Part shown: positions 1 through 64,000 of the stretch, piece after piece
Layout: the number at the start of each line of letters is the position of its first letter
Position numbering within the stretch: position 1 is the stretch's first letter
Origin: an uncultured delta proteobacterium
GTDB lineage: Bacteria > Desulfobacterota > RBG-13-43-22
Direction of reading: 5' to 3'
DNA: 64,000 bases
NCBI GenBank assembly: GCA_963711835.1
Contig: CAVQFQ010000012.1
Coordinates: forward strand, 64,001-128,000
Program-made: the position numbers and the translations under genes
Notes under the pieces: model-generated
The model's input: only the letters and a program-made list of their open reading frames with translations
Databases searched by the model: none
Told to the model about the DNA's origin: nothing

Positions 1-1589
1 TCGAACACATCCACAGTTGTCGCCGGGACAAGGGCCGCCATCCCGGCGCGGCCATCCGTTCCGGGTATCTTGACCCCATAGGCGGTAGACTCCGCCACCT
101 GATTATGGGTGTTAAGCACCTTTTCAACCTCTCCGGTAGACACGTTTTCACCCTTCCAGCGAAAGGTGTCTCCAAGGCGATCAACAAACAGGATGTGCCT
201 GAAACCCTGATTCAGAACCAGATCGCCGAAGTTGAACCAGGAATCTCCCTTTGTAAATACATCGCGGAATATTTTCTTTTCCGTCTCTTCCTTGTCTTTG
301 TATCCGGCAAAAGGAAGGCTCTCATTAATCTCGGCCAGTAGGAGACCCACCTCGCCCTTTTGGACCCTTTGCATAAAGGCGTTTTCATCTTTGACCGGCT
401 CATTCGCGTCAACATCATACTTTATGATCGCATACGGCGTCCGGCACGTACCCACGGTGCAATCGACATTCAGCAGGTTGGTAAAAACCAGGGGGCCTTC
501 CGCCGCCCCATAAAGCTCAAAGACCTTCTTAATACCGAAACGCTTTTTAAAAGCCTTCCAGATATCAGGCCTCAGGCCGTTTCCCACGCAAGCCACAAGC
601 GGATTATCCGCATCGTCAGATCTTTGGGGCTGGTTCATCAGATAGCGACAGATTTCCCCAATATAGATAAACGAGTTGGCGTTGAACCTGCGCACATCGC
701 TCAGAAAGTTGCTCGCCGAAAACTTTCTTCTGATGGCCAGAGCCGCTCCCCCACCTGCTACGGCGCTCCAGGAAACGTTCAAGGCATTGGTGTGGTAAAA
801 CGGCAGGGGACAATAATGGACATCTTTAGGTTTGAGATTCATCACAATTTTTCCAAACCAGTATTGGGCGGTAAACCAGCGCCGATGGGTCTGGACCGAG
901 GCCTTGGGCAGCCCTGTGGTTCCCGAGGTGAAGACATAGGCAAAAGGGTCTCCCAGGGTTACCTGACCGGTGGTTGGCGGATTATTCGAGGATTGACCTT
1001 TGAGAACGTCCGGAAGGTCGACATACCCGGCGGGGCAGGGCCTTTGGCCGGCCTCCGGTTGGTAATACAGGGCATCTTTTTCATTCAATTTGAGGCCGTC
1101 CTTGATCTCCTCGAAAGCATCGATCAGTTCTTCGCCGACCATAAAGTGCCTGCCCCGAGCAAGATTGATGCTGTATTTCAGAACTTCTCCCCGCTGATTG
1201 GGGTTGATCAGCGAAGAAATCGCGCCGAGCTTGGACATGGCGCCGATCATCATGAGAAGCTCGGGCCGGTTGTCCAAGAAGACGACGACCTCATCGCCTT
1301 TTTGAACCCCCTGAGACAAAAAATAATGAGCATATCGATTAATGGCTTCGTTGAATTCCCGATGGGTGTATTTCACATTCTCGTACAGAATGGCCGTCCT
1401 GTCCGCATGGACTTCGGCGTTGTGCTCCATCGCGCTTCCCATGGACATGCGGTCATCACCTTGAAAGTTCAGCAGCCTTTTCATCGTCCAGATGATGGAA
1501 GGCAAACGCCAGGACACCGCAAGCAGACCAGGCAAGATATCCGTCAAGCGCAGAACATTGGATTGGCTGTCTTGAATAGCTTTGGTCAA
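1..1589 (-). CDS. Long-chain acyl-CoA synthetase, FATP/FadD6-like (runs off window start)
   Basis: Not in ORF track. Manual translation from TTG 1589 after a GGGAGG SD gives MTKAIQDSQSNVLRLTD..., the AMP-binding motif YVFTSGTTGLPKA and PLPFYH. ORF 360..1958+ is its antisense shadow. Confidence 0.88.
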   Translation of the reverse strand, partial: MTKAIQDSQSNVLRLTDILPGLLAVSWRLPSIIWTMKRLLNFQGDDRMSMGSAMEHNAEVHADRTAILYENVKYTHREFNEAINRYAHYFLSQGVQKGDEVVVFLDNRPELLMMIGAMSKLGAISSLINPNQRGEVLKYSINLARGRHFMVGEELIDAFEEIKDGLKLNEKDALYYQPEAGQRPCPAGYVDLPDVLKGQSSNNPPTTGQVTLGDPFAYVFTSGTTGLPKASVQTHRRWFTAQYWFGKIVMNLKPKDVHYCPLPFYHTNALNVSWSAVAGGGAALAIRRKFSASNFLSDVRRFNANSFIYIGEICRYLMNQPQRSDDADNPLVACVGNGLRPDIWKAFKKRFGIKKVFELYGAAEGPLVFTNLLNVDCTVGTCRTPYAIIKYDVDANEPVKDENAFMQRVQKGEVGLLLAEINESLPFAGYKDKEETEKKIFRDVFTKGDSWFNFGDLVLNQGFRHILFVDRLGDTFRWKGENVSTGEVEKVLNTHNQVAESTAYGVKIPGTDGRAGMAALVPATTVDVF

Positions 1590-1613
1590 TGTCCCCTCCC
1601 TCTTTCTCCGTAT

Positions 1614-2078
1614 TTAACCCTTCGCCCTATCGAGCACCGATTCCTCCCTCAGGGCCAACGTAGCGGCCAGAGCCAGGGCCATGGCCGCAGCCACGATGAA
1701 AAAAGACATCTGGTAACTACCCGTCCTGTCGAAGATATATCCGGCCATCAGAGGTCCTGTTCCGAATCCGAGCCCATCGGCCACGGAAAGCGCGCCAAAG
1801 ATCGCTCCCATGGAACCCAAACCGAAAATGTGCGAGGTCAGTTTGGGGATAAGGACGATGTTGCCCCCGTAGGAGAGGCCGAAAATCGCAGCGAACAGAT
1901 AAAACGCCCACGTCGAATCCGCCTTCACCGGCAGAGCATCAAGAACACGCCTGGATGAGAATGCCCGCCGCAAGGACCAGCCTGCCAATTCGTAACGGCA
2001 GTGATGCCGGAAACGCGGCGCCCCGACTACCCACCAGCCGAAATAAACCCCCTCAGTTTCGGAACGATCAGAGTTCAC
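1614..2078 (-). pseudogene. MFS transporter (OFA/MCT-like) with large internal deletion
   Basis: N-terminus GVYFGWWVVGA is joined almost directly to C-terminal helices (FGLSYGG...GPLMAGYIFDRTGSY). Only 154 aa, far short of a 12-TM MFS. Confidence 0.7.
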
Positions 2079-2156
2079 AAGATCCGCATCCGTATTGGTG
2101 AGGAGCTAAAAGGGGACAGGCAACCTTCACCTTCTCCTTCATGAGACCCTCCTTTA

Positions 2157-3242
2157 CTATTTGTATTTTGCGAAGTCCACTCCTCTCACCCGCCCCCGTT
2201 CTTCGAACCAAGTCTCTTCATTTATGGGCGGGGGCACTATTTGGTCATGCTCTTTGTGAACCAATTGAATAGCCTCGCCGGAGCAGGTGCTTATACAAAG
2301 ACCGCAACCGATGCATCTTTCCGGAATGATGTGATAGGCCTCTTCGCCTTCTTCGATGGCCTTCACCTGGCATCGCTCATCGGCACAGATGCCGCACTGG
2401 AGACATTTTTCCGGATCAATCTCGGCGTAATAATGGGAATTGATGACTTTGGAAGCCGGAATGCCCAATTTATTAATGGCCTTCAAGACCCCACAGCAGC
2501 AGCCGCAGCAATTACAGATGTAGATATTTCCCCACTGCATATTGGCCGTCAGGTGCACGAGTCCCAACTCCTCCGTTTTCTTTAATAAGGCATAGGCCTC
2601 CTCCCTGGTGAGCACCCGACCCTGAGGGGCCTTATCAAAGACTCCGGGGATGGGGGCGATGGCTAAACAGACCTGCACCGGGCGGTCACAGGGCTTGTCC
2701 AACAGTCCCTGCTCTTTTTTACAGATGCAGTCATTGACCAAAAAGGACTGGCTTTGTTCAATAAGGGTGGAAACCCTCTCATAAGATAAGGCTTCCTGCT
2801 GTACGGCGATCTCTTTTTCGATAGGCAGCACCTGCATCAATTGGGGTGTCTTGGAAAAGAACTGCTGTCCGTAGATATCCCGGTACCCGTCATACAATAC
2901 CGCAAAATCCTTATCCATCCGTTCATTCTGAAACTCATAGATCCCGAATACCCAGGGTAGCATCTTAAAGACCCAAGCACCTCCAAAGTCGATGGCGAAG
3001 AGCTGGCCGGCCTTTCCCATGGCCTTCAACCTTTCCTCCAAACCCTCCAGGGGGCGTCCCGTTCTCTCAGCCACTTGGTCGGCCGTTTCAAAGGTCAGCC
3101 GCAGATCGCAAAAAAGGTCGGCTTGTTCCGGAGTGAATATCTTTTTCAAAAGCCGAATCTCCGCACCGTCTTCCGTAGCCGGGAATCCATTCGGCAAGGT
3201 ATCCAGGACTCGGGCCAATTTCAAATAGGCATCTTCTTCCAT
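2157..3242 (-). CDS. Multi-Fe-S protein with C-terminal 4Fe-4S dicluster domain
   Basis: CICK, C..C, CNCCGCCC, CLQCGIC..RC and CIGCGLCISTC motifs. Confidence 0.85.
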   Translation of the reverse strand: MEEDAYLKLARVLDTLPNGFPATEDGAEIRLLKKIFTPEQADLFCDLRLTFETADQVAERTGRPLEGLEERLKAMGKAGQLFAIDFGGAWVFKMLPWVFGIYEFQNERMDKDFAVLYDGYRDIYGQQFFSKTPQLMQVLPIEKEIAVQQEALSYERVSTLIEQSQSFLVNDCICKKEQGLLDKPCDRPVQVCLAIAPIPGVFDKAPQGRVLTREEAYALLKKTEELGLVHLTANMQWGNIYICNCCGCCCGVLKAINKLGIPASKVINSHYYAEIDPEKCLQCGICADERCQVKAIEEGEEAYHIIPERCIGCGLCISTCSGEAIQLVHKEHDQIVPPPINEETWFEERGRVRGVDFAKYK

Positions 3243-3293
3243 GATTTTTCTCCTGTAGTTTTTTGTAAAACGGAATTAACCTGTAAATCCTGT

Positions 3294-3650
3294 CTAACGA
3301 ATTTTTCTTGTCTTTCTCTTGCCCGCCTCCAGGTCTTTCAAGGCTTGGTCGCATCACTCGACGACGACCATCCGGGCGTTCCGCCGACCGAAATCAAGGG
3401 TCAGGCCCCAGTAATAAGGATCCTTGGCAGAGTCGGCCCGGGTTGAATATTCCTTAATGACCGGCAGCACTTCCTTCTCGAATTTTTAAAGTAAGCCCTT
3501 ATGGTACTCCCGCCACCTCTTCAGATGTTCTTTGAACTGGTCCGGCGGCAACTGATTTCCAAAAAAAACCTTCACCAGCATCGGCAACCGCGGTCCCGGC
3601 ATTTCCGGCGGTTCGGCCAGCCAACTCAGAAGCTCCTGCCGAGCCGCCTG
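3294..3650 (-). pseudogene. PadR-family regulator, C-terminal remnant
   Basis: Manual translation ARQELLSWLAEPPEMPGPRLPMLVKVFFG...YWGLTLDFG...VVE*CDQAL, with two in-frame stops and no wHTH N-terminus. Confidence 0.65.
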
Positions 3651-3713
3651 AGCCGGGGTCGGACCAGACCAACCCCTCAGTAACTACGTTCGACGAAAAC
3701 AATAATCAGTCCC

Positions 3714-4187
3714 TTAGACCTCTTCTATTTCCAAGGTCCAGGAACAGTCGATACAGCCCTTGATGGATTGATAGGCCGGGCAGTTCTTCGAATAGGTGGC
3801 CAAGGCCTTTTCCGCGTCCTCCCGTTTTCCCTTCGGAATTTTCATCTGATACCGGAGCCGGATTTTCGTGATCCTCAAGACCCCCTCAACCTCTTCGATG
3901 TCCCCCTCCACCTGGGCGATCAGGATGTCTTCGGTCTTTATGCCCCGCACCTCCAGTGCGGCCGACAGGGTGCCGGTCAGTCACCCCCCGATGCCGGCAA
4001 TCATATAGTCCAGGGTGGCCGGATACTCGGGACCTTCGATCTTACGTCCGTACTTTTCCTGGTAAAATTCCTTGATGCCCCCGTGAATCCCGAAGTGGAC
4101 CGGCTCCGCGAAATCCCCGAAGTGGGCCGTCCGATGGGGCCCCTGGTGCTTCTCGATGCGAATTCGACTGGTGTGAGCGACTGACAT
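3714..4187 (-). CDS. OsmC-like selenoprotein (in-frame UGA = Sec)
   Basis: ORFs 3981..4208 and 3714..3950 share a frame across one TGA (3981-3983): ...DYMIAGIGG-U-LTGTLSAALEVRGI...CPAY. GGAGG SD precedes ATG 4187, and a SECIS-like hairpin follows the UGA. Confidence 0.85.
3945..3983 (-). promoter_or_regulatory. Putative bacterial SECIS element
   Basis: UGA, 19 nt, then the stem CCGCAC/GUGCGG with loop UGGAG. Confidence 0.7.
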
Positions 4188-4216
4188 GAGTTGACCTCCT
4201 TCGTACAAAAAGTATG

Positions 4217-4628
4217 AAGGATGAAGGATGAATTATGAAGCATTGGCCTTCGTCTTCTTTGAGATGGTGGTGAAGATGGCGAGGAGTTGATCGCATTCGT
4301 CGCGCAGGTCGGCGAGTCTCGCATTGGGAACAATCGACGACTCGGCCAGCAGCTCAAGCCAATAGGCGGTTTCGTCGAGTTCCTTGAGACAGTCACCGAT
4401 TTTGGCGATGAACTCCGGTTTCGACCTCGCCCGATTGGCCTCGCGGTAATTGGCTCCAACGGATGTGCCGGAACGTAGGACTTGTTTGCCCAACACCTGC
4501 GCTTCGGTTGACTTTGGCAATGCGGAATACATCCGAATCACCCGTAACGCAAATTCCTTCGTCCGAATCTGCAAATCCTTCGGCTCCTGCTTCTTTCCTT
4601 CATCATTCATAATTCATCCTTCATCCTT
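4217..4628. repeat. 23-bp perfect inverted repeat built of heptamers, flanking the four-helix-bundle gene
   Basis: AAGGATGAAGGATGAATTATGAA (4217-4239) / TTCATAATTCATCCTTCATCCTT (4606-4628). Confidence 0.9.
4233..4610 (-). CDS. Four helix bundle protein (23S rRNA IVS protein family)
   Basis: DL..RTKEFALRVI...QVLRSGTSVGANYREA.RARSK.EFIAKIG...KELDETAYWLELL signature. Confidence 0.92.
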   Translation of the reverse strand: MNDEGKKQEPKDLQIRTKEFALRVIRMYSALPKSTEAQVLGKQVLRSGTSVGANYREANRARSKPEFIAKIGDCLKELDETAYWLELLAESSIVPNARLADLRDECDQLLAIFTTISKKTKANAS

Positions 4629-4717
4629 TCCTTCTCTTCCCCCCAGACGCGGGCGAGGGTGGCCTGGATCTTTTTCTCGAAGCGGGCGATCAGTTCGCGG
4701 GTAGCGGCGACCAGCGC
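4621..4717 (-). pseudogene. C-terminal remnant of an R-M methylase/specificity fusion gene
   Basis: ALVAATRELIARFEKKIQATLARVWG resembles the C-terminus of HsdM-S fusion proteins (recalled from memory). An in-frame TAG lies immediately upstream. Confidence 0.55.
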
Positions 4718-4889
4718 CTAGTTGGCGAGATCGGGGTCACTTGGTTCCCGGTCCTGATGAGCCAGGTATTCGTTTCTAAAGGTGTAAATAGTATCCCCCA
4801 AAACAGCTTTGAGTCAAAATGAGTAAGATAGTAACATATCAGGTGGCCGATAGAATTCGGTGAGATGTTCCGAAAATTTCTCCCATATT

Positions 4890-6570
4890 CTAAGTGCCCA
4901 GCCAGTCTCCCATCCCTTTCCAGCCTTTGTCTTTATAGGTTTGATTTGGATTTGCCGGGATATCCTTTGGGAGAGGCGGTTTCCCCGGCAATTGCCCTTT
5001 GCAATATTTTCTCCACTCAGTTTGACTTTTTAAATTCAGGCTGTGAACGAAAGCACGGGCTTCTTTGAAAGGACGATATTCCTAAGCTGGGAGCAATGGT
5101 CCCTGTTCCCAACCAGTCACCCATCCCTTTCCAGCCTTTGTCTTTATAGGTTTGATTTGGATTTGCAGGGATATCCTTGGGTAGAGATGGTTTCCCTGGC
5201 AATTGCCCTTTGCAATATTTCCTCCACTCAGTTCCGCTTTTTAAATTCAGACTGTGAACCCAAGCACGGGCTTCTTTGAAGGGACGATATTCCTAAGAAT
5301 GGAAGCAACGGTCCCTGTCCCCAGCCAGTCCCCCAACCTTTCCAGCCTTTATCTTTATAGGTTGATTTGGATTTACCGGGATATCCATTGGGTAGAGGAG
5401 GTTTTCCCGGTAATTTTCCTTTGCAATATTTCCTCCACTCAGTTTGACTTTTTAAATTCAAGGCTATGAACGAAGGCACGGGCTTCTTTAAAAGGACGAT
5501 ATTCCCTAAGATTGGAAGCAATCGTCCCCGTCCCCAGCCAGTCCCCCATCCCTTTCCAGCCTTTATCTTTATAGGTTTGATTTGGATTTGCAGGGATATC
5601 CTTGGGTAGAGTTGGTTTCCCCGGTAATTGCCCTTTGCAATATTTCCTCCACTCAGTTCTACTTTTTAAATTCAGACTATGAACGAAAGCACGGGCTTCT
5701 TTAAAAGGACGATACTTCCTAAGCCTGGAAGCAATGGTCCCCGTCCCCAGCCAGTCGCCCCAACTTATCCAGCCTTTATCTTTATAGGTTTGATTTGGAT
5801 TTGCCGGGATATCAATAGGTAGAGGTGGTTTCCCCGGTAATTGCCCTTTGCAATATTTTCTCCACTCGCTCCACTTTTTAAATTTAGGCTATGAACGAAA
5901 GCTACGGGCTTCTTTGAAGGGACGATATTCCCTAAGCCTTGGAGCAATGGTCCCCGTCCCCAGCCAATCCCCCATCCCCTTCCAGCCTTTATCTTTATAG
6001 GTTTTATTCGGATTTGCTGGGATATCCATTGGGTAGAGGCGGTTTCCCCGGTAATTCGCCCTTTGCAATATTTCCTCCACTCAGCTTGACTTTTTAAATT
6101 CAGACTATGAACGAAGGCACGGGCCTCTTGAAAGGACGATATTTCCTAAGCTGAGGAGCAATAGTCCCCGTCCCCAGCCAGTCGCCCCAATCTCATCCAG
6201 CCTTTATCTTTATAGGTTTGATTTGGATTTGCCGGGATATCCATGGGTAGAGGAGGTTTCCCCGGTAGTTGCCCTTTGCAATATTTACTCCATTCGGTTT
6301 CACTTTTCAAATTCAGGCTATGAACGAAGGCTCGGGCTTCTTTGAAGGGACGATATTTCCTAAGACTGTGAGCAATGTTCCCTGTTCCCAGCCAGTCACC
6401 CCAACTCATCCAGCCTTTATCTTTATAAGTTTTATCAGGAGTTGCCGGGATATCCTTGGGTAGTGGTGGTTTCCCCGGTAATTGCCCTTTGCAATATTTT
6501 CTCCACTCAGTTTTACTTTTTAAATGAAGGCTATGAACGAAGGCACGGGCTTCTTCAAAAGGACGCCAGG
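4890..6570 (-). repeat. 8 coding tandem repeats of ~213 bp (71 aa), integrase-repeat-like
   Basis: Anchor CTTTATAG/AG at 4931, 5142, 5353, 5567, 5780, 5993, 6208 and 6421. Unit RPF.EARAFVHSLNLKSxxEWRKYCKG.LPGKPPLP.DIPANPNQTYKDKGW..WGDWLGTGTIAxxLR.Y. Confidence 0.95.
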
Positions 6571-8568
6571 AAAGCTTTGCCAGCCTTGACCATAACTTGA
6601 GTTCTATTGATTCGGCAAAAAGCTTGGCATCAATTTTCTGCCCTATGGGAATGTCAATTTCAATAGGGTATTCACCCCTACCAGGTCTTCGTCCCTTGAG
6701 AAATAGCCCTGAAGTATTCCACGATCCGGTCATCATTGGAAGCGAGTGCCCGGAGGGTCATCAAAAGATGGTCGTATGATTCACTCTTTAAAGAATCGGC
6801 ATCCGGCTGGTTGCCATCCTGGATTACAGGGATGATTACATACCCCAATTTCTTCGATTCGCTTTTCCGCAAGGCCCGTCCTACTGCCTGGACTATATCT
6901 ATGGTGCTTTTTCGGGGGTCGGCAAATAGGACGCAATCAATATCGGGGATGTCGACTCCTTCGGAAAGACATCGGGCATTTGTGATCAAGGCTCGCCTGG
7001 ATTGTTCAAAATCATCGATTAAACGGGAACGCTGGGCGGTGGGCATTTTTCCTGAAACATGGAAGGCTTCCAATTTTTTATATTCCGGGAAAAAGCGATT
7101 AAAAACCTCCTGGATCTCCTTGAAGGCCCTGGCCCTGGCTATGCTTGAATGGAAGGAAATGGCATGCCTTATGGACTGACTCTGAATGGCCTTTCTAAGG
7201 GCGATCACTGAGGCCAGCATCTCCGCTTCCACATCCTTGTCCCATTTTCCCTTGTCCGGCCTTACCAGAAGATTCTTTCTGACCAATTGGGCGATTTCAG
7301 ATCGAGTGACCAGTATAGTTATTATTTTGTAGTCGCTTAAGATGGGCGGGTCTGATTCCAGGGCTTCTTTGAAGGATAGCAGCTCAAAGGTGTCGCCATA
7401 AGTAACCGGGTCATCCATGCTGAGGATCTCGTCACTCTGGCCCCGGTACCTGCGTTCCGTGGCGGTCATGAACAGGCGTTTATTAATCCGGATATTCTCA
7501 TCATCAAGGAGATGACTGAAGAGAGTATCTCTCTTGCCCACCGTCTTGTGGGCTTCATCAAGGATTCCGAGGTCAAAGGCTGTTTTGGCCTTCCGGGAGG
7601 CTTCGGCTATGGCCCGACCACTCTGATAGGTGGCAAAAACAACCGTGGTTCCCTTTTTCCGGTCTTTGAGCCAATGGGCGATCTCATTAGAATCCGTATG
7701 GATTCGGATGCCGAGGTCCTGGGTAAACATGACCATATCATCCCGCTCGATATCTCCTACAGATTCGTCACTACATACACAGATCCAGTTTATTTCTTTT
7801 TTTTGAGCGAGCGATTCCCTTGTCCAGACAATAAGGGACTGCCTGATTAAGGCCAGGCTGGGGACTGCTATAAGAATGGTTTTGGCATCCAAGTCTCCCC
7901 GCAATCCAATAGCTGGTCAGGCTTTTGCCGGTTCCACAGGCCGAAATCAATTTGCCTCTGGACTGGTTATCATCTAAAAAATGACGGTGAGCATTCCGGA
8001 TGGCCCTTTCCTGGTGGGGAAATGGCTTGAAACGGTTTTAGGGGGATGGCTTTGCCTTTAGAGAAATTTGCTTGAGTCTGGAAAAGAAATCCTCATCCAA
8101 TCCCCGCCAAACATCTCCAGCACAAAAACTAAGCCTTTCTCCATATTTCTTTAACCGATGGCTAAATCTGTCTGCAGTGGTGCAGACCAAACCAAGGGAA
8201 ATGTTTTTGCAGATGACAAAAGCCAGCCCGGTGAAGGTATCAATATCTTTTCTGGAAAGGGATCGGGTCTCGTCTTCCCGATATTTGCATTGGATGGCCC
8301 AGTATTCTTTCTCCTTGGTTTCTGCAATAAGGTCTATCCCCTCATCCGGGCCAGGAAGGTTAAGGAAGGAACGGATTTGGAGGGGACTTCTTTTAGAAGC
8401 CAGACATTTTTTAGCTTGGTGGCGTAGGTGGGGTTGATTTGAAGGAAATACTTGGTCAGGATTTCAAATTGGTCGCCTTTGTCTTTTTCAGGAAGCTCAT
8501 TTAGGCTTTTTTTAAAATCCTGCCAGTTTTTGCTTTGATAAATGAGTCTGGTTCCCCCTGTTACTCAT
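4890..8568 (-). CDS. Mrr-like endonuclease + SF2 (ResIII/DEAH) helicase + C-terminal tandem repeats, frameshifted in this assembly
   Basis: KGDQFE...PDEGIDLIA...YWAIQCKY nuclease motif; CGTGKS Walker A, LDEAH, MTAT, LSEGVD and IVQAVGRALR helicase motifs; 8 repeats ending WLGT* at 4890. Confidence 0.8.
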
Positions 8569-8579
8569 ACTGTTTCCTT

Positions 8580-8737
8580 AGAAGTCGGGGCACGGCCATA
8601 ATAAAAGGATTCAATGACTCGATATCAGAAAAGTGGGATTCCAGAAAATAGGTTCCTACGCCTCATCCTTGGGATTCGTAAAAATAAAACCCTTCCTTCA
8701 AATCTTCACGCGCCGATTCTAGAATTCTAATTTTCAT
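8580..8737 (-). pseudogene. ParE/RelE-family toxin, truncated with nonsense codon
   Basis: MKIRILESAREDLKEGFYFYESQG*GVGTYFLES..SDIESL, overlapping the antitoxin stop (ATGA). Confidence 0.7.
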
Positions 8738-8946
8738 GAAATCGAATTCCGCAGATAATTCTTGGCATGATCCCAGTCTATAAACCTATCCTTCCCATCT
8801 TTCAGTCTCATCTCTCTTTCTTTTAAAACTTCCTCGTGCCAGGATGGTGAAGAGAAATCAGGAGCAGCACGGCATATGTCATCCCACAACATTTCCATGG
8901 CCTTAAGCTTTTTCATAGCGGTCATTTCCTGTAAATTGATTGTCAA
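8734..8946 (-). CDS. Addiction module antitoxin component
   Basis: KLKAMEMLWDDI...SPSWHEEVLKERE...FIDWD.AK signature, upstream of the ParE remnant. Confidence 0.8.
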   Translation of the reverse strand: MTINLQEMTAMKKLKAMEMLWDDICRAAPDFSSPSWHEEVLKEREMRLKDGKDRFIDWDHAKNYLRNSIS

Positions 8947-9031
8947 AGACTAATTCCTCTCTTTTTGATTCGTTTGATCTGGATCATGTTTCTTATGGAT
9001 TATGATTTTCAGTCTCATACTTTGCCTCCTG

Positions 9032-9316
9032 TTATGCCGCCTTTTTGAGAGTGATTTGCATACCGGCTCTCGTCGCCAGGGTGATAAGCATTTCAAGGCT
9101 GAATCGTTCCCATTTACCTCTGATCAAGTCTGAAACCCTGGATTGACTAACGCCGAGGATTTCCGCAGCCTTGGCCTGCGTTAGCCTCTTGGCTTTTATC
9201 AATTTTCGGAGATCGGCCATAAGATCGGCCCGCATCTGAAGAATTGCGGCTTCGTCCGGAGAATAACCGAGATCAATGAACACGTTCCCGGAAGAATTAA
9301 CAATGGTTTCACTCAT
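9032..9316 (-). CDS. XRE/HTH_37 antitoxin
   Basis: SSGNVFIDLG...LTQAKAAEILGVSQSRVSDL.RGK..RFSLEML. Confidence 0.88.
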   Translation of the reverse strand: MSETIVNSSGNVFIDLGYSPDEAAILQMRADLMADLRKLIKAKRLTQAKAAEILGVSQSRVSDLIRGKWERFSLEMLITLATRAGMQITLKKAA

Positions 9317-9372
9317 AAGTTACCTCCAATCTGTCTGTATCGTTGGCGAGCCAAATCGATATCTTCCTTCCT
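9313..9372 (-). pseudogene. C-terminal remnant of RelE-like toxin
   Basis: RKEDIDLARQRYRQIGGNL* overlapping the antitoxin ATG. Confidence 0.6.
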
Positions 9373-9450
9373 GGCGACTTTACCGTTCCCGTTAACCAAG
9401 CCTGATCTGTCGCCCTTTCGACGATCTCAGATAGCGAAGAGGAACAACGA

Positions 9451-9802
9451 TCACTGTCCTGCGCCATGTTGGGCTCCGGATTCATCTAAAGGAATCTGGT
9501 TAGTCGATATGGGTTTGATATTTCTGAGATCCTCTGTTTCAGATTCTTGTGCAAAATATAGATCCCATCTAAGTTGCAGATTCATCCAAAAATCGGCGGA
9601 GACACCAAAAAATTTGGACAAGTCTCAAAGCTGTACTGGGTGTTATTCCACGCCGACCGTTGATGATCTCGTTTATCCGCTGATAAGGCACATGGATGGC
9701 ATCAGCAAGTTCACGCTGAGTGAACCCCATTGGCTTTAGAAATTCTTCAAGAAGCATCTCTCCAGGATGGGTAGGTGCTCTATGTGTTGGTATGCGAATC
9801 AT
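9451..9802 (-). CDS. higA: HigA-family antitoxin (one frameshift), no higB upstream
   Basis: PTHPGEMLLEEFLKPMGFTQRELA...RINEIINGRRGITPSTALRL, continuing SKFFGVSADFWMNLQ in another frame. Confidence 0.82.
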
Positions 9803-9844
9803 AGCAAATTCTCCCTTATAAAACCGGTGATCCTATCTATCGCT

Positions 9845-10103
9845 TCAGCGATAAACGTCCTGGCGATGGCCGACCTTCACCACCCAGACGGTAAGCTCCT
9901 TGTCCTGAATTGAGTATACGATTCGGTACCGTCCTTGACGAATCCTATACCTTTCCTGCCCGGTCAGTTTTTCGCAACCCGCCGGCCTGCGGATCTTCGG
10001 CCAGCATTCGAATCCGCTGAAGAATTCTTTTCAGATCGCCCTTGGGTATTATGGCAAAATCCTTCTCAACGGATGCTCGGAAGTAGACCTTATATGCGGC
10101 CAT
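9845..10103 (-). CDS. relE: RelE/StbE toxin (one frameshift)
   Basis: MAAYKVYFRASVEKDF...CEKLTGQERYRIRQGRYRIVYSIQDKELTVWVVKVGHRQDVYR*. Confidence 0.82.
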
Positions 10104-10323
10104 CTTTTCTCAGTCGTTTGACCATCTCGTCATAACTGACCAGGGGCTCTCCAGCTCTCCCTTCAAACGCTTCAATATCCTCGGCGTCCTCCGCAATGGC
10201 TTCTCTTACTGCCTTATTGACAAGGTTTGATACCGATGTAGCTGTTTCAACTGCCTTTAAGCGCAGTGCTTTATGTAAATCCGGTTCCAGGTATATCGTA
10301 GCTCGTTTGGCTTGTCCTGCCAT
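10090..10323 (-). CDS. CopG/RHH antitoxin
   Basis: KRATIYLEPDLHKALRLKA...SVSNLVNKAV; overlaps relE. Confidence 0.85.
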   Translation of the reverse strand: MAGQAKRATIYLEPDLHKALRLKAVETATSVSNLVNKAVREAIAEDAEDIEAFEGRAGEPLVSYDEMVKRLRKDGRI

Positions 10324-10443
10324 ATTCGCACCTCCTGACGTAGTCAGGTAACTATAGCACTATAACGTTAAAACGTCAATGTCAACCGTTATTTTGAAGC
10401 GAACGGCGGAGCTAATCGGCGGCCTGAACCTGCAGGACCGATT

Positions 10444-10848
10444 TCAAGGCGTTATCAACCTGACACTCGGAAAGTAGGTTCGATATCGGGAAGTATCTCT
10501 TGTCAAAAGGTCCAACTGAAGGACCGCCGCTTGTGCTCCTATATAAAAATCGGGCAGCGGACTTCTTTTTGCTCCTCCCTCTTTTTTATATTGAAAGTAA
10601 GCCTTTCCAGCTAAGAACAAGGCCTCTTTGGGAATTTCCAACATCAGAAACCCGGCCTTGGCCATAGCGCCTTCCAAATCCTCAATGCGCACAAAACCAA
10701 TGGAGACTTCGGAATAGATTATGGCATTAATATACAAGATGGCCTGGTGACTAATTTTCTCCAATGCCGTTTCCGACCAATCTGCCCAGTCAGGATCATT
10801 TAAGAATACGTCCAGGATGATATTCGAATCAACCAGAACAGCCTTCAT
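10444..10848 (-). CDS. vapC: VapC PIN-domain toxin
   Basis: VLVDSNIILD...IIYSEVS...PLPDFYIGAQA...LLTRD. Confidence 0.92.
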   Translation of the reverse strand: MKAVLVDSNIILDVFLNDPDWADWSETALEKISHQAILYINAIIYSEVSIGFVRIEDLEGAMAKAGFLMLEIPKEALFLAGKAYFQYKKEGGAKRSPLPDFYIGAQAAVLQLDLLTRDTSRYRTYFPSVRLITP

Positions 10849-11072
10849 TTTTCCCCTCGGGTCAAAGCCATAATTTCATCGGTGGTCATCTTCACGGTTG
10901 CTATTCCCCTCACCCTTCTAAATTTATGGGGTTTACTATTCTCCCTCTTCCCCTTAACCAAATAGATACGGCCCTTTTCTTCAATAAAATCAACCTCAAC
11001 GGCAGGAGTTATCCCTAATTTTTCACGAATGGCCTGGGGAATGGTTACTTGTCCTTTTGTCGTAACGCGCAT
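10845..11072 (-). CDS. vapB: AbrB/MazE-type antitoxin
   Basis: MRVTTKGQVTIPQAIREKLGI. Confidence 0.9.
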   Translation of the reverse strand: MRVTTKGQVTIPQAIREKLGITPAVEVDFIEEKGRIYLVKGKRENSKPHKFRRVRGIATVKMTTDEIMALTRGEK

Positions 11073-11098
11073 GGTCCACCCTCCGGTATGTTGTAATA

Positions 11099-11118
11099 CC
11101 TGTAATAGTATTACCAGG
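11099..11118. promoter_or_regulatory. Putative vapBC operator palindrome
   Basis: CCTGTAATAGTATTACCAGG just upstream of vapB. Confidence 0.55.
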
Positions 11119-11193
11119 AAAGGGCTGTGTCAATCACGATTTTTTACCCCGAAATAACTTGATAACCGGATCAAAATTCAGTAGAAAAGAACC

Positions 11194-12036
11194 ATGACAC
11201 CAAACGACTTCACCGACATTCTTTACCAGAGGGATGATTCCGGGCTGGTAAAGATCACCATCAACCGGCCGGAGATCAAAAACGCCCTGACCATTCGGGT
11301 GGTCATGGAACTCTTCTATGCGGCCGAGGCCTTTGAAAAAGACCCCCGGGCCGGGGCGGCCATAATCACCGGAGCCAAGGCGCCGAACAATCCGGACCCC
11401 TCCCGCGAGGCCTTCAGCAGCGGCGCCTATTTCAACCCGGCCGAACTCCAGGCCATCAGCGCCCTGAATCTACCCGACTTTGATCCGACCGACATCGCCC
11501 TGAAGAAACTCTGCCTCAAGTTATGGGGGATCGACAAACCCATTATCGCGGCTATCAATGGCCTGGCCATCGGCGGCGGCTTTACCATACCGCTGGCCTG
11601 CGCCGATCTGATCTATGTCTCCGAGCATTCCTGGGTGCGGCTGCCCTTCGGACGGCTGGGATTAACACCCGAGCTGGCCTCCAGTTATCTCCTGCCCCGG
11701 TTGATCGGACTTCAAAAGACCAAGGAACTATTTTTTTTCGGCGAGAAGCTGGACGCCCGACAGCTCCTGGAACTCGGTCTGGTGAATAAGGTGCTGCCCC
11801 ATGACCAGCTCCTGCCCTACGCCCGGGAGATGGCCCTGCGGCTCATTCCTCCCCTTGGGCCCCCCCTGTCAGTGCAGTGGACCAAACACATTCTTCATAA
11901 ACCCTTGATCGAAGCGGTAACCCAGGCCCTGGACCGGGAAAACGAGATGCTCAACAAGGCCTTCGGGACCGAGGATTTTTTCGAAGCCCTTAGCGCCCGC
12001 CTGGCCAAGAGGGAGCCGGTCTTTAAAGGAAAGTAA
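11194..12036 (+). CDS. Enoyl-CoA hydratase/isomerase family protein
   Basis: ITINRPE.KNAL, AFSSG, KPIIAAINGLAIGGG, LGLTPE. Confidence 0.92.
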   Translation: MTPNDFTDILYQRDDSGLVKITINRPEIKNALTIRVVMELFYAAEAFEKDPRAGAAIITGAKAPNNPDPSREAFSSGAYFNPAELQAISALNLPDFDPTDIALKKLCLKLWGIDKPIIAAINGLAIGGGFTIPLACADLIYVSEHSWVRLPFGRLGLTPELASSYLLPRLIGLQKTKELFFFGEKLDARQLLELGLVNKVLPHDQLLPYAREMALRLIPPLGPPLSVQWTKHILHKPLIEAVTQALDRENEMLNKAFGTEDFFEALSARLAKREPVFKGK

Positions 12037-12060
12037 TAAGCAAGAAAGGATAACTTCTTT

Positions 12061-12886
12061 ATGGCACTTTTTACAATTGATCCCAATAAATGCCAGCGTG
12101 ACGGCATCTGTGTAGCCGAATGCCCCGCAAAAATAATCGAGTTGGCCGACGACGAATCTTTCCCCAGGCCGATCCCCGGGGCGGAGGAATTGTGCATCCA
12201 TTGCGGCCATTGCGTGACCGTCTGTCCCGACGGGGCACTCTCCCTGGAAGACATGAAACCCGAAGACTGCCCGCCGCTTCGAAGGGACCAATTGCCCGGT
12301 CCGGAGCAGTGCGAGCATTTTTTACGCTCCCGCCGGTCCATCCGTAACTTTAAGGAAAAACCGGTACCCAGAGAAACACTGATTAATTTGATCAAGATCG
12401 CCCGCTATGGGCCGACCGGCCACAACCTGCAACCTGTGCACTGGCTGGTTATTGAAAAAGCGGAAGAGGTCAAAAGGATGGGTGGGCTGGTGGCCGATTG
12501 GATGCGTCTCATGATCAAGGAACAGCCCAAATTGGCCCAGCTTTTTCATTTGGACCGGGTGGTACAGGCTTGGGACCAAGGGGTTGACAGGATACTTAGG
12601 GGCGCCCCCCACCTGATAGTGGCTCATGCCCAGCAAGCCTTGGCTACGGCCCAGTCTGCCTGTATTATTGCCCTGACCTATCTGGACCTGGCGGCCCCTT
12701 CTTTTGGTCTGGGGACCTGCTGGGCCGGCTATTTCAATACTGCCGCCAACGCTGTATCCTCCCTTACAGAAGGATTTGGACCTTCCTGAAGGCCATCAGT
12801 GCTTTGGGGCCATGATGATCGGGTATCCTAAGTATCCCTATCACCGATTGCCCTTGAGAAAAGAGCCGCCTATTACCTGGAGGTAA
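12061..12886 (+). CDS. Nitroreductase with N-terminal 4Fe-4S domain (frameshift near 12750)
   Basis: CQRDGICVAECP, CIHCGHCVTVCP, RRSIRNF, PTGHN.QP, GLGTCWAG; C-terminus MMIGYP in another frame. Confidence 0.88.
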
Positions 12887-12892
12887 TAACCC

Positions 12893-14697
12893 TCAACCCT
12901 CCAGGAAGTATCTCTTGGGATCAAAAATACGGATGTCCCTGATTTCCTCATCCTGCGGCGGTTTGACGGCCTCTAATTGATCGGATATCTCCAGTTCCCA
13001 GCCGCACCGGGCCTTGATCTTTTCAATAGCCTGCGAGGCTGAGCCATTCTCTTCAAAATAACCGGTCAGGACAAAGGTCTTTCCGTCTCCCGACCTTTTC
13101 AAAAATCCCCAGATCCGTCACCAAGGACCTGACCCGGTCGCCGGGAGCGGTAATATAGCTTACTTTTTCGACACAGCGAAAGGGAGTTATGGGTGTTACC
13201 ACCATCACCTCTTTAGCCCCCAGGGCCACGTCGCAGGCCCCTCCTGAGCCGACCAGGAAAAGATTCATCTCCGGGATCTTGGTGGAATTGATGTTTCCGT
13301 ATTGGTCCACCTGGCCGGCGCCCAGCACACCCAGACAGCAACTGGCTGCCCCTCCCACCAGGGCGCCCAGGACGGTAAAAACATCGGTCAAAAGGGTGCT
13401 GGTGGGGAGATTGCGAAAATTGAAAACAAAGGGTTCCCCGGGCCTGGGTGCATAGCCGAAGAAGCCCACCTCGGCCATAAGATCGGCATCGTAATTGTCC
13501 CGGCGCAGATCATACCAGGCCTTCCAGGCAGCCAGATTTGAGGCGCCGATGCCGGCCAGGATGGTTTGATAATGACCCTCTTGAACTTTTTTCTTGATCA
13601 ACCGGGCCGCCGCTATGATCATGGTTTCAACAGGGTTGGCCTCTTCCGTCTTTTTCATCCGGGGAACCTGGTCATTCAGTTCCGCCCGCCAGGAATCACC
13701 GGCTGACTTTCCTTTCAGATACCAGATTCGTTCATAACCTAATTTTGTCAGATAGGTTTCCTGATCAGGGCAATCCAAGACCCATTTCTTAACCCAGGCT
13801 TCCAAGGTGTCATTTTTTTTGCAGGCTTTCCTGAGGGTAAGCAGAAATTCTTCATCTTCGGCATAGCCGTCAAATTCCTTGATGCCGTAACTGGAGGCAC
13901 CGGCGGGGTGGGCTCCATAAGGAACGGGACAAACCGCTTTAACTAAATGACTCGGCACCTTGGCATAGTGGGAGTAGGCACGGATGAAATCCGTATCAAC
14001 CACCCGCTCCACCGTGGCGACTACGCCTTCCTTGGCGGCGTAAAAGGCGGGACACATTTTCGGCATAAGGAGGGGTAATAAGAAGGTTCCCGGCCGGATC
14101 GGCAGCCCAGGCATGAGCCAGGGTCAGGTCCGGTCTTAAGCTGCGCACAAAGGTATTGGCCTTGCCGTCAGGATCCCGGACCAGCCATAGATCAGCGGCA
14201 TTTTCCTTTTCCATGGAACTGCCGATCAGGGAGTGGGTGGGCATCCATTCCAAACCCAGGGCACCGGCCTGGAGACGCTGGGGCAGGGTCAGCACCGTCC
14301 AGTTTTCAATCTTCACTCTCCCGGCGGCATGCGCTTCCTGGTAAACCCGGTTTGGTCCCGGAAAGGGATAGGTATCCCCGCAAAAGGTGGTGATAATATT
14401 TTTAACCAGTTCTCCAAAAACCAGCAGTACCAGGGGCCCGGTGAGGCCCAGGGAGCTGACGGTGAAATCAGGTTTCTTCCCCCAGTATTGCCGGCAGAGC
14501 TCATAAATCAGGGCCGTGGACCGCATGTAGGTATGGGTGACATGAAGATGCATGCCGGGTCGGATGAATTTCCTGACCGCCTCCTGGAGGGGCAAGACCT
14601 TGTTCCCGGAAAACGGTTTTTGAGCCAAGGCGAGCTTGTCCTCTACGCGGTCTTCAAAGATGTCAAACATGGGTTCCTCCTTTTGCGATTTCTTCAT
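12893..14697 (-). CDS. Family I CoA-transferase, fused alpha/beta (glutaconate CoA-transferase-like), two frameshifts
   Basis: ADPAGN, PYGAHP, LGAGQVDQYGNINST, GSGGACD, LVTDLG motifs across ORFs 13996..14697, 13053..14114 and 12893..13102. Confidence 0.82.
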
Positions 14698-14844
14698 TCC
14701 TGAACAACAAAGAACCGGCCTAAATAATGAATCTGTAAAAATCTATCAAAATATCTCTATCGCTGTCTATCCTTGAATTTTTTCGCCGTTCGTGATAAAC
14801 TTGCAGCCTTCTTTTCAAACTTCTGCCTTAAAGGAGCATCCCCT

Positions 14845-16026
14845 ATGCCTGGTCCCCTTCAAGGGATAAAAATTCTGGATTTCACTACCCTGCTGCCCGG
14901 TCCTTTCGCCACCATGATGCTGGCCGACCTCGGCGCGAATGTGCTTCGCATCGTATCCGGATCGAGGCCTGATTTGACTGCCTTCATCCCCCCTTTTATC
15001 GGCGATACGGACCTGGCCGCCATAGCGGCCTACCTGGGAAGGGGCAAGCGGTCCATGACCCTGAATCTGAAGGATGACCGGGCCATCAGGGTTGTGCACC
15101 AGTTGATCGCCACCTACGACGTGGTCATCGAACAATTTCGGCCGGGTGTGATGGCCAAGTTTGGCCTGGATTACCCCAAGCTTAAGGAAGTCAATCCCGG
15201 CCTCATCTATTGCTCTCTGACCGGATACGGCCAAACCGGCCCCATGGTCAGTAGGGCCGGCCATGATATCAATTATCTCTCACGCTCAGGTCTCATGTCG
15301 TATTCCGGCCGAAAGGAAACCGGGCCGGTCCTGGCCGGAATGCAAATTGCGGATGTTGCCTCCGGGTCTTACAACTCTATTATCGGCCTTTTGGCCGCCA
15401 TCGTTCACCGGCAGCTTACCGGCCAGGGCCAATATATTGATATCTCCATGACCGACGGTGTGATCGCTTTTAACGCCATGGTCGGGGCCTCTTTTCTGGT
15501 GGACGGCCAGCAACCCGGGCTGGAAGGCCATCTGCTCAACGGCGGCTCCCTCTATGATTTTTATGAAACCAGGGAAGGAAACTATATCAGCTTCGGAGGC
15601 CTGGAACCTCAATTTTTTGCCGCCTTTTGTCAGGCCATAGAACGGCCTGATCTTATTCCGGGAACCGTTTCGCCTCCCAATCTCAAACAGGTAAAAGAAG
15701 AAGTTCGAGCCATCATCAAAACAAAAACCCGTGACGAATGGACGGCGGTTTTCAAAAATTGGGATGCCTGCGTGGAACCGGTTCTGACCTTGACCGAGGC
15801 CATGAATGATCCCCTGGTCATCGAAAGGGAAATGATCGTGGATCTGAACTTGCCCGGCGGCGGTACTGTTCGGCAGACGGCCTGCCCGATCAAGTTTTCT
15901 GAGACTTCTCCTGATTACAAACATGCCGGAATGCCGGTCGGAACCAATACCCGCGAGGTAATGCACGAATTGGGCTACACCGAAGAGGAAGTCAGTGAAT
16001 TTGAAAAAACCGGCCTTTTCAACTGA
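14845..16026 (+). CDS. CaiB/BaiF family III CoA-transferase
   Basis: GPLQGIKILDF..LLPGPFATMMLADLGA, GHDINY; AAGGAG SD before ATG 14845. Confidence 0.93.
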   Translation: MPGPLQGIKILDFTTLLPGPFATMMLADLGANVLRIVSGSRPDLTAFIPPFIGDTDLAAIAAYLGRGKRSMTLNLKDDRAIRVVHQLIATYDVVIEQFRPGVMAKFGLDYPKLKEVNPGLIYCSLTGYGQTGPMVSRAGHDINYLSRSGLMSYSGRKETGPVLAGMQIADVASGSYNSIIGLLAAIVHRQLTGQGQYIDISMTDGVIAFNAMVGASFLVDGQQPGLEGHLLNGGSLYDFYETREGNYISFGGLEPQFFAAFCQAIERPDLIPGTVSPPNLKQVKEEVRAIIKTKTRDEWTAVFKNWDACVEPVLTLTEAMNDPLVIEREMIVDLNLPGGGTVRQTACPIKFSETSPDYKHAGMPVGTNTREVMHELGYTEEEVSEFEKTGLFN

Positions 16027-16056
16027 CCTCGTTCCTAAATTATGATGCCGTTTCTT

Positions 16057-16280
16057 AACCCGAAAATTTCGGAAAAGATTTTTGCCACAGACAAAGACCA
16101 GACAGGGTGGCGGCGACACGCCGCCACCCTAATCGTCAGCGCCGTTGGGGCATATAAAGTTTTCCCTCGCGGAGCGATGGCGTGTTATGCCCGTTCATAG
16201 CCTGCCCGTAGGTATTAATACGGGGTCGAACGGGCATAAAAATATCGTCCGCCTTTGTCTGCGTGCGTCTGTGGCAAAAA
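16057..16280 (+). mobile_element. MITE/REP-like element family A, copy 1
   Basis: 14-bp terminal inverted repeat (TIR) TTTTTGCCACAGAC (16079) / GTCTGTGGCAAAAA (16280), internal hairpins, homologous to 3 other copies. Confidence 0.8.
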
Positions 16281-16756
16281 AAGTTGGACCGCCATGGCTT
16301 TTCCTGCTGGTCTTCCTGATTATTTGGTTCTGCCCCTTTTTCTCTTTGGCCGAAGCCGACGTCAAGGAAGGCCCCAAGGTCCAGTCAAACCCCAAAAAGT
16401 CCCAAACCGGCAAGGCCTCCTACTATTGTAAAAAATTTCACGGGGGCCGAACCGCCAGCGGCAAAATCTTCAATAGGCATGAATTAGTCGCCGCTCATCC
16501 CAGCTATCCATTCGGAACCCTCCTCCTGGTAACCAACCTGGAAAATAACCGTCGGGTCAAGGTTCATGTGGTGGATCGAGGACCCTCCAAAAGCCACCGG
16601 GCCAGAGGGATCATTATCGACCTCTCACGAGGTGCAGCCGAAAAATTGGGGATGGTTAAAAAAGGTCGGGCTCAGGTGAAGGTTGAGGTCCTGGTTTGGG
16701 GAAAGTCAAAAAAAATAGCCGGAGTGATCGATGGAAACGCATATTCCGAATCGTGA
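16271..16756 (+). CDS. rlpA: Septal ring lytic transglycosylase RlpA family protein
   Basis: GKASYY...TASG..FN...AAHPSYPFGT...VVDRGP...IIDLSRGAA; signal peptide after GTG 16271 (start uncertain). Confidence 0.85.
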   Translation: MAKKVGPPWLFLLVFLIIWFCPFFSLAEADVKEGPKVQSNPKKSQTGKASYYCKKFHGGRTASGKIFNRHELVAAHPSYPFGTLLLVTNLENNRRVKVHVVDRGPSKSHRARGIIIDLSRGAAEKLGMVKKGRAQVKVEVLVWGKSKKIAGVIDGNAYSES

Positions 16757-17298
16757 AGAGGCCTATGCTTTGTTGAAGGAGTATAATCAAAGCCAGGCCC
16801 TGATCCAGCATGCCCTGGCCGTAGAGGCCTCTATGCGCTATCTGGCCCGGAAGTGGGCTGAGGACGAGGAACAGTGGGGCCTCATCGGGCTGATACACGA
16901 CCTGGATTATGAAAAGTTTCCGGATGAGCACTGCCGTAAAACCAAAACCTTCTGGAGGAAAAGGGCTGGCCGGATGACACTATCCGGGCCGTCGTCTCTC
17001 ATGGCTGGGGATTGTGTTCCGATGTCGAACCCCGAACCCGCCTGGAAAAAGCCCTTTATGCCATCGATGAATTGACCGGCCTGGTAACGGCCGCGGCCCT
17101 GGTCCGCCCGTCCAAAAGCGTCCGAGACCTGGAAACCAAATCGGTCAAAAAGAAATGGAAGCAGAAAAATTTCGCCGCCGGCGTCAACCGCGAGGTCATC
17201 GAAAAAGGAGCGGCCAAATGCTGGGGGCGGATTTGGACGAATTGATCACCGATGTCATCCTGGGTATGCGCCAAGTGGCGGAGAAAATCGGTCTTTAA
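16731..17298 (+). CDS. HDIG-domain hydrolase (frameshifted)
   Basis: HALAVEA.MR...GLIHDLDYE; DELTGLV.AAALVRPSKS; FAAGVNR. Confidence 0.82.
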
Positions 17299-17301
17299 TT
17301 G

Positions 17302-18060
17302 ATGAGAGATTCCCATTCCAAAGCCGTTGTCTTGCTGAGCGGCGGGATGGATTCCTCCACTACCGTGGCTATTGCTCTCAAAAAGGGGTTCGAGGTCCAT
17401 GCCCTGACCGTTCGCTATGGCCAGCGGCACCATGCGGAATTGGAGGCCTCCCGGCGTATAGCCAATTTTTTTAAGGTCGCCGGCCACAAGATGATCGACC
17501 TCGATCTGAGGACCTTTGGCGGTTCGGCCTTAACCGCAACCATCGAAGTCCCGAAAGATCGAAGTTTGCAGGAGATCTCAACGGATATTCCGATTACCTA
17601 TATACCGGCCCGCAATACTATCTTTCTATCCTTTGCCCTGGCCTGGGCCGAGATTCTCGGCGCCCAGGATATCTTCATCGGGGTCAATGCCCTGGACTAC
17701 AGCGGCTATCCGGATTGCCGTCCGCAATTCATCAAGGCCTTTGAGAAAACGGCCAATCTGGGTACTAAGGCGGGGGTCGAAGGAAGGAAATTTAAAATCC
17801 ATACCCCCTTGATCACCATGACCAAGGCCCAGATTATAAAAAAAGGGCTGGAGCTTGGGGTGGATTTTTCCTTGACCAGCACCTGTTATGACCCTTTCCA
17901 GGACGGAGCCGCCTGCGGCCGGTGTGATGCCTGCCTGCTTCGCTTAAAGGGATTTGCCGAAGCCGGGTTAACAGACCCGGTGAAGTACTTAGCCAAAAAA
18001 TTTGAATTTATGGCTAAAATTCGAAATCCGAATTTCGAAATTCGAAACAAATTCAAATGA
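17302..18060 (+). CDS. queC: 7-cyano-7-deazaguanine synthase
   Basis: [39 protein letters not shown]; C-terminus extends into a repeat element. Confidence 0.95.
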
Positions 18061-18153
18061 TCAAATTTCCAAATTCGAAAGTAAATGTTTTGGTCTTTGA
18101 AGTTTTAGACATTCGTGCTTGTTTCGGATTTCGTGCTTCGAATTTCGGAATTT
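18017..18153. repeat. Heptamer-periodic imperfect inverted repeat element, family C copy 1
   Basis: (CGAAATY)n...CGAAACAA arm pairs with TTGTTTCGGATTTCGTGCTTCGAATTTCGG arm, between queC and queE. Confidence 0.8.
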
Positions 18154-18156
18154 AAG

Positions 18157-18797
18157 ATGATTTACACCGTTAAAGAAATCTTCTACTCCATCCAAGGTGA
18201 AGGGGCCCAGGCCGGGCGGCCGGCCGTCTTTTGCCGCTTTTCCGGATGCAACCTCTGGTCAGGCCAAGAGGCAAATAGAAACAAAGCCGTCTGCAAGTTT
18301 TGTGATACGGATTTCATTGGAACGGATGGCCCGGGGGGAGGCAAATTTCAAACCCCTCAGGCCCTGGCCAAGGCGGTGCGTGATAAATCTCCCGCCCCAT
18401 CTTCCCGAAAAGGGCGCTCCCTGGTGGTCTGCACCGGCGGCGAACCGCTGCTTCAACTGGATGAATCCCTGGTGATGGCCTTTCATGACCTCGGTCTGGA
18501 AGTGGCCATCGAGACGAACGGCACCCTCCTGCCGCCGCCGGGCATCGACTGGATCTGCGTCAGCCCCAAGGCCGGGGCCGATTTAAAATTGCTGTCAGGC
18601 AATGAATTGAAATTGGTTTTCCCCCAGGAAGGATTCAACCGGAGATCTACGAGGACTTAAATTTCACCTATTTCTTTCTGCAACCGAAAGACGGCCCCGA
18701 TCTGGAACAAAATACCCGGTCAGCCATCCGCTATTGTCTCGCTCACCCCCAGTGGCGCCTCAGCCTGCAAATACACAAGTTGCTGGGGATCCCTTAA
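18157..18797 (+). CDS. queE: 7-carboxy-7-deazaguanine synthase, CX14CX2C type (frameshift near 18640)
   Basis: KEIFYSIQGEG, CNLWSG...CKFCDTDF, TGGEPLLQ, IETNGT, VSPK; tail LQP...WRLSLQIHK in another frame. Confidence 0.92.
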
Positions 18798-18842
18798 GGT
18801 GAGAGGGCCGCCGAGCTATTTTTTTAAAGCTCCAGTAGATGT

Positions 18843-19310
18843 TTAGGCAGGAAACGAGATTCTCCTACTCACCTTCCAACAGATTCGGAATAATAGCAGA
18901 AACTCTGGGGGACTTACTATTTTAAAAGGAAAGGGCCCCGTCATTTTTGAGAGATGCGAAAAGTCTTTTATATCGCCAGTAACCAGAAAATCCGCTTTTC
19001 CTTTAAGAGCCGAAACCAAGACTGGCACATCCTTATCTGCGGTGGCCCTAAGATATTTTATTTCTTCGATGCTTGGCAGAGGGATAATGGTCAGGTTTAG
19101 TTTAGGAAGCTTATCAAGAGGGATGCAGGCAGGCATCTTCTTATTCAGGTTCCGCTCGATTTCAAGGATATTATCATTGATGTTTAAACCTTTAAGAAAA
19201 GGTAGATCAAGGCTTAAAAGGTCGAGGAGGATCCTGGGTGCTCCCCTTGCAAAGGAGTCCTCGAGGATGACATTGGAATCGAGAAAAACCTTAACGATTT
19301 TTCCGGCCAT
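18843..19310 (-). CDS. PIN-domain toxin, possibly decayed
   Basis: VFLDSNVI...DKDVPVLVSAL.GKADFLVTGD.KDF. Confidence 0.75.
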   Translation of the reverse strand: MAGKIVKVFLDSNVILEDSFARGAPRILLDLLSLDLPFLKGLNINDNILEIERNLNKKMPACIPLDKLPKLNLTIIPLPSIEEIKYLRATADKDVPVLVSALKGKADFLVTGDIKDFSHLSKMTGPFPFKIVSPPEFLLLFRICWKVSRRISFPA

Positions 19311-19580
19311 AGGTTTCCTTGAATGGTCCTGCCTCTCTCCTCTTTAAGACCCTTTAAAAGTTCTTCGACCGAACTGCCCAGAGGTTTTGAGTATTTTCCG
19401 GATCTCTCTCCTGGCTTCTTCCAACGGAAGCCTTTTGGGGGTAATAATAATCGAATCTCCCACCGGAAGAATGGAGACGACTTGACCTTCATCCAGTAGC
19501 CCTGCTTCCCTGATCTTCTTGGGAATGGTTAACTGGCCCCGAGCTTTGATTTCAGCCTTATAGGCTTTGGCAGTTTGCAA
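19291..19580 (-). CDS. AbrB-family antitoxin (frameshifted)
   Basis: IKARGQLTIPKKIRE..LLDEG. Confidence 0.78.
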
Positions 19581-19600
19581 ACCTCACCTCACAATTAACT

Positions 19601-19637
19601 TATTCTGAATTTCAGAATATCAGAAGAATCAGAATAA
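19601..19637. promoter_or_regulatory. Putative TA operator
   Basis: Palindrome TATTCTGAATTTCAGAATA plus further TCAGAA half-sites upstream of the AbrB gene. Confidence 0.55.
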
Positions 19638-19664
19638 GTTACAGCGGTTATTTAAATTCAGTTT

Positions 19665-20051
19665 TTATATCTCCACCAGCAATTCTGGATGCCGTTCTAT
19701 CAGTTTAAGCAGTTTCACTAAGGGGCCGGGCGGCCGGGTTTCGCCCCGTTCATACCGTGAGAAGGCCACCTTGCCTACGCCAAAGGACTTGGCCAGCTCG
19801 GCTTGCGTCAGGTTCAGTTTCTTACGGATACGCCGAATATCTGCGCTGATATCCCCCTCAGCCGCTCGCAAGAGTGCCGCCTGGGCTTGGTGCAACGCCG
19901 GTAACTCTCAGTGTCCCAGACACCCTCGCCGCACGATGAGCAAATTTCGCCATGCATAGCGTGCAACGTCAATGAATGGCTTCCATAAGAAAGGGTTTCA
20001 TCTTTGGTTTTGGCCACCATCTTCAGGATGACCACAGGCTGGACACTTCAT
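19665..20051 (-). pseudogene. mqsA: MqsA-family antitoxin (Zn finger + HTH), two frameshifts
   Basis: MKCPACG...CSSCGEG...IRRIRKKLNLTQAELA..FGVG..AFSRYERG. Confidence 0.8.
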
Positions 20052-20060
20052 AATATGGCC

Positions 20061-20120
20061 TCACTTGTCCTTGAATTGAATAATCGGCGGACGGTCGTCG
20101 CTGAAATAAGTTATCTTGAC
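20061..20120 (-). pseudogene. MqsR toxin C-terminal remnant
   Basis: VKITYFSDDRPPIIQFKDK* immediately upstream of mqsA. Confidence 0.55.
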
Positions 20121-20464
20121 CTCGAAGTTGCATAAAAATTGATCGATCAATGTTTTTTCTCAATTAAAACGGTGCGTTCTAACGATTTCAGAGTCGAGAC
20201 CAAAATTCACTCCAGGTGAGGTTTAACATTTTAAAAAGTATCGATCAATTTTTACCCTTCGGGAAAGTCTGGGAAGCCGTCCCGCCCCGGCGGGATTGTC
20301 CAGGTCCCGCATAGGGGGATTCGCCCTGGACGCCTTGGATCTGCAACTTCCGAAACTTTTGCAACATCGAGGTTAATTCTGATTTTCAAAACCATCCCCC
20401 GTTTAAGAGCCAAGAGCAGACTTGACCCCTTTTCCATTATCTGTCAATAAGGAAATTCTTATCA

Positions 20465-20550
20465 AACGATCTTCATAGACTTGCTCCAGGGTTTCAAGTT
20501 GGTCTTCCACGCAGCGATAATAAGGGGTCTGTTTGGGGTTTATTCGAAAC
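20465..20550 (-). pseudogene. IS91-family transposase N-terminal remnant
   Basis: NPKQTPYYRCVEDQLETLEQVYEDR resembles the IS91-type zinc-binding N-terminus (recalled from memory). Confidence 0.5.
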
Positions 20551-20572
20551 ATGCATGGTGAGTTGAATAACT

Positions 20573-21925
20573 TTAATGCTGTTTGTTCTTCTTCTCCTCG
20601 TACATCAGCGTGTCTGCCTGGGCCATAAGTTCATCGAGAGAAAAGTGTTTTTTAGGGTCATAGGGTGCTATGCCTATGCTTAGGGAGAGTGTATAGCTTC
20701 TTCCTTCAGGTCTATTGTAATCATCAAGGTAATTATGTAGACGCTTCATGATAACTTCTCTGGTTTCATTAGTAGTATCTATTGCAAGGATAACAAATTC
20801 ATCCCCTCCCATACGGCCTATGATATCTGATTCCCTGAATACCTCTTTGAGGATAGTTGCAATCTCAACAAGTGCCTTGTCACCCTCCTGGTGACCCAAT
20901 ATATCATTAATCTCTTTCATTTTATCCAGATCAGCAAAGAAGAGGAGCATGTCCTTCTTTGTCCTCTCTGTAACCTTCATCTGTTGCTGGGCAAGGGTGA
21001 AGAATCCTCTTCTATTATATAAGCCAGTAAGATCATCTATTATTGACATGGTCCGGAGTTTTTCTTCCAGTTCTTTGCGCTCGGTAACGTCCCTGAAATA
21101 TGCGAGTGTGGTTGCTTCTCCTTGGAAGGCGACTCGTGTTGCCGAGATTTCAATATAGATTGGTGTGCCGTCTTTTCGGATCCCTTTAAATTCGTACCTC
21201 AAGGGGACGAACTCACCTCTTTCTCTCTTCCGGTTACGTTCTGCGACCATCTCAAGATCATCGGGGTGTACTGTTATAAAATGGGGCTTCCCTATAACTT
21301 CTTCAGTTATGTCATAGCCGAAAATTTCCAGGAATTTTTGATTGACGTAGACGTGTCGGCCTTCCCGGACAAGGGCCACCCCGTCATGGGAGTGTTCGAT
21401 CGCCGTCCGGTACCGTTCTTCCGATTCCCTCAGCTTGCTTTCCGCCTCTTTGCGCTCGGTGATGTCGCGAAATATTCCCTGCAACAGCTTTCTGCCCTGG
21501 AGGTACAGGGGATTCGCTTTGATTTCCACTTCTCTAATGTCGCCTGTCCTGGTAACAACCTGCGTTTCTATGATTTGCCATTGTTTATCGGTCAGGTGTT
21601 GCTTGAATGTGGGGGAAACTGCCGCCTTGTCGTCTTGTGGTGGGTGCAGAATCATCTGCGGTCGCCCGATCAACTCTGCCCGCTCTCTGCATACTAAAGC
21701 CGCCAAGGCCTTGTTGCAATCAATGATGATTCCTGTTTCCGCATCCGCCAGGCAGATACCGTCCAGGGAATCGTTAAACAGGGTTCTGTAGTGTTCCTCT
21801 CTCTCCAGCAGCGCTTCCTCCGCATGCTTGCGCTCGGTTTCTGATTTTTCGAATTCAGCAATCCTCCGGCGAAGATCTTCCAACTCCTGGATCAGTTGCT
21901 CTTTAGTCTTCCTGTTATCGTCCAT
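20573..21925 (-). CDS. PAS-PAS-GGDEF diguanylate cyclase
   Basis: Two PAS domains ending RDITERK/RDVTERK, DDLTGLYNRRGF, RESD I-site, intact GGDEF. Confidence 0.95.
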   Translation of the reverse strand: MDDNRKTKEQLIQELEDLRRRIAEFEKSETERKHAEEALLEREEHYRTLFNDSLDGICLADAETGIIIDCNKALAALVCRERAELIGRPQMILHPPQDDKAAVSPTFKQHLTDKQWQIIETQVVTRTGDIREVEIKANPLYLQGRKLLQGIFRDITERKEAESKLRESEERYRTAIEHSHDGVALVREGRHVYVNQKFLEIFGYDITEEVIGKPHFITVHPDDLEMVAERNRKRERGEFVPLRYEFKGIRKDGTPIYIEISATRVAFQGEATTLAYFRDVTERKELEEKLRTMSIIDDLTGLYNRRGFFTLAQQQMKVTERTKKDMLLFFADLDKMKEINDILGHQEGDKALVEIATILKEVFRESDIIGRMGGDEFVILAIDTTNETREVIMKRLHNYLDDYNRPEGRSYTLSLSIGIAPYDPKKHFSLDELMAQADTLMYEEKKNKQH

Positions 21926-22168
21926 TCTTGAAATCTCCTGGTAAGGCTTTCACAATGAAAACTTTCACCCAAACCCAAAACCCTCGAACTTCAAATAGAC
22001 TACTCGGACTCCCAGCTTCCTTTTTATGAGGATCAGGATTTCGGAAATTCCTCTGATCACTCGACCGGTTAAAGGAAATTCGGGAGGCAACGGGAGTAGT
22101 TTGGCCAAATTGTGGAAGTCTGCCCCATTTTTTCCTCTTATCCCTCCCTATTTGTAAAAACTACCTCG

Positions 22169-22415
22169 TGGAAATGGGGACGCTGATAAAAAAGTAAATT
22201 ACCATAGGGGAGCATTTGATGTGTTTACCATATATACCGAATGAGTTTATTACTTATTGATTCCTGTGAAGTAACCCTGGTTTTTGAAATAATGATGATT
22301 CTCACAATAATTTTTTGTAGTATTTACCGGATATTGAAAACAGCATACTTTATTATTTTACTTCAAATTGGGTTACTTCTCAGGAATCACTTATTTACCA
22401 GCGTCCCCATTTCCA
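22169..22415. mobile_element. 247-bp miniature element with 22-bp TIR
   Basis: TGGAAATGGGGACGCTGATAAA / TTTACCAGCGTCCCCATTTCCA (1 mismatch), AT-rich interior. Confidence 0.65.
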
Positions 22416-22446
22416 TTAACCTCGATATTTAAAAGCCATGAGAAAG

Positions 22447-23706
22447 TCAGTTTAGATCATGTGTTGTCTTAATCGGTTGTATCTTTAATACTTCTTCGGC
22501 TATTATTGAAAGTACCTCCGCTCGTAGCTCATCGATTGAAATAGAATTTTGACCTGAGCATCGTTGTCTCATGTCATCGTTTGCTACAAATTTCGCTGGA
22601 CTAACCCCACCAAACACGTTTTGAATTCTTTCATTTTCACAACGGCGATACTCGCCTCCAACCTTTCCTCGGATTAACTTATCAAATATTGTATTATTTT
22701 CTTTTACTGCCATCACTACATACCCATACTCAATAAATGTTCCACCCGAGATGACTTCATAGAGATATGTTGAATTTCTCGGCATAAGTAGAATCGCACC
22801 AACGAAATTTACTTGTCCTACTGAATAAGAAATAGTTTGTGATCTTTCGGGTATCGTTTTTTCATCATGGCGCACTCTCTCAATTATCAACGCAATTGAT
22901 TTTTCTTTAGGGACATTAACCCATTCAACTCCCCTGATTTTGCTACGGAAAATTTGGAGCAAATCTTCATATAAAAGGCGATCCCCCCCTTTTAAATATA
23001 AAAATACGTGTGTAGTCAATTCATCTTTTCGTTTATTAGCAAATTCAGGGAAGACCGTCCCAATTAGCCCGATTTCATTGCTTCGAATGTTAATTGTTGG
23101 TAAAAGGGACTCTATTCTCTTTCCCTCCTCCGAATCTGGTCCGACTTTTTTAACATATTCGACTAAAGCTCTTATCGGTCTACTTCCTGAACCATTGCTC
23201 TGAAAATCTCTGATTGACCGATTAACTATGATCTGCTGGTGTTGAGGGGTATCGAGGGATGGGAAGAGGCCTATATCATCGCCTAAAATGAAATGAATTG
23301 TCCCTTTAATGTTGCCCTCGGTGACCACTTTTTCCAGTTTTTCATAAAGACTACTAACTTCAGCTGGTTGGAATAAGTTGGCGGAATCTAAAAATAATAA
23401 TCTCCTATAGGCAGTGACAGCGTGATTGGGAGCCGATATTTTGTCAATCAATTTTTCAAAATTTGCGAGGTAATAATATCGAATCGCTGGATAGCTGTGG
23501 AATAGCTCCCTCACTTTAGGAATGGCCGTTGGACGAGCCAGAGCTTTATCGATATGTTGTACCCCATTAATATTTTCGTTTTTAGAGAAAGCTACTCGCG
23601 CCTCATCAATATGATAAGTAGCTTGGTCTTCGTTTGTCCGTGGATAGGTAGCACATCCCAAAAAAAAGATAGTTACGCTTATTGTGACTATAATGCTTAA
23701 TTTCAT
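22447..23706 (-). CDS. Hypothetical lipoprotein (low GC)
   Basis: 419-aa ORF, signal peptide with lipobox FLGC. Confidence 0.75.
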   Translation of the reverse strand: MKLSIIVTISVTIFFLGCATYPRTNEDQATYHIDEARVAFSKNENINGVQHIDKALARPTAIPKVRELFHSYPAIRYYYLANFEKLIDKISAPNHAVTAYRRLLFLDSANLFQPAEVSSLYEKLEKVVTEGNIKGTIHFILGDDIGLFPSLDTPQHQQIIVNRSIRDFQSNGSGSRPIRALVEYVKKVGPDSEEGKRIESLLPTINIRSNEIGLIGTVFPEFANKRKDELTTHVFLYLKGGDRLLYEDLLQIFRSKIRGVEWVNVPKEKSIALIIERVRHDEKTIPERSQTISYSVGQVNFVGAILLMPRNSTYLYEVISGGTFIEYGYVVMAVKENNTIFDKLIRGKVGGEYRRCENERIQNVFGGVSPAKFVANDDMRQRCSGQNSISIDELRAEVLSIIAEEVLKIQPIKTTHDLN

Positions 23707-23835
23707 TTTCCTATTCTTTCTTTACGTCTCTTGAGTACACTAAAGATCAGAATTGCGAACCTGTTACCTTTTCTCCCTCACGAAGACTTGACTCTTTGAT
23801 TGTATTAACTTTAGGATCTGTTCTCTTTAAGTATT

Positions 23836-24597
23836 TTATTTAATAATTTTATAAATTCCCCCAGATTTGCTAATATTAACACGGTGCTCTCTCTGTAGAT
23901 GGTGAATGTGAGTTTCGATTCTTCTGGCGGTTGTAATTAAATCCCTAGTTGAAAACCCTTTTTCTATCAGTATGGAAGCCATTTTTCTTATTGAGGCTCC
24001 TTTTTCTAATAATCTATCTATCATCCCCCCTTGTTTTTCAAAACTATGATTATATTCACTGCGCTCAAAGCCATTAGATTTAGGCAACACATTATAGGAT
24101 TTATTTTTCTTCATTGGTTGGACAGTAAGAGTATTTGTCTTATTAGACCCTACAACCATAGGGGCATCCATTCGTTTAATTTGATGAGCAGTAAACGGTT
24201 CAATATCTTCGGGAGTAAAACATTTAAGCAGCTCTTCATCATTTTTATCCTTAAGGAAATTGATTAGATTCGAAATCGTTAATTCTTTCCATTCTATTCC
24301 ATGATGGTCCAATGCACGTCGTAAATTAAATGGGACTTTATTATTAACCAACATTACTCTGATTGTTGGATCATCTGCAGTAAGCAATAATCCCTCATAA
24401 TCCAAAATTTGACCTATGTGATCCCTTTTTATAATTCCCAATTTTAATTCGACAATGAGTTTATTTTTATGTCTGTCTTCAAATAAGACATCAACATACT
24501 TACCTTTTAGATTAACTTGCCTTCCGCTTAATAATAACCCACCTTCTATCAATTCAGGATATTTAACCAGGATATTTTCAAATTCATGTTCTTTCAT
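23836..24597 (-). CDS. NucS/DUF91-like PD-(D/E)XK endonuclease domain protein
   Basis: E.EFE..L..YPELIE.GL....RQ...VDVLFED...IVELK...IGQILDY; low GC. Confidence 0.78.
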   Translation of the reverse strand: MKEHEFENILVKYPELIEGGLLLSGRQVNLKGKYVDVLFEDRHKNKLIVELKLGIIKRDHIGQILDYEGLLLTADDPTIRVMLVNNKVPFNLRRALDHHGIEWKELTISNLINFLKDKNDEELLKCFTPEDIEPFTAHQIKRMDAPMVVGSNKTNTLTVQPMKKNKSYNVLPKSNGFERSEYNHSFEKQGGMIDRLLEKGASIRKMASILIEKGFSTRDLITTARRIETHIHHLQREHRVNISKSGGIYKIIK

Positions 24598-24659
24598 AGT
24601 TACCCCTTGTTAATGTCTGATTATAAATACCGTAGACAGGCCGTATTCGCTGAGTGAAC

Positions 24660-24872
24660 TTATTTTTCTTGGGAATGATTAAGGTGGTCATAAATGGAAT
24701 CCCCTGTATCGTAGGATTCAAAAAACTTTTTTTTCGATGCCTCTCGCCACATGGAATCCTCGTCACCCTCATCAATAATAGATATTTGAATGCGCTTTCC
24801 CGGTTCAGCGGAAATGGGTTGACTCAGTTCCAGATGGGTCAAATCCACTATTTTTGCTGAAATAATTTCCAT
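24660..24872 (-). CDS. Small putative antitoxin; cognate toxin apparently lost
   Basis: GGAGG SD then MEIISAKIVD..HLEL...W......FFESYD..DSIYD; overlapping MTT... start that decays. Confidence 0.5.
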   Translation of the reverse strand: MEIISAKIVDLTHLELSQPISAEPGKRIQISIIDEGDEDSMWREASKKKFFESYDTGDSIYDHLNHSQEK

Positions 24873-24997
24873 TTCTCCTCCTTTTAAGCCCTTCCAGTCT
24901 TCTTCTACTACCGGGGAAACAATGTCCCCCATAAAGGTGACGGTGTTTTTTGAGGAAGGTTTGCGGTCGGTTTTAGAATTGTCTTGGAAATCGTTAT

Positions 24998-25408
24998 TCA
25001 TCGTCCACGAACCCCTTCAATGTAGCGATCCGTACTGGAGGGTTTCTTTAAAATCCCCGAGACCGCATCCACCGGATGTTCCTTCTTACTCCCCTTCTGA
25101 ATTATTTGAATATTTTCAAAAACCTTTTCATCAATCTGGCTCAATTCCCAGTTGTTCTGCAAGTTAAGCCAAAACCGGGGGCTTCCTCCCAAAGCCTTCG
25201 ATAGCTTCCTCGCCATTTCAGCGCTTATCCCTCTTTTTCCACGAATTATTTCATTAATAGTTTTTGGCAGCACGCCAATATGTTTCGCCAGAGCCGATTG
25301 GGTAAGACCAATTTCCTCAAGTTCATCCCGGAGTACTTCCCCGGGATGAACAGGGGTATAATGATTGATATCCTGTGTGCCTTTATTTTTAAAGGTTTTT
25401 ATGGCCAT
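24998..25408 (-). CDS. higA: HigA antitoxin chimera (HigB N-terminus + HigA + VapB-like tail)
   Basis: MAIKTFKNKGTQDI fused to PVHPGEVLRDEL...FWLNLQ, tail HPVDAVSGILK...TDRYIEGVRGR. Confidence 0.75.
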   Translation of the reverse strand: MAIKTFKNKGTQDINHYTPVHPGEVLRDELEEIGLTQSALAKHIGVLPKTINEIIRGKRGISAEMARKLSKALGGSPRFWLNLQNNWELSQIDEKVFENIQIIQKGSKKEHPVDAVSGILKKPSSTDRYIEGVRGR

Positions 25409-25436
25409 TTTTTGTCTTAAAGAAATTCTGTCTAAC

Positions 25437-25455
25437 TATACCACATTCCGGTATA
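25437..25455. promoter_or_regulatory. Putative higBA promoter/operator
   Basis: TATACC-N7-GGTATA palindrome overlapping a minus-strand TATAGT -10. Confidence 0.5.
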
Positions 25456-25504
25456 ATATCGAAAAAAATTCAAGTGGTCCCAACCTGTTCTGAACAGGCC
25501 AAGA

Positions 25505-28261
25505 CTAATTCCCGGGTGAAACCTGAGGGGCATGGATCTCAACTTTTTCCACTGACCACCAGTAGACCGGATCGGACTGAGTCAAGGTCAAGCGCAGGAA
25601 TCGTGTCTTAATGGCCGGCTGACACCGGTATCGCATCCAGGAACCTCGGCTCGAAAGTAGAAGCTGGCCGCTGAAAACAAGGGGTTCCGTTTGATCCAAC
25701 GATACCGGATCCCAATTCCTGCCATCCTGAGAGAATTCGGCTCTCAAACCCCGAGGATAGTCATCAGCGTAATAGGGGTTGTGAAGCGTTATCCACTCGA
25801 CAGGTTGGCTTCGGCCACCATCCAAAATCAGGCTTAAACCGGGTCGCTGGGGAGTTCCTGTACTCCACCGTTTGCCCTTGATATAACCATGCACTAATCC
25901 TGCCGCTTCTTTTGGGTTGGACTCCGAATAGGAGGCGGCCAAGGGTAGGCTACCCTTCATCTGCCTACCCTGTAGAATAAAAAGTGTGTAACGACCCAGA
26001 TCCATTGATCGGGAGCGGATGCCCGAACGGCCCAAGCGCAAAGCCACTTCGGAGGTTTCCCGCTTGGCGATCAGCAAGCCGTTCCCAACCCCGGGATCCA
26101 GCAAGGGGAGGGTGTGAGGGAGGACAAGACCAACCTCATCATTATATTCATTGGCTAATAAAACCGCAGGCTGCAGTCCCACTCGACTTCTAATAACAGC
26201 CGAGGGCCAGGCATCGGCATAGACCCTTCTAAGGGGAAGCGTTGAAAACACCCTGACCAGTTGGTCGGCTGTTTGAGACCAGGTAGGAAGTCTCATCCGT
26301 TGGCCGGGGCCAAAGACCAAACATTCTCTGGTGCTCAGGTCTAAATGGTCCTGACCCAGGTTCGTCAGGCGAAGATAGCGCAGGGTTTGCGGTTTGAAAT
26401 AACATTCCACCCTGGGGTAGCGGATTTTAAGAAAGGGATGAGGTCCGGAGAAATAAAAAGGCCCCCAATACCCATTCGTTTCCCTGATGATTTTGAAATT
26501 TAAATCGGACCCGGCCCCCTCCAAACGTAAGCCGGCCGGCATTTTTCTGAAATCTTCAACAATCAAGGCCAGGCCGCTTACGGCTTCCTCTCGTCCAAAA
26601 TCCAGGAGAAAGCCGTTCCCCTCGGCCTCTTTTTCGCCGACGGTAAACCCGGTGGTAAAATCGCCATCATGAAGAGACCGGCCCAGGTCCTCCCCCTGTA
26701 AAGAGTAAAACTTCCACTGGTCTCTTTCTAAAAGACGTTCGGCACCTTGAGGTTCAGCAAAGGAATGAAAAATTCTATTTTGCCAGAGCCGATAAGACAG
26801 ACCCAATAAATGGGCACTTTTTCCAATCTCTTCCATAAAACCCGGGTTTATCGCAGCATCGACCAGGACCGAAGAAGAGACTTGTTCTTCTGCCCAGGGA
26901 TGGGAAATGATGGGCTTCCCGGCGGCCAGGAAGGCCATCTGAAGATCGTCACCATAGAGGTATTCAAAACCTTCTTTCCTGATGGTCTCCAATTGCTCCT
27001 TCATTTTTCCTTCCCGCTGGAGATAAAAACCCTGGCGGACATCCAGCAGGCTTCCCCCAACACCCCAATTAATCCTGAAAGTGCTATAGCCGTGAATAGC
27101 CGTGCCGACTACCAATAAGGCCAGAAGGAGCGTTGGCCAAGGGGCTTTCCATCTTACCGTTCCCCAGAATCCCCAGCACCAGGGAAGAATCAGAATTAGA
27201 GGAAGCAAATAGCGTTGGTCAAAGGAACCTATACTCTGCCAGTTCCCCCCAATAAGGAGCGCGCTGCAATTGACCAGCACCAGCACCGGGGGGAGCAGAT
27301 TCGTCCGGATTGGAGAGCGAAGACCGGATAGGGTCAATCGGACCAGAGAAACCAAAAAAAGACTTAGCCAACCGAGGCTGGTTAAAAATTTCAAGGAGTT
27401 GATGGAGAGGCCGTCGATACCGGCCAATGAGTGAATCCCAAAAAGTCCGGGAAGGGCAATAAAGAAAAAGTTGTTTAGACGTTTACCGATAAAAAGTACT
27501 TCCTGGGCGGTTTCTATATTCCACCAAGGCCAGCCGTAATAAAGGCAAAAATAGATGAGCGGACTGGCTCCGACCAGGAGTCCAAGAATCAGCCAAGGGA
27601 AGGAGGGTCTCCAAAAATAAAACCGGAGCATCAGTAATAAAAAAAACCCGCAAGTCCCGATGACAATGGCTGTAAGAAAATTGGTCCAAAAGGCGCATCC
27701 TGAAAGAAGACCCCAAATGAAAAAAACCTTTGAATCGGGTTTGTTCCTTTCCAGCACTGTAACAGTCAGGAGAAGTATAAGGGCAGAAAGGAAGAGAGCC
27801 AGGGGATAATGGGTCCGGGCCTCCCCGACCCAATACAAGGCAAAGGCTGGAGGAAAGGCCAGACAGGCTATTCCTATCATCAAACCCCAAGACTGGAGTT
27901 GTTTTTTCAATATCCAATACAAGACCAGCATGGTCCCCAGGGAAAGCAGAAAAGGCAAAAAATTAACAGCCAGAGAAGAAGCACCGGTCCAGGCATAGAT
28001 GGGTGCGGCCAGATAAGCATCCAGGGTACCCATAAACTTCTGACCGTAAAAAAAAAGGGGGAAGTTGCCTTTTAGGACATCCAATCCCAACAGTCCGCAG
28101 GTGGCTGCATCCCGATCCATAACCGCGGAGGCATATCTCCATAAACGCAGAACCACCGCCGTGGAAAAAAGAAGAATAACCAAGCCGCTCCTCCAGGCTG
28201 ATTTTTTCACCGAATTCGTTTGAAAGTCGCCCCTTTCAGAGAAGGCCATTTTTTCTCTCAT
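25505..28261 (-). CDS. GT-C (PMT/ArnT-like) membrane glycosyltransferase with discoidin (F5/8C) domains
   Basis: DAA..GL...P.FFYGQ.FMG.L, multiple TM helices, RWSTGTPQ...DYPRGL..EFS.DG..W discoidin motifs. Confidence 0.75.
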   Translation of the reverse strand: MREKMAFSERGDFQTNSVKKSAWRSGLVILLFSTAVVLRLWRYASAVMDRDAATCGLLGLDVLKGNFPLFFYGQKFMGTLDAYLAAPIYAWTGASSLAVNFLPFLLSLGTMLVLYWILKKQLQSWGLMIGIACLAFPPAFALYWVGEARTHYPLALFLSALILLLTVTVLERNKPDSKVFFIWGLLSGCAFWTNFLTAIVIGTCGFFLLLMLRFYFWRPSFPWLILGLLVGASPLIYFCLYYGWPWWNIETAQEVLFIGKRLNNFFFIALPGLFGIHSLAGIDGLSINSLKFLTSLGWLSLFLVSLVRLTLSGLRSPIRTNLLPPVLVLVNCSALLIGGNWQSIGSFDQRYLLPLILILPWCWGFWGTVRWKAPWPTLLLALLVVGTAIHGYSTFRINWGVGGSLLDVRQGFYLQREGKMKEQLETIRKEGFEYLYGDDLQMAFLAAGKPIISHPWAEEQVSSSVLVDAAINPGFMEEIGKSAHLLGLSYRLWQNRIFHSFAEPQGAERLLERDQWKFYSLQGEDLGRSLHDGDFTTGFTVGEKEAEGNGFLLDFGREEAVSGLALIVEDFRKMPAGLRLEGAGSDLNFKIIRETNGYWGPFYFSGPHPFLKIRYPRVECYFKPQTLRYLRLTNLGQDHLDLSTRECLVFGPGQRMRLPTWSQTADQLVRVFSTLPLRRVYADAWPSAVIRSRVGLQPAVLLANEYNDEVGLVLPHTLPLLDPGVGNGLLIAKRETSEVALRLGRSGIRSRSMDLGRYTLFILQGRQMKGSLPLAASYSESNPKEAAGLVHGYIKGKRWSTGTPQRPGLSLILDGGRSQPVEWITLHNPYYADDYPRGLRAEFSQDGRNWDPVSLDQTEPLVFSGQLLLSSRGSWMRYRCQPAIKTRFLRLTLTQSDPVYWWSVEKVEIHAPQVSPGN

Positions 28262-28311
28262 GCACCGTTTTCACAAGACTATTAAGAATTTTTCTTTAAA
28301 AACGTTTCCCT

Positions 28312-31050
28312 TTAGCCGGGCCTGGGTACCCTATCCCGAGGCCCCCAGATCGACAAATCCGCTACCGACCAGTAATAGGCAGGTTGGTTTTCCTGACAAA
28401 CCATTTTTAAATAGCGCGTTTCCAGGGCAGGGAAAATATAAGCACAGGAAGTTCCGCTGCCGATTAAATGACTGCCGGTCCAGCGAAGGGTTTGATGAAA
28501 ACGTAGTTGGGTGTCTATTTCTTTCCAGGCCAGACCATCCGGCGAGGAGTAGATTTTGAGCTTTTGAGCAACATCCTGAAAATCGGTGCCGGGGTCGAGG
28601 ATGAGGGCCGATACTTTTTCCCTTTTTATTAAATCACAGGCTATAAACATGTCATCTCGGCGGGGTGTCCCGCTTGTCCATCTGGTTTTCCTATGGCGGT
28701 CGATCATCAAGGGGAGGTCCTTTTGATTATGGCCGGTTTTTAGTTCCACGGCACTCAGATCGAGCTGTTTCAGGGTCAGGAAGGGATTTTCCAACGCATA
28801 GATCAGGCTGTATTCTCCGAATGGGTGCACTTGATAATGGTATAACTGCGCCTTTAAAAATCCAAGCACTTCTTCCTGATCTCTCCGATGGACGGCCACG
28901 GCCTGAATTTCTTCCGCTGCATAGTCCCATTTAGCCCGAAGTTCAGGGAATGCAGCATTATAGCGGACATTAGCGATTATCTGTTTCCGGCTCTGATGGT
29001 TCATATTGGCCGAAGCATAGAGATCGCCGACTATTCTTCGCTGGCCGAGGCCCTTTAAAAAAGCGGCCATAGACTCCCAATCGCTTAACGGTTTGATCCG
29101 CTCCTTCTTTTTTGAGGAATACAAAATTATTTCGGATAATTCCCAAGGATTGGAATGGGTTCCGGTCTGTTTAATGCGGACATAACGGGCCTTCCGGCCG
29201 GGGAAAATGTATTGATTGAATCCATCCAAAACCTTATAGCCTGGATGAGCCCCCGCCCAATACAAGGTGCTTGAGGTTTTGAGATTGACCGCTTGGGACC
29301 ATTCCCGGTTGTCCAGGGAGGTCTCAATGACAACCTGTACCGGAAGGGTGTCTGACCAATTTGGGATCAAATCCACCCTGGAAAGCGACTCCTCCCGCCC
29401 CAGATCGAAGGCGATTACCTCGCTGCCTTTCTGGGGCCCTGGTGTTGACCAGGAGGTGGCCATATTGCCGTCTAATAAACCGGCGGCCGAGGCGTTGTTG
29501 GGATAGGCGGAAATTTGCATTTTTTCCCGGTCGAGGGGCTCATAAGCTTCTTCCGGTGCTTTTATATTGAAAAAAATTTTATAGTGCGGGACATCAAGGC
29601 TTGAATAACCAGGACTTCCCAGGGCATCAAGACCCTGCTTAAAAAACTCGGCCTCAGCAGGATCCCGAAAAATAAAGGCGGGATAACGTGTTCCGTCGAC
29701 CACTAAGGAAAGACGAGGATAACGGCTGTTGTAATAATGACTGCAAACTATTTTCCCTTGCGAGACAAAGTTAAGAGGACCTTCGTCAAGAAAGTCCGTA
29801 TAGGCCCTGGTAATCCGTTCTTTTTCCAAGGAAGGGAGAAGGCCTTTCCACTGTAAATAGGGTGCTTCAAAGTGAACTTCGTATCGAAGAAAGGTTTGAT
29901 TTTTATATCCCTGAACATTGGTCCAGAGATTAACGGCAAGCAGCCCTATAAAAAGAAGGGACCCCGATAGGCTGTGGTAGTTGCGTGTTTCGGTCAAAAC
30001 ACAATCGAAAATCAAAGCCAGCCCGACCAGGATCGGGATATAATAACGATAACTGACCACCCCAAACCGGCCGGCATTGACATAACTATAGGCAAAAAGT
30101 GTCAGGGCTATGACCATCCAGGAGAAGAGCCACAGCAGACCCTTAGGGGAAAATCTATTGCCCGGCCGTTTAAAAAAGAAAAAGACACTCAACGACAAAA
30201 GGATCAGAATTCCCAACCAGGTTAATAAGGAAATGGGGCCGGGCAATAAATCATAGCCAAGGAAGGAGTTCATCTGGAGGACGGATTTCCAGATATCCTC
30301 AAGTAAAGAAAGAATGGGTTGTCGGCTTAGTTCAGTTTGGCCGAAATTGAACGTCCCAAAACGGATGGTCAGGCTTTTAACCCAGAAGGGATAAGCGCCG
30401 ACCAGACAGCCTAAAAACGATAGAGGAAAGTAACGAATAACCCGGACATCGTTTAAGAGGAGAATACAGCCGCTGGGGATGGCATAAATAAGTGTCGCCG
30501 GACTCATCCATAATCCGAAGCCAACGGCTAACCCCCATAAAAAAAAGTTCACCCAAGCCCATTTCCTGGAAACAATGGCCCTGGCGGTCAGATAAAAAAT
30601 AAGCCCCCCGCAGAATAATCCTCCCATATGCCCCGAAGGTTGGATGGAACGGACGCATAAGACCATCGGGGAAAGGATCAACCAGCCGACGGCAACCAGG
30701 CCGTTGCTGTCCCGGTTCATCAGGCGAAATCCTTGCCAAAACAGCAATAACCCGGCCAGGGTCAGAATCAAAACAGAAAGACGCAGGAAGAAGGTGCTGG
30801 GTGAGAATATCAAAAAAAATGGAATAGCGACTAAGGATTCCAGAGGCCCAAAATATTCTTGTCCGTAAAAGAAGAGCGGTAGCTTCTCTCCGTTAATGAT
30901 ATCCTGGGCCATAATCCCCAGAACAGCTTCGTCCATATTCAATTCGGAGTGAAAGGTAATGAGATAGGGGACCCGCAGGGCCAGTCCGATTAGAATAATG
31001 AGAATAAGCCCCAAAAAGAGCCGTTTTCGTGGGGACCATCCGGGAAACAT
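28312..31050 (-). CDS. Paralogous GT-C glycosyltransferase with two discoidin domains
   Basis: DEAVLGIMA.DI..G...PLFFYGQEYFG.LE; LLDGNMATSWST, TRWTSGTP, SPDG.AW (start uncertain). Confidence 0.75.
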   Translation of the reverse strand: MFPGWSPRKRLFLGLILIILIGLALRVPYLITFHSELNMDEAVLGIMAQDIINGEKLPLFFYGQEYFGPLESLVAIPFFLIFSPSTFFLRLSVLILTLAGLLLFWQGFRLMNRDSNGLVAVGWLILSPMVLCVRSIQPSGHMGGLFCGGLIFYLTARAIVSRKWAWVNFFLWGLAVGFGLWMSPATLIYAIPSGCILLLNDVRVIRYFPLSFLGCLVGAYPFWVKSLTIRFGTFNFGQTELSRQPILSLLEDIWKSVLQMNSFLGYDLLPGPISLLTWLGILILLSLSVFFFFKRPGNRFSPKGLLWLFSWMVIALTLFAYSYVNAGRFGVVSYRYYIPILVGLALIFDCVLTETRNYHSLSGSLLFIGLLAVNLWTNVQGYKNQTFLRYEVHFEAPYLQWKGLLPSLEKERITRAYTDFLDEGPLNFVSQGKIVCSHYYNSRYPRLSLVVDGTRYPAFIFRDPAEAEFFKQGLDALGSPGYSSLDVPHYKIFFNIKAPEEAYEPLDREKMQISAYPNNASAAGLLDGNMATSWSTPGPQKGSEVIAFDLGREESLSRVDLIPNWSDTLPVQVVIETSLDNREWSQAVNLKTSSTLYWAGAHPGYKVLDGFNQYIFPGRKARYVRIKQTGTHSNPWELSEIILYSSKKKERIKPLSDWESMAAFLKGLGQRRIVGDLYASANMNHQSRKQIIANVRYNAAFPELRAKWDYAAEEIQAVAVHRRDQEEVLGFLKAQLYHYQVHPFGEYSLIYALENPFLTLKQLDLSAVELKTGHNQKDLPLMIDRHRKTRWTSGTPRRDDMFIACDLIKREKVSALILDPGTDFQDVAQKLKIYSSPDGLAWKEIDTQLRFHQTLRWTGSHLIGSGTSCAYIFPALETRYLKMVCQENQPAYYWSVADLSIWGPRDRVPRPG

Positions 31051-31077
31051 AGGAAATAAAAATTTAGGTTGTCCCAA

Positions 31078-31382
31078 AGTTACGTGATTTTTAAGCACTC
31101 CATTCTTAGAGGGCTTCGGGGGTCTTGATTTCAAGGTTGTCCAAAAGGTAATCCGTAGCCCCAACCCGGCCCGAATTTCTAAGTTGGTTGGGAGCCGGGC
31201 ATTCACCCAAGACGATAAATCGCTTTGGTGTTGGCCTGTTTCTAAACCCCATTATAAACTTCCTGCCCGGGTTCAGGCTGCCGGCGTTTTGGTGGACAAT
31301 CCTTGAAATCAAGACCCCTGAAGCCCTTTTGGGTGATTTATTATTTAAGAGGCTACCCCTTCGGTTTGAGAATCACGTAACT
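31078..31382. mobile_element. 305-bp element with nested inverted repeats
   Basis: Outer AGTTACGTGATT/AATCACGTAACT; inner ~34-bp IR 31110-31143 / 31293-31327. Confidence 0.7.
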
Positions 31383-31386
31383 AGGG

Positions 31387-32205
31387 TCAGGCCCCTTTGA
31401 ATTCCCCTTTTCTGTTTTGCAGATACGAAGCGATGGCCTCGTAGAGGTCCTCGGAAGGCAGGATCATAGAGGATCGGGCGGCCGTGTAATCCAGGGACTG
31501 TTCCAGACCGACCTCTTCATTGTAAAGCAGGACCTCCTTGGCCCCCTGCACTCCCAGGGGCGAATTGGAGGCGATCTCCTCGGCCATTTCCCTGGCTTTC
31601 GCTTCAAGGGTCCCCTGGTCCGGATAGACGTCATTGACCAGATTGATGGCCTTGGCCCGCCCGGCATCGAAGCGATGCCCCCGGAAGGCGATCTCCCGGG
31701 CATGGCCGCGACCGACCACCCGGGGCAGGCGCTGCAATCCCCCCACATCGGTAATGATGGCCAGCTTGGGCTCCGGCAGGGCGAAGAGGGTTTCGGCCGA
31801 GCAGAGACGGATGTCGCAGCACAGGACCAGTTCCAGACCCGCTCCCAGGCAGTGACCAAAGATAACCGCAATGGTCGGCTGAAGCAGGCGCTCCAGCCGG
31901 GTGTGAATGGCCTGGACCTTTTTAGCCATCCGATAAAATTTCAGCTTCTGAGTGGCGCTGGCCGCGGCCCCGATGGTCATGAGAAGTTCATTCTCCGGGC
32001 CGAGATCCAGGCCGGCGCAAAAGGAATTCCCTTCTCCTCGAAGGAGGATCACCCGGGCCTCGGTGTCCTCCTCGGCTTGGGCAATAGCCCTGTCCAGGGC
32101 CTGCCAGACCGCTATGTTCAGGGCATTCCGCTTTTCGGGCCTGTTCAAAGTAATGAATCCTAAATACCCTTCACGTTGATATGTGACCAATTCCTGTTCG
32201 CTCAT
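31387..32205 (-). CDS. Enoyl-CoA hydratase/isomerase (dienoyl-CoA isomerase-like)
   Basis: LNRPEKRNAL, FCAGLDL, GAGLEL, PE..L....DVGGLQRLP. Confidence 0.92.
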   Translation of the reverse strand: MSEQELVTYQREGYLGFITLNRPEKRNALNIAVWQALDRAIAQAEEDTEARVILLRGEGNSFCAGLDLGPENELLMTIGAAASATQKLKFYRMAKKVQAIHTRLERLLQPTIAVIFGHCLGAGLELVLCCDIRLCSAETLFALPEPKLAIITDVGGLQRLPRVVGRGHAREIAFRGHRFDAGRAKAINLVNDVYPDQGTLEAKAREMAEEIASNSPLGVQGAKEVLLYNEEVGLEQSLDYTAARSSMILPSEDLYEAIASYLQNRKGEFKGA

Positions 32206-32221
32206 GAATAATGCCTCCTCT

Positions 32222-33379
32222 TTAAATCATAACTTCCAGATTCTCCAACGGATAAGAAACGCAGGCATGGACATAGCCGTAGCGCCGGTCCGAACGCCTG
32301 ACCGGGACGCCTGCCGGTTCAAAGACCTTGCCAGACAGGATCTTCACCCGGCACTGGCTGCATTCCCCGGACCGGCACAGGGTCGGGACCAGTATCCCCT
32401 GCTTCTCCAGAGAAGCGGCCAAGGGCTCTCCGGCCCGGACTTCCACTGAGCCGCCGCCCTTGATGCTGACCCGAAAAGTCTGACCTCCTTTGACTTCGCC
32501 GGGCCAGTTGGGAGAGCGGGTGATATCCATTGGAGGTCCATAGACTTCTTTGCGGATTTTTCTCCTCGGAATCCCCAGCCCCTCCAGCTCGGGGATGCAG
32601 AAATCATACATGGCTTTGGGGCCGCACAGGTAAAAGGTCTTGTCATTCACATCCGGCAGGCTGCTCCTGATGAGGTCACCGGTGATAAGTCCCCTCAATC
32701 CCTGAAATCCTGCCGGTGGGGATTCAATGACAGGAAAGTAATGTATATTGGAGAAACTCCCCGAAATGCCGGAAAGCACATCGTGAAAGATGGTTTCTTC
32801 AATGGTCTTGGTTCCAAAAAAAAGATAGATCTCCCGATCCAGCCCGCATTCCACCACCTCCCGCACCATGCTCATAAAAGGGGTGATGCCGCTTCCGCCG
32901 GCCAGGCAGACCATGGTCCGGTCATGAAAAAGAGGATTATGGTAAAAGTGGCCTTCAGGTCCTGAACTTTGAAGACCGTCTCCCCTCTTCACCTCATCGA
33001 TGAGATAATTGGATATCAATCCTCCTTCCGTCCTCCGGACGGTAATATCATAATAACCGGTCTGGTTGGGTGCGGAGGAAATGCTGTAGGGCCGGGAAGT
33101 CCTGATACCTCCGACCTCCAGAAAAAGGGCGATATACTGGCCGGCCAGGAAAGGCGGCAGATAGCCTTCCGGAGAAATTAACCTGAGGGTTTTTGTCGAG
33201 GGCGTCTCGTTTATGATATCGGAGACTTGGAGGTTTAGGCGCTTGGGATGAAGGCGCTGGATGTAGGGGTCAGCCGCGTCCTTTTCCCCCGAATAATCCA
33301 ATCCGTATTTCCGGCTGTATTCCCGCTCCTCCACGATCCGTTCATAGCCGTCAAATTCCTTGAATATGTCCTTTCTCAT
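32222..33379 (-). CDS. FAD/NAD-binding oxidoreductase with C-terminal 2Fe-2S (PaaE/Hcr-like)
   Basis: RPYSISS, AGGSGITP, YLCGP, CRSGECSQC...C. Confidence 0.92.
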   Translation of the reverse strand: MRKDIFKEFDGYERIVEEREYSRKYGLDYSGEKDAADPYIQRLHPKRLNLQVSDIINETPSTKTLRLISPEGYLPPFLAGQYIALFLEVGGIRTSRPYSISSAPNQTGYYDITVRRTEGGLISNYLIDEVKRGDGLQSSGPEGHFYHNPLFHDRTMVCLAGGSGITPFMSMVREVVECGLDREIYLFFGTKTIEETIFHDVLSGISGSFSNIHYFPVIESPPAGFQGLRGLITGDLIRSSLPDVNDKTFYLCGPKAMYDFCIPELEGLGIPRRKIRKEVYGPPMDITRSPNWPGEVKGGQTFRVSIKGGGSVEVRAGEPLAASLEKQGILVPTLCRSGECSQCRVKILSGKVFEPAGVPVRRSDRRYGYVHACVSYPLENLEVMI

Positions 33380-33418
33380 GCTCCGCTCCTGATGAATTTT
33401 TCCCTATGCATTTAAAAC

Positions 33419-33625
33419 TTTTTAGCCACAAACCTACACGGACCCCGCTTCAGTGGCGGTCGCGGGGCAAGGCGCCGGCAGACTATTAGTTTTTAGCTGT
33501 TCGACATGAACAGGCTAAAACAGGGCAACGCTTCGCGAGAAAATACTTTATATGCGCCAAAGGCGCAGACGATTAGGGTGTCGGCAGGTCGCCGTCACCT
33601 GTCCTGTCTTTGTCTGTGGCAAAAA
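33419..33625 (-). mobile_element. Family A element, copy 2
   Basis: Minus strand TTTTTGCCACAGACAAAGAC...CCCTAATCGTC.GCGCCTTTGGCGCATATAAAGT...TGTGGCTAAAA. Confidence 0.78.
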
Positions 33626-33650
33626 GTATTTAATTTGCGTTTAAACAAAT

Positions 33651-35154
33651 TTACTTTCCATCCAATTCCCGGATGATCTTCCTGGCAGCCGCGGCCCCGG
33701 CTTCGAGGGTAGGCTGGAAGCCGCAGTCCCCGGTCCAGCCGCTGGCAAAGGACAGACCCGGGATGGGCGAACTCCGCCCGGGCTGGAAGAACATGGAATC
33801 CTTGGTGTACTGCTCAAAGCCGTAAATGGCGCCGTTGGGATGGCCCAGGTAGCGCATGTGGGTCAGGGGAGTCGCGGCCTCGATTTCCTCGATGTGGCCT
33901 CTTACGCCTGGGAAGGCCGCTTCCACCCGGCGCAGCATGGATTCGGCGACGCGGAATTTCACCCTCTGATATTGAGTCGGAGGAATCCGCAGCCAGGGCT
34001 CTCCATATTTTAATGTAACGACATTAGCCTGACAGGTACCCGGCGGTGAAAAACCCGGGTCGGCCACGTCATAACAGCTCAGGGCCATGAACTGATTTCC
34101 CAGATCCAGCCGATGAAAATCGATGAGTGTTTTATCTGTGATATCAGTATGATTTAAAAGAAAAGTCATGGATCCGGTGATACCCAATTCCTGGGGCTCG
34201 CGATCAAACCCGATAAATAGGACGAAAGCCGATGGGCTGAGGGTCCTGCCCCGCATCTCATGGAATACATTCCCCGGTACGAGCTCCGGATCCAGAAGCC
34301 TGGTATAGGTAGCTACCGGCGAGACATTCGAAACCACATTCCGGGTTTTTATGCGCTCCCCATGTTCGGTGACCACCCCGGCAATCCTTCCTTTATCCAG
34401 CAGGATCTTATTGACACCGCAATTAAAGCGAACCGTGCCTCCCTGTGATAGAAAGCGGTTAATCAGCGCATTGGACAGGGCCTGGGAACCTCCTCTGATG
34501 TGAAAGGGCTTGAACTCGATATAGGTGAAATAAAGCATAGCCAGATAGGCGAATGAGATCCTGGTTGGAGGCAGACCCAAAAATCCCCAGTACACAGAGA
34601 TAAAGCACTTCAGTAAGGGGTCGCTGAAAAGCTCATCCAGGACTTCCTTGGCCGGCTTAAAGGCATAGTGATAGAGGACCGGGTATTTCTCTCGGGAAGG
34701 ATCCGGGTCCTTAAAAAAAAACACCGAGAGCATCTGATAGGCATATTCATAAGACAGGTTAAAAAACCGCTCTATCCCTTCTTTTTCCTTGGGGAATTTC
34801 TCCTGAAAGGCGGCAATGACCTGAGCCCGATCGGGCTTGAGGGCCAGGCGGAAGTCTCCCGGTCCAATAACATGAAATAGGTCCTTTGACTCCACCAGCT
34901 CCAGGTCATCGAGGATTCCCAACTGGCTGAGCAGCATCCGGAGCGGGCCGGGATTGTCCGACAGTCCCTACCCCGCTGAGCTGGTGCAGGGCCACTTCGA
35001 ATTCAAACCTCCCCCGACAAAAGCTGGTGGCGCACCCTCCCGGGATGTTGTGCCGTTCCAGCAGCAGGACCTTCAGACCTTTCTGGGCCAGGGTCGTCGA
35101 GGCGGTCAGCCCGCCGTTCCCGGCTCCCACTACCACCACATCGAATTCTTCCAT
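33651..35154 (-). CDS. Phytoene dehydrogenase/retinol saturase-like FAD oxidoreductase (frameshift near 34950)
   Basis: VVGAGNGGL, ERHNIPGGCATSF.RGRFEFE, ATPLTHMRY..P.GAIYG. Confidence 0.87.
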
Positions 35155-35180
35155 AGAACCTCTCTTGATGTTAGGGACGC

Positions 35181-36884
<1,704 letters not shown>

Positions 36885-36971
36885 AGCGCTTCCTCCTTTG
36901 TCTTTGACAGGATTGGAGTCCTGGGTTTCTTTTAAAGGGTTAACAGCGCTTGAATCATTATTCTACCTCCT

Positions 36972-37181
36972 AACCCGAAAAATTCTGAAAAGATTTTTGC
37001 CACAGACAACGACATGATCCCGCTTGCAGCGGGACGGCGACCTGCCGCTACCCCTAACTGTCTGCCCTTCGGGCATTACAGGCCTGGGCCAACGATCAAT
37101 ATCAACTTAACGGGCATATCTATTCGCGCCAGTCCCGCCACAGGCGGGATCCGCCTTTGTCTGTGTGTGTCTGTGGCAAAA
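36972..37181 (+). mobile_element. Family A element, copy 3
   Basis: AACCCGAAAA...GAAAAGA lead-in, TIR TTTTTGCCACAGAC / GTCTGTGGCAAAA, divergent interior. Confidence 0.78.
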
Positions 37182-37220
37182 GAGGTACTGAATTCTAAAT
37201 TCTTTTTTCTTCCCAAATCA

Positions 37221-38372
37221 TCATCCCTTCAACTTTTTCATGAGTTCGTTGATGATGATAATCCGCTGGATCTGATTCGTTCCGGCCCCGAATTCAATGC
37301 CCTTAATGTCCCGGTAAATCCGCTCGATAGGATACTCCCGGATAAAGCCGTAGCCGCCGAAAACCTGGCTCGCTTTCCCGACGGCCCTGACCCCGGCCTC
37401 GGCACAAAAAAGTTTAGCGTAAGAGGCTTCCAAACGCACCCGTTTTCCCGAGCCGGCCAGCGTGGCCGCCCAATAGGCCAAGACCCTTCCGGCCTGGATC
37501 TCGGTAGCGATATCGGCCAGGATTTCCTGCATCATCTGAAATTGAATAATCGGTTTCCCAAACTGGATCCGTTGCTGGGCATAGCGAAAGGCCAGGTCAA
37601 AGGCCCCCTGGGCCGCCCCAATGGGCGCCATGGACCAGAGGATCCGTTCCCGGTCCAGACCGCTCATCAGGACGTTGATCCCCCGGTTCTCTTCACCCAA
37701 CAGGTTCTCCTGCGGGACTTCACAGTTCTCGAAGAACAGTTCACCGGTCGGCGAACCCCTCACTCCCATTTTTTTCATGGGCTGGCCCCGGGTAAAGCCC
37801 GGAAACCCCGCTTCCACGATAAAGGCCGAGATGCCGTTCTGGCCGGCCTCGGGATTGGTCTTGGCATAAACGATAGCCACATCAGCCAGGGGTCCGTTGG
37901 TGATAAAGGTCTTGGACCCATTCAGCAGATAGCGGTCTCCTTTTTTATCGGCCCGGCAGCGCAGGGAAAGGGCATCGGAGCCGGCCTCCGGCTCGGTAAG
38001 GGCCAAGGCCCCGATTTTTTTTCCGGCAATGAGATCGGGCAGGAGGCGTCTTCTTTGTTCCTCATTGCCGTTCCGGTAGATGCTCTCGGTGCAAAGAATG
38101 GCATGGGCTCCGTAGGTATTTCCGGTGGAAACGCATCCCCGCATCAACTCTTCCATGACCAGCAGGCAGGATAGAAAATCGGCGCCCCCTCCTCCATAGT
38201 CTTCCGGCAGCGACATCCCGAAAATTCCCATCCCGGCCAAGGCCTTGAAGTTCTCTTCCGGGAACCGTTCCTCTGCATCAAGGATCGGGGCCAGCGGGAC
38301 AACCCGCTCATCCACGAATCGGGCCATCTGCGCCTTAAGCATTTTCTGTTCTTCGGTAAGTTCAAAGTCCAT
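37221..38372 (-). CDS. Acyl-CoA dehydrogenase (isovaleryl-CoA DH-like)
   Basis: ALTEPEAGSD, NGSKTFITNGP, KMGVRGSPT, GLDRER, FGAGT. Confidence 0.93.
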   Translation of the reverse strand: MDFELTEEQKMLKAQMARFVDERVVPLAPILDAEERFPEENFKALAGMGIFGMSLPEDYGGGGADFLSCLLVMEELMRGCVSTGNTYGAHAILCTESIYRNGNEEQRRRLLPDLIAGKKIGALALTEPEAGSDALSLRCRADKKGDRYLLNGSKTFITNGPLADVAIVYAKTNPEAGQNGISAFIVEAGFPGFTRGQPMKKMGVRGSPTGELFFENCEVPQENLLGEENRGINVLMSGLDRERILWSMAPIGAAQGAFDLAFRYAQQRIQFGKPIIQFQMMQEILADIATEIQAGRVLAYWAATLAGSGKRVRLEASYAKLFCAEAGVRAVGKASQVFGGYGFIREYPIERIYRDIKGIEFGAGTNQIQRIIIINELMKKLKG

Positions 38373-38374
38373 GG

Positions 38375-39745
38375 CTACTCCTCCTCGTCTTCTTCCTCTT
38401 CCTCTTTGGGGAGGAATCGCTCGATAAAATGGGTGGTAAATTCACCTTTCCGAAAAAGGGGATCGTCCAGGATCCGGATATGGAGCGGGATGGTAGTCTT
38501 GATGGGCTCTATCTTGAATTCCCTCAAGGCCCTTTTCATAATCCGGATGGCGCCCTCCCGGGTGAGATCATAGCTGATGAGCTTGGCGATCAGGGAGTCG
38601 TAAAAGATGGGCAGTTCATAACCCTGGTAGAGGTGGGTGTCTAATCTGATCCCGAAGCCGCCCGGCGGCTGAAAAACTTCGATCAGGCCGGGAGAGGGCA
38701 GAAAAAAGCGGTCCGGGTCCTCGGCATTGATGCGGCACTCCAAGGCCCAGCCCCGGCGCTGAATAGCCTCCTGGGAATAGGCCAGCTCTTCACCGGCCGC
38801 TATTTTTATTTGTTCCCGGATAAGATCGATGCCGGTCGTCATTTCCGTCACCGGATGCTCGACCTGGATCCGGGCGTTGATCTCCATAAAATAAAAGGCC
38901 CCATTTTCATCCAGTAGAAATTCCACCGTACCGGCATTGACATAATGAACGGCCTCGGCGGCCCGAACGGCTGTCCGGGCCATGGCCTCCCGCAGCCTTG
39001 GGGTCAGCCCGGGAGAGGGCGATTCTTCGATCAGCTTCTGATACCTTCGCTGAATGGTGCATTCCCGCTCGCCCAAGTGAATCACCTTCCCCAGACCGTC
39101 GGCCAGGATCTGAAATTCAATATGCCTCGGCCCGCTGAGAACCTTTTCAATATAAACCTCGTCATTGCCGAAAGCGGAACGGGCCTCCATTTTAGCGACG
39201 GCGAATTCTTCCCTGAGGGCTTCCTTATCCGGGCAGATCCGGATCCCTCGTCCCCCCCCGCCCCCCGAGGCCTTGACCATAATCGGATAACCGATCTCCT
39301 CCCCGATCCGGACGGCCTCTTCAATCGTAGCCACGGCCTGATCGCTTCCGGGAATAACCGGAACACCGGCCTTTTTCATGATCCTTTTGGAGGTGATCTT
39401 CTCCCCGGCCTTCTTGAGGTTCTGGGGGGTAGGGCCGATGAAGACCAGACCTTCAGCCTGGCACAGCCTGGCAAAGGTCTCGTTTTCCGCCAGGTAGCCG
39501 TAGCCGGGATGGATGGCCTGAGCCCCGGTTGTCTTGGCCGCCCCGATGATGCGCTCCATGGCCAGATAACTCTGGGCGCTGGGAGGCGGGCCGATGCAGA
39601 TGTGTTCGTCGGCCAGCTCGCGGTGCCGGGAGTTGATATCGGCTTCCGAATAGACCGCCACAGACCTTATGTCCATTTCTCGGCAGGCCCGGATGATCCT
39701 GAGAGCGATCTCACCCCGATTGGCAATGAGGATCTTGGAAAACAA
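38375..39745 (-). CDS. accC: Biotin carboxylase
   Basis: KILIANRGEIA, HPGYG, GGGGRG, ERECTIQRRYQK, RIQVEH. Confidence 0.95.
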   Translation of the reverse strand: MFSKILIANRGEIALRIIRACREMDIRSVAVYSEADINSRHRELADEHICIGPPPSAQSYLAMERIIGAAKTTGAQAIHPGYGYLAENETFARLCQAEGLVFIGPTPQNLKKAGEKITSKRIMKKAGVPVIPGSDQAVATIEEAVRIGEEIGYPIMVKASGGGGGRGIRICPDKEALREEFAVAKMEARSAFGNDEVYIEKVLSGPRHIEFQILADGLGKVIHLGERECTIQRRYQKLIEESPSPGLTPRLREAMARTAVRAAEAVHYVNAGTVEFLLDENGAFYFMEINARIQVEHPVTEMTTGIDLIREQIKIAAGEELAYSQEAIQRRGWALECRINAEDPDRFFLPSPGLIEVFQPPGGFGIRLDTHLYQGYELPIFYDSLIAKLISYDLTREGAIRIMKRALREFKIEPIKTTIPLHIRILDDPLFRKGEFTTHFIERFLPKEEEEEDEEE

Positions 39746-39775
39746 GCAATCCCCCTTTCGATGTTAACTACTTTT

Positions 39776-39958
39776 CCGCCCACTCGTCATGCCTGGACAG
39801 CATAAGTCGGTTCAAGACGCAGGGATCGCACCAATCGCAGCGTCTTTGACTGCATATGAGAGTTGTCAGGCGAAGCAATGAGCTGTTTTACCTGTTGCCT
39901 TTCGAGCGGAAAGTTAATAGTTCTGCTTCTTTGCGCCCTTTGCGACTTTGCGGTGAAA
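39776..39958 (+). repeat. Family B intergenic element, copy 1
   Basis: CCGCCCACTCGTCA...TTCAAGACGCAG.GATCGC...TCTTTGCGCCCTTTGCGACTTTGCGGTGAA, homologous to 42908. Confidence 0.72.
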
Positions 39959-39987
39959 TCAGACTTTTATTCGTTTTGATCACTTGT

Positions 39988-40239
39988 CTAGACCATCTCG
40001 ATCACGAGTATCAAGTCATTGTCTTTAAGGGTGGTTTCATTTTCCACTATGATCTTGACGACCTTTCCGTTGGCCGGTGATTTAACCTTCTGAAAGACCT
40101 TCATGGTCTCCAGCAACCCCAAGACCTGTTTCTTCTTGACCAGATCGCCCTCCTGCACATAAGGAGGTTGGTCAGGGGCCGGCCTGCAATAGAAAACCCC
40201 GGACATGGGAGCCCTGACTTCGATCACTTTCATTCGCAT
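39988..40239 (-). CDS. accB: Stand-alone biotin carboxyl carrier protein
   Basis: APMSGVFY.RP.P..PPYV..GD.V...LETMKVF (start uncertain). Confidence 0.88.
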   Translation of the reverse strand: MRMKVIEVRAPMSGVFYCRPAPDQPPYVQEGDLVKKKQVLGLLETMKVFQKVKSPANGKVVKIIVENETTLKDNDLILVIEMV

Positions 40240-40340
40240 TGCATCAGCATGATTCTCGGACATTGACAAGTCGACCGGAGAATATCGTATTTAAATTTGG
40301 CAAAAAACTTCGCTATTCCAGTGGATTTGACAAAAATTTT

Positions 40341-41210
40341 TCAGTTAGACCGCAAACCCAGGATTTGCCTGGCCTCAGCCGGGCTGGCGATCTCTCTCCC
40401 CACCTCCCGGACGATCTTGGCCAGGGCTTCCACCAACAGACCGTTGTTCACGGCCTTTTCTCCGTTTGGTAGATAAAAAGTGTCCTCCAGGCCGCTCCGC
40501 ACATTCCCTCCCAATTCCACACAGCGCCGGTGCAGGTCCCAGACCTCTTTCCGGCCGATGGCGATTACCTGATAGTGGGCCCCTTTCGGCATCTCCTCGA
40601 TCAGCAGGGGAAGCCACTCCGGTTTGGCCGGCATACCGCTGGCCACACCCATGACCAGGGAGATGTGGGCCGCTCCCTCAAACATCCCGTTCCGCTGGAA
40701 AAGGCCCACGCTGCGCACGATCCCGCTATCAAAACATTCAAACTCCGGCACAACGCCGTTGGCCTTCATCACTTCCAGAAATCCTTGCACTTTTTCCACC
40801 GGATTATCGAACAGGCTCGGCGGCCAGGCCCAGTTGCCGTCGCTCCTGAGCTTTAAGTAGTTCAACGACCCGGCATTGCAGGCCGCCATCTCGGGTTTGA
40901 ACTTTTCCAGGCAGGCTGCCGGGCCGGAGATGTCCGACCCCATCACCCCGGTGCTCATGCAGATGATGATCTCCGGGACCCGGGCCTTGATGGCCGCCAG
41001 GATCGCTCCCACCGTTTCCAGGTCCCAGGTGGGCAGGTGCCCCAGGCCCTGACCCTGGTTACGGAAATGGACATGAACCGTGGAGGCCCCGGCATTGTAG
41101 GCCTGTTGGGCCTGGTCGGCCATCTCCTCCGGTGTTACCGGGACATGGTGAATCGCCGGATCGGTCAGCACGCCGGTCAAGGCGCAAGTGATAACAGTCT
41201 TGGCACTCAT
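40341..41210 (-). CDS. Beta-keto acid cleavage enzyme (BKACE/DUF849)
   Basis: ITCALTG...PVTPEE...AGAS.VHVHFR...STG...PEFECFD...RSGLED. Confidence 0.93.
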   Translation of the reverse strand: MSAKTVITCALTGVLTDPAIHHVPVTPEEMADQAQQAYNAGASTVHVHFRNQGQGLGHLPTWDLETVGAILAAIKARVPEIIICMSTGVMGSDISGPAACLEKFKPEMAACNAGSLNYLKLRSDGNWAWPPSLFDNPVEKVQGFLEVMKANGVVPEFECFDSGIVRSVGLFQRNGMFEGAAHISLVMGVASGMPAKPEWLPLLIEEMPKGAHYQVIAIGRKEVWDLHRRCVELGGNVRSGLEDTFYLPNGEKAVNNGLLVEALAKIVREVGREIASPAEARQILGLRSN

Positions 41211-41268
41211 TCCTTCCTCCTTAAAATATCTATTGTGATTTTCAAGCCTCATGAAAAATTGCGTGAAT

Positions 41269-41313
41269 AGGATTCGAGGGGCCAAGGGGTCGAGGGTGAA
41301 TCCTTGAACCCTC
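41269..41313. repeat. Octamer-periodic hairpin, family D copy 1
   Basis: AGGATTCG AGGGGCCA AGGGGTCG AGGG...AATCCTTGAACCCTC. Confidence 0.6.
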
Positions 41314-41320
41314 AAAAATT

Positions 41321-42877
41321 TTACGTCGGCCCTGTCCCATGCCCCTTGGCCCTCTTTGGAAGTGTCTCTCGCTTGTCCTTAGTTAATTCCAGGGCCTCGA
41401 TAATCCTCTTGCGGGTATCTTTTGGCTCAATGATCTCATCCACCACCTGAGCCGTCCAGCTCCTTCCTGCCTCGAAAACGTCCACTTTTTCTCTGGACCT
41501 ATTCAAGTACCCCTGGGTGGCGTCCTTCTCAATCCCTTTTCCATAAAGTTCCTGATAGTCCAGTGTGGAAGCCTCTACGGCCAGGCGGGCAATGGGCCAG
41601 GCGTAACAGACATCCACCCCCATTCCCTTGACGCCGCCCATAATGATACTCCCGGCATCCGCATAGGCTTCCCTGAGAATGACGCTGATCTTGGGAATGG
41701 TCGCCGTGGCATAAAGATCCAGGATCTTGCCCACATGTCTCAGAAGACCGATAGTCTCCTGCCCTTCTCCCGGCACTACGGAGGGGGTATCGATTAAAGT
41801 CAGCAAAGGAATATTATAGGCATCCAGAACCTGGAGAAACCGGTAATACTTGTCGCAAGAGTTGATCTCTAAAATACTCCCGGGCTCTTTGGGATTACAG
41901 GCCACCAACCCGACCACCTGGCCGTTGAATCGGCAGAAACAGGTGATCAGGTTCTTGGCGTATTCGTCCTTAATCTCAAGATACTCCCGGTCATCGACCA
42001 GGACCTTGATGACCTCGTGCATGTCGTAGGTCTGGTCAAAGTCGTCGGGAACGATGGCCGTCAATTCCTCCACTTCCCGATCGGCCTGATCCGAGGGGGT
42101 TCGAAAAGGAGGGCGCTCCCGCCAGTTCGAAGGCAGGTAACTCAGGAGCTGACGGGTCAGTTTGATGGTCTCAGCGTCATTATCCCCCACCAGGTCGCAG
42201 GTCCCGCTGTAGATCATGTGATAATCGGCCCCGCCGACGTCATCGCCGATTTTTTCCGAAGTGGCCGCCTGGGTCATGCGAGGACCGCCCAACCAGAGCT
42301 GGGCCGAGCCCCGGCTCATGAGGAGAAAATCACACAACACCGGACAATAGGCCTGGCCGGCGATGCAGGGACCCAGCAGGACGTTGATCTGGGGGATCAT
42401 ACCCGAATACCGCGATTCCAGGGCAAACCACCAGTCGATGCCGGCCATGGGCACATCCCGGTAACCCAGCCGGCCCCCGGATGAATCCAGCAGCCAGACC
42501 ATGGGGATCATCCAGCGGGCGGCCATCTCCATCAGCTTGACGAACTTCAGCCCATGCTGGGTGCCGATGGATCCGCCCAGGACGGTGAAGTCGCTGGCGT
42601 AGACCGCCACCAGGCGGCCCTCCACCCTTCCGCTGCCGACCACGGCCCCATCGCAGGGGGCGTCAAACTGACGCCCGTCAATCCGGGAACCGGTGGTGTT
42701 GACCGGGGAGCCCAGTTCATGAAAGGTTCCGGGATCCAGGAGATGCTCGATCCTTTCCCGGGCCGTCAGCTTGCCCCTGCGGTGCTGCCGGTCGATATGC
42801 TCCTGCCCGCCGCCGGAGAGATTTCTTTCCTGGATTTCCCTCAACCTCTGAATGGCTTGTTCGTATCGTTCATTCAT
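41321..42877 (-). CDS. Acyl-CoA carboxylase carboxyltransferase subunit (degenerate C-domain)
   Basis: GKLTARERI..LLDPG, DFTVLGGS, DSSGGRL, GPCIAG. Confidence 0.92.
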   Translation of the reverse strand: MNERYEQAIQRLREIQERNLSGGGQEHIDRQHRRGKLTARERIEHLLDPGTFHELGSPVNTTGSRIDGRQFDAPCDGAVVGSGRVEGRLVAVYASDFTVLGGSIGTQHGLKFVKLMEMAARWMIPMVWLLDSSGGRLGYRDVPMAGIDWWFALESRYSGMIPQINVLLGPCIAGQAYCPVLCDFLLMSRGSAQLWLGGPRMTQAATSEKIGDDVGGADYHMIYSGTCDLVGDNDAETIKLTRQLLSYLPSNWRERPPFRTPSDQADREVEELTAIVPDDFDQTYDMHEVIKVLVDDREYLEIKDEYAKNLITCFCRFNGQVVGLVACNPKEPGSILEINSCDKYYRFLQVLDAYNIPLLTLIDTPSVVPGEGQETIGLLRHVGKILDLYATATIPKISVILREAYADAGSIIMGGVKGMGVDVCYAWPIARLAVEASTLDYQELYGKGIEKDATQGYLNRSREKVDVFEAGRSWTAQVVDEIIEPKDTRKRIIEALELTKDKRETLPKRAKGHGTGPT

Positions 42878-42907
42878 TTTTCCACCTACTAAATCAAAAC
42901 AAGTTTA

Positions 42908-43086
42908 TCACCGCCCACTCGTCACCGCCTTTGGCATGACTCGTTCAAGACGCAGAGATCGCTAAGAGAAATTTTTTTCATTTGCCTGTGAGAGGCAGGC
43001 AAATGAAAAGAGCTCGTTTTGCTTTCCGCCTTCTTAGCGGAAAGCAAAAATATTCTTCTTTGCGTCCTTTGCGCCTTTGCGGTGAA
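42908..43086 (+). repeat. Family B intergenic element, copy 2
   Basis: TCACCGC...GCGGTGA ends, nonamer arm TCTTTGCGTCCTTTGCGCCTTTGCGG, internal hairpins TTTTCATTTGCCTG/CAGGCAAATGAAAA and TTTTGCTTTCCGC/GCGGAAAGCAAAA. Confidence 0.75.
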
Positions 43087-43152
43087 GATAAACCATTATT
43101 CGCCATGGTAAATAACCAAACTTTGCCTGCCTCACGCGTCACCCGTCACTTA

Positions 43153-44703
43153 TTACGCCGGTTTTATGGAGCGCCTCTTCTCGGGCAAAATCTCCCGCTT
43201 GTTTTGAACCGCCTCAATGGCCCGGATGATCCGGGGTCGCGTGTCCCTGGGGTCAATCACCTCATGGGTCGTATAGTAGGAAGTCCAGATCTTGGCCAGG
43301 TTCATGACCGAGAACTGCTCCTTGAGGATGCTCAGATACTGATTGAATACCTGTTCAAAGTTCCCCTGCTCCTTGGCCTTGGCCAGCTCCTTATGGAAAA
43401 TGGCATGGACCACGGTCTCCGGACCGGTAGGGGCGAATTCCACGGTCGGCCAGGTGTAAATAAAATCCGGAAACATCTTGGAGCAACCCAGGACGATATT
43501 GGCCCCACCGTAAGAACGCCGCAGGACCATGGTGATCTTGGGGCAGGTCAGGTGGGCATAGGAATGGAGAAGCTTGGCCCCATGTCGAAGAACACCCATC
43601 CTTTCCCAGCGGTCTCCCGGAGGAAAGGCGGTGGTATCCACCAGGGTAATAAGAGGGATGTTGAAAGCATCCAGGAAATTCATGAAGCGGTCGTACTTGT
43701 CCGAGGAGTCGGGCTCCAGGATGCCGCTCATTTCATCGGGGTTATTGGCCACGATACCAGCGGCATATCCCCCGAAGCGGGCCAAGCCGATGATCAGATG
43801 CGAGGCAAATTCCTCCTTGAGCTCAAAAAAAATCCCTTCGTCCACGATCTTATCGATGACCTCATGCATGTCATAGGTAAATTTGGGGTCATCGGGCATG
43901 ATGTTCAGCAGATCTTCCTCCCGCCTTTCCGGATCATCTGCGGTCTGCTTATAGGGCGGCCTTTCCCGGCAATTTTGTGGGAGATAATTCAACAGACGCT
44001 TGGTTTGCTCGATCGCTTCTTCATCGCTGTCCACGATGAGGTCGCACTGGCCGCTCTTTTCCATATGGAACCCGGCCGATCCAGCTCCAGAGGTCCCTTT
44101 TTCACCACCCAGCCAGAGAAAGGCTGTTTTCCGGTTCATGATAAGGAAGTCGGCCAGCACCGGGAGAACCGCCTGAACCCCGGTGCAGGGTCCGAGCAGC
44201 AGGATGATCCGGGGGATGATCCCGGAGTAGAGGCAGGTATTCCTTAAAAATTCGCTAAAACCATTAAGACCGGAGTCGCCGCCTTTGAAGCTGAGGCGTT
44301 CCCCGGCCGAATCGATCATTCCGATCAGGGGGACTTCCATTTGACCGGCCATCTTGGTCAGGTCGTTCAGTTTCCAGGCGGCCTGGTCGCCCAGGGAGCC
44401 GGACATGACGGTAAAGTCCGTGGCATACAGGGCGACGATGCGCTTATTGATCCGGCCAAAGCCGGTCACCACCCCATCTGCAGGACTGGGTCTTTCCCGG
44501 CCGTCATAGGGAGGGCGCATATCACGGACCATGGATCCGATTTCCTCGAAGCTCCCTTCGTCCAGAAGCGTATTAATCCTCTCCCTGGCGCTGAGCTTTC
44601 CTGATTGATGCTGCACCAGGAGCCGCTCCGGGCCGCCGCCTTCCAGGTTCTCCTGGCGAACTTTTTCCAGCCGGGCCAGATAGCCGTCCATCCATTTTCC
44701 CAT
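43153..44703 (-). CDS. Acyl-CoA carboxylase carboxyltransferase subunit (degenerate N-domain)
   Basis: GKLSARERI, DFTVMSGS, RHGAKLL, RRSYGGA. Confidence 0.92.
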   Translation of the reverse strand: MGKWMDGYLARLEKVRQENLEGGGPERLLVQHQSGKLSARERINTLLDEGSFEEIGSMVRDMRPPYDGRERPSPADGVVTGFGRINKRIVALYATDFTVMSGSLGDQAAWKLNDLTKMAGQMEVPLIGMIDSAGERLSFKGGDSGLNGFSEFLRNTCLYSGIIPRIILLLGPCTGVQAVLPVLADFLIMNRKTAFLWLGGEKGTSGAGSAGFHMEKSGQCDLIVDSDEEAIEQTKRLLNYLPQNCRERPPYKQTADDPERREEDLLNIMPDDPKFTYDMHEVIDKIVDEGIFFELKEEFASHLIIGLARFGGYAAGIVANNPDEMSGILEPDSSDKYDRFMNFLDAFNIPLITLVDTTAFPPGDRWERMGVLRHGAKLLHSYAHLTCPKITMVLRRSYGGANIVLGCSKMFPDFIYTWPTVEFAPTGPETVVHAIFHKELAKAKEQGNFEQVFNQYLSILKEQFSVMNLAKIWTSYYTTHEVIDPRDTRPRIIRAIEAVQNKREILPEKRRSIKPA

Positions 44704-44739
44704 ACTTCCACCATCTCCGCTTTTATCTTTTTATGAGAA

Positions 44740-44830
44740 AGGGGCCAAGGATTCAGGGGTCGAGGGTTCAAGTGAGAATTAGTATCATTAATTAATTCGC
44801 CGAACGCTCGAACGCTTGACGCCGGGATCC
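44740..44830. repeat. Octamer-periodic element, family D copy 2
   Basis: AGGGGCCA AGGATTCA GGGGTCG AGGGTTCA AGTGA ... CGAACGCT CGAACGCT TGACGCC. Confidence 0.55.
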
Positions 44831-46847
44831 GTTTAATTTTATACTTTGCAGTGCTGCTTCAAACCCTTGCCTCACCGCATCCCCGATCTTACCCGGCTTA
44901 TTGGCATCGCCAAGGGTGACGATCTCGATGCTGCTTCCCTTCAGGGCCTTTTCCAGATCATTCACAGGCAGCACCCCGGCAGCCATGATCACCGTATCGG
45001 CCGGGATGAACTCCTCTCCCTGATCGGTCATCACTTTGACGCCTTCATCGGTAACTTCAAGCAGCCGGGTCCGTGTTCGCATCTCCACCCCCATAAGTTT
45101 GAGGGTTTTCATCAGGGACCAGCGGCTCGAGCGGCTTACATTGGCCGCCAGTTTGCTCATCATCTCTATGATCGTTATTTTTCTTCCCGGTTTATGAAGA
45201 AGCTTAAGCGCCCAGTCCGGCTGTTCGGCGCTGTGGGCCATCAGAAAGGTAAATGTTTCCGGATCGGGAGTACCCATTAGCGGCAATGAAATGAGCGGTT
45301 TCGCATCCGGTAGCGCTTCCTCCCACAATGACCACCTGGTTGCCGATATGGGCGATCTTGTCATTTAAGACATCCCAGGCACTGACCACCATGGGGTTAT
45401 TGATGCCCGGAACATCCGGGACGGCCGCCCTGGCCCCGGAGGCAACCACCAGGAGATCCGGCTTTCCCCTCTCCACCAGCTCGGGGGTCAGCGGGGTATT
45501 CAGGTTCACGGCTACCCCCCAGCGATTCATACGGGCCGTCATGCTGCCAATGATTTTCAGAAACTCTTTCTTCCCAGGTGCCGCAGCAGCCAGGTTGACC
45601 TGGCCTCCCAACCGGTCGTCTTGCTCATAAAGGGTTACCTGGTGGCCCCTCTGTGCCGCCGTCAGGGCAAATTCCATCCCGGCCGGTCCGCCGCCGGCAA
45701 CCATAATTTTCTTGGGGATCTCCGCCTGGTTAATTTGAATTTCATACTCCCTGCCGGTCCGGGGGTTGAGAATGCAGCCCACGGACTCACCGGAGAAGAT
45801 GGGGTCAAAGCAGCCCTGGTTGCAGGAGATACAGGAAATGACTTCATCGAGCCGGCCCTCTTTCACTTTATTGGGCAATTCCGGATCAGTCAGAAGGGGC
45901 CGGCCCCAGCAGATCAGGTCACAGGCCCCTGACCTCAAGGCCCTCTCGGCCACCAGGGGATTGCCGAGGCGGTTGGAGGCGAATACCGGCACGGCCACCT
46001 TTTCCTTGATGCCGCGGGCCAGGTAGAGAAAAACCCCGGCAGGCACATCGCTGGTAAGTTGAGGGACATTGGTTTCATGCCAGCCGCCGGTGACATTAAC
46101 GGCATGGATGCCCATCTTTTGGGCCTCCAGGGCGAACTCGGCCTCCCCTTCGTTGGTCAATCCCCCGGGCATGAATTCGTTTCCGGAAACGCGTATCCCT
46201 AAGGGGGTTTCTTCTCCAACGGCCTTCTTAACCTTGGCGATGACCTCGAGCCCGAAGCGCATCCGGTTTTCCTTGGTCCGCCCATAGTCGTCGCTTCGTT
46301 GATTGGTGACCGGGGAAAGAAATTGACTGATCAGGTAGCCGGTGCAGGTCAGGATTTCGATATAATCGAACCCGGCCCCTTTGGCCCTTACGGCGGCCCG
46401 GACATAAGCCTGCTGCACTTCCTCGATGTCCTCGAGGGTCATCTCCCGCGGGGTCTCCCCGGTAAGCTTGCTGGGGATGGCCGAGGGGGCGATGGAGGTC
46501 ATACCGCTTAAAAAGGAAAAGGCGTACCGGCCCATGTGAAGAAACTGGATCCCGATCTTGGCTTCCGATTCTCCGTGAAGTTCCTCTACCAGGGCCTTCA
46601 AGGGTCGAACCTGATCATCCTCAAAAAGCCCGATCATCACCGGGGCGCTGCCCACCCGGTCAATGGCGATGGGCCCGATAGTCAGCAGCCCCACACCGCC
46701 TTTAGCCCGCTCCCGATAAAAAGCCCGGTAACGGTCGTTAAAGGAATAATCCATGGTGTAGATGAGGCCCATGGCGGGCATGACGATCCGGTTTGGGATT
46801 CTAAGGCCATGAATGGAAATAGGTTCGAAGAGCCGGTCGAAGGTCAT
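44792..46847 (-). CDS. NADH:flavin oxidoreductase, 2,4-dienoyl-CoA reductase FadH-like (frameshift near 45280)
   Basis: NRIVMPAM, GYLISQFLSP.TN.R.D.YG, GWHE, CISCNQGC...C, GGGPAG, VGG..TGCE. Confidence 0.88.
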
Positions 46848-46992
46848 TGCTCCCTCCTCATTCGGTATATTTTCCTTTTGGTTCTTAAAAGCCCTCCCGC
46901 GTGCCCTGGGAGGTGGAGCGATGAATCGGGTCCCGCTTCAAGGAGCGAGATCGTGCGCCCGGGAAGGGCGGAGACAGTTTGGAAAGGTCAAA

Positions 46993-48216
46993 TCATCCGT
47001 AGTGTTTTTCTTCTTCATCCGGGGTCTGGGCATCAGCCTCGATGTCCCGGGATTGGCCCTGGGATTTCTTCAGTTCCCGGTAATACTCGTGCTGAATCAA
47101 CAAATTCATCACTTGATTGGTCCCGGTCCAGATCATGGCCAGGCGGCAGTCCCGAAGCATCCGCTCGATGGGATAAACCGTGGTATAGCCGATGCCGCCC
47201 ATGATCTGCATGGCGTTGTTGATCACCTGCCAGGCCGCTTCCGTACCCACTTTTTTCGCTTCTGAGACCAGGCGCCGGCCGTCCTCACCGGCATCGACCT
47301 TTTTCGCAGCCACATAGACCAGGGCTTGGGCGGAATCCAAAAGGGCCGCGGAATCAGCCACCATGAAGTTGACCGCCTGGAAATTATCAATCGTCTTTCC
47401 AAAGGCCTTCCTTCGGGTGGTATAACGGGCCGCCACCTCCAGAGCTGCTCGCCCGGCCCCGACAGAGCCGGCTCCGCTTAGGAGTCTTTCCGGGACCATC
47501 ATCCGGTTAAAAATGGCATGGGCCTGATGAAGGTTTCCAACCACGTTTTCTTTGGGAACACGGACATCCTTAAAGACGATCCTTCCGGTTCCCCCTCCCC
47601 GGGTCCCCAGCAGGGTATAAATATTCTGCACTTCAACGCCAAAGGCCCTTTCCACGATAAAGCAGCTTATCGATTCATGGACCGGCGCCTTGGGATCGGA
47701 CTTGGCATAGACCAGAAACCAGTCCGAGTCCTGGGCCCCGACCACAAACCTTTTTTCACCGTTCAGGATAAACGAATCGCCGTCTTTTACCGCGGTAGTG
47801 GTGGCCCCGAAGAAATCCGAGCCCCCTCTCGGTTCGGTCAGGGCCTCGGCGCTGTAAAGTTTACCGGCCAGAGTGGGGGCCAGGTATTTTTCTTTTTGTT
47901 CCCGGGTCCCGAAAAGATTGAGGGCTTCTCCCACGATGCTCGGCATCACGTATGCGCACGACAGGGAATTCCCCAGAACCCCCACCTCCTCGACGGCGGC
48001 GCATTCGGCTGTCCAGTTCAGGCCCCTGCCCCCGTATTCCTTAGGAAAACGACATCCCAGCAGATTTTTAGCGGCGGCCATTTCCACAAAAGGCCGGCCG
48101 GTTTCGATCTTGCTGGCATCCATGTCCCGGATCAACTGGCTGGACACGCTTTTGACAAATTCCCGGACCTGGTTACGGAAGGCTTTTTCTTCCTCGGTAA
48201 GTAAAAAATCAAACAT
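46993..48216 (-). CDS. Acyl-CoA dehydrogenase
   Basis: LTEPRGGSD, NGEKRFVVG, MGGIGYT, IWTGT. Confidence 0.93.
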   Translation of the reverse strand: MFDFLLTEEEKAFRNQVREFVKSVSSQLIRDMDASKIETGRPFVEMAAAKNLLGCRFPKEYGGRGLNWTAECAAVEEVGVLGNSLSCAYVMPSIVGEALNLFGTREQKEKYLAPTLAGKLYSAEALTEPRGGSDFFGATTTAVKDGDSFILNGEKRFVVGAQDSDWFLVYAKSDPKAPVHESISCFIVERAFGVEVQNIYTLLGTRGGGTGRIVFKDVRVPKENVVGNLHQAHAIFNRMMVPERLLSGAGSVGAGRAALEVAARYTTRRKAFGKTIDNFQAVNFMVADSAALLDSAQALVYVAAKKVDAGEDGRRLVSEAKKVGTEAAWQVINNAMQIMGGIGYTTVYPIERMLRDCRLAMIWTGTNQVMNLLIQHEYYRELKKSQGQSRDIEADAQTPDEEEKHYG

Positions 48217-48250
48217 GGCTGCCTCCTTTAGAGTACGAAAATCATCCGGT

Positions 48251-48952
48251 TTAGACCACCAAATATTTGCGGATGATTGCTTCGTTGTTCCAGATGTCTT
48301 CCATGCCCCCGGAGTGCTGGATCATCCCCTTCTCGATAATATAGCCGCGGGTGCAGACCTTGCGGCAAAATTTGAGGTTCTGGTCAGCCAGGAGAATAGT
48401 CACCCCCTGCTCGTGAATCTTGCCCAGCACTTCGATCAAATTGGCCACCACCAACGGGGCCAGCCCTTCGGAAGGTTCATCCAACAATATCAAGCGGGGA
48501 TTGGCCATTAATGCCCGGCCGATGCCCAGCATCTTTTTCTCTCCGCCGGAAAGATTCATTCCTTTTGCTTTGGACAGGTCACCCAACACCGGAAAAAGTT
48601 CGATTACCCGCTCCCGGTTCCAGTAGCCGGTCCGCTTGGACAGGCGGCGAGCGATCTCAAGATTCTCGTCGGTGGTCAGGTCGGGAAAGATACGGAGATC
48701 ATCGGGCATATAGCCTACGCCCTGGCGGGCGATGTTATAGGCCGGCCGGCCGGAGATCTCTTTTCCCAGGAACGTTATCGACCCCCGTTTGGGCGGGGTC
48801 AGGCCGATGATGGACCGCAGGGTGGTTGTTTTGCCCACTCCGTTCCGCCCAAGAAGAGCCACCACTTCCCCTTCTGCAACGGACAGGGAAATGCTTTGGA
48901 GCACGTGGCTGATGCCGTAGTAGGTGTCGATGTTGGAAACTTCTAAAAGCAT
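48251..48952 (-). CDS. livF: Liv-type ABC ATP-binding protein
   Basis: GRNGVGKTT, LSGGE, LLDEPSEGLAP. Confidence 0.92.
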   Translation of the reverse strand: MLLEVSNIDTYYGISHVLQSISLSVAEGEVVALLGRNGVGKTTTLRSIIGLTPPKRGSITFLGKEISGRPAYNIARQGVGYMPDDLRIFPDLTTDENLEIARRLSKRTGYWNRERVIELFPVLGDLSKAKGMNLSGGEKKMLGIGRALMANPRLILLDEPSEGLAPLVVANLIEVLGKIHEQGVTILLADQNLKFCRKVCTRGYIIEKGMIQHSGGMEDIWNNEAIIRKYLVV

Positions 48953-49083
48953 AAAATCCTCAAACTCGAAATCCGAAACAAATCCAAATGACAAAAATTC
49001 AAATTTTGAAACCAATCGTTTTGAACATTTGAATTTTGAATTCTGGTCATTGTTTCGAATTTCGTGCTTCGAATTTCGGATTT
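48953..49083. repeat. Family C element, copy 2
   Basis: CGAAATCCGAAACAAATCCAAATG...TTGTTTCGAATTTCGTGCTTCGAATTTCGGATTT between livG and livF. Confidence 0.8.
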
Positions 49084-49097
49084 AGCCTTCATACTGA

Positions 49098-49868
49098 TCA
49101 AATCGAATCTCCCAGATAGACTTCCCGTACCTTCTCATTCTGCTTGATGTCTTCCGGACTTCCGTCTCCCAGCAATTCCCCCCGATGCAGTACAATAACC
49201 CGCTCCGAAAGGGAAAAGACGACATCCATGTCGTGTTCTACCAGAACGAAAGTCGTCTGGCCTTCCCGGGATAACTGCCGGATATTTTCCAGGACCTTCA
49301 CCCTTTCCACCGGGTTCATGCCGGCCGTAGGCTCATCCAGAAAAAGTAAGGCCGGTTTCACCGCCAAAGCCACCGCCACCTCCAATAGACGCTGATCGCC
49401 ATGAGACAGGGCATTGGCCGGAGTGGTGCGCACCCCGCCCAGACCCACTTTTTCCAGCAGGGTATCCACTTGCTTGAGGGCCGCCCTCTCTCCAGATACA
49501 GGCGAGAAAATGCGGGTCGCCCTTCCTGAAAGGGCCAGAGTGGGAATCATGATATTTTCCAGGACGGTCAATTCGGGAAAAATATTGACGATCTGGAAAG
49601 AACGGCAGATGCCCAAGCGCACCCGTTGGTGAATCGGCAAATGGGTTATGTTCTGTCCCCTAAACCGAATGGTCCCGGACTGAACCGGGAGGTTGCCGGT
49701 GATCAGATTGATCAGGGTGGATTTACCCGCCCCGTTCGGCCCGATGATCGAGGTCAACACGCCGGATTCGATATCCAAATCCAGGTCCCTGGCCGTACAG
49801 ACCATCCCGAAATAATTGGACAATTTCCTGATTTCTAAAATAACCCCGCCCATTCTTTCCTTATTCAC
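49098..49868 (-). CDS. livG: Liv-type ABC ATP-binding protein
   Basis: GPNGAGKST, RSFQ, LSHGDQR, LDEPTAGM, VEHDM, VYLG. Confidence 0.92.
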   Translation of the reverse strand: MNKERMGGVILEIRKLSNYFGMVCTARDLDLDIESGVLTSIIGPNGAGKSTLINLITGNLPVQSGTIRFRGQNITHLPIHQRVRLGICRSFQIVNIFPELTVLENIMIPTLALSGRATRIFSPVSGERAALKQVDTLLEKVGLGGVRTTPANALSHGDQRLLEVAVALAVKPALLFLDEPTAGMNPVERVKVLENIRQLSREGQTTFVLVEHDMDVVFSLSERVIVLHRGELLGDGSPEDIKQNEKVREVYLGDSI

Positions 49869-49873
49869 ACCGA

Positions 49874-50105
49874 CCCGAAAAATTCGGAAAAGATTTTTGC
49901 CACAGACAAAGACTGGATCCCGCTTTCAGCGGGACGGCGACTTGCCGCCACCCTAATCGTCAGCGCCTTTGGCGCATATAAAGTCTTTCCTCGCGAAGCT
50001 ATGGCCTGTTATGCCCGTTCAAAGCCTGCCCCGTAGGTATTAATACGGGGTCGAACGGGCATAAAAAATATCGTCTACCTTCGTCTGCGTGGGTCGGTGG
50101 CAAAA
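49874..50105 (+). mobile_element. Family A element, copy 4
   Basis: Near-identical to 16057-16280, including GTAGGTATTAATACGGGGTCGAACGGGCATA. Confidence 0.82.
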
Positions 50106-50123
50106 TAAAAGAATCTAAAGGCA

Positions 50124-51077
50124 CTAACGGGAAGTTCCAAATATTCTTTGGAAGACTCCGACCACGCCGCCGCGGAAGCCCATGATGATGATCAACAGAA
50201 CCACCCCAAACCAGAGCATCCAGTTCTCTGTAAAACGCTGTATCAATTCCCGCATGGCCACAAAGATCACGCTGCCCACCAAGGGGCCCAAAAAAGTCTG
50301 TAATCCTCCCAGAAGGCTGACCAGGATCGGCTCGGCCGAATGGCTCCAGTGGGCCATAAAAGGCCTGGCGTTGCTCTCCAGCAGGGTTTCCAGACCCCCG
50401 GCCAAACCGGCAAAGGCCCCGCTTATGATAAAAACCGCCAGGCGGTAATTTTTTACCGAAAGACCGGCAAACTCGGCCCGGTTGGAGTTTTCCCGGATCC
50501 CGGCCAGGGCCAGTCCAAATGGGGATACCCGGATGCGATGGACAATCCAGGCACTTACGATAAAAACAGCCAGGACTAAGAAGTAATACTGGGCATCCTT
50601 GCTTATGGGCAGGCTGAAGACCCCGAAGAGGGAAACAGGTTCCCGCATGATGCCCACCAGGCCGTCGTCGCCGCCGGTGATTTGCCTGGCTTTCCAGATC
50701 AGGGAAAAAACCATCATGCCAAAGGCCAGGGTCAGCATGGCAAAATAGATCTCCGAGTGGCGGACACAAAAGAAGCCGATGATCAAAGCCAGGACCATAG
50801 CCACCAGTACGGCGGCCAAGAGGCCTAACAAGGGATGGGGAGAAAGCTTGAGGGTGAAAAAGCCCAAGCCATAAGCCCCTGCGGCATAAAAAGCGGCATG
50901 GCCGAAAGAGAGCAGGCCGGTTCGTCCCAGGAGCAAATTATATCCCAGGGCGAAGATACCAAGGATCATGACCCGCATGGTCAGGTAGATTGTAAAACGA
51001 CCGCTGAAGAGGCCGATACCTACCAGCAGTATCAGGATCAACGCGATGAATAGGATTTGCCGTCGTTTTAGTTTCAT
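50124..51077 (-). CDS. livM: Liv-type ABC permease
   Basis: GLLSFGHAAF, YFAMLTLAF, TGGDDG, SPFG..L.GIREN. Confidence 0.9.
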   Translation of the reverse strand: MKLKRRQILFIALILILLVGIGLFSGRFTIYLTMRVMILGIFALGYNLLLGRTGLLSFGHAAFYAAGAYGLGFFTLKLSPHPLLGLLAAVLVAMVLALIIGFFCVRHSEIYFAMLTLAFGMMVFSLIWKARQITGGDDGLVGIMREPVSLFGVFSLPISKDAQYYFLVLAVFIVSAWIVHRIRVSPFGLALAGIRENSNRAEFAGLSVKNYRLAVFIISGAFAGLAGGLETLLESNARPFMAHWSHSAEPILVSLLGGLQTFLGPLVGSVIFVAMRELIQRFTENWMLWFGVVLLIIIMGFRGGVVGVFQRIFGTSR

Positions 51078-51084
51078 GGCTGGA

Positions 51085-51954
51085 CTAACGGGTCCCCCCA
51101 AACAATCCCTGGGGACGCCAGAGCAGCACGGCCGCCATCAAAATAAAGGTCAGGAACAAGTCAAGAGTCGGGAAAAAACGGGTCCCGAAGGAGGAGAGAA
51201 CCCCGATAATCAGAGCCCCTACAAAGGCTCCCTTCAGGCTGCCCAAGCCTCCGATCACGGCCACGATAAAGGCATCGATGATAATGGCCTCACCCATACC
51301 GGAAGTCATGATCCCCACATAGGGCACGGCCAAACCTCCGCCCATGGCCCCCAGCCAGGTTCCGAAAAGAAAAACGGAAGTAAACAGGACAGGCACCCGG
51401 ACTCCGATGGCCGAAGCCATTTCCCGGTCCGATGAAGAAGCCCGGATGATCCTTCCCCACCAGGTCTTTTCGATCATGCCCCAGAGCCCCAGGGCGACCA
51501 ATGGACCGACGATGATGATGAAAATATTGTAGACGGGAAACCCCCGGCCCAGGACATCCATGGAGCCTCCGAGACTGGCCAATCCCGGAGGGCTGATGGA
51601 TCCGGCGCCCCAGATTATTTTTACCAGGTTGTCGAAAATTAATACAAAGGCAAAAGTCAACAGGAGCTGATACGGCAGGGCAAGGTGATAGACATAGCGG
51701 AGAAAAAACCGCTCGACAATAAAGCCGACGGCACAGACGCATAGGGGACCGAGGATCAGTCCCAGCCAGAAATTAGCCCCCAGATATTTCAGGACCGTAA
51801 AGCAGAAATAGGCCCCCAGCATATAGAAACTGCCGTGGGCGAAATTCAAGACCCCTAAGACCCCAAAGATCAAGGTCAAGCCGCTGGCCACCAGCCAGAT
51901 GAACATACCGGTAGAGAGCCCGGCCAGGATGACGTGGACGAGGGATTGGAGCAT
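51085..51954 (-). CDS. livH: Liv-type ABC permease
   Basis: ASGLTLIFGVLGVLNFAHG, VIGGLGSL.GA, RPQGLFG. Confidence 0.92.
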   Translation of the reverse strand: MLQSLVHVILAGLSTGMFIWLVASGLTLIFGVLGVLNFAHGSFYMLGAYFCFTVLKYLGANFWLGLILGPLCVCAVGFIVERFFLRYVYHLALPYQLLLTFAFVLIFDNLVKIIWGAGSISPPGLASLGGSMDVLGRGFPVYNIFIIIVGPLVALGLWGMIEKTWWGRIIRASSSDREMASAIGVRVPVLFTSVFLFGTWLGAMGGGLAVPYVGIMTSGMGEAIIIDAFIVAVIGGLGSLKGAFVGALIIGVLSSFGTRFFPTLDLFLTFILMAAVLLWRPQGLFGGTR

Positions 51955-51963
51955 ACTATAGGT

Positions 51964-52104
51964 AAATTCGAATTTCGAAATTCGAAATCCGAAACAAGTT
52001 CAAAAGGTCCAATTTCAAAATTTGAAACAATTTTGTTGCAATCATTTGGATTTTGGACCTTCGAGCTTGTTTCGAATTTCGTGCTTCGAATTTCGAAATT
52101 TGGT
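51964..52104. repeat. Family C element, copy 3
   Basis: (CGAAWTY)n CGAAACAA...TTGTTTCGAATTTCGTGCTTCGAATTTCG between the SBP gene and livH. Confidence 0.8.
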
Positions 52105-52172
52105 TTTTGGCTTCCAGGCTGCAAAGACCGACTTGGTCGGAAACCTTTGCCTCCTGCAACCTTGCACGGTTT

Positions 52173-53474
52173 TTAACTGCTGAAGGGTGGATCAGCGCCC
52201 GGGCCTTCAAAGGGCGGCCTGGCGAAATACTGCTTGGCCGGGATGACCTTTGACTCGCCCATGATCTTAAAAGGATATTTGGGATCACCCTTGGTTTTTC
52301 CCCAGGGTACGTCATACAATGGCCTGATGGTCCTCCTTGCGGAAAATGCGATGGCCCGCCGGGGTCTCCATCTCCATGCCCTCCAGGGCCTGGATCAAGG
52401 CCTTGGTTTCTTTGGAACCCGACTTCTCCACGGCGGCCTTGAGTGCGTAGATGGCCGAGTAACCCCCCTCTGAAACGTAGGCCGGATAGTGGTTCCAGCG
52501 TTTCCGGAAACGGGCCACCCAATCATTATTGTTTTTGTTATTAGGATAGAGAAAGAAATAACGGCCCGAGATCCAGATATTATCCGGCATCTCCTGGCCC
52601 ATCCCTTCCAGGACGTCCATGGCCGCTCCCACCGGCAGCATGATATGTTTGATCTTTTCAAACAGGCCGGCCTGCTTGGCCTGCTTCAAAAAGGTAATCA
52701 ATTCGCCGGCCCATTCGGTGGAATAAAGACCGTCGGGATTGGCATCCATGACAGTGTTGATGTGGGAACGAAAATCCGTTGTCCCGGCGGGGGCCCAGGA
52801 TTCAGCCGTGAAGGACACCCCCGGCTTCAATTTCTTCAGGGTTTCCTGAAACATCTTCCAGCAGGTAAACCCGTACTCATAATTCGGACTCACGGTGGCC
52901 CATTTCATGGCCGGAAGGTCTTTGGCGATGAAGGCGGCCGCATTGGCATCGTGGTAGGTGGCGTTGACAGATGCGGAAAATCTGTTTGATCCCTTTCTTG
53001 AAAACCATCTGTTCGGTCAGTTTTTCCGTAGCCGCATGGGTGACCATCAAAACCCGGTCCAACTTCTCGATGATGGGAGCCAGGGCCAGGGCCTGTCCGG
53101 AGGAATCCACTCCCGCCAGATAATCGGCCCCCCAGCTATCTACAAAGTAGCGGGCATTTTTGATGGCGTCATCCGCTTTCATGGTGGAATCCCTGAATTC
53201 AATTTCCACCTTGACACCGGCAATCCCGCCTTTTTGGTTGATCTCTTCCACGGCCAACTGGGCGCCCATTTTGTGGAACTCCCCATAGCCGGCCAAGGTC
53301 CCGGAAAGCACAGCCTGATAGCCGACCTTGATGGGACCTTTAATCTTGGGGGCTCTGAGCCCACAAGCCTGTGGGCACCATCACCCCGGAACCGAGGGCA
53401 CTGGCACCGGCCACTAAGGAACCGGCACCAACCAATTTTAAGAATTTACGGCGATCCATCTCGTTTCTGTTCAT
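52173..53474 (-). CDS. Liv-type substrate-binding protein with Tat signal (several frameshifts)
   Basis: MNRNEMDRRKFLK; LSG..AGYG...GAQLAVEEIN.KGGI; PNYEYG; FRKEDHQA in split ORFs. Confidence 0.8.
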
Positions 53475-53675
53475 AATTAACCCCCTTTGGTTATAAGGTC
53501 GTTTTCCTTAAAACTATCTTAATTCCCCCACTCTTTAGGCTTGCCCTTAACTGCGGTTTAATTGTATAGTTTCTTAACAAAAGGTCTCTTGCTCTGTCAA
53601 GAAAATTTAACTGATATCATTACGATATACATCACAACCCGCCGCTATCCCTGAGCGGGGTCTGAGGTGGCAACC

Positions 53676-54030
53676 ATGAACCTGGATCTCTTTGACTTAA
53701 CCGGAAAAGTGGCCCTGGTCACCGGGGCCTCCAAAGGGCTGGGCAAGGCCCTGGCCAGAGGATTAGCCAAAGCCGGGGCTGATCTGGCCCTGTGTGCCCG
53801 GAATCTGGATGACTTGGAAAAGACCAGTTCCCAGGTCCAGGCCTAAGGGGTGCGGGCCCGGATCTTTTCCCTGGATGTGCTGGATCAGCGCAGCGTCCGC
53901 CAGGCGGTGGAAAAGATATTATCCGCCTTTGACCGAATCGATATCCTGGTCAACAATGCCGGAGTCAATATACGCAAACCGGGGCTGGATCTGACCGAAG
54001 CCGACTGGGACCAGATATCGGGACATTGAA
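53676..54030 (+). pseudogene. Truncated SDR, partial duplicate of the gene at 63495
   Basis: MNLDLFDLTGKVALVTGASKGLG, in-frame TAG near 53844, LVNNAG, then truncated. Confidence 0.8.
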
Positions 54031-54097
54031 GGGATCTCCTTTTTGTTAGACGTTTCCGAGATCAAGAAACCTTGCCTTCCTAAAAATTCAAGACTTT

Positions 54098-54505
54098 TTA
54101 ATACTTGCTCAAGGCCTTGGGTATCATCCTCGGGTTGGCAATTTCTAATTTCCTGATTACCGTTTCCCGGAGGTGGGCCAAGACCTCTTTCCGCCATGCT
54201 CCGGTATCGGCCTCCCCCTCCCTGATATGCCGGCAGAGTTCCTCGTTGAGACTGGAGACCTTTTCCTTAATCAAGTCCGCGGAAACTTCCTTGGAAGGCG
54301 GGCAAGAAAGCAGCTTGCCGAGACCCTCGGCTTCTCTTATCAGGTATTGCTTTTCCAAGGCCGCCTCCCGTCCGATAATTTTTAACAAGTTGGCCGCCAC
54401 CCGGGTGTGGAACCGCAAAGGTTCTTCCAATACCGGCACCAGCTCTGACTCCAGGAAATGACAGATACCTTTAAGTAACTCTGCGCTGGTGGGACGATCC
54501 TGCAA
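54098..54505 (-). CDS. DUF6285/LvaB-like small protein
   Basis: MQDRPT..ELL...FL......RFHTRVAAN.L....RE...KLEIANP, directly after the APH gene. Confidence 0.75.
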   Translation of the reverse strand: MQDRPTSAELLKGICHFLESELVPVLEEPLRFHTRVAANLLKIIGREAALEKQYLIREAEGLGKLLSCPPSKEVSADLIKEKVSSLNEELCRHIREGEADTGAWRKEVLAHLRETVIRKLEIANPRMIPKALSKY

Positions 54506-54506
54506 T

Positions 54507-55526
54507 CTAATTCTCCTCGATCAAGGTCAGCAATTGCAGTTCAACCTCAGCGGTCTTGCGTCCCAGGCTGGCGAGCTCGATACTGCTGCTATCGCCCTGT
54601 ATAAAGGGAATGGCCTGCAGAATGGTAATGATCCCCCATTTTAAGTTGCCGAAAACTTCCCAATAATAGAGCCTTTCGGGATCAAAAGGAAAACCGTCGG
54701 CCTCCTGGTAAGCCTTATAAAAGTCCTCTCGCTCTCCGATTCCTCCGATAGGCTTGGCCTCCTGTCCAAAGCGCCAGGCCTGGACACTGATATAGCCGAC
54801 ATCCTCAAGGGGGTCGCCGATGTGGGCTAACTCCCAATCCAGGATTGATCGAACTCCTGCTTCGTTATATACGATATTCCCCAGGCGATAATCCCCGTGG
54901 ACCAGGACTTGTTCCCTGGGAGACGGAAGGTGTGCTTTCAGCCACCGGATAGCCAACTCCAGGGCCGGGTGGGGATCGGGCGAAAATTTTTCCAGGAGGG
55001 TCTCATAAAAACCCAATTCGCTCAGGGCCGGGGAGCTGTGGCGTGATCTCCATGGTAAAAAGTCATAGGTCTGTTTCCTGAGGGGGATCCGATGAATTCG
55101 GGCCAGCGCACGACCAAGCTGTCCGGGAATGGCTCGGCGGGCCTTCTGATAGAGATCGTCCCGCTGAAGGCGCCGAACCAGGGTTTCTCCTTCTATCCGT
55201 TCCAGGATGGAGAAAGGGTTTCCTAGGTCTTCCTCCCCGACCCAGTACGGCCGGGGGACAGGGATTTCCCAGGCATGAACTTCACGAAGCAAATAAAACT
55301 CCGTTTTTAAATCAATGGAAACCGGAAGAGGAGATGCCCGTTCGATACGCAGCACCATCGGAATGACCTCTTTGTTTCCTTCCAAAGACCCGAATAGATC
55401 AAAAGACCAAGTTTCCTTGGAGGCCCCTCCGGGCATTTTCCTAAGGTTTTCCACCCGGGCCTCTTCAAAGTCCTTTTGACGGTTGATAAATCGCTCTAAC
55501 GATTCCTTCGTGGCAGCGGAATTCAC
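54507..55526 (-). CDS. APH-family phosphotransferase, LvaA/ACAD10-kinase-like
   Basis: GGASKETW, LVHGDYRLGN, ILDWELAHIGDP.ED, WRFG. Confidence 0.88.
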   Translation of the reverse strand: MNSAATKESLERFINRQKDFEEARVENLRKMPGGASKETWSFDLFGSLEGNKEVIPMVLRIERASPLPVSIDLKTEFYLLREVHAWEIPVPRPYWVGEEDLGNPFSILERIEGETLVRRLQRDDLYQKARRAIPGQLGRALARIHRIPLRKQTYDFLPWRSRHSSPALSELGFYETLLEKFSPDPHPALELAIRWLKAHLPSPREQVLVHGDYRLGNIVYNEAGVRSILDWELAHIGDPLEDVGYISVQAWRFGQEAKPIGGIGEREDFYKAYQEADGFPFDPERLYYWEVFGNLKWGIITILQAIPFIQGDSSSIELASLGRKTAEVELQLLTLIEEN

Positions 55527-55533
55527 TCTGGAA

Positions 55534-57261
55534 TCATCCCGGAAGCGAAGGGCCTTCCTTCTTTTCCTGGCCGTTGGCTCGCGGTGCTTCTTTTTCCCGG
55601 AGGGTCCGACGGAGAAATTTGCCGGTCAACGTTTTGGGGATTTCCTGGACCAGCTCCACCTGGCGGGGGTACTTGTAAGCGGCCATGCGCTCCCTGCAAA
55701 AGGCGATGATTTCCTCGGGCGTAACCTTACTTTCCATCCCGGGCTTGAGGGCCACAAAGGCCTTGACTGTTTCCCCCCGATAGGGGTCGGGGACCCCTAT
55801 TACGGCCGTCTCTTTAACGGCCGGGTGCTGGTAAATGACATCCTCCACATCGCGCGGCCAAACCTTGTAACCCGAGGCTACGATCATATCCTTTTTTCTG
55901 TCCACCAGATAAAACCACCCGGCCTCATCCATCTTGCCCACGTCGCCGGTATAAAGCCAGCCATCCCGAATGGCGTGGCGGGTCTCCTCCGGTTTTTCCC
56001 AGTAACCGGGCACCACCATGGGACCGTAATCCACAATCTCTCCCACTTCCCCCAGGGGCATTTCCCGCCGGCCATCTTCCAGGTCCATGATTTTAACAAC
56101 CGAATCGGGAACCGGCAGCCCCACGGACAGGGCGCCGCTTTCGGGATCAACTGGAATGGGTAGGCCCCAAGGGACCAGGTGGGAGGGTGAATTGGTTTCT
56201 GTCATGCCGTAGGCGTTATAGATCGAAAGCCCGGTCAGCTCTTTAAACTGTTCCACCACTGCCACCGAAACCGGGGCCCCTCCGCTGTAGGCCTTGATGA
56301 GCGAGGAGAGGTTTCGACGGCGGATTTCCGGTTGGTTCATCAAGGCGATGTAGACCGTTATGGCGGCCACCGTTATGGTCGCCTTCCAGCGCTCGATCAA
56401 CCGCAGGGTCTCTGCCGGGTCAAAACGATAAAACAGGATGACGGGAATCCCGGCCAGGGCGGCAATGGCCAGATGAGCCACCTCCCCGGTTACATGAAAT
56501 AACGGGGCCACCCCCAGAATAACATCCTCCGGATCAACCCTCAGAAAGGTTTGATAGACCCGGGAAGTAAACACAATGTTCCCGTGGGTGTTCATGGCCC
56601 CTTTCGGGGGACCGGTGGTGCCTGAGGTATAGGTGAGGTAGGCCACATCCGCCGGAGAAAGACCTGGATCGGCCGGAGCCTGCCCCTGATTCCGGTTGAT
56701 GAGTTCCAGCAGATCCAGGGTTCCGGGGAGGCGCACCTTCTTCAGCCCCTTCAGCAGCGCAGGCGGCTGGTCCGGGTCCGGCACCCAGTCCAAAGGGGAG
56801 GTGGTGAGGACCTGCTCCACGGAAGTACTTTTCAGAAAGCCCAGATCCAGGCCCCGGGCTACATCATCCTGGATGAGGAGGATTTTGGCTTTCGAATCCT
56901 GACAGAAGTAGGTCAGCTCCTTTTCCTTGTACATGGGGTTGAGGGGAACCACGATCGCCCCCGCTTTCCAGGAGGCATACAGAGCGATCAGAAACTGGGG
57001 GATATTCTGAAGCACCACCATCACCCGGTCTCCTTTTCCGACGCCCAGGCCGGTCAAACCGACCGCCAGTTCATCCGATAAGGCGGATAAAGTCCCGTAA
57101 GACAGGGGCTGGTCGAAATAATAGATCGCCGGTCTTTCCGGCACCCGGGCCGCCGAGGCCTGGAAGTCATCCAGGGCGGTCCGCTCCGGGATTTCCAACT
57201 GGGCCGGAATCCAGTCGGGGTAGGTCTTTAACCAGGGTTTTTTTTCATAGAGTGAATCCAT
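55534..57261 (-). CDS. Acyl-CoA synthetase
   Basis: YTSGTTGPPKG, YGMTE, TGDVG, PKTLTGK. Confidence 0.95.
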   Translation of the reverse strand: MDSLYEKKPWLKTYPDWIPAQLEIPERTALDDFQASAARVPERPAIYYFDQPLSYGTLSALSDELAVGLTGLGVGKGDRVMVVLQNIPQFLIALYASWKAGAIVVPLNPMYKEKELTYFCQDSKAKILLIQDDVARGLDLGFLKSTSVEQVLTTSPLDWVPDPDQPPALLKGLKKVRLPGTLDLLELINRNQGQAPADPGLSPADVAYLTYTSGTTGPPKGAMNTHGNIVFTSRVYQTFLRVDPEDVILGVAPLFHVTGEVAHLAIAALAGIPVILFYRFDPAETLRLIERWKATITVAAITVYIALMNQPEIRRRNLSSLIKAYSGGAPVSVAVVEQFKELTGLSIYNAYGMTETNSPSHLVPWGLPIPVDPESGALSVGLPVPDSVVKIMDLEDGRREMPLGEVGEIVDYGPMVVPGYWEKPEETRHAIRDGWLYTGDVGKMDEAGWFYLVDRKKDMIVASGYKVWPRDVEDVIYQHPAVKETAVIGVPDPYRGETVKAFVALKPGMESKVTPEEIIAFCRERMAAYKYPRQVELVQEIPKTLTGKFLRRTLREKEAPRANGQEKKEGPSLPG

Positions 57262-57302
57262 CGTTCTTTCTTTTCAAACGGTGCGGTTGATCCGCTCGGC
57301 GG

Positions 57303-57998
57303 TTACAGGGCCAGATATTTTATTTTCAATTCCTCGTTGCTTTTGAGTTCCTCGCAGGTCCCGCTCCACTGGATCTGCCCCTTGTCTATCACGTAGGCAC
57401 GGTGGCTGATGTTGACGGCCAACCCCAAGCCCATTTCGGAGAGCACCAGGGTTATTTTTTCTTGCGAAAGGCGCTGGATCTGTTCGGCCAGGGCCTCCAC
57501 CACCAAAGGGGCCAATCCTTCCGAGGGCTCATCCAGGAGCAGCAGTTCGGGGTTGCCCATCAGCGTCCGGCCGATGGTCAGCATCTGCTGTTCACCGCCG
57601 GAAAGCTGGTTCCCAAAATGCTTTTGCATCCTTTCCAGTTGAGGAAACATGGCGAAAATTTTTTCCAGGGTCCAGTCGCCCATCCCTTTTTTTTGAGCCA
57701 CTTCCAACTGCTCCCGGACCGTCAGGCTGGGAAAAACCCGGCGGTCTTCCGGGACAAAACCGACGCCCAGACGGCTGATGGCAATCGGGCTCCGGCCGGC
57801 GATCTCCTGGCCCCTGTAGCGGACGGCGCCGGAGCGGGGAGGCGTCAGCCCCATAATGGATCGCAGGGTGGTGGTTTTACCCGCACCGTTCCGGCCCAGC
57901 AGGCAGACCGTCTCCCCCTCGGCTACGGTCAGAGAAAGGTCGAACAGTATATGGCTCGATCCGTAAAAGGTATTGATTCGTTCCAGCTCCAGGATCAT
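57303..57998 (-). CDS. livF: Liv-type ABC ATP-binding protein
   Basis: GRNGAGKTT, LSGGEQQML, LLDEPSEGLAP. Confidence 0.92.
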   Translation of the reverse strand: MILELERINTFYGSSHILFDLSLTVAEGETVCLLGRNGAGKTTTLRSIMGLTPPRSGAVRYRGQEIAGRSPIAISRLGVGFVPEDRRVFPSLTVREQLEVAQKKGMGDWTLEKIFAMFPQLERMQKHFGNQLSGGEQQMLTIGRTLMGNPELLLLDEPSEGLAPLVVEALAEQIQRLSQEKITLVLSEMGLGLAVNISHRAYVIDKGQIQWSGTCEELKSNEELKIKYLAL

Positions 57999-58735
57999 CC
58001 TTTTTCTCCTAAGTAGACCTGGCGGACCTTAGGGTCCTCCTTGATCCGGGCCGGCGGGCCGTCGGCGATTATCTGCCCCTGGACCATGACGGCGATCCGC
58101 CGGGCCCAGGCGAAAACGATGCTCATGTCGTGTTCGGTAAACAGCAGCGTCAGCTTTTCTTTTTCGGCCAGTTCGTTGATCAGGGCCATAGTGCCCAGCC
58201 GTTCATCGGGGGCCATGCCGGCGGTCGGTTCATCCAGCAGAATCAGATGCGAATTATTGGCCAGGACCATTCCGATTTCCAATCTTTTTTTATCGCCATG
58301 GGAAAGCAGTCCCCCGGGGGTCCCGGCCAGGTCCTGAAGGCCCACCTTGATCAGGATTTCTTCGGTCGCCTCCCGGAACATCTTTCGGGCCGGGGAGAAC
58401 AGGTGGAAGGATTTCTTTCGGGCCGCGATCAGGGTCATCTGGACGCTTTCAAAGACAGACAGGTCGGGATAGATATTGACGATCTGGAAGGACCGCCCCA
58501 CCCCCCTCCGGACGATTTGATCCGCGGAACGCCTGGCCAGATTCTCGCCCCGGTAGAGGATCTCGCCGCCATCAGGACTGTAATATCCGGAGAGGAGGTT
58601 AAAAAAGGTGCTTTTACCGGCGCCGTTGGGGCCGATAACCGCCAACCGCTCCCCTTCCTCCACGGCCAGGTTCACGTCGTAAACGGCCATCAGCCTTCCG
58701 AAGGTCTTTCGCAGGTTCTTGATCTGCAGAAACAT
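57995..58735 (-). CDS. livG: Liv-type ABC ATP-binding protein
   Basis: GPNGAGKST, LSHGD, DEPTAGM, TEHDM. Confidence 0.92.
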   Translation of the reverse strand: MFLQIKNLRKTFGRLMAVYDVNLAVEEGERLAVIGPNGAGKSTFFNLLSGYYSPDGGEILYRGENLARRSADQIVRRGVGRSFQIVNIYPDLSVFESVQMTLIAARKKSFHLFSPARKMFREATEEILIKVGLQDLAGTPGGLLSHGDKKRLEIGMVLANNSHLILLDEPTAGMAPDERLGTMALINELAEKEKLTLLFTEHDMSIVFAWARRIAVMVQGQIIADGPPARIKEDPKVRQVYLGEKG

Positions 58736-58746
58736 GGACGCCTTTC

Positions 58747-59706
58747 TCAGCGGTGGGGCGCGGTTCCGCTGCCGAACCGGTCTTTAAAGAACCCTGAGAT
58801 CCCCCCCGGCATGAAGAGGACGAAAAGGATGATCAACAGACCCAGGACCAACTGCCAGTAAAAGGTATACAGGGAGATATAGTGTTCCAGCAGGGTGATG
58901 ATGGCCGACCCTACCAGCGGCCCGATAAACACCCCGACTCCGCCCAGGATGCACATCAGGACCACACTGGCCGAGGTGGTCCAGTAGCCGAACTCCGGGA
59001 ATACCGCCCGGTTAAAGATGGCCAGCAGGGAGCCGGCAATCCCGGCAAAAAATCCGGCGATGACGAAATTAAGCAACTGGTGGTGCCAGACCTTTAGGCC
59101 GCTGAAGGTCACCCGGTCCCGGTTTTCCCGGATGGCCACGATGGTCTGCCCAAAGGCCGATCCCTGGATAATTCGGATCAGGGCCAGACAGGCGCATAGA
59201 ACGGCCAGTACTACATAATAATAGGCTTTGGCGCTCTGAATGGCCGCCGGGATGGGTATCCCCGTAATCCCGTCGTCGCCCCCGGTAAGACCGTACCATT
59301 TATGGGCGAAGGCCCAGACGATCTGGCTGAAGCCCATGGTCAGAATGGCGAAGTGAATGCCGCTGAGCCGGACGGAAAAATACCCGATCACCACGGCCAG
59401 CATGGCGGCGGCCAAGGGGGCGGCCGCAAGCCCCAGGATCAGGGGGGCCTTGAGCCGGACCACAAACAGGGCCAGGGTGTATCCGCCTACGGCGTAGAAG
59501 GCCGCATGGCCGAAAGAAGGCAGACCGGCCCGGCCCAGGATCATGTTCAGGCTCATGGCGAACAGGGCGACGATCAGGACTTGAATGGCCATGTGAAGCC
59601 ACATCTTGGGCGCCCAGACCGGCAACAGGGTCAAAAAGGCCAAAATGATCAAGATCAAGACCCAAAGAGTGGTTCTTCCCTTCCGCTTTTCCCCTGGCTG
59701 TGGCAT
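58747..59706 (-). CDS. livM: Liv-type ABC permease
   Basis: GLPSFGHAAF, TGGDDG, AIREN. Confidence 0.9.
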   Translation of the reverse strand: MPQPGEKRKGRTTLWVLILIILAFLTLLPVWAPKMWLHMAIQVLIVALFAMSLNMILGRAGLPSFGHAAFYAVGGYTLALFVVRLKAPLILGLAAAPLAAAMLAVVIGYFSVRLSGIHFAILTMGFSQIVWAFAHKWYGLTGGDDGITGIPIPAAIQSAKAYYYVVLAVLCACLALIRIIQGSAFGQTIVAIRENRDRVTFSGLKVWHHQLLNFVIAGFFAGIAGSLLAIFNRAVFPEFGYWTTSASVVLMCILGGVGVFIGPLVGSAIITLLEHYISLYTFYWQLVLGLLIILFVLFMPGGISGFFKDRFGSGTAPHR

Positions 59707-59719
59707 GGGTCACCTCTGC

Positions 59720-60607
59720 CTATTTAATGACTACCGGCTTGCCGAAGAGGCCCCAGGGCCGGATAATTAAAACCACCACCATGACCAGATACGTAAAGGC
59801 GATGGCGAACTCGGGCAGGATCAGAATCCCGAAGGCCTGGACCTCGCCGACCAAGAAGGAGGCCAGCAACGCCCCCGGCAGGCTGCCCAGCCCGGCGATG
59901 ACCACCACCACAAAAGCGATGATCCCGGCCTCCACCCCCATATCGGCCGCCATACCGGCCATGGGAGCCACCAGTGCCCCACCGATGGCGGCAATCCAGG
60001 CCCCCAGACCGAAAACGCCGGTGAACACCCAGGGGACATTGATCCCCAAAGCGGCGGTCATTTCCCGGTCATCGGCCGCAGCCCGCATGGTCTTCCCCAG
60101 TTTGGTCTTATGAATGATAAACCAGATAAGGAAAAAAACAAAAAAACCCATGACGATCAGAAAAGCGTTGTAGAGCGGGAAAACGAGGCCGAAAATTTCC
60201 AGCGGCTGCTGGAACATGGGCGGCATGGGGGCGGTGAGGATGATCCAGCCCCAGAGCATCCGGGCCAGATCGTAGGTGACGATTAAAATCCCATAGGTCA
60301 TCAATAGGATGTACAAGGCCGGTTTCTCATAAAACCAGCGCAGCAGGAAGACCTCCAGGAGGCAGAAAAAGGCGGCCACCACGGTCGGAGCGATCAGCAG
60401 GGTCAGCCAGAATCCGGCATCGGTGCCGCCGAAAAGTTTCACAAAGCTATAGGTCGTATAGGCCCCCAGCATGTAAATGCCGCCCTGGGCGAAATTCATG
60501 ATCTTTAGGACCCCCAGGATCAGGGTCAGTCCGGCCGCGATCAGAAAATAGATCATGGCCGTGGTCAGGCCGCTCATAAATTGGGATAAGATATCGACAC
60601 CGGTCAT
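59720..60607 (-). CDS. livH: Liv-type ABC permease
   Basis: AAGLTLILGVL..MNFAQG, GLGSLPGA, RPWGLFG. Confidence 0.9.
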   Translation of the reverse strand: MTGVDILSQFMSGLTTAMIYFLIAAGLTLILGVLKIMNFAQGGIYMLGAYTTYSFVKLFGGTDAGFWLTLLIAPTVVAAFFCLLEVFLLRWFYEKPALYILLMTYGILIVTYDLARMLWGWIILTAPMPPMFQQPLEIFGLVFPLYNAFLIVMGFFVFFLIWFIIHKTKLGKTMRAAADDREMTAALGINVPWVFTGVFGLGAWIAAIGGALVAPMAGMAADMGVEAGIIAFVVVVIAGLGSLPGALLASFLVGEVQAFGILILPEFAIAFTYLVMVVVLIIRPWGLFGKPVVIK

Positions 60608-60630
60608 GGACGTGCCCTTATGGTTCCAGA

Positions 60631-60673
60631 GGTCGGGCGCCGGCCTCCGGTAGGTCGAGGCCGGCGCCCGACC
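60631..60673. terminator. 17-bp GC stem-loop between the SBP and permease genes (likely transcript stabiliser/attenuator)
   Basis: GGTCGGGCGCCGGCCTC-N9-GAGGCCGGCGCCCGACC, no U-tract. Confidence 0.6.
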
Positions 60674-60706
60674 GGGTTAGAAGCCGGTAGGGTAACTCAG
60701 GTCCCC

Positions 60707-61969
60707 TTACTTGGCGGCGGCCCTTTCCGCCTGGATTTGTTCGCAACTCGGCATGGTGGGCGGGCCCGGGATAGTGGTAATATCTTTTAAAACGAACCAG
60801 GGCCATTTGGGATCCTTGACGGTTACCCCGACGGCGATCCCGTAGTCGGATTGATGATCGCATTTCCGGATGGCGATGGTCTTAGACGGAGCGATGGTTT
60901 TGACGGAAATCCCTTCCAGGGCGCTGATCAGGGCCTCAGTGGCCACCGTTCCGGCCTTTTCAATCCCGGCTACGATAAAGCTGCCGGCGTTATAGCCCAA
61001 AACGGAATAATCGGAGGGAAACCGGCCCATTTTAGCCTGGTAGTTTTCGTAAAAGGCCTTGTTTTCGGGCGAACCCGGGTAGTCGAAGGGCGCCTCGGAC
61101 AGGACATACACGCCTTCCACCATTTCCTGACCCATGGGTCTCAGGAGGGGCATCCCCCAGAAGAGGCCTACGACCTTTATTTTGCTGAAGAAACCGTAGC
61201 CTTTGGCCTGCTTGATGAAGGTCATAGCATCGGTGCCCCACAGGCTGGTGTAGACGATTTCCGGTTTGGCCGTCATCAGGGCGGTGATATAAGGGGTATA
61301 ATCCGTAGTTCCCAATTTGGGCCATTGTTCGGTTACCAGCGTGAACCCGGGTTTCATGGCCTTCATAGCCTTGGAAAAGGCCGTAGCCTGGTCCCGGCCA
61401 TAGGCGTAGTCCGGGTGAATATAGGCCCACTTGGTATACGGTTTGTCCTTAAAATAATTGGCGGCGGCATGCCCGTTCATCCAGGTATTTCCCGAACTTC
61501 TAAAAACGTAGGGGTGTCCTTTGGAACCGGTGACGTCATCGGCCCGGGCATCCCAGACCCAGTAGAGGACCTTGTTTTCCTTCGCCCACTGAGACAGGGC
61601 CAAGGCACAGGCGCTGCTGATGCCGCCAACCAGGAAATCACATTTTTCTTCGAACATGAGTGCCTTGGCATTCTGAACAGCGATGTCGGGTTTTAGCTTG
61701 TCGTCTCGGACGATGATTTCAATTTTTCGCAAGCCTTCTTTGGTTTTCACGCCTCCCTTGGCATTGACCTCTTCGATCCTGGCCTTGAACCCCTCCACGT
61801 CATCCAATCCGAATTCCGAGACCATCCCGGAAATGGATTGAACGACCCCGATCTTGATCGGGGGAGGAGCCGCGTTTCCCTGACTGCTGCTGAAAACAAA
61901 AATACCTGCCACCAAGATTATGAACCAACCAAAAGACTTCCACCCTCCCCTGCCTTGTGAAGACTTCAT
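60707..61969 (-). CDS. Liv-type substrate-binding protein
   Basis: Signal peptide, IKIG, EVNAKGG, RDDKLKP, PDYAYG; AGGAGG SD before ATG 61969. Confidence 0.92.
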   Translation of the reverse strand: MKSSQGRGGWKSFGWFIILVAGIFVFSSSQGNAAPPPIKIGVVQSISGMVSEFGLDDVEGFKARIEEVNAKGGVKTKEGLRKIEIIVRDDKLKPDIAVQNAKALMFEEKCDFLVGGISSACALALSQWAKENKVLYWVWDARADDVTGSKGHPYVFRSSGNTWMNGHAAANYFKDKPYTKWAYIHPDYAYGRDQATAFSKAMKAMKPGFTLVTEQWPKLGTTDYTPYITALMTAKPEIVYTSLWGTDAMTFIKQAKGYGFFSKIKVVGLFWGMPLLRPMGQEMVEGVYVLSEAPFDYPGSPENKAFYENYQAKMGRFPSDYSVLGYNAGSFIVAGIEKAGTVATEALISALEGISVKTIAPSKTIAIRKCDHQSDYGIAVGVTVKDPKWPWFVLKDITTIPGPPTMPSCEQIQAERAAAK

Positions 61970-62059
61970 AAATTCCTCCTTTTCGCTTTGATGAATCAAC
62001 TCGTTGCCTGTTTCCCAGAAATTCCCAATCTATCCATCCTGGCCGCTATCCCCCCTCTC

Positions 62060-62490
62060 CGATGATAAAATTGCCCGGTTGGCGCCTCCCATCGGCCCCT
62101 TACGACTTGGGTGCTTGGAGCTGTCTGGCCGGGGATTTCTTAAGGTCTTGCGACTGGTCCAACTCCGGATTGATACCGGCGGGCGGCCTCAAAAACGTTC
62201 CCGGTGCTGAGGGCGTTGACCTGAAGGGCCTGGTAGGGATTGGCCTCTCCTTCGGCCGTCAAGGTATAGGCCACATGAACAATCCGTTCAATTCCAGGTT
62301 CCCGGACCGCTCTCAAGACATCGGAAAAAATCCGTATGTCCCCTTTAGATAAATGAAGTCGACCGCCGGTTTCCTGAAGGTCAAAGGAAGGGGGTCGGGA
62401 CATGATCGCCACCGAATGGTTTTCCGCCAGAAACCTACTCAGCAGTCTACCCGATGAAACCGCTTCCTCCTATAACCAGTACTTGCCTAA
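62060..62490 (-). pseudogene. NAD-dependent epimerase/dehydratase remnant
   Basis: VLVIGGSGFIG then stops and frameshift; GDI...IERIVH.A...NP..A.QVN...T.NVFEAAR. Confidence 0.65.
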
Positions 62491-62813
62491 TCGTTCCCCT
62501 ATTTCCGCCGGTGTATGTTGATTTTTTTAAAAAAAAGGGAGGGGAAAATTTAACTACTATCAAAAATTTATAACAATTCTAATATAATATAATTTTGAAA
62601 TTTTTTATCAATAAACTGAATTTTTGTCAATAATTTATTTTTAGAGCAATTTAAAAATAATGAACAATTAAAAGGACGATGATCAACAAAATATTTAACT
62701 TTTTGAAAAATAATAATTTTTTTAATATAATATTCTTTTGATTGACTTTTTTTACCGAGACGTTTTATTAAAAGTTAACCAAATATTTAAATTTTCTTAA
62801 GGACTCGCCATTT

Positions 62814-63356
62814 TTGGAATCTATCGGGAAGAAGATCAGAACACTGCGGAAAAACCGGGGACTGACCCTTAAAAAGGTCGCGGAGGTGGTAGGATGTACC
62901 CCTTCCTACCTTTCTATGGTGGAAAACGATAAATTGGACCCGTCCACCTCGAGACTCAAACAGATTGCCGACGCTTTAGGTTCCACGGTGGTGCAGCTCT
63001 TCCCCGATCAAGGTCAGGACGATATAATCCTCCGGTACAAGGATCGACAAAAGGTGAGCGTTTCCGGTTCGAAATTATTGTTCGAGATATTGATCCATCA
63101 AGATCCGGATAAAAAAATGGATGCCCGTCTGGCGACCATTTATCCGGGAGGCGGCTCGGGCGGGAGTTACACGCACAACGGGGAAGAATTCGGTTTTATA
63201 CTCAAAGGGACACTGGAACTGACCGTGGAAAACAAAACCTATATCCTGCAAAAAGGGGATGCCTTTTATTTCCATTCCACCAAGAGCCACCAGTTTCACA
63301 ACCACGGGGACGAAGAGGTCGAGGTTCTCTGGGTAAATCATCCGCCATCCTGGTAG
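62814..63356 (+). CDS. XRE HTH + cupin transcriptional regulator
   Basis: IGKKIRTLRK.RGLTL...PSYLSMVEN; H.GEEF.FIL.G...GDA.YF.S...H. Confidence 0.93.
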   Translation: MESIGKKIRTLRKNRGLTLKKVAEVVGCTPSYLSMVENDKLDPSTSRLKQIADALGSTVVQLFPDQGQDDIILRYKDRQKVSVSGSKLLFEILIHQDPDKKMDARLATIYPGGGSGGSYTHNGEEFGFILKGTLELTVENKTYILQKGDAFYFHSTKSHQFHNHGDEEVEVLWVNHPPSW

Positions 63357-63494
63357 GCGGCCGGAAACCTTTCGGATGCCTCTCAAGAGGAATATTGGAA
63401 CCCGGCAACGAAGTCACGGGAGGGATGGGGAAAATCCCCTGGAGCCGTCCCCTCACCGGCCTTGAGCGGAACATTTTTCAAAAGGAGAAGGATT

Positions 63495-64000
63495 ATGCTG
63501 GATCTCTTTGACTTAACCGGAAAGGTGGCCCTGGTCACCGGGGCCTCCAAGGGGCTGGGAAAGGCCTTGGCCAGAGGATTGGCCAAAGCCGGGGCTGATC
63601 TGGCCCTGTGTGCCAGAAACCTGGATGAACTGCAGCAGACCAAAAATGAAATTGAGCAACTGGGAGTCCGGGCAGAAATATTTCAAATGGATGTCCTAAA
63701 TAAAGGAAGCATTCAGAAAGCAGTCCTCTCTGCCCTGGGAACTTTTAAGCAAATCGATATTCTGGTCAACAACGCCGGGATCAATGTCCGTAAACCGGTT
63801 TTGGAAATCCAGGAAGCGGAATGGGATCAGGTGCTCAATACCAACCTCAAGGGCTATTTTCTGGTCGCCCAGGCGGTAGTTCCGAATATGATCGAACGCC
63901 AAAAAGGGAAAGTCATTAATATGGCTTCCATCTTGGGGGCCGTGGGGCTTGAAAATCAATCCCCCTATGCCTCCAGCAAGGGCGGGGTGATCCAGTTGAC
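63495..64000 (+). CDS. Short-chain dehydrogenase/reductase (runs off window end)
   Basis: AAGGAG SD, TGASKGLG, LVNNAG, NMAS, YASSKGG. Confidence 0.92.
   Translation, partial: MLDLFDLTGKVALVTGASKGLGKALARGLAKAGADLALCARNLDELQQTKNEIEQLGVRAEIFQMDVLNKGSIQKAVLSALGTFKQIDILVNNAGINVRKPVLEIQEAEWDQVLNTNLKGYFLVAQAVVPNMIERQKGKVINMASILGAVGLENQSPYASSKGGVIQL

Follow-up and report, generated by a model that had tools for sequence, protein, structure and literature searches.

A gene in the window (the whole 64,000-nucleotide stretch of uncultured delta proteobacterial DNA analysed here) raises the question of how a nuclease joined to a DNA motor might choose its targets, and spare its host, with a repeat array where related enzymes carry a methyltransferase. 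We know of no restriction enzyme reading unmodified DNA that does not require a methylase for self-protection. The family of this gene combines an invariant nuclease site, no methylase found, and a putative targeting array that is its fastest-changing part. It implies either a new rule for telling self from non-self or a modular way, new as well, of reading modified DNA.

Architecture of the gene

The gene lies on the minus strand and runs from an ATG at 8568-8566 to a TAG at 4892-4890, which places both ends of the originally predicted span, 4890..8568, correctly. It encodes, in order, an Mrr nuclease, an SF2 motor, a coupler, and eight 71-aa INT_rpt-like units. The Mrr-family nuclease domain (8070..8568, minus strand; PD-(D/E)xK type, D-x3-D...Q-x-K) is recognized by Pfam model Mrr_cat_2 at 8158-8364 (E 6.5e-14) and was followed by reading through frame breaks, with X at each break. 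The SF2 ATPase/translocase (6850..8030, minus strand), with motifs GTGKS, DEAH, TAT, and QAVGRALR, is supported by Pfam ResIII and Helicase_C matches falling within 6678-7904 and by the LlaBIII alignment of homologue P0002. A coupler-like linker (6570..6850, minus strand) ends at the cassette-exchange junction, between ELKxWxRL and AKLSWRPFEEAR. The remainder (4890..6570, minus strand) is an array of eight 213-bp (71-aa) units, the last of which ends at GDWLGT plus the stop codon; the tandem repeat itself spans 4897-6565, with period 213, 7.8 copies, and 87% matches, and contains eight GDWLG-type units. The nuclease, the helicase, and the eight 71-aa units claimed by the original prediction are all present, and its remark that a methylase is missing agrees with the finding of no DNA methyltransferase domain in the gene or in the scanned ORFs of the window. 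No NCBIfam family reaches its cut-off for the gene.

Frame breaks in the window copy

About 19 single-base breaks interrupt the gene, and about 13 of them are indels inside the array. The others include a break near 8380 and probably another near the start codon in the nuclease region, three in the motor region (near 8057, 8029, and 7884), and one in the linker (near 6683-6695). These breaks are probably assembly errors in an intact gene: at all five break sites that could be compared, a relative with 87% identity keeps its frame open. In units 3 and 6, AATG stands where other copies read either AAG or ATG, as if two versions had been merged into one consensus. Against pure assembly error, the indel density in the gene is far above that of its genome, where 60 other genes (~27,200 aa) show 5 frame changes; a real inactivation is the less likely alternative.

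A decaying array with real frameshifts had been named as one of the outcomes that would overturn the original prediction. We reject decay as the main reading. The enzyme half carries no nonsense substitutions. It differs at 12 of 253 conserved columns (one of these an X at a break), compared with a median of 5 and a 90th percentile of 12 in intact homologues, and pN/pS in the scaffold is 0.13 between window units. The variable sites first read from these letters do exist, but with about 13 indels in the array the exact residues reported for the window are partly unreliable.

Relationship to Type ISP enzymes and search for a methylase

Over ~600 residues, the region from the Mrr nuclease through the SF2 ATPase to the coupler shares homology with the Type ISP enzymes LlaBIII and LlaGI (PDB 4xqk, 5ffj). 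Homologue P0002 aligns with LlaBIII (4xqk) residues 29-649 (E 3.8e-58), and the likeness of the core to LlaBIII is seen by structure as well (top Foldseek match, E 8.5e-34). Type ISP homology stops where the array starts, the LlaBIII match ending at residue 649 of 1578 and the PADLOC model match at 643 of 1646. The catalytic residues D73, D77, Q91, and K93 are invariant in all 83 aligned homologues covering this part of the nuclease, and across the family the motifs of both nuclease and ATPase show little or no variation. The gene shows the Type ISP pattern of an Mrr nuclease with D..D..QxK followed by an intact SF2 ATPase and coupler, but its polypeptide lacks the N6-adenine methyltransferase and the TRD of those enzymes. 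The family carries an array of 4-14 repeat units in their place, and no methylation-based self mark is evident in it. The view that this is a nuclease-motor of Type ISP kind lacking a methylase is supported by LlaBIII homology and domain scans. LlaBIII and LlaGI are >95% alike in their first three domains and yet read different sites, a specificity part exchanged on a near-identical core as in the present family; cleavage by Type ISP enzymes results from translocation collision and needs two head-to-head sites.

Beyond the gene itself, no DNA methylase occurs among the 286 scanned of 347 neighbouring genes within 3 kb, and a methylase motif scan, run without a sensitivity control, gave 0 of 896. 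The repeat is confined to this gene in 34 of 35 genomes searched (draft genomes, incomplete), and likewise in the genome of the window, so no cognate repeat-guided methylase was found. This lack of a cognate methyltransferase (286 of 347 neighbours scanned; 34 of 35 draft genomes) is a feature of Type IV enzymes. The literature searched holds no description of a nuclease-motor with an INT_rpt array.

The repeat unit

The resemblance to the phage-integrase repeat noted from the sequence is real, although the profile match is weak. A piece from the window matches INT_rpt (PF14882) with E 1.3e-4 and 22.6 bits, against a Pfam curated cut-off of 26.5 bits, and homologues score 21.6 (P0001), 24.2 (P0013), nothing (P0002), and 53.7 summed over repeats (P0006). 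The two share the SxxEW...IP..P...Y...W core; the 71- or 66-aa unit differs in adding a GDWLGTG-xIAxxLR segment, the Pfam model having 55 positions, and its scores are mostly below cut-off. INT_rpt is found in 29-50% of members of the nearest ESM Atlas clusters. At least 3,907 proteins match the repeat profile among 7,999 scored, and no function for INT_rpt was found in the literature searched. A tblastn search reaches a VPA1269-family protein (E 2e-11). The unit is present on the GmtZ integrase and on SNF2/ResIII-Methyltransf_8 enzymes, and in phage locus L147 it is mixed with DUF723/DUF4379 zinc modules. From a viral structure library came a match to a single 309-aa protein without a name (E 1.7e-7), besides weak matches to giant-virus SF2 helicases.

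Each unit is modelled as a helix at 4-14, a turn, and a helix at 19-26 that bears variable positions 19, 20, and 23. Because the units are confident but the inter-unit geometry is uncertain in a three-unit model (pLDDT 89, pTM 0.50), the model suggests zinc-finger-like beads on a string rather than a solenoid. No PDB fold matched it, those of known DNA-binding domains included (Foldseek E above 2; best VIA Z 2.4), and these searches lent no confirmation to an HTH fold with the recognition-like helix of the original prediction. TALE repeats are helical-hairpin units of 33-35 aa with one RVD pair, arranged in a superhelix. The description of the array as TALE-like does not survive, given a 71-aa unit, three weakly coupled patches, and a model with pTM 0.50 that does not suggest a solenoid. 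By analogy only, the array shares with TALE/STAR and C2H2 zinc-finger arrays a fixed scaffold, few variable residues per unit, and a variable number of units. It differs from them in having no sequence or fold match to either, in its three patches per 71-aa unit, in units modelled as loosely linked domains, and in a code that is only putative. We infer that the units bind DNA from their basic character (12.3 K+R vs 7.2 D+E per unit), from N/Q/R/H-rich patches at helix N-termini, and from the occurrence of the unit on an integrase and on helicase-methylases.

What such binding would recognize is a separate matter. SauUSI pairs a PLD nuclease with an SRA reader. Like the present gene, it joins a nuclease, an SF2 translocase, and a C-terminal reader without a methylase; its nuclease is of another family, and it has a single methylcytosine-reading TRD rather than a hypervariable array. 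The layout invites a Type IV-like interpretation, possible but on the whole unlikely, in which every unit would recognize one modified base together with a short sequence around it, the units of an array would serve as alternatives to one another, and foreign-methylated or phage-hypermodified DNA would be cut, as by SauUSI. This would remove the problems of self-cutting and of site rarity, the cassette exchange described below fits it equally well, and the units contain invariant aromatics (W22, Y48, W53, W59), although these may just be the core of the unit. Fold searches of the three-unit model matched no SRA, EVE, or PUA-like fold, a result that excludes none of them, and on the site-specific integrase GmtZ and the methyltransferase fusions unmodified sequence is the likelier target.

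Variable patches within units

Across the family, each unit has three variable patches, at positions 19/20/23, 43/45/46, and 67/68, rather than the two variable residue pairs first proposed. Patch 43/45/46 had been missed because it is nearly uniform in the window, and position 23, variable in the family data, had also been left out. In the KSxxEW pair, position 19 is indeed hypervariable (K, E, Q, G, R, Q, G, Q), but position 20 is T in six of seven readable units; the GA reported for unit 4 has a deletion within that codon, and the residue is unreadable. At position 56, the supposed third site, the rate of change does not exceed that of the rest of the surface, and there is covariation with position 19 (z 16).

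When the window units are compared with one another, the scaffold has pN 0.042 vs pS 0.324, and pN/pS is 1.6 at position 19, 1.3 at position 67, and 1.8 at position 68, a contrast that supports the proposal of a fixed scaffold with fast-changing sites. Family-wide ratios are 1.2-1.5 at variable sites vs 0.5-0.7 elsewhere, for pairs chosen on low pS, a choice that inflates all ratios. Measured against neutral expectation, variation in the window is beyond chance, but for the four sites named originally, of the family intervals at three thresholds just one lies wholly above 1: they are 1.11-1.42 (16 loci), 0.91-1.44 (11 loci), and 0.64-2.35 (4 loci).

Ratios near 1, with two of three intervals including 1, are what would be expected were the array a non-specific DNA grip, with variable positions that are free to change on the surface and have been shuffled by recombination, and the mosaic structure of the window units (below) fits the same idea. 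We consider it improbable. In orthologous arrays, conservation at the variable sites equals or exceeds that of the remaining surface (identity 0.79 vs 0.73, in 4 of 4 pairs, the comparison covering those four orthologous pairs); in scaffold-matched sister units their identity is 0.40 vs 0.65 at other surface sites (98 pairs, 40 proteins). Composition is biased, N/Q/R/H making up 40% at variable sites vs 20% and D/E 7% vs 20%. Arg at surface sites follows host GC (rho 0.48, p 0.008; 30 loci), whereas Arg at variable sites does not track it (rho -0.04; 30 loci). Covariation within a patch is strong, with z up to 18, and that between adjacent units weak, with a maximum z of 4.2 over 324 tests.

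Hypervariable surface patches and cassette exchange are also typical of protein-recognition repeats, hydrophobic or aromatic residues make up 15.5% of variable-site residues, and defence-associated genes are present among the neighbours. That the array detects phage proteins or DNA mimics and then releases a nuclease-motor without specificity, in an abortive infection, is nonetheless improbable, since the units are basic, all enzyme partners seen act on DNA or are methyltransferases, and the array sits in the DNA-target-reading position of Type ISP enzymes.

Mutagenesis by a diversity-generating element (DGR) was also considered and rejected: changes involving A are 65% at variable sites and 60% in scaffold, and the scanned neighbours include one reverse transcriptase only, of group II intron type (L002).

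Exchange of arrays between near-identical cores

Unit number varies from 1 to 14 in 117 of the best 120 homologues, and 58 of 62 complete genes over 800 aa have at least four units. In three pairs of cores that are 98.7-98.8% identical, the arrays are no closer than sister units (identity 0.65 in scaffold, 0.13 at variable sites), and arrays differ in 15 of 17 pairs with core identity of 93% or more; some cores belong to more than one of the close pairs, and all of these pairs derive from metagenome assemblies, which can be chimeric. A core 98.5% identical to P0115 carries, at the same junction, a family of 74-aa repeats that profile comparison finds unrelated to the 71-aa units (probability 0.3). 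The HA repeats of L138 show no convincing match to 74-aa or 71-aa units by profile comparison. Inside the window array, units are mosaic, with 61 of 120 site pairs incompatible; distance-dependence of recombination among them is not significant (p 0.17). Whole arrays and internal blocks are exchanged between near-identical cores. Since near-identical relatives bear different repeat sets, it is likely the repeats that direct the enzyme to particular DNA, and the suggestion of retargeting by repeat exchange gains support from both whole-cassette and internal block swaps, the reading of DNA itself being presumed.

Flanks seldom match even between close cores. Homing endonucleases recognize long sites and have no methylase. 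Both points would suit a selfish homing element whose array reads the empty insertion site while the nuclease promotes its own spread, as would the mixture of unit and zinc modules in phage locus L147. However, the arrays differ between L015 and L055, which have a downstream flank in common (93% over 757 bp), and likewise between L030 and L039, which have an upstream one in common (91% over 613 bp). In Type ISP enzymes, moreover, the translocating motor cuts far from its own site, which argues against homing. We regard a homing element as very improbable.

A proposed mode of action

The explanation we favour, tentatively, is a stand-alone mobile gene in which a Type ISP-type nuclease-motor with an exchangeable DNA-reading array cuts invading DNA, and the host is spared by absence of the site. 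The array of 71-aa repeats would read DNA sequence unit by unit. Target binding may switch the motor on through the coupler, as proposed for LlaBIII, and the activated enzyme would translocate with ATP and then cleave invading DNA, in a presumed defence role. The host is likely spared because a long composite site is missing from its own genome, a putative rule of self-avoidance. Against this reading, a site long enough to be missing from a 4-Mb host, at least 12 bp (0.48 expected), has only 0.006 expected occurrences in a random 50-kb phage, and the protection given by any one array would be limited to particular invaders.

A broader version, which we hold with still more doubt, is that these form a widespread class of restriction enzymes that are programmed by protein and do without a methylase. 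Their Type ISP motor would accept plug-in cassettes from at least three repeat families, and three independently shuffled patches in each 71-aa unit would read a few bases. If so, recombination would supply populations with a library of specificities, an adaptive-like immunity encoded in protein, and the unit would join TALEs and zinc fingers as a new scaffold for programmable DNA binding. Should DNA binding hold, the array would amount to a new modular DNA-reading code, for which thousands of natural arrays are ready training data.

Genomic neighbourhood

No conserved partner gene was found, the largest neighbour family being Fic, at 6 of 80 loci. No tRNA lies inside the window, and promoter and terminator matches are at chance level. 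Upstream is a toxin-antitoxin/HTH cluster (8734..11072, minus strand) with Pfam matches to Unstab_antitox, HTH_37, HTH_3, RHH, PIN, and MazE-like families; neighbour clustering did not find it conserved alongside the gene. Downstream is a four-helix-bundle gene of the 23S_rRNA_IVP family (4233..4610, minus strand). Both are given as context only.

Domain architecture and neighborhood

The window gene at 8568-4890, on the minus strand, joins a nuclease and a helicase to a repeat array, as originally predicted: Pfam models Mrr_cat_2, ResIII, and Helicase_C match its enzyme half, and the array, of period 213 (7.8 copies, 87% matches), gives a sub-threshold match to INT_rpt. A query with the helicase found 4,582 matching proteins among 7,999 scored, with lengths of 715-2,040 residues. 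Between 1 and 14 of the 71-residue units are present in 117 of the best 120 homologues, and 4-14 in 58 of 62 complete genes longer than 800 residues. The 80 genome loci span Verrucomicrobiota, Planctomycetota, Lentisphaerae, Desulfobacterota, Nitrospinota, Campylobacterota, Bacteroidota, and others.

By sequence and fold comparison, the N-terminal 600 residues resemble the Type ISP enzymes LlaBIII (residues 29-649) and LlaGI, a likeness that stops ahead of their methylase. All 83 aligned sequences that cover this part keep nuclease residues D73, D77, Q91, and K93, and 81-84 of 84 keep the ATPase motifs. The family is a variant of the Type ISP motor, yet outside Type ISP itself (for which see PMC7049714 and PMC3553950). 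Its architecture is undescribed in the literature searched, a coverage that leaves out most subscription journals. An IS21-type element splits one member between motor and array (L048:9965-16200), and those at loci L006, L016, L040, and L057 are likewise split or frameshifted. DUF4238 is fused behind the array in protein P0051 and adjoins a homologue at L027:4583-5500. At locus L082 (G043:C5), the enzyme half has a 39-45% identical counterpart in a 1,384-residue frame that gives no match to the repeat.

As in the gene itself, where its lack was originally noted, no DNA methyltransferase was found by Pfam in the 286 scanned of 347 ORFs within 3 kb of the loci. No neighbor family recurs in more than six loci among 896 neighboring ORFs compared. 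Pfam neighbors within 3 kb include PIN and Fic toxins, phage integrases, and insertion sequences, and defense-type neighbors are scattered (TIR, SIR2 with caspase, SduA, HNH-WYL, AlbA, and AAA plus S8 peptidase). Matches to the repeat profile are confined to the family gene in 34 of the 35 genomes, which are mostly drafts. The exception, Lentisphaerae genome G070, adds to its enzyme gene four stand-alone arrays (L126-L129; about 590-850 residues), which could be spare cassettes or regulators.

The array as an exchangeable cassette

In three pairs of cores that are 98.7-98.8% identical, the arrays differ in length, and their best-matching units have identity of 0.65 over the scaffold and 0.13 at the variable sites, fast-changing positions that form three patches; this is the level seen between sister units within one protein (0.65 and 0.18). 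Arrays differ in 15 of 17 core pairs at least 93% identical and are common in two, although the pairs have overlapping members. Identity between close cores drops off within a few residues of RLAKLSWRPFEEAR. At the same junction, a 74-residue repeat replaces the 71-residue units in proteins P0073, P0079, and P0088 and at L044:10742-13522; over 474 residues, the cores of P0073 and P0115 share 98.5% identity. This second repeat, in 6-8 copies, is uncatalogued, with no Pfam match and an unnamed best ESM Atlas hit (score 0.84); it has variable positions of its own (e.g. 37, 40, 41, 44, 45, 47, and 69-71), and profile comparison found no relatedness to the 71-residue unit. A more distant homologue, L138, has HA repeats instead. 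Exchange also occurs inside arrays: between L025 and L055, units 1, 2, 5, and 6 are almost identical while units 3-4 are replaced. Chimeric assembly might produce particular pairings, and would still need near-identical cores with differing arrays. Because flanking DNA is seldom common even to cores more than 88% identical, the gene itself also moves. Sequence comparison makes an unusually good case for an array that is modular, swappable, and putatively targeting; of the proposed retargeting by repeat shuffling, swaps of whole cassettes and blocks on near-identical cores are seen, with a change of target as the predicted outcome.

Variable sites within the unit

Over 301 units, the ratio of within-protein to between-protein diversity is 0.90-1.01 at positions 19, 20, 23, 42, 43, 45, 46, 67, and 68. 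By contrast, at surface positions (9, 15, 24, 33, and 49 among them) the units of a protein are homogenized (0.52-0.72). The hypervariable residues of the original prediction are real, but covariation among 721 units resolves three modules (18-20/23/56, 42-47, and 64-69) rather than two pairs, with z up to 18 within modules and at most 4.4 between modules among the top 30 pairs. AlphaFold2 models place every variable patch at a helix start.

The four sites originally predicted from the window alone, taken on other loci, give pN/pS of 1.46 (interval 0.64-2.35), 1.17 (0.91-1.44), and 1.26 (1.11-1.42) at the three divergence thresholds used, against 0.53-0.67 at other surface sites; position 23 exceeds 1 at every threshold. 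Since choosing pairs by low synonymous divergence inflates every ratio, what can be relied on is the contrast of about twofold, with positive selection no more than suggested. The interval excludes 1 at one threshold of three. We rank a second comparison as the stronger test. In orthologous arrays, conservation is higher at the variable sites than at surface sites (0.79 vs 0.73, in 4 of 4 pairs, chosen on other columns), whereas in scaffold-matched sister pairs (n = 98) it is far lower there (0.40 vs 0.65). This reversal, in a small sample, is the pattern of specificity-determining residues. Variable sites are enriched in N, Q, R, and H and depleted in D and E, and their Arg content is independent of host GC, which surface Arg follows (the loci are not independent).

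Other homes of the unit and a probable ligand

N-terminal arrays of the unit occur on SNF2/ResIII helicase-Methyltransf_8 fusions in metagenome proteins P0166 and P0193 and in large phages (L142, L149, and L151). Large phages also carry stand-alone arrays, and mixed proteins combine the unit with DUF723/DUF4379 zinc modules; at L147:2679-9196, in a large phage, six successive repeat-protein genes do so. The unit matches the N-terminal part of a VPA1269/GmtZ protein of a gmtY-gmtZ-gmtX locus. GMT islands insert site-specifically and require gmtZ, according to passages of a preprint (10.1101/2023.03.28.534373) that do not discuss the repeat. In large Vibrio IncC plasmids, a 215-residue protein of about three units (L153:2988-4576) lies directly 3' of a Tus-like terminus-binding gene. 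These homes point to DNA as the probable ligand. PF14882 (INT_rpt) appears in a modelling table of PMC8078820. On viral contigs at L144:1394-7466, L145:2778-6428, and L146:3228-6214, a repeat-bearing gene, which includes a helicase in L144 and L145, precedes a similar-looking 212-230-residue protein without a Pfam match.

A three-unit AlphaFold2 model (pLDDT 89, pTM 0.50) agrees with units that each fold well but whose placement relative to one another is uncertain. A fold search with it matched no solved structure, a result compatible with a new fold or HTH alike.

Most likely, the array would bind the target; the coupler would then switch on the motor, and the enzyme would translocate and cut in the Type ISP fashion. 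A site of at least 12 bases is expected 0.48 times per 4-Mb host and 0.006 times per random 50-kb phage. Because such sites are rare in host and phage alike, sequence reading implies narrow, selected specificities distributed among the members of a population, in keeping with the extreme diversity of array alleles. The main rival to sequence reading is that the array recognizes modified DNA, for which the problem of self-avoidance does not arise. We consider the DNA-targeting readings, taken together, quite probable. The originally predicted restriction enzyme aimed by its repeats is partly supported: the modular array stands, and DNA reading and defense are putative.

Frameshifts in the window copy

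Read through against homologue P0002, the enzyme half has five single-base breaks (8380, 8057, 8029, 7884, and 6683), zero stop codons, and every catalytic motif intact; a sixth break close to the start codon is likely, and the array has about 13 more. Contigs of run X1 (about 90-96% identity) show gaps against the window at matching places (6691, 7895, 8033-8066, and 8378). The gene deviates at 12 of 253 conserved columns, the upper edge of the range for intact homologues, and scaffold pN/pS among its units is 0.13. Frame damage is local, since 60 other genes of the genome (about 27,200 residues) show only five frame changes. The anticipated single frame is open across all five enzyme-half breaks in relative L130 (86.7% identity over 2,218 bases), but the density of breaks in the window gene far exceeds that of its genome. 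Comparison with relatives' contigs, rather than with the window's own reads, suggests poor polishing of a repeat-bearing segment; a recently broken copy seems unlikely. The evidence from homologues, cassettes, and variable sites is independent of this copy.

Outside this gene, the repeat has no occurrence in the genome that the window comes from (3.9 Mb in 28 contigs, with 89% completeness). The gene was found in none of the 20 same-family genomes searched, which gave weak helicase-motif matches only. A cluster of TA and HTH genes lies 5' of the gene (8734-11072), with a further PIN gene at 18843-19310. The stretch 22000-26000, of low GC (38-42%) with one HTH_3 gene and three ORFs without a Pfam match, is probably another acquired segment.
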